Source: Pseudomonadota bacterium (lineage in GTDB: Bacteria; Pseudomonadota; Gammaproteobacteria; JAKAQQ01). Taken from it: DNA of 16,007 nucleotides. This document shows positions 1 to 16,007 of this stretch, piece after piece. The stretch lies in assembly GCA_027320085.1 (NCBI GenBank), contig DAHVLZ010000016.1, forward strand, positions 1 through 16,007, in the 5' to 3' direction. The stretch's first letter is position 1, and every line of letters begins with the position of its first letter. The notes beneath the pieces were generated by a model. The model had not been told where the DNA came from. It searched no databases and saw only the letters and a program-made list of their open reading frames with translations. The translations under genes and the position numbers were made by a program.

Positions 1-165
1 TTTGGGGATACGGTGACGGAAACGGTGGCGGTGACCGTGACTGCACCGCCCCCAGCGAGCGGTGGTGGAGGCGGGTTATCCCCCTTGGCGCTGGGGATCC
101 TGCTTGGGTTTTGGGGTCTCCTGGGCTGGACCCGGCGGAGGCGGATGGGGAATCCTCAAGCTTAG
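1..165 (+). CDS. 3' end of a GlyGly-CTERM (rhombosortase-target) surface protein, 5'-truncated by the window edge
   Basis: Not in the ORF track. Frame 1 reads FGDTVTETVAVTVTAPPPASGGGGGLSPLALGILLGFWGLLGWTRRRRMGNPQA*. It has a Thr/Val beta-strand, a Pro/Ser linker, a Gly run, a hydrophobic TM segment and an Arg cluster, which is the tripartite GlyGly-CTERM signal. Confidence 0.85.
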   Translation, partial: FGDTVTETVAVTVTAPPPASGGGGGLSPLALGILLGFWGLLGWTRRRRMGNPQA

Positions 166-213
166 GCCGGGAGTCGGGAGGCAGGCGCGCCTCCCGGCCC
201 GGGATCCTCCCGG
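165..213. terminator. GC-rich hairpin(s) between convergent genes; possible terminator or stability element
   Basis: CGGGAGGC (175-182) pairs with GCCTCCCG (189-196), and a second small stem CCGGGA/TCCCGG lies at 199-213. There is no clear U-tract. Confidence 0.35.
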
Positions 214-367
214 ACGTTGCGAGCCCCCAGGCCCTTCGCCCCTTCCGAGGTGCCATGGCGCCTGTTCAGAAACCTGTGGCATATCAACGGTAAGCTGGCG
301 GGTGCCATACGCATGCCTGCTCCGACAGTGGCGACGCATCATCACAGCAGGGTCGGGTTGCCGGTCG

Positions 368-1192
368 CTAGCCGAGCAACCGGTTCAGCCAGATCCCGAT
401 CACGAGCATCGGCAGGAAGGCCAGTAACGCAATGAGCCGCTGCCGGCGTGTCGCCCGGTCTTCCTTTTCCCAGCGGAAGAGCACACTGCCGATCACGAGG
501 CACAAAAGGCCGGTTGTGATGAGCCCGGCCAGTTCCGGCCAGAGTCTCCAGAATGGAACGTGCTCCCGCATCAGATGCTCGAAGGAAATCACCATGAGGG
601 TGGGCGGCAGGAAGCGGCCCAAACCCTGCAGGAAAACGGGCAGATGCGAAAACTCGATCGTGGTTCCTGAAAAGAACAGGAAAATGATGAAAAGCAGCTG
701 GAAGACAATCTGGGCTTCCTGCATGTTGTTCATGAGGCTCGCAATGATCGAGCCCAGGCTCGCGATCGAGAATGCCCCGATGCTGTAGACAAACCAGAGG
801 TCAAAGACCGACGTCCCGAGCGGCATGTGATAGAGGGCGCGGGCGGCCACCAGCATGCCGGCACCGACCACGAGCGATGTCAGGTAGTTGGAGAGGATGT
901 GGCTCACGATCCACTGCGAGGACGTGAGCGGGGTCAGGTGGTAGGGCCGGAGCATGCCGCGCTCCCGCATCATGACGGTGGTGGCACCGTTCCCGAACAG
1001 TCCGTTGGTCAGCGCCATCAGGGTGAGCACGGGACCGAACACGGCGGCGACTTCCAGCGGACGGCCATGGGCGAAAACCCCGGCGTAGAGGAAGAAGAAT
1101 CCGAGGGGAAAGAACACCGTGAAGAAAAAGGCGATCGGGGTCCGCCAGGAGAGCTTGAGACTGTTCCAGGTCAAAAGAAGCGTGGCTTTCAT
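368..1192 (-). CDS. ABC-2 type transporter permease
   Basis: 274 aa with about 6 TM segments and ABC-2 hallmarks (RERGMLR...TPL; FFSG...P.FLQ....LP). Its start overlaps the ATPase stop (ATGA). Confidence 0.9.
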   Translation of the reverse strand: MKATLLLTWNSLKLSWRTPIAFFFTVFFPLGFFFLYAGVFAHGRPLEVAAVFGPVLTLMALTNGLFGNGATTVMMRERGMLRPYHLTPLTSSQWIVSHILSNYLTSLVVGAGMLVAARALYHMPLGTSVFDLWFVYSIGAFSIASLGSIIASLMNNMQEAQIVFQLLFIIFLFFSGTTIEFSHLPVFLQGLGRFLPPTLMVISFEHLMREHVPFWRLWPELAGLITTGLLCLVIGSVLFRWEKEDRATRRQRLIALLAFLPMLVIGIWLNRLLG

Positions 1193-2142
1193 GTCTCGAT
1201 CCGGCTCCCGGTGATGGTGAGGTAGGCTTCCTCGAGCGAAGGCCGGCGGATCCGGGCTTCTTCGAGGCCGACCCCGCGCGGGGTGAGATCCAAAACCAGA
1301 TCGACGAGCAGGCGTTCCCCCTGTTCGCCGTGGAACCGGTAATCGGGCCCGTCCGTATCCGGAACCGGCTCGAACTGGAAGCGTCCCTTGAGACCGGTTT
1401 CCTCCTCGGGGGTGAGCCTCCGGTTGAAGCGGACCTCGAGATTCTGTCCGTCGGTGAAGCGTTCGACCAATGCCCGGGGCGTGTCCACGGCACGGATCCG
1501 GCCACGGAACAGGATGGCCACGCGGTTGCAGAGTTTCTCGGCCTCCTCGATATAGTGCGTGGTCAAAAGCAGGGTCTTGCCCATCCGGCTCAGTTCCAGG
1601 ATGATGTCGTGGAGTTCGCGCCGGATCTTGGCATCGAGCCCGGTCGTGGGCTCGTCGAGGACGACGAGGTCGGTATCCCCGACGAGTGCCAGGGCGAGGG
1701 CGAGCCGCTGCTTCTGCCCACCAGACAGCCGTTCATAGAACTCCCGGCGCTTTTCGTCCAGGCCGACCAGGGCGAGCAGTTCGGCGACAGGCCGCGGATG
1801 GGGATAGAGGCCGGCAAAGAGGTGGAGCAACTCATCCACCCGGATCTTGTCGGGGAAAGGCGAAATCTGGAGCTGGCCACAGATGAGTTCGCGGATCTGG
1901 CGGGGAGCCGTCTCCGGATCGACCCCGAGTATGCGCACCTGGCCCCGGTCCCGGTGCTTGATGCCGAGCAGGATCTCGACGAGCGTGGTCTTGCCGGCGC
2001 CGTTCGGACCCAGAAGGCCGAAAATCTCCCCCGGGCGGATTTCGAAGGAGGCGTCCGCGAGGGCCGGGTTCCGGCCGTAGGACTTGCTCACGTCGATCAC
2101 TTCGACGGCCCACTCAGTGCTCGTTTGGGCGGGGTCCGGCAT
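1189..2142 (-). CDS. ABC transporter ATP-binding protein (DrrA/NodI-like exporter family)
   Basis: Walker A GPNGAGKT, signature LSGGQKQR, Walker B VVLDEPTTGLD, H-loop TTHYIEEAE and C-terminal PSLEEAYL. The start is placed at ATG 2142; 2169 is also possible. Confidence 0.93.
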   Translation of the reverse strand: MPDPAQTSTEWAVEVIDVSKSYGRNPALADASFEIRPGEIFGLLGPNGAGKTTLVEILLGIKHRDRGQVRILGVDPETAPRQIRELICGQLQISPFPDKIRVDELLHLFAGLYPHPRPVAELLALVGLDEKRREFYERLSGGQKQRLALALALVGDTDLVVLDEPTTGLDAKIRRELHDIILELSRMGKTLLLTTHYIEEAEKLCNRVAILFRGRIRAVDTPRALVERFTDGQNLEVRFNRRLTPEEETGLKGRFQFEPVPDTDGPDYRFHGEQGERLLVDLVLDLTPRGVGLEEARIRRPSLEEAYLTITGSRIET

Positions 2143-2222
2143 GGCTCGAGGCTTGGGGATGAGGTGCATTATGATAGGTGAAAATCCAGGTCCGAGCCGG
2201 CGCACCCCGCAAGGAGCCCCCG

Positions 2223-3503
2223 ATGAACGATGCCGATCTCATGGAACGGGCCCGCCGCGTTCTCGTGGGGGGCGTGAACTCCCCGGTTCGTGCCTACCAG
2301 GCGGTCGGCGGGGTTCCGGTGTTCGTCGCCCGCGGGAAGGGCGCCGAGATCTGGGGTGCCGATGGAACCTGCTACCTCGACTGCGTCGGTTCCTGGGGGA
2401 CGGCGCTTTTGGGCCATGCGGATCCCGATGTCGTGGCTGCGGTCTGCCGGGCGGCCCGGGATGGCCTGAGCTTCGGGGCCCCGACCCCGGGTGAAACCGA
2501 GCTGGCCCGAAGACTCGTCGAACGCGTGCCGGGCATCGAACGGGTCCGCCTCGTGAGCTCGGGCACCGAGGCCACCCTGAGTGCCATCCGGCTGGCACGG
2601 GCCGTGACGGGACGGGAGGGACTGATCAAGTTCGCGGGGGGCTACCACGGGCACGGAGACAGCCTGCTCGTGGAGGCCGGCTCGGGTGCGCTCACGGGCG
2701 GCCATCCGAGTTCGCCGGGCGTGCCGGCCGAGCTCGCCCGGCTGACCCGGGTCCTGCCCTACAACGATGCTGCCGCACTGCGGGAGACCCTGGCCCGCGA
2801 AGGTGACCGGATGGCGGCCGTGATCGTGGAAATCGTGGCCGGCAACATGGGCTGTGTGCCCCCCAGGCCCGACTTCCTCGCGGCACTCACGGAATCCACC
2901 CGCGCCCGGGGCGTGCGTCTCATCGCGGATGAGGTGATGACGGGCTTCCGCGTGGGACCCCGGGGCGCCCTCGGACGCTACGGCCTGACCGCCGACCTCG
3001 TCACCCTGGGCAAGGTCATCGGCGGCGGACTGCCCATGGGGGCCCTGGCGGGCGGGGCACGCGACCTCGACGCGCTCGCCCCGGAAGGGCCGGTCTACCA
3101 GGCCGGCACCCTGTCCGGCAATCCGCTTTCCGTGGCCAGCGGAATCGCCACCCTCGACAAGCTCGCCGATCCCGGGATCTACCACACCCTCGAGAAACGG
3201 ACCGGACGGCTGGCGGCCGGTCTCGAGGAACTCATCCGCGAGACCGGCACCCCTGCCACCGTGAACCACGTCCCCGGCATGTGGAGCCTGTTCTTCTCCC
3301 CCCCCCCGGTCCAGAACCTCACCGATGTCCGGCGCGGCCGGGTGGATCATTTCCGGCACTTCTTCCACCATCTCAAGCACCAGGGCATCCTGCTCCCGCC
3401 CTCTCCTTACGAATCCGCCTTCCTGTCTTTGGCCCACGAAGACCCGCACATCGACCGGATCCTCGAGGCGGCCCGCCAGGCACTGCGGACCCTTCCGGCC
3501 TGA
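2223..3503 (+). CDS. hemL: Glutamate-1-semialdehyde 2,1-aminomutase
   Basis: Motifs GGVNSPVRA, SGTEAT, KFAGGYHGH, DEVMTGFR, PLP-lysine LGKVIGGGLP and YQAGTLSGNP. RBS AAGGAG at 2211-2216 precedes ATG 2223. Confidence 0.97.
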   Translation: MNDADLMERARRVLVGGVNSPVRAYQAVGGVPVFVARGKGAEIWGADGTCYLDCVGSWGTALLGHADPDVVAAVCRAARDGLSFGAPTPGETELARRLVERVPGIERVRLVSSGTEATLSAIRLARAVTGREGLIKFAGGYHGHGDSLLVEAGSGALTGGHPSSPGVPAELARLTRVLPYNDAAALRETLAREGDRMAAVIVEIVAGNMGCVPPRPDFLAALTESTRARGVRLIADEVMTGFRVGPRGALGRYGLTADLVTLGKVIGGGLPMGALAGGARDLDALAPEGPVYQAGTLSGNPLSVASGIATLDKLADPGIYHTLEKRTGRLAAGLEELIRETGTPATVNHVPGMWSLFFSPPPVQNLTDVRRGRVDHFRHFFHHLKHQGILLPPSPYESAFLSLAHEDPHIDRILEAARQALRTLPA

Positions 3504-5483
3504 ATGCTGTTCCACCGTCTCATTCCACTCGTGATCCATTGGGTGAGCGGACATCCGCTCTGGGGCGTGGTTGCGGCCTTCGCCATCGCCTTCTGTGAAA
3601 CCCTGGCCTTCATCGGTTACACCGTCCCGGCCCTGTTCCTGCTCTTCGGCCTGGGGACGCTGGTCGGAAGCGGACTCCTGCCGTTCTGGCCGGTCTGCGC
3701 CGCACTCGCGGGAGGTGCCTTTCTCGGGGACACCCTGAGCTATCTTCTGGGCCGCTTTTTCCGTGGCCGGAGCTCGGGCTGGATCGGACATCGGGGAATC
3801 CGCCGCAACCTGGAACGGGGACAGCGCTTCTTCCAGAACCATGGCGGAAAGAGCATCCTCATGGGCCGCATGATCGGCGCCCTGCGGCCGATCGTCCCCG
3901 TCGTGAGCGGGATCGCCGATTTTCCGCTGTTGCGTTTTGTCTGGATCGACAGCCTGGCCGCGCTCCTCTGGGCTCCGGTCTATCTCCTGCCCGGGATGGT
4001 CTTCGGCGCGTCCGTCGGGCTTGCGGCGACCGTGAGCCTGAGGCTCGCCTTGATCCTGACCCTGGCCATCACCCTTCTCTGGCTCGGCCACTTCCTTCTG
4101 CGCTGGGGTTTCGGGCGTCTGGCCCCTTTCGAACAGCGCCTGCGCCATCTCTGGTTCCGTCTCTGGGAAGCGAGCGAGCGCTGGCCGGCCCTGGACCGGC
4201 TCACGGGATCCATCGACGAGACAGGGGGGGTCCCGCTCCTCGTCCTCACCGGATTGCTGCTCGTGGGCACACTCTGGTTGTTCAACCATCTCGTCCTCGG
4301 TTTTGTCGGTGACCGCTGGCCCGGATTCATCGATGCCATGGCGCTTGCGGCCGTGGAGCGGATCCCCCAAAACCCGTGGCGGGATGTCGCCGGCAATCTC
4401 ATGCTGTGGGTGGCTCCCGTCGGATGGCTGCTCTACGGCATCCTTGCGCTTCTCGTTCTCGGTTTCCGCCGCTCGCCCCAGCCGCTCCGCTATCTCGGCG
4501 CGGCCATCCTCTATGGCCTCGTGTGTGACTTTCTCGTCCGCGCCGCCTTCTTCCACTGGAACGGCAGTCTCGCAGTACCGGACAGCATCGCCGGTGCACT
4601 CTCCGTCTACGGGGTGGGAGCCGGCATCATCGCCACCGACTGGCCGCGGGCCAAAAGGCTTGCCCTCTACACGCTCTTCGCACTCCCCCTGGCCTTCGCG
4701 ATCGCCGGATCGCTCATGGTGGGCGCCCTCTGGCTGGGCAACGCGATCGGGTCGGGTCTCCTCGGGCTGATCTGGGCCGCACTGCTCGTCCTGGCCTATC
4801 GCCACCATCCGCACAGTCCGCCGCCACGTCTCCCGCTCACCCTCCTGTTCGCAGGCAGCCTGGCCGCCATGACGGCCGGGGCGGTGCTTGCGGGCTGGAG
4901 GCCGCCCGAGACCCCTCCGCTCGGGCTGCCGCGGCGGGCCTGGCTGGCCGGACACTGGCCGGGGTTCGGGAACCGCCGATCCCTGGCCCGGCGCTGGCCC
5001 ATGGATTTCAACGTCGAGTACGGCGGAGCACTCAAACCCCTCCGTCTCGCCCTCGGGAGCGCCGGCTGGACGGCCCCTCCCCGCCTGACCCCGCAAAATG
5101 CCCTGTCCTGGCTCATGACCCGTCCTCCCGTGAACCGGCTTCCGCTTTTCCCCACCCTCCATCATGGACGTTTCCCGGCCCTGGCCCTGCTCCGGACCGT
5201 GGATCACGACCCCTCCCGCCGGTCGGAATGGGTCCTGAGACTGTGGCGGAGTTCCTACATCCTGGAACCGGGAGGACAGACGCTCTGGCTGGGACAGATG
5301 AGTCCGTTCAAGACGCGGGAACATCTGGCCCTGATCACCTTGCCCCGCAACCAGGGCAGCCGGCGGGGGGGACTCATCCGCCTCGCCCGGTCCCTCGAAG
5401 GGCAAACCGGCTTCCGGCTCTGGTCACGCCGGATCGGCCACCACCCGATCCTCCTCATCGAATCGCGCCACCCGAAGCGCTGA
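3504..5483 (+). CDS. DedA(VTT)/PAP2-like/LssY C-terminal domain membrane protein
   Basis: N-terminal DedA motifs (AFCETLAFIGYTVP, GAFLGDTLSY.LGR, GRMIGALRPIVPVVSG), a central PAP2-like TM region, and a soluble LssY-like C-terminus (LPLFPTLHHGR, VLRLW, LWLG). It directly abuts hemL (TGAATG). Confidence 0.8.
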   Translation: MLFHRLIPLVIHWVSGHPLWGVVAAFAIAFCETLAFIGYTVPALFLLFGLGTLVGSGLLPFWPVCAALAGGAFLGDTLSYLLGRFFRGRSSGWIGHRGIRRNLERGQRFFQNHGGKSILMGRMIGALRPIVPVVSGIADFPLLRFVWIDSLAALLWAPVYLLPGMVFGASVGLAATVSLRLALILTLAITLLWLGHFLLRWGFGRLAPFEQRLRHLWFRLWEASERWPALDRLTGSIDETGGVPLLVLTGLLLVGTLWLFNHLVLGFVGDRWPGFIDAMALAAVERIPQNPWRDVAGNLMLWVAPVGWLLYGILALLVLGFRRSPQPLRYLGAAILYGLVCDFLVRAAFFHWNGSLAVPDSIAGALSVYGVGAGIIATDWPRAKRLALYTLFALPLAFAIAGSLMVGALWLGNAIGSGLLGLIWAALLVLAYRHHPHSPPPRLPLTLLFAGSLAAMTAGAVLAGWRPPETPPLGLPRRAWLAGHWPGFGNRRSLARRWPMDFNVEYGGALKPLRLALGSAGWTAPPRLTPQNALSWLMTRPPVNRLPLFPTLHHGRFPALALLRTVDHDPSRRSEWVLRLWRSSYILEPGGQTLWLGQMSPFKTREHLALITLPRNQGSRRGGLIRLARSLEGQTGFRLWSRRIGHHPILLIESRHPKR

Positions 5484-5511
5484 TGGGGGGCGAGTCCTCC
5501 TGCTGATGCCA

Positions 5512-5542
5512 CCCGGGGGGCGGGACCGCCCGCCTTCCTGGG
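5512..5542 (+). terminator. GC-rich hairpin downstream of the hemL-dedA operon
   Basis: GGCGGG-ACCG-CCCGCC core (5519-5534), extendable with G-U pairs. No U-tract. Confidence 0.3.
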
Positions 5543-5575
5543 GCTCCCGTCGCACCCGCAGGACGCGCCTGTCCT

Positions 5576-5610
5576 ATGCGACACAGCTTGTCGCAAACGA
5601 ATTCCATACT
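5576..5610 (+). promoter_or_regulatory. Palindromic operator, copy 1 (probable WYL-regulator site), with a -10-like hexamer
   Basis: TGCGACA-CAGCT-TGTCGCA (5577-5595), with CATACT at 5605-5610, 10 nt after TGTCGC. It is 20/21 identical to the copy at 8505-8525. Confidence 0.8.
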
Positions 5611-5620
5611 GGGGTTCTGA

Positions 5621-5720
5621 GCCCGGAGTCTCCCCCTGGGGAGGATTCCCGGCGTGGCCTGCGGCCCGGGTGACGGGAGGCCGGATCCCTCGGGTTCCCG
5701 TCATCCGCGCAGGCGATCAC
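5621..5720 (+). other. Highly structured 5' leader (two stem-loops)
   Basis: Stem 1 spans 5621-5653. Stem 2 has GCCTGCG (5657-5663)/CGCAGGC (5708-5714) enclosing CGGGTGACGGGA (5667-5678)/TCCCGTCATCCG (5696-5707). Confidence 0.5.
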
Positions 5721-5746
5721 CCATGCCAAAGAACGGAGGAACGCAG

Positions 5747-6952
5747 ATGACCTGTGACGTCGCAGTCTTGAACCGGTCGGGAGTCGCCCTGGCAACCGAC
5801 AGTGCCGTGAGCAGCTACCGGCACGACGGATCCGGAGAAACCCTCACCCGGGTGTTCCGGGGTTCCCGGAAACTTTTCGGGCTCCGTCCCGACCTGCCGG
5901 TCGGCATCCTGCTCCACGGTCGCACCAATCTCATGAACCGGCCGTGGGAGAGCCTGATCGGGACGTTCCGGCCGACCCTGCCGGCCCGGGGTTTCCCCAC
6001 GCTCGCCGACTATGCCCATGCCTTTTTCCGCCATGTGGAATCCCATACCGGGCTTTTCCCCTCCGCCCTCCAGCGCCAGGACTTTCTCCTGACCTGCGAG
6101 GCCTATGTGAAACAGGGGCTTCTCAGTCGCCTTCAGGAAGAGCGGGGCGAGGCCGGGGCGGATGACCCCGAGGCCGCGTGCCAGGCATTCGGTCCGATTC
6201 TGGGCAAGGACCTCGAGGAATGGCAGGGCGTGCCCGAACTCGAGGATTTCGGGGAACCCTATGGTGAGGAGGTTTGGCGGCGCTACGGGCGCGAGGTCCA
6301 GAAATCGTGGCCCGGGATCCTGGGATTCCGGCCCAGCCGGACCCTCGCGACCGGCCTGGCCCGGTTGGCCCGTCATCTCTACTCGAGGCAGTGGATCCAT
6401 CCCGCGGACATTTCCGGGATCGTCTTTGCCGGATTCGGGGAAAAGGACTTTTTCCCGTCAATTATCGACTACGAGGCAGGCACCCTGGCCGCGGACCGGC
6501 TCAGGGTCATCGCGGGGACGCGGAAGGCCATCGACGACACGGAGGATGCCCTGATCTGCCCGTTCGGCCAGGTCGAAGCAATCCATGCCTTCTGCAGCGG
6601 GATCACGCCGGAGCTCCTGGAAAACATCAAGCAGGCGATCCATCACGCGTGGCCCGGCGTGGAGGGCCAAAACCTGCTCGCCACCTTCCATGAAACGATC
6701 GGGCAGACCCAGATTGCGCCCCTCCTCCGGATGGTCGCCGCCATGCCCCGCCCCGAACTGGCCCGGCTGGCCGGAACGCTCGTGCACCTGACCGCCTTCC
6801 GCGCCCATCTCTCGTCCACCGAGGAAACCGTGTGCGGACCGGTGGACGTGGCCCTCCTCGGCCGGGAGAGCGCATTCACCTGGGTCCGGCGAAGCCCGCC
6901 GGACGACGCCTGCCCTGATTTTCATCCAACCACTGACCGGAGGCTCTCATGA
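5747..6952 (+). CDS. Proteasome beta-subunit/HslV-like Ntn-hydrolase (predicted Thr protease) with a large insertion, 401 aa
   Basis: RBS GGAGGA at 5735-5740 precedes ATG 5747. The mature N-terminus TCDVAVLNRSGVALATDSAVS gives Thr1 and Asp17. RKLFGL resembles the Lys33 strand, followed by VGILLHG. The C-terminal ETVCGPVDVALL resembles proteasome SGG.IDVAVI. The CDS call is firm; the function is inferred. Confidence 0.7.
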   Translation: MTCDVAVLNRSGVALATDSAVSSYRHDGSGETLTRVFRGSRKLFGLRPDLPVGILLHGRTNLMNRPWESLIGTFRPTLPARGFPTLADYAHAFFRHVESHTGLFPSALQRQDFLLTCEAYVKQGLLSRLQEERGEAGADDPEAACQAFGPILGKDLEEWQGVPELEDFGEPYGEEVWRRYGREVQKSWPGILGFRPSRTLATGLARLARHLYSRQWIHPADISGIVFAGFGEKDFFPSIIDYEAGTLAADRLRVIAGTRKAIDDTEDALICPFGQVEAIHAFCSGITPELLENIKQAIHHAWPGVEGQNLLATFHETIGQTQIAPLLRMVAAMPRPELARLAGTLVHLTAFRAHLSSTEETVCGPVDVALLGRESAFTWVRRSPPDDACPDFHPTTDRRLS

Positions 6953-7284
6953 GCGGACCAAACTCAATCCATGGGTCGATCGACTTCCTCGATTACGAGT
7001 TTCAAGCCGAGTGCAACGTGCCCTGCCGGATCCGCTTCGCGAACGGCCAGATCCAGGTCACCTGGGAGCAGGACGGACGCGGCACCAGACGGGAAACCGT
7101 CGAATACATCGGGACTGTCACAAACTCCGAACACTACGAACTCGAGTGTCCGGGCCATCGGGGCAAAGCCACCCTGCATCGCTTCCCGGGGGCACAAGTG
7201 CTCGTGGGCGACCTGTTCCACGAGGGCCAGCGCGGGATGTGGCGCATCTGCCTGTTTCCCGCCCAAGTCGGGGGTGATGAATGA
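6949..7284 (+). CDS. Hypothetical small beta-rich protein, 111 aa
   Basis: ATGA overlap with the upstream gene and GGAGG RBS at 6939-6943. Composition is globular, unlike the Pro/Arg-rich shadow ORFs. Confidence 0.75.
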   Translation: MSGPNSIHGSIDFLDYEFQAECNVPCRIRFANGQIQVTWEQDGRGTRRETVEYIGTVTNSEHYELECPGHRGKATLHRFPGAQVLVGDLFHEGQRGMWRICLFPAQVGGDE

Positions 7285-7306
7285 CCGGGCCCTGGGCCGG
7301 GAGGCA

Positions 7307-8485
7307 TCAAGGGCCCCGTCGATTCCCCGGGATCCGTCCGCCAGCCCGTAACCGGACGCGGACGGGGGGTGCCCGGTGAGCGGGCTTCCGTCCGGCTTCG
7401 GGCTTCCCCGGGGCTGCCGGAATGCCCGGTCTCCGGCTTGGGCGGATCGCCTTCCGAGGCGGGAGTCTGACTGGGGTGTAGCCGGCCTGCGCCTTCGCCA
7501 GGATCCGGGACAGCTCCCGGCGCAGCGGAGCGGGCCCGAGTACCGTGACCCACTCGCATTGGCCCAGGAGCCAGCGGCGCAACGCGCGCGTGTCGCGCAC
7601 CGTGGCCGTGACCACCGAAGCACTCCGCCCGGCCGGCTCGATTTTCTGGTCCTCCGAGAGGGGCTGCTCGCGCAGGTAGAAGGCAGCCTCCCGACTGACC
7701 GAGAGCCTGAGTTGCAGGGGATCCGGGCCGAGCGTCACCTCGACCTCGCCCCGTTCGATGTAATCGTCCAGCCGGAAGTTCTTTTGATTGGCCGAGGCCA
7801 TGAGCTTTCTGGCCGTGCGGATGCGCGGGAGGGCATAGAGCCGCGGCTCCTTGTAATTCCAGGCCCTGGCCACGAGGTAGATGATCTTTCTGCACGGTAT
7901 GAGGGCCAGCGGATGGAGGATGTAGGGCTTGCCCTGCGGCCGATCCTCACCGGGCTTCTGATAGGTGATCTCGAGCTGGCGGCCCTCGAAGAGCGCCTCG
8001 TAGACCGGGCCGGATACCGTTGCCGGGATGTCCGGGGCCTTGCGGGGCAGATCGCCCGTGACGTCGCAAACCCGCTCCTGCCAGCGCGCGACATCGCCTT
8101 CTCCATGCTCGACCAGGAGAGAGCGCGATTGGGAGAAGTAGGGTTTGAAATGCTTGAGGACCGTGGGCGGGAGGAGTTCGTACAGGCGATCCTCCATGAA
8201 CCGGAAGCCCAAGGCCGTGTAGACATCCATGGCCGGGAAACCCCTCTGCGGCGCATCCTTCGACCAGAACCAGTAGTACGTCCGGTCCTCCCTTTTGTAT
8301 TCGAGATGGGGAAAAGCATCCTGGAGTTTCATGAGGTCCCGCTGGATGCTCCGCACACTGATCTCCTTGCGGGTCGTGTGCTCGATCTGCTGCTGGAGAT
8401 CCAGTGTCTTGACACACCCGGGCGCCCTCGGGACGTGCTCCAGCATGGCGAAATGGCGCTTGATGACCTGGCTCGTCGCGGGCAT
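7307..8485 (-). CDS. WYL-domain transcriptional regulator (wHTH-WYL-WCX)
   Basis: wHTH SVRSIQRDLMKL, WYL domain (ALFEGRQLEITY...LHPLAL...IYLVA...RLYALPRI) and WCX (LRRWLLG...VTVLGPAPLR). GGAGG RBS precedes ATG 8485. Confidence 0.92.
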   Translation of the reverse strand: MPATSQVIKRHFAMLEHVPRAPGCVKTLDLQQQIEHTTRKEISVRSIQRDLMKLQDAFPHLEYKREDRTYYWFWSKDAPQRGFPAMDVYTALGFRFMEDRLYELLPPTVLKHFKPYFSQSRSLLVEHGEGDVARWQERVCDVTGDLPRKAPDIPATVSGPVYEALFEGRQLEITYQKPGEDRPQGKPYILHPLALIPCRKIIYLVARAWNYKEPRLYALPRIRTARKLMASANQKNFRLDDYIERGEVEVTLGPDPLQLRLSVSREAAFYLREQPLSEDQKIEPAGRSASVVTATVRDTRALRRWLLGQCEWVTVLGPAPLRRELSRILAKAQAGYTPVRLPPRKAIRPSRRPGIPAAPGKPEAGRKPAHRAPPVRVRLRAGGRIPGNRRGP

Positions 8486-8504
8486 GGCCCCTCCGGGTTT
8501 TCGG

Positions 8505-8539
8505 ATGCGACACATCTTGTCGCAAGTGGAGACCAGACT
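8505..8539 (+). promoter_or_regulatory. Palindromic operator, copy 2, in the WYL/AAA divergent intergenic region, with a -10-like hexamer
   Basis: TGCGACA-CATCT-TGTCGCA (8506-8524), with CAGACT at 8534-8539, 10 nt after TGTCGC. It lies 20 nt upstream of the WYL start codon. Confidence 0.82.
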
Positions 8540-8571
8540 ATCACAGAATCCACCCGTTCCGAGGAGCCACC

Positions 8572-10707
8572 ATGAATCCCGCACGCCCCCCCGTCCGCAA
8601 TTTGAAAACCCGGTGCCCGGGACGCGCGCCGGACGGCCCCCAAGCCCTGTGTCGGCTCTGGGGTCTCCGCATGCTGCTCCTGCCCGAGGCCCGGAAGGAC
8701 CTGGCCCCGCTGCTCCTCAATGCCGGGATCCTGCGGCAGCTGGGGCTCAAATCCTTGCGCACAAGGTCCCTCCTCCCCGAGGAGGAGGATCAAGATCTGG
8801 AACTGTCGCATTTCCGTCTCGGCGAGGTGAGGCGGGCCCTGTCCCGGATCCGGCGCCTGGAACCGGGATTTCCGGAGCCCCTGGCGGGCAACCTGAAGAA
8901 TTTCCAGTCGGTCTTCGGGCTCACCCCGCTCGAACAGAACCTGATCGGCTTCTTCGTGATCCTGAACCGGGTCGAGTGGTTCAGCGAGTGTTCCCATTGC
9001 CTGGGGCTTGAACTCGGCAACCTCCGGATCTGCCAGATCCTGGGCCATCTGCTCAAGGCACCGGTCGACGAGGTCAAAAAGGCACTCGGTTCCGGCGGAA
9101 CGCTCGCCCGGGTGGGCCTCCTCCGCTTCGATTCCCGGGAGGGGGGGACGCTCCAGAGCCGGGTCGATCTCATGGACGGGCTTGCCGAACTCCTGTCAGG
9201 GGGCGAAACCACGGTGGAGGAGCTCTTCGGCCGTTTCTTCCGTGAGGCCCCGGCATGCCGGCTCGCGCGCGCGGATTACCCTCATGTGGCCACAGACCTC
9301 GATCTCCTGGTTGACCTCTTCCGCAATGCCCGCTCCCAACGGACATCCGGGGTCAACGTGCTCCTCTACGGCCCACCGGGTTCCGGCAAGACGGAACTCG
9401 CGAGACTCATCGGCCGGGAGGCCGGACTTTCCCTCTTCGAGGTGAGCGAGACCGATGCCGACGGCGACCCCTATCCCGGCAAAAAGCGCCTCCTCCTCTT
9501 CAGGCTCTGCCAGCAGACGCTCGAGCAGCACGAGCACTCGGCCATTCTCCTGGACGAGATGGAAGACGCCTTTCCCGCCGGCCCGGACGGGGAATTTATC
9601 CCTGACCCGAACGCAACCCACAAGGCGTGGACCCACCACCTCCTCGAGACCAACCCCATCCCGGCCCTCTGGATCAGCAACGTCGTGGACCAGATCGATC
9701 CCGCTCTCCTCAGGCGCTTCAGTTACATCCTCAGGCTGGATGCCCCGCCCGCGCGGGTGCGCGAGCGCATCCTGGCCGAGCGGGTCGAGGGACTCGGCGT
9801 GACCGAGAGCTGGATCCGCCGCGTGGCCCGGGGATCCGCCTGCATGCCGGCCCATCTGGACACCGCGGCGCGCACGGCCCGCCTGGCCTCGCGCACGGGA
9901 CCCTCGGCCGAGACCGTGATGGAACGGGTGCTCCAAGGTCTCTTCGTGGCCTCCGGGGAGAAACCCATCCCCCGGGGAGAGCGCGCCTCCCCGCTCCCGT
10001 ACCGGCCCGACTGGATCAATCCCGACATCGACCTCAAGGGCATCCGGACCGCCTTCGGGCAGCACCCCGAACTCCGGATCTGCCTCTACGGACCTCCGGG
10101 TACCGGCAAGACCGCCTTCGGGAAACACCTGGCCGAGAGCCTGGATCTCCCCCACTGCCTCTACCGCGCCTCGGATCTGCTCGGGTGCTACGTCGGGGAG
10201 TCGGAGCAGAAGATCGCCGACATGTTCCGGCAGGCCGAGGAGGAAGGTGCCCTCCTCCAGGTGGACGAGGTGGACAGCTTCCTCGGGAAACGCGGGAGGA
10301 CCCAGCAGAACTGGGAGGCCACCCTGGTCAACGAGTTTCTGGTCGGTCTCGAGAACTTCCGGGGACTCTTCCTGGCCTCCACGAACCGCGTCACGGATCT
10401 CGACGAGGCGGCCTTCCGGCGCTTCGATCTCAAGGTCCGGCTGGATCCCCTGACACGGAGCCAGGCGCTCGAGATGGCCAATGCCGTGCTCGACGCCTGG
10501 CAGTGTCCGCGGGTTTCGGGTGACGGGGAGTCGCGCCTCGCCGCACTGACCGGCCTCACACCCGGCGATTTCCGGGCGGCACTCCGCAGACTCCTCCTCG
10601 TGGAAGAGCGAAACGCGGACACGCTCGTGGACGCGCTCGCCTCCGAACTGACCCACAAACCCGGAAACCATCGCGGTATCGGCTTCCTCGCGGAGTGGCG
10701 GCCATGA
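8572..10707 (+). CDS. Double-domain classical AAA+ ATPase, 711 aa
   Basis: D1: GPPGSGKT, ILLDEME, DPALLRRF. D2: GPPGTGKT, pore loop LLGCYVGESE, LLQVDEVD, STN, DEAAFRRFD. C-terminus GIGF. RBS GAGGAG at 8561-8566. Confidence 0.92.
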   Translation: MNPARPPVRNLKTRCPGRAPDGPQALCRLWGLRMLLLPEARKDLAPLLLNAGILRQLGLKSLRTRSLLPEEEDQDLELSHFRLGEVRRALSRIRRLEPGFPEPLAGNLKNFQSVFGLTPLEQNLIGFFVILNRVEWFSECSHCLGLELGNLRICQILGHLLKAPVDEVKKALGSGGTLARVGLLRFDSREGGTLQSRVDLMDGLAELLSGGETTVEELFGRFFREAPACRLARADYPHVATDLDLLVDLFRNARSQRTSGVNVLLYGPPGSGKTELARLIGREAGLSLFEVSETDADGDPYPGKKRLLLFRLCQQTLEQHEHSAILLDEMEDAFPAGPDGEFIPDPNATHKAWTHHLLETNPIPALWISNVVDQIDPALLRRFSYILRLDAPPARVRERILAERVEGLGVTESWIRRVARGSACMPAHLDTAARTARLASRTGPSAETVMERVLQGLFVASGEKPIPRGERASPLPYRPDWINPDIDLKGIRTAFGQHPELRICLYGPPGTGKTAFGKHLAESLDLPHCLYRASDLLGCYVGESEQKIADMFRQAEEEGALLQVDEVDSFLGKRGRTQQNWEATLVNEFLVGLENFRGLFLASTNRVTDLDEAAFRRFDLKVRLDPLTRSQALEMANAVLDAWQCPRVSGDGESRLAALTGLTPGDFRAALRRLLLVEERNADTLVDALASELTHKPGNHRGIGFLAEWRP

Positions 10708-10745
10708 GGTCCCCACTGCCCACGAGGGGCCGGGGCAACTCCGCG

Positions 10746-10754
10746 TGTTATCAT
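10746..10754 (+). promoter_or_regulatory. Possible extended -10 promoter for the wecA-like gene
   Basis: TGtTATCAT in the intergenic region about 90 nt upstream of ATG 10843. Confidence 0.3.
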
Positions 10755-10842
10755 GACGCTGCGAGAGCGAGGCTCGAGCGCCACCCGGCTTGCGGAACGG
10801 ACTGCTCGGGAATCACGCAGCAAGAACAAGGGAGACCGGAAC

Positions 10843-11919
10843 ATGATTGAGTTCCTGGCCGGAAGCAGTGGATTTGTGCTCACGGCGATCACGATCGGAC
10901 TCCTCAACCCCTATGCCCGGCTGCTCGGTCTCCTCGATGCGCCCGGGTTCCTCAAGCATCACACCGCCCCGGTCCCGCTCACGGGCGGTATCGCGATTCT
11001 CGCGGGCTTCCTCACCACCTCGGCACTGCTCTATCTCGTCCACCCCCTCCACTTCCCCGAATGGCCACCCTACCTCCTCTGCGTGACCCTGCTCGCCACG
11101 GTGGGCATCGCGGACGATGCCACCGCCCGGGTCGGCCCGGGCGTCCGGGCCTTCCTGGAGGTGGCGATCGCCAGTATCGCCGCGCTCACGGCCCATGTGA
11201 TCCTCATCCGGCTCGGCAACCTCTGGGGGGGCGGGCGGGTCAGAACCGGGCTCCTCGCGGTTCCCTTCACGGTGCTCTGCATCCTGGGCGTCACGAACTC
11301 GATGAACCTGATCGACGGCTCGGACGGGCTCGCGGGACTCGTGAGCCTCGCCTCCCTGTTCTGGATCGGGCTTTTCGCCCAGGCAACCGGACGAGCGGAT
11401 ATCCAGACCGCCGTCCTGATCCTGGGAGGCGGGCTCGCCGCATTCCTGGCCTGCAATCTGCAATATTCGCGGCGGCGGATCCGGGTCTTTCTCGGGAGCA
11501 CGGGGAGCACCTTCCTCGGATTCACGCTGGCGTGGATGCTGATCCACCTGAGCCAGTCGCCAGGGGCGGGCCTCCCCCCGATCGTGGCCGTCTGGATCAT
11601 GGGACTGCCGATCCTGGACACGATCAGTGTCATGCTGCGAAGGATCCTCCGGGGCCGCAACCCGCTTCATGGCGGTCGCGACCATCTCCACCACTTTCTC
11701 GCCCTGCTGGGTTTTTCGAGCCGGCGCATCGCCTTCTTCGAGGCCACTCTCGCACTCGGGTTCGGCGGCATCGGTTATCTGGGATGGGTGCTCCACGGTC
11801 CCACCCCGCTCCTCACCTGGGGATTCATCGTCGTGGCCGTGTTTTACTTCACGGGATTTGTGATGCTGGACCGCAAGCTCAAGTGGGCGGAGTGGCCGTT
11901 TCTCGAAGAGCCGGACTGA
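10843..11919 (+). CDS. wecA: Undecaprenyl-phosphate N-acetylhexosamine-1-phosphate transferase (WecA/MraY PNPT family)
   Basis: Motifs KHH..PVPLTGG, GIADD, NSMNLIDGSDGLAG, VFLGSTGS and RDHLHHFL in a multi-TM protein. The start is placed at ATG 10843 after GGGAG. Confidence 0.85.
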   Translation: MIEFLAGSSGFVLTAITIGLLNPYARLLGLLDAPGFLKHHTAPVPLTGGIAILAGFLTTSALLYLVHPLHFPEWPPYLLCVTLLATVGIADDATARVGPGVRAFLEVAIASIAALTAHVILIRLGNLWGGGRVRTGLLAVPFTVLCILGVTNSMNLIDGSDGLAGLVSLASLFWIGLFAQATGRADIQTAVLILGGGLAAFLACNLQYSRRRIRVFLGSTGSTFLGFTLAWMLIHLSQSPGAGLPPIVAVWIMGLPILDTISVMLRRILRGRNPLHGGRDHLHHFLALLGFSSRRIAFFEATLALGFGGIGYLGWVLHGPTPLLTWGFIVVAVFYFTGFVMLDRKLKWAEWPFLEEPD

Positions 11920-12086
11920 AGGACGAGGCCGGATGAATCCATGTGGCACCCTGAGAGGGAGATCCCGTGGGGGAACGAAGGGCCGCAGTTTAACAGGCCT
12001 TCCGGCCCGGGAACGGGCAGACGGATCCACTTTGGATCCGGCGGATTGCCGGTTCAATTCAAGACTGCTGACAGGAGGTATGCGCG

Positions 12087-13082
12087 ATGACGGTTAAACG
12101 AAATGTTCTGGTCTGTGGAGCGGGTGGATTCATCGGAAGCCACCTGGTCCGGCACCTCAAGGCCGATGGGGGCTGCTGGGTACGCGGTGTGGATCTCAAG
12201 TACCCGGAATTTTCTCCCACGGCAGCCGACGATTTCCTGATCGGGGATCTCCGCGATCCTGTGATTTGCCGGGAAGCCCTCGATCGGGGCTTCGACGAGG
12301 TCTACCAGCTGGCCGCCGACATGGGCGGTGCCGGATTCGTGTTCACGGGTGAGAACGATGCCGACATCATGCACAACTCGGCCTTGATCAACCTGAACGT
12401 CCTCGAAGCCTGCCACCGGCGCAACACGAAGCGGATCTTCTATTCCTCATCGGCCTGCATGTACCCGGCCTACAACCAGGAAGATCCGGACAACCCCTGC
12501 TGTTCCGAGGATTCGGCCTATCCGGCGGCCCCGGACAGCGAATACGGCTGGGAGAAGCTGTTCAGCGAACGGCTCTACCTGGCCTTCGCCCGCAACCACG
12601 GACTCGAGGTGCGGATCGCCCGCTACCACAACATCTTCGGACCCGAGGGTACCTGGGACGGGGGACGCGAGAAGGCCCCTGCGGCCCTGTCACGCAAGAT
12701 CGCCCTCGCCCGCGATGGGGACGAAATCGAGATCTGGGGGGATGGGCAGCAGACCCGGTCGTTCCTCTACGTGGACGAGTGCCTCGAGGGCACGATCCGT
12801 CTCACCCGGTCGGAGTGGACGGGCCCCGTGAACATCGGCTCGGCCGAGCAGGTCACGATCGACGGGCTGGCGCAACAGATCGCGAAGATCGCGGGCAAGC
12901 GGATCCGGCTCCGGCATGTGCCCGGACCCCTGGGGGTGCGCGGGCGCAACTCCGACAACCGGCTGATCCAAGAACGGCTGGGTTGGGCCCCCACCGAGTC
13001 CCTCGAAGCCGGGCTGCGCCGAACCTACCCGTGGATTGCCGGGCAGATCCAGAACCGTGGGAAAAAGACAGCCGGCGCCTGA
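12087..13082 (+). CDS. NAD-dependent epimerase, GDP-mannose 3,5-epimerase-like
   Basis: Motifs GAGGFIGSH, LAADMGGAGF, YSSSACMYP, YGWEK and GTWDGGREKAPAA. AGGAGG RBS. Confidence 0.9.
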   Translation: MTVKRNVLVCGAGGFIGSHLVRHLKADGGCWVRGVDLKYPEFSPTAADDFLIGDLRDPVICREALDRGFDEVYQLAADMGGAGFVFTGENDADIMHNSALINLNVLEACHRRNTKRIFYSSSACMYPAYNQEDPDNPCCSEDSAYPAAPDSEYGWEKLFSERLYLAFARNHGLEVRIARYHNIFGPEGTWDGGREKAPAALSRKIALARDGDEIEIWGDGQQTRSFLYVDECLEGTIRLTRSEWTGPVNIGSAEQVTIDGLAQQIAKIAGKRIRLRHVPGPLGVRGRNSDNRLIQERLGWAPTESLEAGLRRTYPWIAGQIQNRGKKTAGA

Positions 13083-13095
13083 TCCGGTCTGCCAA

Positions 13096-13929
13096 TCAGG
13101 GTGAGGATACCGATCCGGCCCCGTCCAGGAAGGAGGCCAGCGTCCTTTTGAGCACCGGAGACGGGGGCGTCCAGAACTGGGGGAGCTTGCGCAGGGGTTT
13201 GAGCACCCGGAACCCGGGGAACGGGGAGATGCCATTGACCCTCCAGGCCTGCCGGTCGAAACGGTTCGCCCGTATCCGGTTCCGGACCGTTGCATTGCTG
13301 GCCCCGCCCAATCGCATGGCAACCCAGAAATCCGGGATGCAGATGGAAGAAAGGCCATGGAGAAAGAGAAAGCGCAGCATGAGTTCGTAGTCGGCCGCGC
13401 TCCCGAGGTCGAGCCGCATTGCTCCGAATTGCCGGTAGAGACCAAGCCGGGCATAGAAGGTGGGATGGGGCGGCATCCATCCATATCGGAAACGGAGACG
13501 CCGATAGGAAGTTCCCGGCCAGACCCGGAGGATCCGCGTCGGTTCCGCCGGATCCACATAGGCGACCTGACCGTAACAGCTGTCCACACCATCCGAGAAG
13601 GCATCCACCACCCGTCCCAGGGTGTCCGGGCAAAAAAAGAAGTCGTCGGCATTCAAAAACCCGGCAATCTCGCCCGTTGCCAGTGCAAGGCCCTTGTTCA
13701 TTCCGTCGTAAATCCCGCGATCCCGTTCCGAGATCATCTGACGGACCGTCTCGGGGTACTCGCGGACCAAATCCAGACTCCCGTCGGTCGAGAGCCCGTC
13801 CACCACGACCTGCTCGATCTCGAACTCCCGTCCACGGGGTGAGCGGCGATGCTGCAGGGCGACGCTCCGGAGGCAGGTGCGAAGGGTGGCAACGCCATTC
13901 CTGACGGTGGTGATCACCGAGACTTTCAT
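13096..13929 (-). CDS. Family 2 glycosyltransferase (WcaE/WfgS-like)
   Basis: Motifs MKVSVIT, VVDGLSTDGS, SERDRGIYDGMNKG, FLNADD, PPHPTFY, AADYELMLRF and MRLGGASN. Confidence 0.92.
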   Translation of the reverse strand: MKVSVITTVRNGVATLRTCLRSVALQHRRSPRGREFEIEQVVVDGLSTDGSLDLVREYPETVRQMISERDRGIYDGMNKGLALATGEIAGFLNADDFFFCPDTLGRVVDAFSDGVDSCYGQVAYVDPAEPTRILRVWPGTSYRRLRFRYGWMPPHPTFYARLGLYRQFGAMRLDLGSAADYELMLRFLFLHGLSSICIPDFWVAMRLGGASNATVRNRIRANRFDRQAWRVNGISPFPGFRVLKPLRKLPQFWTPPSPVLKRTLASFLDGAGSVSSP

Positions 13930-14042
13930 GTCATTCCCGCTCCCGAGGCATCGAAGGGCCCGGGGTTCCGCCGGATCTGCCAGTTGCCCAGAACCAGGAG
14001 ATCCATGTGGGTCCTGAGGAAACAGTCAAGGGTTTCTTCAGC
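13926..14042 (-). pseudogene. C-terminal remnant of a NodU/CmcH-family carbamoyltransferase
   Basis: The minus strand reads AEETLDCFLRTHMDLLVLGNWQIRRNPGPFDASGAGMT*, resembling the family's terminal TPEEALDCFLRT.MD.LVLG motif. Its stop overlaps the GT2 ATG (ATGA). Only about 40 nt separate it from the upstream gene, so the rest of the gene is missing. Confidence 0.7.
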
Positions 14043-14084
14043 CAGAGGTGTGGTCCTGCGTCCTTGCGAGGCCTGGGCGGGTTC

Positions 14085-14933
14085 TCAGGAATCACTCTGC
14101 TTTTCTCTCAATCTACGTTCGTAGAGTTTCGCATCAACCAGAAACCGGTACCAGAAAGCCTGCAAACAGCAAAAGACCAGCCCCGGGAGACCGTCCAGGA
14201 AACCCACCCGGATCCAGTAGCGATAAACCCAGTAAAGCCATGCCCTAAAAAAAATGGGGGCTCTCATATAGATCGACAGCTTGAGTCTTCGCCTCAGTCC
14301 GGCCTGTCCTTCAGGAACACCTCCTTGCGGAGGATGGAGGAGATCCAGCACCTCGCGATCCGAGTAGCCATTGTGCTTGTCAACCCAAAATCCCAGTCCC
14401 TTGAGATTCTCGTCGACGAGATCATGCTTCATGTGAAGAATAGGTCCCCCTCCCTCCAGAACCACATGCTCATCCATCGCCCGATCCTCGAGGCGTCCTC
14501 TCCCCGTGCGCCAGATTCTAAGCAACCAGGTCGGATAATAGCCTCCATGCCGGATCCAGTGCCCCCAGAAATAGACCCGTCGGCGAATGAGCCACCCGTC
14601 GACCTTATGGTCTGTGGCGGGCAATACACGAGCCATCTCGGCGGCGAGCTCGGGCAGGAGATACTCGTCCCCGTCCATCCGCATGGTCCACGGCGTGTCT
14701 ACCGGTACCGTCTCAAGTGCCCAGTTGAACTGCCGGGAATGGTTCTCGAACGGATGCGAGTAGACCTCGGCACCGAGCTGGCGCGCCAGCTCCGCGGTGC
14801 CGTCCGTGCTTCCTGAGTCCACCATCACGAAACGGGCGGGAACCGCATCGAAACTGCGGATCAGCCGGGACAGGTGAAGAGACTCGTTCTTCACCAGAAC
14901 AATCACGGTCACGATCGGCTGATCGTTACTCAT
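14085..14933 (-). CDS. Family 2 glycosyltransferase (beta-1,4-glucosyltransferase/KdtX-like)
   Basis: Motifs IVLVKNES, VDSGSTDGT, QFNWAL, MDGDE, WIRHGGYYP, MDEH and KHNGYSDRE. The start at ATG 14933 overlaps the upstream stop. Confidence 0.9.
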   Translation of the reverse strand: MSNDQPIVTVIVLVKNESLHLSRLIRSFDAVPARFVMVDSGSTDGTAELARQLGAEVYSHPFENHSRQFNWALETVPVDTPWTMRMDGDEYLLPELAAEMARVLPATDHKVDGWLIRRRVYFWGHWIRHGGYYPTWLLRIWRTGRGRLEDRAMDEHVVLEGGGPILHMKHDLVDENLKGLGFWVDKHNGYSDREVLDLLHPPQGGVPEGQAGLRRRLKLSIYMRAPIFFRAWLYWVYRYWIRVGFLDGLPGLVFCCLQAFWYRFLVDAKLYERRLREKQSDS

Positions 14934-16007
14934 CCATCCCCCGGTTCTTTGAACTCGCAATGGCCGAAGAGAAAAGTCGAGCATACGCCTCCTCTAAATC
15001 CTCTTCCTGAAGACGCCGCAAACGATCAAGCGATCCGCTCCGCCATTCGGCATGCTCGGTTTCGGTCATCTCCGCGAGTTGGTCGATCCGCCGGGCAAAC
15101 AGCAGGGGATTCTCCAGTGGGATGGACCATCCCGCCCGCACCACCTCAAGGTCGGTCCATGGTGTCCGATCACTCACCAGAACCGGAGTCGCAGAAGCCC
15201 AGCTTTCGACGATGACGTAGCCGTAGTTTTCACCGAGCGTCGGAAGCAGCAAGGCATCGTACTGGCTCATGATCCCACTCACCGCATCCGGATCAACGGA
15301 TCCCCTATAGAAGGTTGTAACGTGCTTGGGCAGTTCCCGGAGGCTCCGCTGGCAGAGAGCCCAGTAAGCTGGATCCTCGATCGGACCGTAAATATCGAGA
15401 CAAACCGGCGCTTGAACCCGGGACAGGATTTCAAGAGCGCCAAGCAGGTTTTTCTTTGGCGAAATCCTCGAGAGGAAGATCAGGCGTGCACGACCCTCTT
15501 GCTTGGGCGCATGGCACTTCACCACCTCCGCGCTGGGTGTGGGAGGAAAGTTGGGTGCAAGAATCACCTCACTCTTCGCACCCACAACGCGCCTGATGGA
15601 TTCCACTTCTTCGGGGCTGGCGGCATGCCAGCTCAGCCCTCGGCCAAGGTCCAGGAGTTTGGCGAAACCCAGATAGATCCGCTTGCGTTTCGGCTTGAGC
15701 GAGAGCGCCCCGGCCGAAAATTCGCCACGCGGAGCAATGATTAAGGGAATCCGCTGTACGAGTCCCATCCGGCGAAGGCACAACAGTTGGATGGTGGGCT
15801 CCCGTGCAAAAAAACTGCAGATATAAATCGCGTCGGGGCGCATGTTCTCAACTAGCTGCAGGATTGCAGGGGCCGTACGTCTCAAAAATGACGCATAAAA
15901 AACCCAGGCTTGGCCTTTTTTTTGCCATTGATTGCTGGTGATCCCTGGCAGTTTCTCCCTTGTTCCGAACTCGCGATCCCGGCAGTACACATAGAAGGCA
16001 TACGGCG
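14926..16007 (-). CDS. Family 4 (GT-B) glycosyltransferase, 5'-truncated by the window edge
   Basis: Motifs IIAPRGEFS, FLSRISPKKNL and LLLPTLGENYGYVIVES (EX7E). The frame stays open to the window end (...PYAFYVYCRDRE). Confidence 0.9.
   Translation of the reverse strand, partial: PYAFYVYCRDREFGTREKLPGITSNQWQKKGQAWVFYASFLRRTAPAILQLVENMRPDAIYICSFFAREPTIQLLCLRRMGLVQRIPLIIAPRGEFSAGALSLKPKRKRIYLGFAKLLDLGRGLSWHAASPEEVESIRRVVGAKSEVILAPNFPPTPSAEVVKCHAPKQEGRARLIFLSRISPKKNLLGALEILSRVQAPVCLDIYGPIEDPAYWALCQRSLRELPKHVTTFYRGSVDPDAVSGIMSQYDALLLPTLGENYGYVIVESWASATPVLVSDRTPWTDLEVVRAGWSIPLENPLLFARRIDQLAEMTETEHAEWRSGSLDRLRRLQEEDLEEAYARLFSSAIASSKNRGMDE

Follow-up and report, generated by a model that had tools for sequence, protein, structure and literature searches.

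Does a proteasome-like protein encoded 1.6 kb from an AAA+ ATPase, under a common operator sequence, form a protease machine with it, or do the two answer separately to the same regulator? The question is raised by a cassette at positions 5576-10707 of a 16,007-nt stretch of DNA from a Pseudomonadota bacterium (the window), which consists of four ORFs arranged as first noted. The gene at 5747-6952 (plus strand) encodes the 401-aa proteasome-like Thr1 Ntn protein P0001 and is translationally coupled, through an ATGA overlap, to the gene of a 111-aa orphan protein, P0002 (6949-7284, plus strand). The regulator gene (7307-8485, minus strand; P0004, 392 aa, wHTH-WYL-WCX, DriD/DdaA type) is convergent with the 111-aa gene and divergent from that of P0003, a 711-aa two-module classical AAA+ ATPase (8572-10707, plus strand). 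The proteasome-like and AAA+ genes are in separate transcription units, flanking the regulator on opposite sides. The flanks, with hemL and a DedA/VTT-LssY_C gene upstream and GT4 glycosyltransferase, epimerase and GT2/GT1 genes downstream, agree with the original prediction, which had placed the cassette between housekeeping and polysaccharide genes. In a congener (G001, locus L087) the cassette proteins are 65, 50, 52 and 73% identical.

The case for a common switch starts from the DNA that precedes the two units. A candidate DriD/DdaA-type operator, ATGCGAC-N7-GTCGCAA, lies upstream of the proteasome-like operon (box 1, 5576-5596) and again within the 86 bp that separate the divergent regulator and AAA+ genes (box 2, 8505-8525). 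An identical palindrome had been claimed for both places, and TGCGACA-N5-TGTCGCA indeed has exactly two copies in the window (5577-5595 and 8506-8524), a number reached in none of 200 shuffles (mean 0.04); the repeat around it reaches 35 nt at 80% identity. The 2.14-Mb genome holds no exact copy beyond this pair; two more sites have one mismatch, and full boxes number only three. Among the genome sites checked, none was seen at a DNA-repair gene. Both boxes are retained in the diverged G001 (L087 863-881 and 3802-3820) with different spacer sequences, and as far as sequence can tell this bears out the proposed co-regulation by the WYL protein. Nine nucleotides past each box we recognize a putative -10-like hexamer, CATACT at 5605-5610 (plus strand, without a -35 hexamer) and CAGACT at 8534-8539 (plus strand, towards the AAA+ gene). 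The gap is 9 nt at 4/4 sites, the hexamers at the three sites other than box 1 being CAGACT or TAGACT, and a scan of 5400-10900 returned no canonical sigma-70 promoter.

The cassette box fits the published motifs of both DriD (CGAC-N7-GTCG, PMC13004042) and DdaA (CGWCA-N5-TGWCG, PMC12392091). For DriD the site reads ATACGAC(X)7GTCGTAT, and the right half of the didA oligo, printed as ATACGAC-CGTTTCT-GTCGCAA, is identical to that of our box; DriD promoters also lack a -35 and keep a fixed distance from box to -10 (PMC13004042). P0004 itself matches the Pfam WYL (2e-11) and WCX (1.4e-11) families, the architecture of two activators of SOS-independent damage responses, DriD of Caulobacter and DdaA of the Moraxellaceae. 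A search of the PDB with the single P0004 sequence gave no match. The profile of its 11-member family, over a WYL-WCX part (positions 152-331) that leaves the DNA-binding domain outside, matched best 7u02, 7tzv and 8tp8 (E 5.5e-16 to 2.2e-15), which are DriD structures (PMC10853764, PMC9186387), and next PafBC (1.8e-13). Since the box fits the DriD/DdaA motifs and DriD and PafBC are the closest solved relatives, P0004 is probably an ssDNA-sensing activator of the DriD type. The kin named for it originally were DriD, PafBC, CapW and BrxR: the activators among them, to which DdaA can be added, are close, whereas the repressors CapW and BrxR are more distant and, in the available passages of PMC12392091, form a clade distinct from DriD/DdaA/PafBC.

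The regulon could be the same and its WYL protein a CapW/BrxR-like repressor that leaves the promoters once bound to ssDNA, a reading that we consider unlikely but worth weighing. The boxes lie across the place where the core promoter is expected, with box 2 21-39 nt upstream of the regulator's start codon, and a repressor would equally use a box over the -35 position. Defence islands with adjoining WYL repressors are well known, and CapW-type repressors are reported to sense ssDNA as well (PMC9122601, PMC9122588, PMC11662680). Such islands recall our cassette in that a WYL regulator adjoins defence-type cargo that varies, with ssDNA as the likely signal, and defence-island-type partner genes do occur in other genomes. 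However, the solved relatives nearest to P0004 are activators, and its family profile found no BrxR or CapW chain in the PDB at E <= 1. The box equals activator motifs, the promoters resemble DriD-dependent ones in having no detectable -35 or canonical sequence, and the spacing from box to -10-like hexamer does not vary among the four sites.

Pfam, NCBIfam and PADLOC give no support for calling P0001 Ntn-hydrolase-like, as the original prediction did; the label is nevertheless upheld by the invariance of T2/D18/S19/K42 in the family and by an AlphaFold model (pLDDT 82.7) whose PDB matches are led by 20S beta subunits; Anbu takes rank 39 in that list (best E 1.8e-4, probability 1.00). Two helical insertions are predicted in the model, of ~108 aa after H1/H2 and ~45 aa between H3/H4. 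The model fits a place for P0001 in the PMI group, an uncharacterised set of proteasome homologues that was described by Fuchs, Alva and Lupas (2021; PMC8665760) and likewise occurs in many bacterial phyla, archaea and phages. The subgroup is probably PMI-3/PMI-4, judged by described features rather than by representative sequences: in the available passages these share the proteasome-like beta-sandwich, the Thr1/Asp/Lys triad without a propeptide, and long helical insertions at the same two places. The same passages predict that insertions at such positions hinder ring and double-ring assembly; they give no PMI function or gene context, and the words 'operon' and 'genomic context' are absent from the main text. 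The family is found in bacteria and archaea (445 confirmed stretches, 6530 clusters). As to P0002, a 50% identical ORF occupies the same place in G001, a search of 5.8 billion proteins returned its own cluster only, and it has no match in Pfam, NCBIfam, PADLOC or PHROG.

P0003 is the double AAA+ protein that had been proposed, with two AAA stretches (PF00004, 2.9e-40) and a YVGE pore loop in D2; each module has Walker A/B motifs and Arg pairs that do not vary in its family. Its N domain is helical, possibly winged-helix, and has no PDB fold match at E <= 0.001. That of Cdc48/VAT is, in contrast, a double-psi barrel, and P0003 scores 71 against the TIGR01243 CDC48 cut-off of 803. Its C-terminus, ...AEWRP, is not an HbYX motif. 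IetA, for its part, has one AAA module and works in defence with a subtilisin-like serine protease, IetS. The cassette is reminiscent of that system (Gao 2020, 'Iet') in that a protease-like gene lies close to that of an AAA ATPase and in a D2 that resembles IetA (PADLOC 7.9e-32, NCBIfam 4.9e-29), but the match is partial, covering D2 only (profile positions 126-274 of 367), it reaches 101.6 bits against a cut-off of 510 in the NCBIfam IteA model, and the cassette has no subtilisin-like partner. PADLOC 2.0.0 gave no named defence system, in line with the initial impression that the combination matches no described one.

It had also been proposed that the two products may form a new inducible ATP-dependent protease, in which a proteasome-like ring would degrade substrates unfolded by the ATPase, as in HslUV or PAN-20S. 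A Thr1 proteasome-fold protein together with a classical-clade AAA+ carrying YVGE does recall HslUV and the proteasome-AAA systems (PAN, Mpa, Cdc48/VAT, Cpa). The nucleotide-binding and Arg residues of both modules and the Thr1/Asp/Lys of P0001 are intact, the operator is common to both and co-inherited in two species, and defence pairs of ATPase and protease exist, including IetA-IetS, the ATPase of which resembles D2. Yet we now regard the machine as improbable because the homologues are not linked in other genomes. Within 8 kb of the proteasome-like gene, none of 80 loci has an AAA+ gene that matches at the level of the family, and only one has a WYL gene. (The lone AAA match at locus L023 is a stretch of 40 residues around Walker A.) Of the genomes in a 400-genome sample of the class, 27 carry the AAA family and 6 the proteasome-like family, with an overlap that consists of the source genus and one genome, G300, only. 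Outside the genus, 1 of 25 AAA-positive genomes has a proteasome-like gene, that of G300, broken by 6 stops, and 3 of 4 genomes with the proteasome-like gene lack the AAA family. In favour of co-operation, G300 also holds a second, very diverged proteasome-like copy 46 nt from a box, at a locus that includes a WYL-AAA pair and thereby has both families. The predicted hindrance of the insertions to ring assembly (PMC8665760, in part) argues against the machine as well, as do the lack of an HbYX-like end, the separate transcription units and the company that the AAA gene keeps elsewhere. The genome has an ordinary hslV-hslU pair apart from the cassette.

That company is of another kind. In other Gammaproteobacteria the AAA+ gene is the usual companion of the P0004-type WYL regulator: of the 23 AAA loci from outside the genus, 9 have a same-family WYL homologue in the fetched flank. 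The other 14 do not, and the AAA gene is therefore not always WYL-controlled. The nine WYL-positive loci contain 17 boxes, the 14 WYL-negative ones 6, against a background of 17 per 994 kb. Exact CGAC-N7-GTCG boxes precede the AAA gene at L101, L102, L142 and L150; L144 has an intergenic CGTCA-N5-TGACG variant and L141 GCGACA half-sites only. The WYL-AAA pair stands beside DUF2779/Cas4-like nucleases at 4 of 23 loci, ADP-ribosylglycohydrolases at two, and GmrSD, PDDEXK_4, a DruA-like gene and a NERD-UvrD helicase at one each, while box-bearing genes near the AAA gene encode SIR2 (L140) or, in a 7-kb contig without WYL, a PDDEXK_1 nuclease (L149). An alternative, to which we give a little under an even chance, is that the cassette is an anti-phage island, perhaps acting by abortive infection, whose effectors are defence genes independent of each other, the proteasome-like one being a complete system by itself. 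In favour of it are the defence-type neighbours of the AAA gene. Both families are patchy (27/400 for the AAA gene; 6/401 class genomes for the proteasome-like one, despite its spread over bacteria and archaea), and both effectors match PHROG families full-length (phrog_5990 for P0001, phrog_10401 for P0003). Proteasome-like genes are solitary in variable neighbourhoods, with no neighbour cluster common to more than 7 of 80 loci, and occur near the ends of Streptococcus satellite and prophage records (13 phage records). On the other hand, PADLOC 2.0.0 has no model for P0001 or P0002, the IetA matches of P0003 are partial, no integrase, tRNA or composition break was found at the cassette, its conservation within the genus is about that of the adjoining GT4 gene, and the regulator's relatives are known chiefly from DNA-damage responses.

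The explanation that we favour, with somewhat more confidence than doubt, is that a DriD/DdaA-type WYL-WCX factor activated by ssDNA controls the cassette as its small local regulon, with the effectors as separate cargo. A regulator dimer would bind the ATGCGAC-N7-GTCGCA(A/T) boxes, each presumably in the -35 position of one of two promoters, the first driving the proteasome-like gene and its 111-aa partner, the second the AAA+ gene, in the direction opposite to the regulator gene. If P0004 works as DriD, DdaA and PafBC do, ssDNA from DNA damage or phage replication would bind the WYL domain, and the loaded regulator would recruit RNA polymerase to both -35-less promoters, so that both units would be co-induced. 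A PMI-type homologue, normally solitary, horizontally mobile and also carried by prophages and satellites, may have been recruited under the shared box in this genus. P0001 and P0003, whose biochemical activities are presumed, would probably be fellow targets of one switch rather than parts of one machine, because the two genes are almost never together in other genomes. A counterpoint to separate cargo is that the pair is kept under one operator in two species of the genus. The physiological setting, DNA-damage recovery or anti-phage defence, is about evenly balanced, and the two are not exclusive because DdaA activates damage-response and anti-phage genes alike (PMC12392091).

Compared with DriD and DdaA, this regulon is local and comprises genes for an AAA+ ATPase and for a proteasome homologue; the words 'ATPase' and 'AAA' are absent from the main texts searched of the DriD/DdaA papers. 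P0004 further differs by ~55 additional residues in an Arg/Pro-rich tail. Our results give a first hint at how two families that are uncharacterised, the PMI-type proteasome homologue and this AAA+ ATPase, may be regulated. Control of PMI homologues by a WYL protein and its box, as suggested by this genus, by G300 and by a copy divergent from a WYL gene at L010, is new information.

The four genes stand in the order proteasome-like gene, small partner, WYL regulator and AAA+ ATPase, and the observation at the root of the original prediction, four genes with one palindrome present twice, is correct down to its coordinates. TGCGACA-N5-TGTCGCA lies at 5577-5595 and 8506-8524, the only exact copies in the genome, and two matches occurred in none of 200 shuffles; the full box reads ATGCGAC-N7-GTCGCA(A/T). 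The proteasome-like gene (P0001, 5747-6952, plus strand) overlaps through an ATGA with the gene of its 111-residue partner (P0002, 6949-7284, plus strand). The regulator (P0004, 7307-8485, minus strand) starts at an ATG at 8485 preceded by GGAGG, and the ATPase (P0003) occupies 8572-10707 on the plus strand. The stretch makes up an entire contig of 16 kb, in a genome that measures 2.14 Mb and is 96% complete. The sequencing runs found to contain it include no RNA run; they are four DNA runs from one mine-drainage metagenome study, and one of the four may be where this DNA came from.

The cassette is flanked on one side by hemL and, directly upstream, by a gene of 659 codons that fuses a DedA/VTT membrane domain to LssY_C (3504-5483, plus strand), and on the other by a GT4/epimerase/GT2/GT1 polysaccharide cluster. 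A 1078-residue open frame antisense to hemL and the DedA gene (2169-5405, minus strand) has no family match and is most likely a high-G+C artefact rather than a gene. Because G+C is clearly lower in the minus-strand GT2/GT2/GT1 genes (0.57-0.59 at 13500-16007, against 0.63-0.71 in the remaining contig), composition suggests recent acquisition of the polysaccharide genes rather than of the cassette. A congener, G001, keeps the order proteasome-like gene, small partner, WYL, AAA and GT4, with identities of 65, 50, 52, 73 and 75%. In G003, AAA, GT4 and epimerase genes are found at a contig edge, and neither effector gene was found in G002 (86% complete) with the queries used.

In the regulator P0004, Pfam recognizes WYL and WCX domains but detects no HTH; the N-terminal part of the protein carries conserved R45 and R49. 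A single-sequence search of the PDB gave no match; a profile of 11 family members matched DriD best (E 5.5e-16 to 2.2e-15; entries 8TP8, 7TZV and 7U02; PMC10853764, PMC9186387) and PafBC next, and the 13 PDB sequences that reached E <= 1 included no BrxR or CapW chain. With a wHTH-WYL-WCX architecture and its closest similarity to DriD, P0004 is of the DriD/DdaA type; no sequence similarity to the BrxR/CapW-type repressors was found. In Moraxellaceae the WYL protein DdaA activates DNA-damage as well as anti-phage genes; it stands beside DriD and apart from CapW and BrxR in the published tree, as far as the available part of that report goes (PMC12392091).

DriD binds ATACGAC(X)7GTCGTAT, the printed didA oligonucleotide reading ATACGAC-CGTTTCT-GTCGCAA (PMC13004042), and DdaA binds CGWCA-N5-TGWCG (PMC12392091, available part). 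The congener keeps the two boxes with the same arms but other spacers, and all four sites of the two genomes fit both the DriD motif CGAC-N7-GTCG and the DdaA motif. DriD promoters have no -35 element; its place is taken by the box, whose distance from the -10 is constant (PMC13004042). Each of our four boxes is followed, after exactly 9 nt and in the direction of the effector gene, by CATACT, CAGACT or TAGACT, and no canonical sigma-70 promoter was found in 5400-10900. The centre of the second box is only 57 nt from the start codon of the ATPase, so that this box must overlap the -35 region. We infer from this geometry a promoter with the box over the -35 position and a -10-like hexamer 9 nt further on.

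The putative regulon, judged from the distribution of its sites, is local. Only one further full box exists in the genome, ATGCGAC-GAATCGT-GTCGCAT, on contig C36 at about 6304-6326 (locus L003, 1499-1521), where it separates an intergenic neighbour of 324 codons and unknown function from a gene for a class I SAM methyltransferase, and P0004 may have another small target here. Read by eye, CAAACT follows this box 9 nt on, on the minus strand. A role of P0004 as a global damage-response regulator was rejected: CGWCA-N5-TGWCG occurs at 7 genome sites versus 4 for the reversed control, and two of the 7 are inside ORFs while another falls in what we take, by eye, to be a conserved stretch of 16S rRNA. 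A one-mismatch site on contig C45, inside an AbiEi-type gene and with a broken GTCG core, was treated as chance.

The proteasome-like protein P0001 matches nothing in Pfam, NCBIfam or PADLOC, nor in the PDB when searched as a single sequence, and a PF00227 scan of the whole genome matches only hslV on contig C1. Its sequence-level links to HslV and the proteasome are sub-threshold. Aligned with hhalign to 11 HslV sequences, the family profile scores a non-significant probability of 1.5% (E 0.033), with Thr1, Asp17 and Lys33 in register, and against the PDB its only match, to beta subunits of archaeal proteasomes around the GGPVDVA segment, is sub-threshold (E 0.18). The AlphaFold (AF2) model (pLDDT 82.7, pTM 0.81) retrieves 20S beta subunits as top PDB hits in Foldseek (probability 1.00, E 1.8e-4; TM on the target reaches 0.55); Anbu ranks 39th, and 75% of the members of its Atlas neighbour cluster (score 0.90) carry PF00227. 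T2, D18, S19 and K42 never vary, whether 15 or 51 diverse family members are compared, and nearly all members begin with Met-Thr, so that methionine removal would expose Thr1 without a propeptide. As modelled, P0001 thus has the proteasome-like Ntn fold at the superfamily level, with an N-terminal Thr, an Asp/Lys triad and a four-layer alpha-beta-beta-alpha core; it does not significantly match PF00227, the model of the Proteasome/HslV family. The same genome encodes an ordinary HslV (contig C1, about 124139-124702; L107 1471-2034) followed by hslU. Twelve residues precede the Thr-Thr that begins mature HslV elsewhere, either as a short propeptide or as an over-long start call.

Two insertions in the model point to a more precise affiliation. 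Four inserted helices follow H1/H2 (residues about 106-213), and H3 and H4 are separated by another insertion (about 288-332). Both are at the positions given in section 3.3 of the 2021 work by Fuchs, Alva and Lupas, whose available text describes such helical insertions in the PMI proteasome homologues and reports both in PMI-3 and PMI-4 (PMC8665760); by its insertions P0001 is probably a member of one of these subgroups. PMI-4 is the abundant group and includes phage members, as the flattened Table 1 of that work reads, and its authors predict, in the same available text, that such insertions hinder the assembly of rings and double rings (PMC8665760). Our literature search returned no work on PMI-4 and the proteasome besides theirs, and nothing joining the phrase of their title with 'anti-phage'.

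The family is large. A word-index search gave 15 relatives, the full HMMER scan 6530 clusters (50% identity), with 3712 below 1e-30, and the genome scan 445 confirmed stretches in many bacterial phyla and in archaea; it corresponds to phrog_5990, of 'unknown function'. Thirteen records of the phage collection contain it, most of them from Streptococcus satellites and prophages; the gene lies close to the record end, a placement typical for accessory or defence cargo. The Javan-series records with a family member are MK448488, MK448354, MK448342, MK448317-9, MK448509, MK448832 and MK449008, and in these Streptococcus records the genes are annotated as hypothetical proteins only.

The ATPase has two classical AAA modules, as do Cdc48, VAT and p97, and VAT and Cdc48 are its closest PDB relatives (E 3.6e-30). 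The Walker A lysines, Walker B Asp-Glu pairs and paired arginines of both modules, and the YVGE pore loop of D2, are invariant or consensus in 19 family members, and the protein matches phrog_10401 over its full length (5.7e-87). P0003 is nevertheless not a Cdc48 orthologue, because it scores far under the family cut-offs for CDC48, PAN, FtsH and IteA (71.2 bits for TIGR01243 against a cut-off of 802.65) and because its N domain, compared with the Cdc48-type N-domain fold, is of another kind: conserved and helical (model pLDDT 87.4), with no PDB match at E <= 0.001 in a fold search and, as weak best matches, MarR-type winged-helix proteins (E 0.16). The Iet defence system combines IetA with a subtilase partner, IetS. 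Only D2 of P0003 resembles IetA, at 101.6 bits versus an NCBIfam equivalog cut-off of 510, and neither Pfam nor PADLOC found a subtilase-type partner in the cassette.

As for the small partner, a search of 5.8 billion proteins returned its own cluster alone. An ORF of equal length and 50% identity stands at the same place in the congener, and P0002 is therefore a real, genus-restricted gene. Complex prediction of P0001 with P0002, each as an alignment, scored 0.00 twice, which is evidence neither for nor against an interaction.

The original prediction went further and proposed that protease and ATPase form one machine under WYL control, and here the linkage of homologues speaks against it. 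Among the best 80 of the 445 confirmed proteasome-like stretches, none has a family-level match to the ATPase (one has a 40-residue Walker-A match), none has the small protein, a single one (L010) has a WYL gene, and no neighbour cluster is common to more than 7. DriD-type boxes are absent from the 25.9 kb covering 300 nt upstream of these 80 distant genes, and from the proteasome-like loci of G016, G127 and G368. Seen from the other side, the AAA family is present in 27 of 400 scored genomes of the class, a tally that takes in G000 (the genome studied here), the congener G001 and G303 (flagged unpublished) and leaves G255 unscored. In 23 AAA loci outside the genus (three of them from one genus; G303, G058, G317 and the contigs below 3 kb, L091 and L104, were left out), a WYL homologue of the P0004 family appears in 9 and the proteasome-like family in one, L157, from G300. 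The proteasome-like family is itself found in 6 of 401 class genomes (G000, G001, G016, G127, G300 and G368), so outside the genus the proteasome-like gene occurs in 1 of 25 AAA-positive genomes, and the ATPase in 1 of 4 genomes positive for the proteasome-like family; in that single case, G300, the proteasome-like copy carries six in-frame stops and frame changes. The conserved linkage or co-occurrence of protease and ATPase that characterizes HslUV and proteasome-AAA pairs is not observed, and the original prediction had itself given such an outcome as refuting the machine.

What the ATPase gene does travel with is the WYL regulator, together with its box. The 9 WYL-positive AAA loci have 17 exact CGAC-N7-GTCG boxes and the 14 WYL-negative ones 6, with a background of 17 per 994 kb of unrelated loci. 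They lie upstream of the AAA gene in the WYL-bearing loci L101 (two), L102, L142 and L150; in L144 the intergenic region contains a variant, CGTCA-N5-TGACG, and L141 has half-sites only. Several genes near the WYL-AAA pair carry a box of their own. The neighbours include DUF2779/Cas4-like nucleases (4 of 23 loci), ADP-ribosylglycohydrolases (L144 and L157) and, at one locus each, GmrSD_N, PDDEXK_4, a DruA-like gene and a NERD-UvrD helicase; in L140 a SIR2 gene with a box is 4.5 kb away from the AAA gene, and a boxed PDDEXK_1 nuclease lies near the AAA gene of L149, a short contig that shows no WYL gene. Titles and opening lines of abstracts yielded no defence-system paper on DUF2779. L150 has two AAA paralogues back to back. 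The dense island L157 (G300:C44, 77-17654) contains two paralogous AAA+ genes and the NERD-UvrD helicase, an operon-like run of WYL, AAA, DUF2779, a 126-residue protein and ADP-ribosylglycohydrolase, and a frameshifted proteasome-like pseudogene whose start is 46 nt from a box. In L010 (6837-10762 of contig CAWDWL010000005.1, an uncultured proteobacterium MAG), an independent cassette, a WYL-WCX gene and a proteasome-like gene with 35% identity to P0001 point away from each other, with a GACA-N5-TGTC palindrome in between, and an overlapping gene follows for a 521-residue fusion of a dual-specificity phosphatase and an ADP-ribosylglycohydrolase. Gene neighbourhoods thus depict the DriD/DdaA-type regulator as a putative collector of varied nucleic-acid and stress or defence cargo; the AAA+ protein accompanies it most often, the proteasome homologue occasionally (in this genus, G300 and L010).

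We consider it fairly probable that the cassette is a local regulon, induced by single-stranded DNA, with two independent effector units, where induction, binding and activity are all predicted. If so, activation by P0004 would be somewhat favoured over repression, and DNA-damage recovery and anti-phage defence, which are not exclusive, would have much the same chance of being its purpose. A physical AAA+/proteasome-like protease would account for one box before each effector, a layout kept in the congener; given how rarely the two families meet elsewhere, we regard it as unlikely. In another reading, to which we would give equally poor chances, P0004 would sense single-stranded DNA and induce a segregase and a peptidase working in sequence, the AAA+ protein, as a winged-helix carrier, stripping proteins from DNA and the PMI homologue cleaving them. 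Targets would be host proteins that are trapped or cross-linked, or proteins of phage replication, and the orphan partner P0002 would tune the PMI homologue. If true, this pair would do in bacteria what p97 does on chromatin with the proteasome or SPRTN, or alternatively would be an ATPase-protease defence like Iet in which the protease is a Thr1 enzyme, and the box-linked PMI gene beside the WYL-AAA pair of G300 would reflect convergence on a useful pairing and not chance.

The analysis removes the attractive yet unsupported claim of a new proteasome-like ATP-dependent protease. Neither the PMI homologues, whose clusters run to thousands across bacteria, archaea and phages, nor the AAA+ family of P0003 has a known function, and a DriD/DdaA-type box on each gives the two families a testable setting, namely induction by single-stranded DNA, DNA damage or phage. 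DriD/DdaA-type regulators are known, in the available parts of the reports, as global damage-response activators in Caulobacter and Moraxellaceae (PMC13004042, PMC12392091). Our findings would extend this type of regulation to a small, mobile and local module in other Gammaproteobacteria, with an AAA+ gene as its commonest cargo.

Follow-up and report, generated by a model that had tools for sequence, protein, structure and literature searches.

A predicted proteasome-beta-fold Ntn hydrolase with helical insertions and its widespread, mobile protein family

The window, the whole stretch of 16,007 nucleotides that was analyzed, carries on its forward strand the coding sequence of a 401-aa predicted Ntn hydrolase of proteasome-beta fold (P0001; 5747..6952, stop codon within this range). 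Its ATG (5747-5749) is preceded by a Shine-Dalgarno-like GGAGG on the same strand (5735..5739, read from the sequence) with a spacer of 7 nt, and the translation starts with M-T-C-D. The original prediction had chosen this ribosome binding site-supported M-T start and regarded the start at 5654 in the ORF track as masking the threonine pattern. Both views held up: the longer ORF from the GTG at 5654 (432 aa) is real and present alongside the shorter form, yet the protein database, whose gene calls were made independently, has the 401-aa form (P0003), and the hydrolase ORF of a same-genus genome (983-2191) has no start codon ahead of the M-T one. The gene for a 111-aa orphan protein (P0167 or p111; 6949..7284, forward strand) has a start that overlaps the hydrolase stop (ATGA), and from this arrangement the hydrolase is predicted to be translationally coupled to P0167. 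On the reverse strand, a gene for a regulator with WYL and WCX domains (7307..8584) converges on the hydrolase operon and diverges from a forward-strand gene for a 711-aa protein with two AAA+ modules (8572..10707), which serves as context only and whose true start probably lies about 37 codons further in. Consensus scans of positions 5300-8800 returned neither promoter-like nor terminator-like sites, and no RNA holders are listed for the stretch.

When the threonine is counted as residue 1, the translation places an aspartate at position 17 and the lysine of an RKLF motif at position 41, exactly as had been predicted, and both residues are invariant in relatives. In the numbering of the complete translation, Thr2 (codon 5750..5752) is the predicted N-terminal nucleophile, which would become Thr1 once the methionine is gone, whereas Asp18 (5798..5800) and Lys42 (5870..5872) are the putative equivalents of Asp17 and Lys33 (all on the forward strand). 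Among 107 aligned relatives the invariant positions are T2, D18, K42, G229, G231 and W379, and variability of the three presumed catalytic residues, which would have spoken against the original prediction, was thus not observed. Gly58 (5918..5920, forward strand; at least 90% conserved) is a candidate oxyanion-hole glycine, its assignment as the Gly47 equivalent following from its location after the lysine strand. The (M/V/L)-T start recurs in 138 of the 149 best family representatives; eight of the remaining 11 start at an internal methionine seven residues later, which we read as miscalled starts. Judged by this sequence conservation, the M-T/Asp/Lys arrangement did not arise by chance. The equivalents of Ser129 and Ser169 are absent in the family, with A/G-Q and G in their place, and the Asp166 equivalent is a glutamate; hence, catalysis may differ from that of the classical enzymes. 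A loop insert of eight residues had been proposed in front of the lysine, and this stands only in part: about three residues are found family-wide and only five are specific to the lineage of the window. The structural model has merely a short hairpin before the lysine strand, in a loop of low confidence (pLDDT ~50).

Models of proteasome subunits failed to detect P0001 at the sequence level. Pfam contains 0 families matching P0001 at E≤0.01, PF00227 included; PF00227 does detect the HslV of the same genome, at 9.7e-27. Neither P0001 nor P0167 was matched in Pfam and NCBIfam, and PADLOC-DB v2 gave 0 families for both at E≤0.1. A phmmer search of P0001 against the PDB found nothing, and the family profile reached a best E value of 0.18 there, for an 18-residue stretch of an archaeal beta subunit. 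In hhalign comparisons, the family aligned to the genome's own HslV with a probability of 2.9% and to a 28-sequence HslV alignment with 0.9%, neither being significant; both set T2/D18/K42 in register with T1/D17/K33, so that Asp18 and Lys42 are paired with Asp17 and Lys33 of HslV, though with weak scores. Since sequence models and profile tests are silent or weak, the homology rests on the predicted structure together with residue conservation.

The AlphaFold (AF2) model of P0001 (pLDDT 82.7, pTM 0.81) displays the alpha-beta-beta-alpha sandwich of Ntn hydrolases, and the predicted fold is nearest to 20S beta subunits. Foldseek against the PDB, which had been suggested for checking this fold, placed 20S subunits on top, with 14 matches at E≤0.001 that are without exception 20S proteasome subunits. 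A VIA-align superposition on yeast beta5 aligned 190-192 residues at a Z score of 14.5 and an rmsd of 3.9 Å, reaching from residue 2 to 391 of the model and from 1 to 200 of the yeast chain. A search of 48,161 PDB representatives conducted independently of Foldseek yielded Z scores of 13.8 for 20S beta, 12.3 for Anbu, 10.0 for BPH, 9.7 for HslV and 9.0 for Connectase; nearly all of the best 50 rows of this search are Ntn-type hydrolases, and the first 19 are 20S proteasome subunits, an Anbu design, BPH or HslV. Residue 2 of the model falls on residue 1 of mature beta5, HslV, BPH and Connectase. BFVD had no match at E≤0.001, and the ESM Atlas returned only clusters named 'hypothetical protein', plus one PF00227-bearing cluster at 0.90.

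According to the secondary structure of the model, two helical blocks interrupt this fold. Block 1 (residues 67-213; 5945..6385, forward strand) has six helices and comprises the equivalents of H1/H2 and ~100 extra residues, the insert boundaries being approximate, while block 2 (residues 276-353; 6572..6805, forward strand) comprises the H3/H4 equivalents and an insert of ~45 residues. The C-terminal strands that follow (residues 359-382; 6821..6892, forward strand) contain the conserved motif E-T-V-x-G-P-(V/I)-D-V-A and are the only stretch of P0001 meeting the archaeal 20S beta profile. It is the helical inserts that bring P0001 to approximately double the usual size of a catalytic subunit. 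This agrees with the original prediction, in which the protein was about twice as long as HslV or a beta subunit owing to extra helical sequence; both blocks indeed lie between the beta strands named there.

At E≤0.001 the family has 3974 representatives, of which 2794 remain at E≤1e-10; it occupies at least 448 genome loci in many bacterial phyla plus Methanobacteriota. Its occurrence is patchy: within the class 2 of 201 genomes are positive, and within the order 2 of 10. The HMM of phrog_5990, a PHROGs v4 family that itself lacks annotation, matched P0001 directly (E 6.4e-55), though because of its divergence in three stretches only, and matched three typical members over their full length (E 4.8e-125 to 3e-139). 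Among mobile elements, 13 phage records and 10 plasmid records contain a family member. In a lambdoid Providencia phage the hydrolase gene is situated between the Q/Dam genes and the holin, and in streptococcal satellites it is found at the element end. The family moves among bacteria, methanogen-related archaea, phages and plasmids. At 21 of 72 loci, at least one of the two neighbors on either side belongs to a restriction, toxin, transposase, prophage or plasmid-type Pfam family, a raw count that follows our own classification and is given without a background control; many other family loci adjoin housekeeping genes. A metagenome scan with P0001 retrieved 3 distant loci only. Ten family proteins subjected to a cluster look-up were all named 'hypothetical protein', and the reference accessions of the PMI proteins discussed below were absent there. 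In the literature on proteasome homologues and on phage defence we found no functional study of the family.

A gene of ~58 aa lies directly downstream of the hydrolase in 47 of 80 genome loci, as detected by an HMM trained on 40 small downstream ORFs that themselves fall within these 47. The same HMM matched two metagenome loci, and all 49 matches are located on the same strand as the hydrolase and immediately 3' of it; the six-frame set contained no further matches at E≤1. In the Providencia phage record and one streptococcal satellite record examined, a 58-aa ORF begins 3 nt after the hydrolase stop. The protein database holds 80 relatives of the small partner, mostly of 58 aa and, where named, all hypothetical, and Pfam gave no family at E≤1 except chance rows. 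The partner is lysine-rich and has a nearly invariant proline inside a conserved aromatic motif. We used the hydrolase and partner of one canonical locus (L009), each chain entered as an alignment, for a complex prediction, which thus concerns another family member than P0001. The pair scored 0.63 compared to 0.38 for the best of three controls, the latter being a rather high value obtained with the hydrolase swapped out; the benchmark mark for this score is reached by 116 of 157 solved complexes and by 2 of 215 mismatched pairs. At least 88% of the contacts agree between runs, with a partner pLDDT of at least 58. They connect hydrolase residues 124-142 and 191-194 with partner residues 13-30, where the conserved motif is located. 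The equivalent residues in the window's protein, 126-144 and 193-195, lie inside helical block 1. The first helical insert is the predicted docking site of the small partner in canonical members of the family. For the earlier suggestion that the inserts might serve as a built-in gate or substrate sensor, this predicted docking is the one piece of evidence, and it comes from canonical members.

The protein of the window itself is divergent, with 28-36% identity to the rest of the family. A quick tree places it in a clade of 11 rows, all without the small partner; the L-P motif of the docking site is not preserved there either. The gene coupled to the hydrolase here, P0167, encodes a protein for which an 8-stranded up-and-down beta barrel is predicted. 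Its homologue search returned only its own near-identical cluster, making it an orphan so far met only in this genus, and Foldseek gave nothing at E≤0.001. The structural rows tie between the barrel of the cyclic-dinucleotide receptor Cap15 (Z 10.4), designed barrels, OMP barrels, avidins and Gid4; with the best rows tied, we drew no specific function from them.

When compared to characterized proteasome relatives, P0001 most resembles the catalytic beta5 type of 20S beta subunits, which is its best structural match (Z 14.5) and shares the threonine, Asp17, Lys33 and the glycine after S5. It differs from them by the missing PF00227 match, the missing propeptide, ~200 extra helical residues and the loss of Ser129 and Ser169; moreover, no alpha-subunit gene accompanies it and ring assembly is doubtful. 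With HslV it shares a bacterial setting, a Thr1 that would be bared by simple N-terminal processing and the register of T2/D18/K42 on T1/D17/K33, but it has 401 aa compared to ~175 aa, no HslU-type partner and no significant similarity. The genome has its own HslVU operon on another contig. This separate HslVU and the missing PF00227 and NCBIfam matches fit the original assessment that the protein is not a canonical HslV, Anbu or BPH.

A computational study of 2021 (PMC8665760) had already reported proteasome homologues that carry helical or multiple insertions (PHI and PMI-1 to PMI-6), and, going by that description, the architecture of P0001 is not new. Compared by published description only, the P0001 family fits the PMI homologues in its architecture, most likely PMI-4 (or PMI-3; the reference sequences given for PMI-3/PMI-4 are HDY66466.1 and OGZ26396.1). 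As portrayed in that paper, PMI-4 and PMI-3 share with P0001 the proteasome-like fold, the Thr1/Asp17/Lys33 pattern, the absence of a propeptide, a long insertion in the H1/H2 region and another between H3 and H4, with no large helical S3/S4 insert. For PMI-4 in particular, the same text reports the largest of the new families, a spread over most bacterial phyla, Euryarchaeota and phages, as seen here, and neither an assigned function nor an AAA+ partner. Fuchs, Alva and Lupas state there that the new homologues have no informative genomic context and no co-occurring AAA+ partner, and that such inserts would clash in ring assembly (PMC8665760). In contrast to the context so described, a conserved downstream gene of ~58 aa is seen here, although the window's protein departs from PMI-4 in belonging to a divergent clade without it. 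The downstream gene with its predicted docking on insert 1 may be new, as may the carriage of the hydrolase and small gene as a pair by phages, streptococcal satellites and plasmids.

Taken together, P0001 is most likely a genuine, probably active Ntn threonine hydrolase with a proteasome-beta fold that belongs to the uncharacterized PMI group, a reading that rests on the predicted fold and the invariant Thr1/Asp17/Lys and in which the original proteasome-beta-like interpretation is upheld as a whole. Translation would begin at 5747, and methionine aminopeptidase would take off the methionine and bare Thr1. This removal is permitted because threonine is a small second residue, as in propeptide-less forms of HslV, and would make autoprocessing unnecessary. 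The O-gamma of Thr1 could then attack an amide bond, with Lys42, Asp18 and Gly58 acting as Lys33, Asp17 and Gly47. The helical blocks would occupy the sites of the ring and pore contacts of beta subunits, and the enzyme would most likely be a capped stand-alone unit or a novel oligomer of narrow specificity rather than part of a seven-fold degradation chamber. For most family members, block 1 is predicted to dock the co-transcribed lysine-rich ~58-aa protein, which could be a regulator, an adaptor or a substrate. The window's clade has lost this partner along with the conserved L-P docking motif; in the window the hydrolase is instead coupled to P0167, beside the WYL regulator. Regarding its biological role, carriage and gene neighborhoods make it about an even bet that the family is an accessory, horizontally moving conflict module for defence or counter-defence. 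More speculatively, it might represent an unrecognized two-gene mobile conflict system in which a capped protease holds the ~58-aa protein as an inhibitor, adaptor or pro-substrate, traveling as a phage moron or as satellite and plasmid cargo in defence or counter-defence; the window would then carry a derived form, with a beta-barrel protein of ligand-binding type in place of the small partner and a WYL-type regulator in control of the module.

It is rather improbable that P0001 functions as a sequence-specific transpeptidase or ligase like Connectase (DUF2121), whose substrate would be the small protein encoded downstream or some other protein of the host. Connectase is, according to PMC7980362 and PMC8665760, a monomeric proteasome homologue whose active site is capped by a helical insert; it acts on a specific protein partner, the model aligns to it with Z 9.0 and residue 2 on residue 1, and the near-invariant proline in the aromatic motif of the partner could be a recognition site. 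However, P0001 is nearer to 20S beta, Anbu, BPH and HslV than to Connectase and has no DUF2121 match. Its inserts are positioned differently: helices after S5 that Connectase does not have are present in P0001, and the two-helix S3/S4 insert of Connectase is absent. Furthermore, the predicted partner contacts are on the helical insert, away from Thr1, the window's clade is without the small partner, the family extends beyond methanogens and ligase chemistry is not indicated.

That P0001 is the proteolytic core of an ATP-dependent machine with the 711-aa AAA+ ATPase, in the manner of HslV-HslU or 20S-PAN/Cdc48, we consider quite unlikely. This AAA+ protein of the classical clade is encoded 1.3 kb downstream of the hydrolase, its best NCBIfam/PADLOC rows are IetA/IteA, FtsH, CDC48 and PAN (all far below cut-offs), and the order hydrolase (65%), p111 (50%), WYL (50%) and AAA (73%) is kept in a same-genus genome. 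On the other hand, tblastn of the window's neighbors against the 80 family loci gave only three weak, partial matches for AAA, one for WYL and none for p111, VTT, GT4 or the aminotransferase, and clustering of 875 neighbor ORFs by blastp revealed neither a conserved large neighbor nor a conserved ATPase. The divergent partner of the AAA gene is the WYL gene rather than the hydrolase operon, and homologues of these two are found together, with no hydrolase, in another genus of the bacterial family. The inserts also sit at positions required for ring contacts, and, as far as the account by Fuchs et al. reaches (PMC8665760), no AAA+ partner co-occurs with any of the new homologues. A link between the hydrolase and the 711-aa AAA+ protein is hence not supported. 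A scaffold without catalytic activity that has retained the fold, as proteasome alpha or inactive beta subunits have, would explain the loss of the Ser129 and Ser169 equivalents but is highly unlikely, since invariant Thr2, Asp18 and Lys42 and a start codon directly before the threonine in 138 of 149 representatives would make little sense unless the free N-terminus were catalytic.

To our knowledge, proteasome homologues other than the 20S proteasome, HslV, Anbu, BPH and Connectase have been described in silico only. For the capped hydrolase favored here, the small partner gene, the predicted docking site on the helical insert and the carriage by phages, satellites and plasmids add experimental handles. 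Should the enzyme turn out to be a specific protease or ligase, it could explain the repeated recruitment of proteasome-fold enzymes outside bulk protein degradation and might, like Connectase, find use as a tool. Genome annotators could moreover give a name to thousands of proteins now labelled 'hypothetical' (phrog_5990).

Two further observations concern the window's operon and its surroundings. Ka/Ks is ~0.5 for the hydrolase and likewise for p111, and a WYL gene within 2.5 kb of the hydrolase is found in the window as well as at the family loci L120, L002, L017, L005 and L013.

The 401-residue hydrolase P0001 is encoded at positions 5747–6952 of the forward strand (stop codon 6950–6952) of the window, which in its full 16,007 bases makes up one of the 47 contigs of a 2.14-Mb genome, and a Shine-Dalgarno-like GGAGG (5735–5739, same strand) lies 7 nt before its ATG (5747–5749). 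The translation begins with M-T-C-D-V-A-V-L-N-R-S-G-V-A-L-A-T-D-S and confirms that, when this threonine is counted as residue 1, an aspartate falls at position 17 and the lysine of an R-K-L-F motif at position 41, as the original prediction had it. The mechanical ORF list opened the frame at GTG 5654 (432 aa), a start that had been suspected of hiding the M-T terminus; database gene calls independently give the 401-residue form, and in a genome of the same genus no start codon precedes the M-T one in this frame.

P0001 matched zero families in Pfam, PADLOC and NCBIfam, and a phmmer search against PDB chains likewise returned zero matches. An AlphaFold2 model computed from 15 homologues (mean pLDDT 82.7, pTM 0.81) comprises N-terminal strands (residues 4–62), a first helical block of six helices (67–213), central strands (223–273), a second helical block (276–353) and C-terminal strands (359–382), with low confidence for residues 21–40 and the tail 384–401. 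Foldseek comparison of this model with the PDB gave 14 matches at E ≤ 0.001, each of them a 20S proteasome subunit. Alignment to yeast beta5 using VIA-align (Z 14.5, rmsd 3.9 Å, 190–192 residues aligned) lays model residues 2–391 over residues 1–200 of the beta5 chain, so that Thr2 superposes on the catalytic Thr1. A second structure search, independent of Foldseek and covering 48,161 PDB representatives, listed 50 matches, among them 20S beta subunits (Z 13.8), an Anbu design (12.3), BPH (10.0), HslV (9.7), NAAA (9.2) and Connectase (9.0); the remaining listed ones are nearly all penicillin, bile-salt and cephalosporin acylases and other Ntn-type hydrolases. In most of the listed matches, the nucleophile is the partner of model residue 2.

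A full HMMER scan over 1.84 billion protein representatives retrieved 3974 relatives of P0001 (E ≤ 0.001), of which 2794 pass E ≤ 1e-10 and 667 pass E ≤ 1e-30; they are mostly of 390–450 aa and aligned from residue 1 on. The start (M/V/L)-T is found in 138 of the 149 best representatives, and of the remaining 11, eight open with the internal methionine of an I-M-N-K motif, which we read as miscalled starts. T2, A16, D18, K42, G229, G231 and W379 are invariant in an alignment of 107 sequences, and conservation reaches at least 90% at G58, Q275, E360, T361 and G364. Judged from motif order, the equivalents of Ser129 and Ser169 appear not to be kept and Asp166 appears to be replaced by Glu. Links to classical proteasome proteins at the profile level are weak: the best match of the family profile to archaeal beta subunits (E 0.18) covers the conserved Gly-rich C-terminal strand, and hhalign gave probabilities of 2.9% against the HslV of the same genome and 0.9% against 28 HslV proteins from the phylum, both alignments setting T2/D18/K42 over Thr1/Asp17/Lys33. 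Hence, homology to proteasome proteins rests on the predicted fold and the conserved catalytic pattern. The observation behind the original prediction is right, and so is its core, a proteasome-beta-like protein with a Thr1/Asp17/Lys pattern and no propeptide.

The architecture itself was catalogued in silico in 2021, when Fuchs, Alva and Lupas (Bioinformatics, PMC8665760) described 22 new proteasome-like families obtained by iterative searches. In their account, propeptides are absent from every new family, and the families PMI-2 to PMI-6 ('Proteasome homolog with Multiple Insertions') carry insertions between H3 and H4; inserts of this kind, the authors argue, may not be compatible with rings. 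With 501 sequences at 90% identity, PMI-4 surpasses the other new families in size, and it ranges over all major bacterial phyla, Euryarchaeota and phages; the authors report no genomic neighbourhood or co-occurrence that hints at a function, and no AAA+ partner (PMC8665760). P0001 agrees with this description in every feature that could be checked. By these features, it probably belongs to PMI-4, less likely to PMI-3. The family corresponds to phrog_5990, a PHROG annotated as of unknown function, and our literature searches found no functional work on it. With its architecture already catalogued, P0001 is a new and divergent representative of a type that is known but untouched by experiment.

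The distribution of the family is patchy and mobile. A scan of genome collections yielded at least 448 loci, and the 80 kept for analysis derive from Pseudomonadota, Chloroflexota, Acidobacteriota, Planctomycetota, Nitrospirota, Bacillota, Actinomycetota, Bacteroidota, candidate phyla and Methanobacteriota. Within the window's class the gene is present in 2 of 201 genomes, and within its order in 2 of 10; a quick tree intermixes archaea and bacteria, pairing for instance a Methanophagales with a Dehalococcoidia sequence. Using a typical member as tblastn query, we found the gene in 10 plasmid and 13 phage records, nine of the latter from Streptococcus, including seven satellite phages. It is the last but one gene in satellite Javan468, and in Providencia phage PSTRCR_117lys it lies between the genes for antiterminator Q and Dam methylase on one side and the holin on the other. 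A Pfam scan of the two larger neighbours on either side (72 loci, 253 proteins) identified at least one neighbour of restriction-modification, GmrSD, PglZ, DUF3800, HepT, RES, SocA, Cap4-nuclease, transposase/integrase, relaxase or phage type at 21 loci, these classes being our own sorting without a background control; at the other 51, the neighbours were housekeeping or unknown.

Neither tblastn nor clustering of neighbours across the 80 loci found a conserved large neighbour of the hydrolase gene. At many loci, a short ORF opens a few bases past the hydrolase stop. An HMM trained on 40 of these ORFs matched 47 of the 80 genome loci (all 40 training loci among them) and 2 of 3 metagenome loci; all 49 matches lie directly downstream of the hydrolase on the same strand, and the six-frame set held no further match at E ≤ 1. 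Among the 33 loci lacking a match, several end with the hydrolase gene and so carry no information on a partner. This small, lysine-rich partner has a basic N-terminus, an amphipathic C-terminal helix and the motif aromatic-x-S-x-x-E-aromatic-x-x-x-aromatic-aromatic-P, in which the proline is nearly invariant. Its alignment retrieved 80 database proteins, mostly of exactly 58 aa, none with a Pfam domain and every named one hypothetical; the records of the Providencia phage and of satellite Javan468 likewise carry a 58-aa ORF, divergent in sequence, 3 nt past the hydrolase stop. For the pair of a Dehalococcoidia locus (L009), with each chain supplied as an alignment, complex prediction passed its controls, scoring 0.63 versus 0.38 for the best of three; the mark applied is one that 116 of 157 solved complexes attain, as against 2 of 215 mismatched pairs. 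The runs share at least 88% of contacts (partner pLDDT at least 58), and the contacts predicted with confidence join partner residues 13–30, which hold the conserved motif, to hydrolase residues 124–142 and 191–194 in the first helical block, not at the active site. This supports binding of the partner to the hydrolase in the L009 pair. Most of the family conserves the partner, and its docking site is predicted to lie on that block. At L009 and L036, as well as L018, L025 and L065, archaeal (Methanophagales, Methanosaeta, Methanomicrobiales) and bacterial sequences of both proteins interleave in the quick tree, which points to transfer of a two-gene cassette between domains. In the literature searched, we found no description of the partner gene, the predicted docking site or carriage by phages, satellites and plasmids, features through which the family becomes testable.

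In the quick tree, P0001 and its homologue from the same genus (66% identity) sit on a long branch within a well-supported clade of 11 sequences. The small partner occurs in none of the 11, and at the predicted docking loop the clade has not retained the conserved L-P motif, a change consistent with partner loss. In the window, the hydrolase stop overlaps by ATGA with the start of a 111-aa ORF (6949–7284, forward strand) whose product is P0167; the two are translationally coupled. The same-genus genome encodes a P0167 homologue (50% identity) and keeps the order hydrolase, P0167 gene, WYL gene (minus strand), AAA+ gene and GT4 gene, with Ka/Ks of about 0.5 for hydrolase and P0167 alike; a database search found no P0167 homologue outside the genus, making it an orphan. 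Its model, built from three sequences (pLDDT 80.8), is an eight-stranded up-and-down beta barrel that matches many small barrels equally (Cap15 cyclic-dinucleotide receptor domain, Z 10.4; designed barrels; avidins; Gid4), from which we infer a small barrel of ligand- or peptide-binding type. In the window, L120, L002, L017, L005 and L013, a WYL-domain gene is found no more than 2.5 kb from the hydrolase. All WYL matches obtained by tblastn among the 80 loci fall on L002, L005, L013 and L034, all of the 11-sequence clade, and on L017, a truncated locus absent from the tree (40% identity to P0001, L002-type WYL gene); one L034 match is 8 kb from the hydrolase. An ADP-ribosylglycohydrolase gene adjoins the hydrolase in L013 (9197–10762) and L034 (6664–7641), the former fused with a dual-specificity phosphatase domain and overlapping the hydrolase stop by 4 nt.

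Since a small second residue lets methionine aminopeptidase remove the initiator methionine, this enzyme would expose Thr1 of P0001. By analogy to the proteasome, Thr1 would cleave an amide bond together with Lys42, Asp18 and Gly58 (numbered from Met1). The helical inserts would block classical rings and limit access, making the enzyme selective and not a bulk hydrolase; the small partner, or P0167 in the window, would regulate or direct it. Such a module may act in genetic conflict.

A 711-aa protein with two AAA+ modules is encoded at 8572–10707 (forward strand), divergent from a WYL+WCX regulator (7307–8584, minus strand); since the start positions given for the two genes overlap by 13 nt, at least one was called too early, and the same-genus alignment of the AAA+ protein begins at residue 38. 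Its second module is IetA/FtsH/CDC48-like, every match to IetA/IteA, FtsH, CDC48 and PAN lying far below cut-off. We set it aside as partner of the hydrolase: in a second genus of the window's taxonomic family, a homologue accompanies a WYL homologue but the hydrolase is absent, and tblastn and neighbour clustering over the 80 loci found no tie to the hydrolase elsewhere, so we treat it as a separate neighbour. The WYL/AAA+ pair recurs in the same genus and, more loosely arranged, in that second genus, and may form an independent regulated system. The genome's own HslV ORF (L081, contig C1, 1471–2034) starts 12 residues before its T-T-I motif, which may reflect a short propeptide or a miscalled start, and HslU comes next (2070–3422). 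Directly upstream of the hydrolase lies a gene for a 659-aa protein with a VTT (DedA-type) membrane domain and an LssY C-terminal domain (3504–5483, forward strand), preceded by a class-III aminotransferase gene (2178–3503). Antisense to two genes with good Pfam matches runs a 1078-aa frame without a family match (2169–5405, minus strand), most likely a shadow ORF of G+C-rich DNA. The remainder of the contig (10753–15990) is a cluster of glycosyltransferase and sugar-epimerase genes (GT4, NAD-dependent epimerase, two GT2, GT1) that probably serves cell-envelope polysaccharide synthesis, unrelated to the hydrolase.
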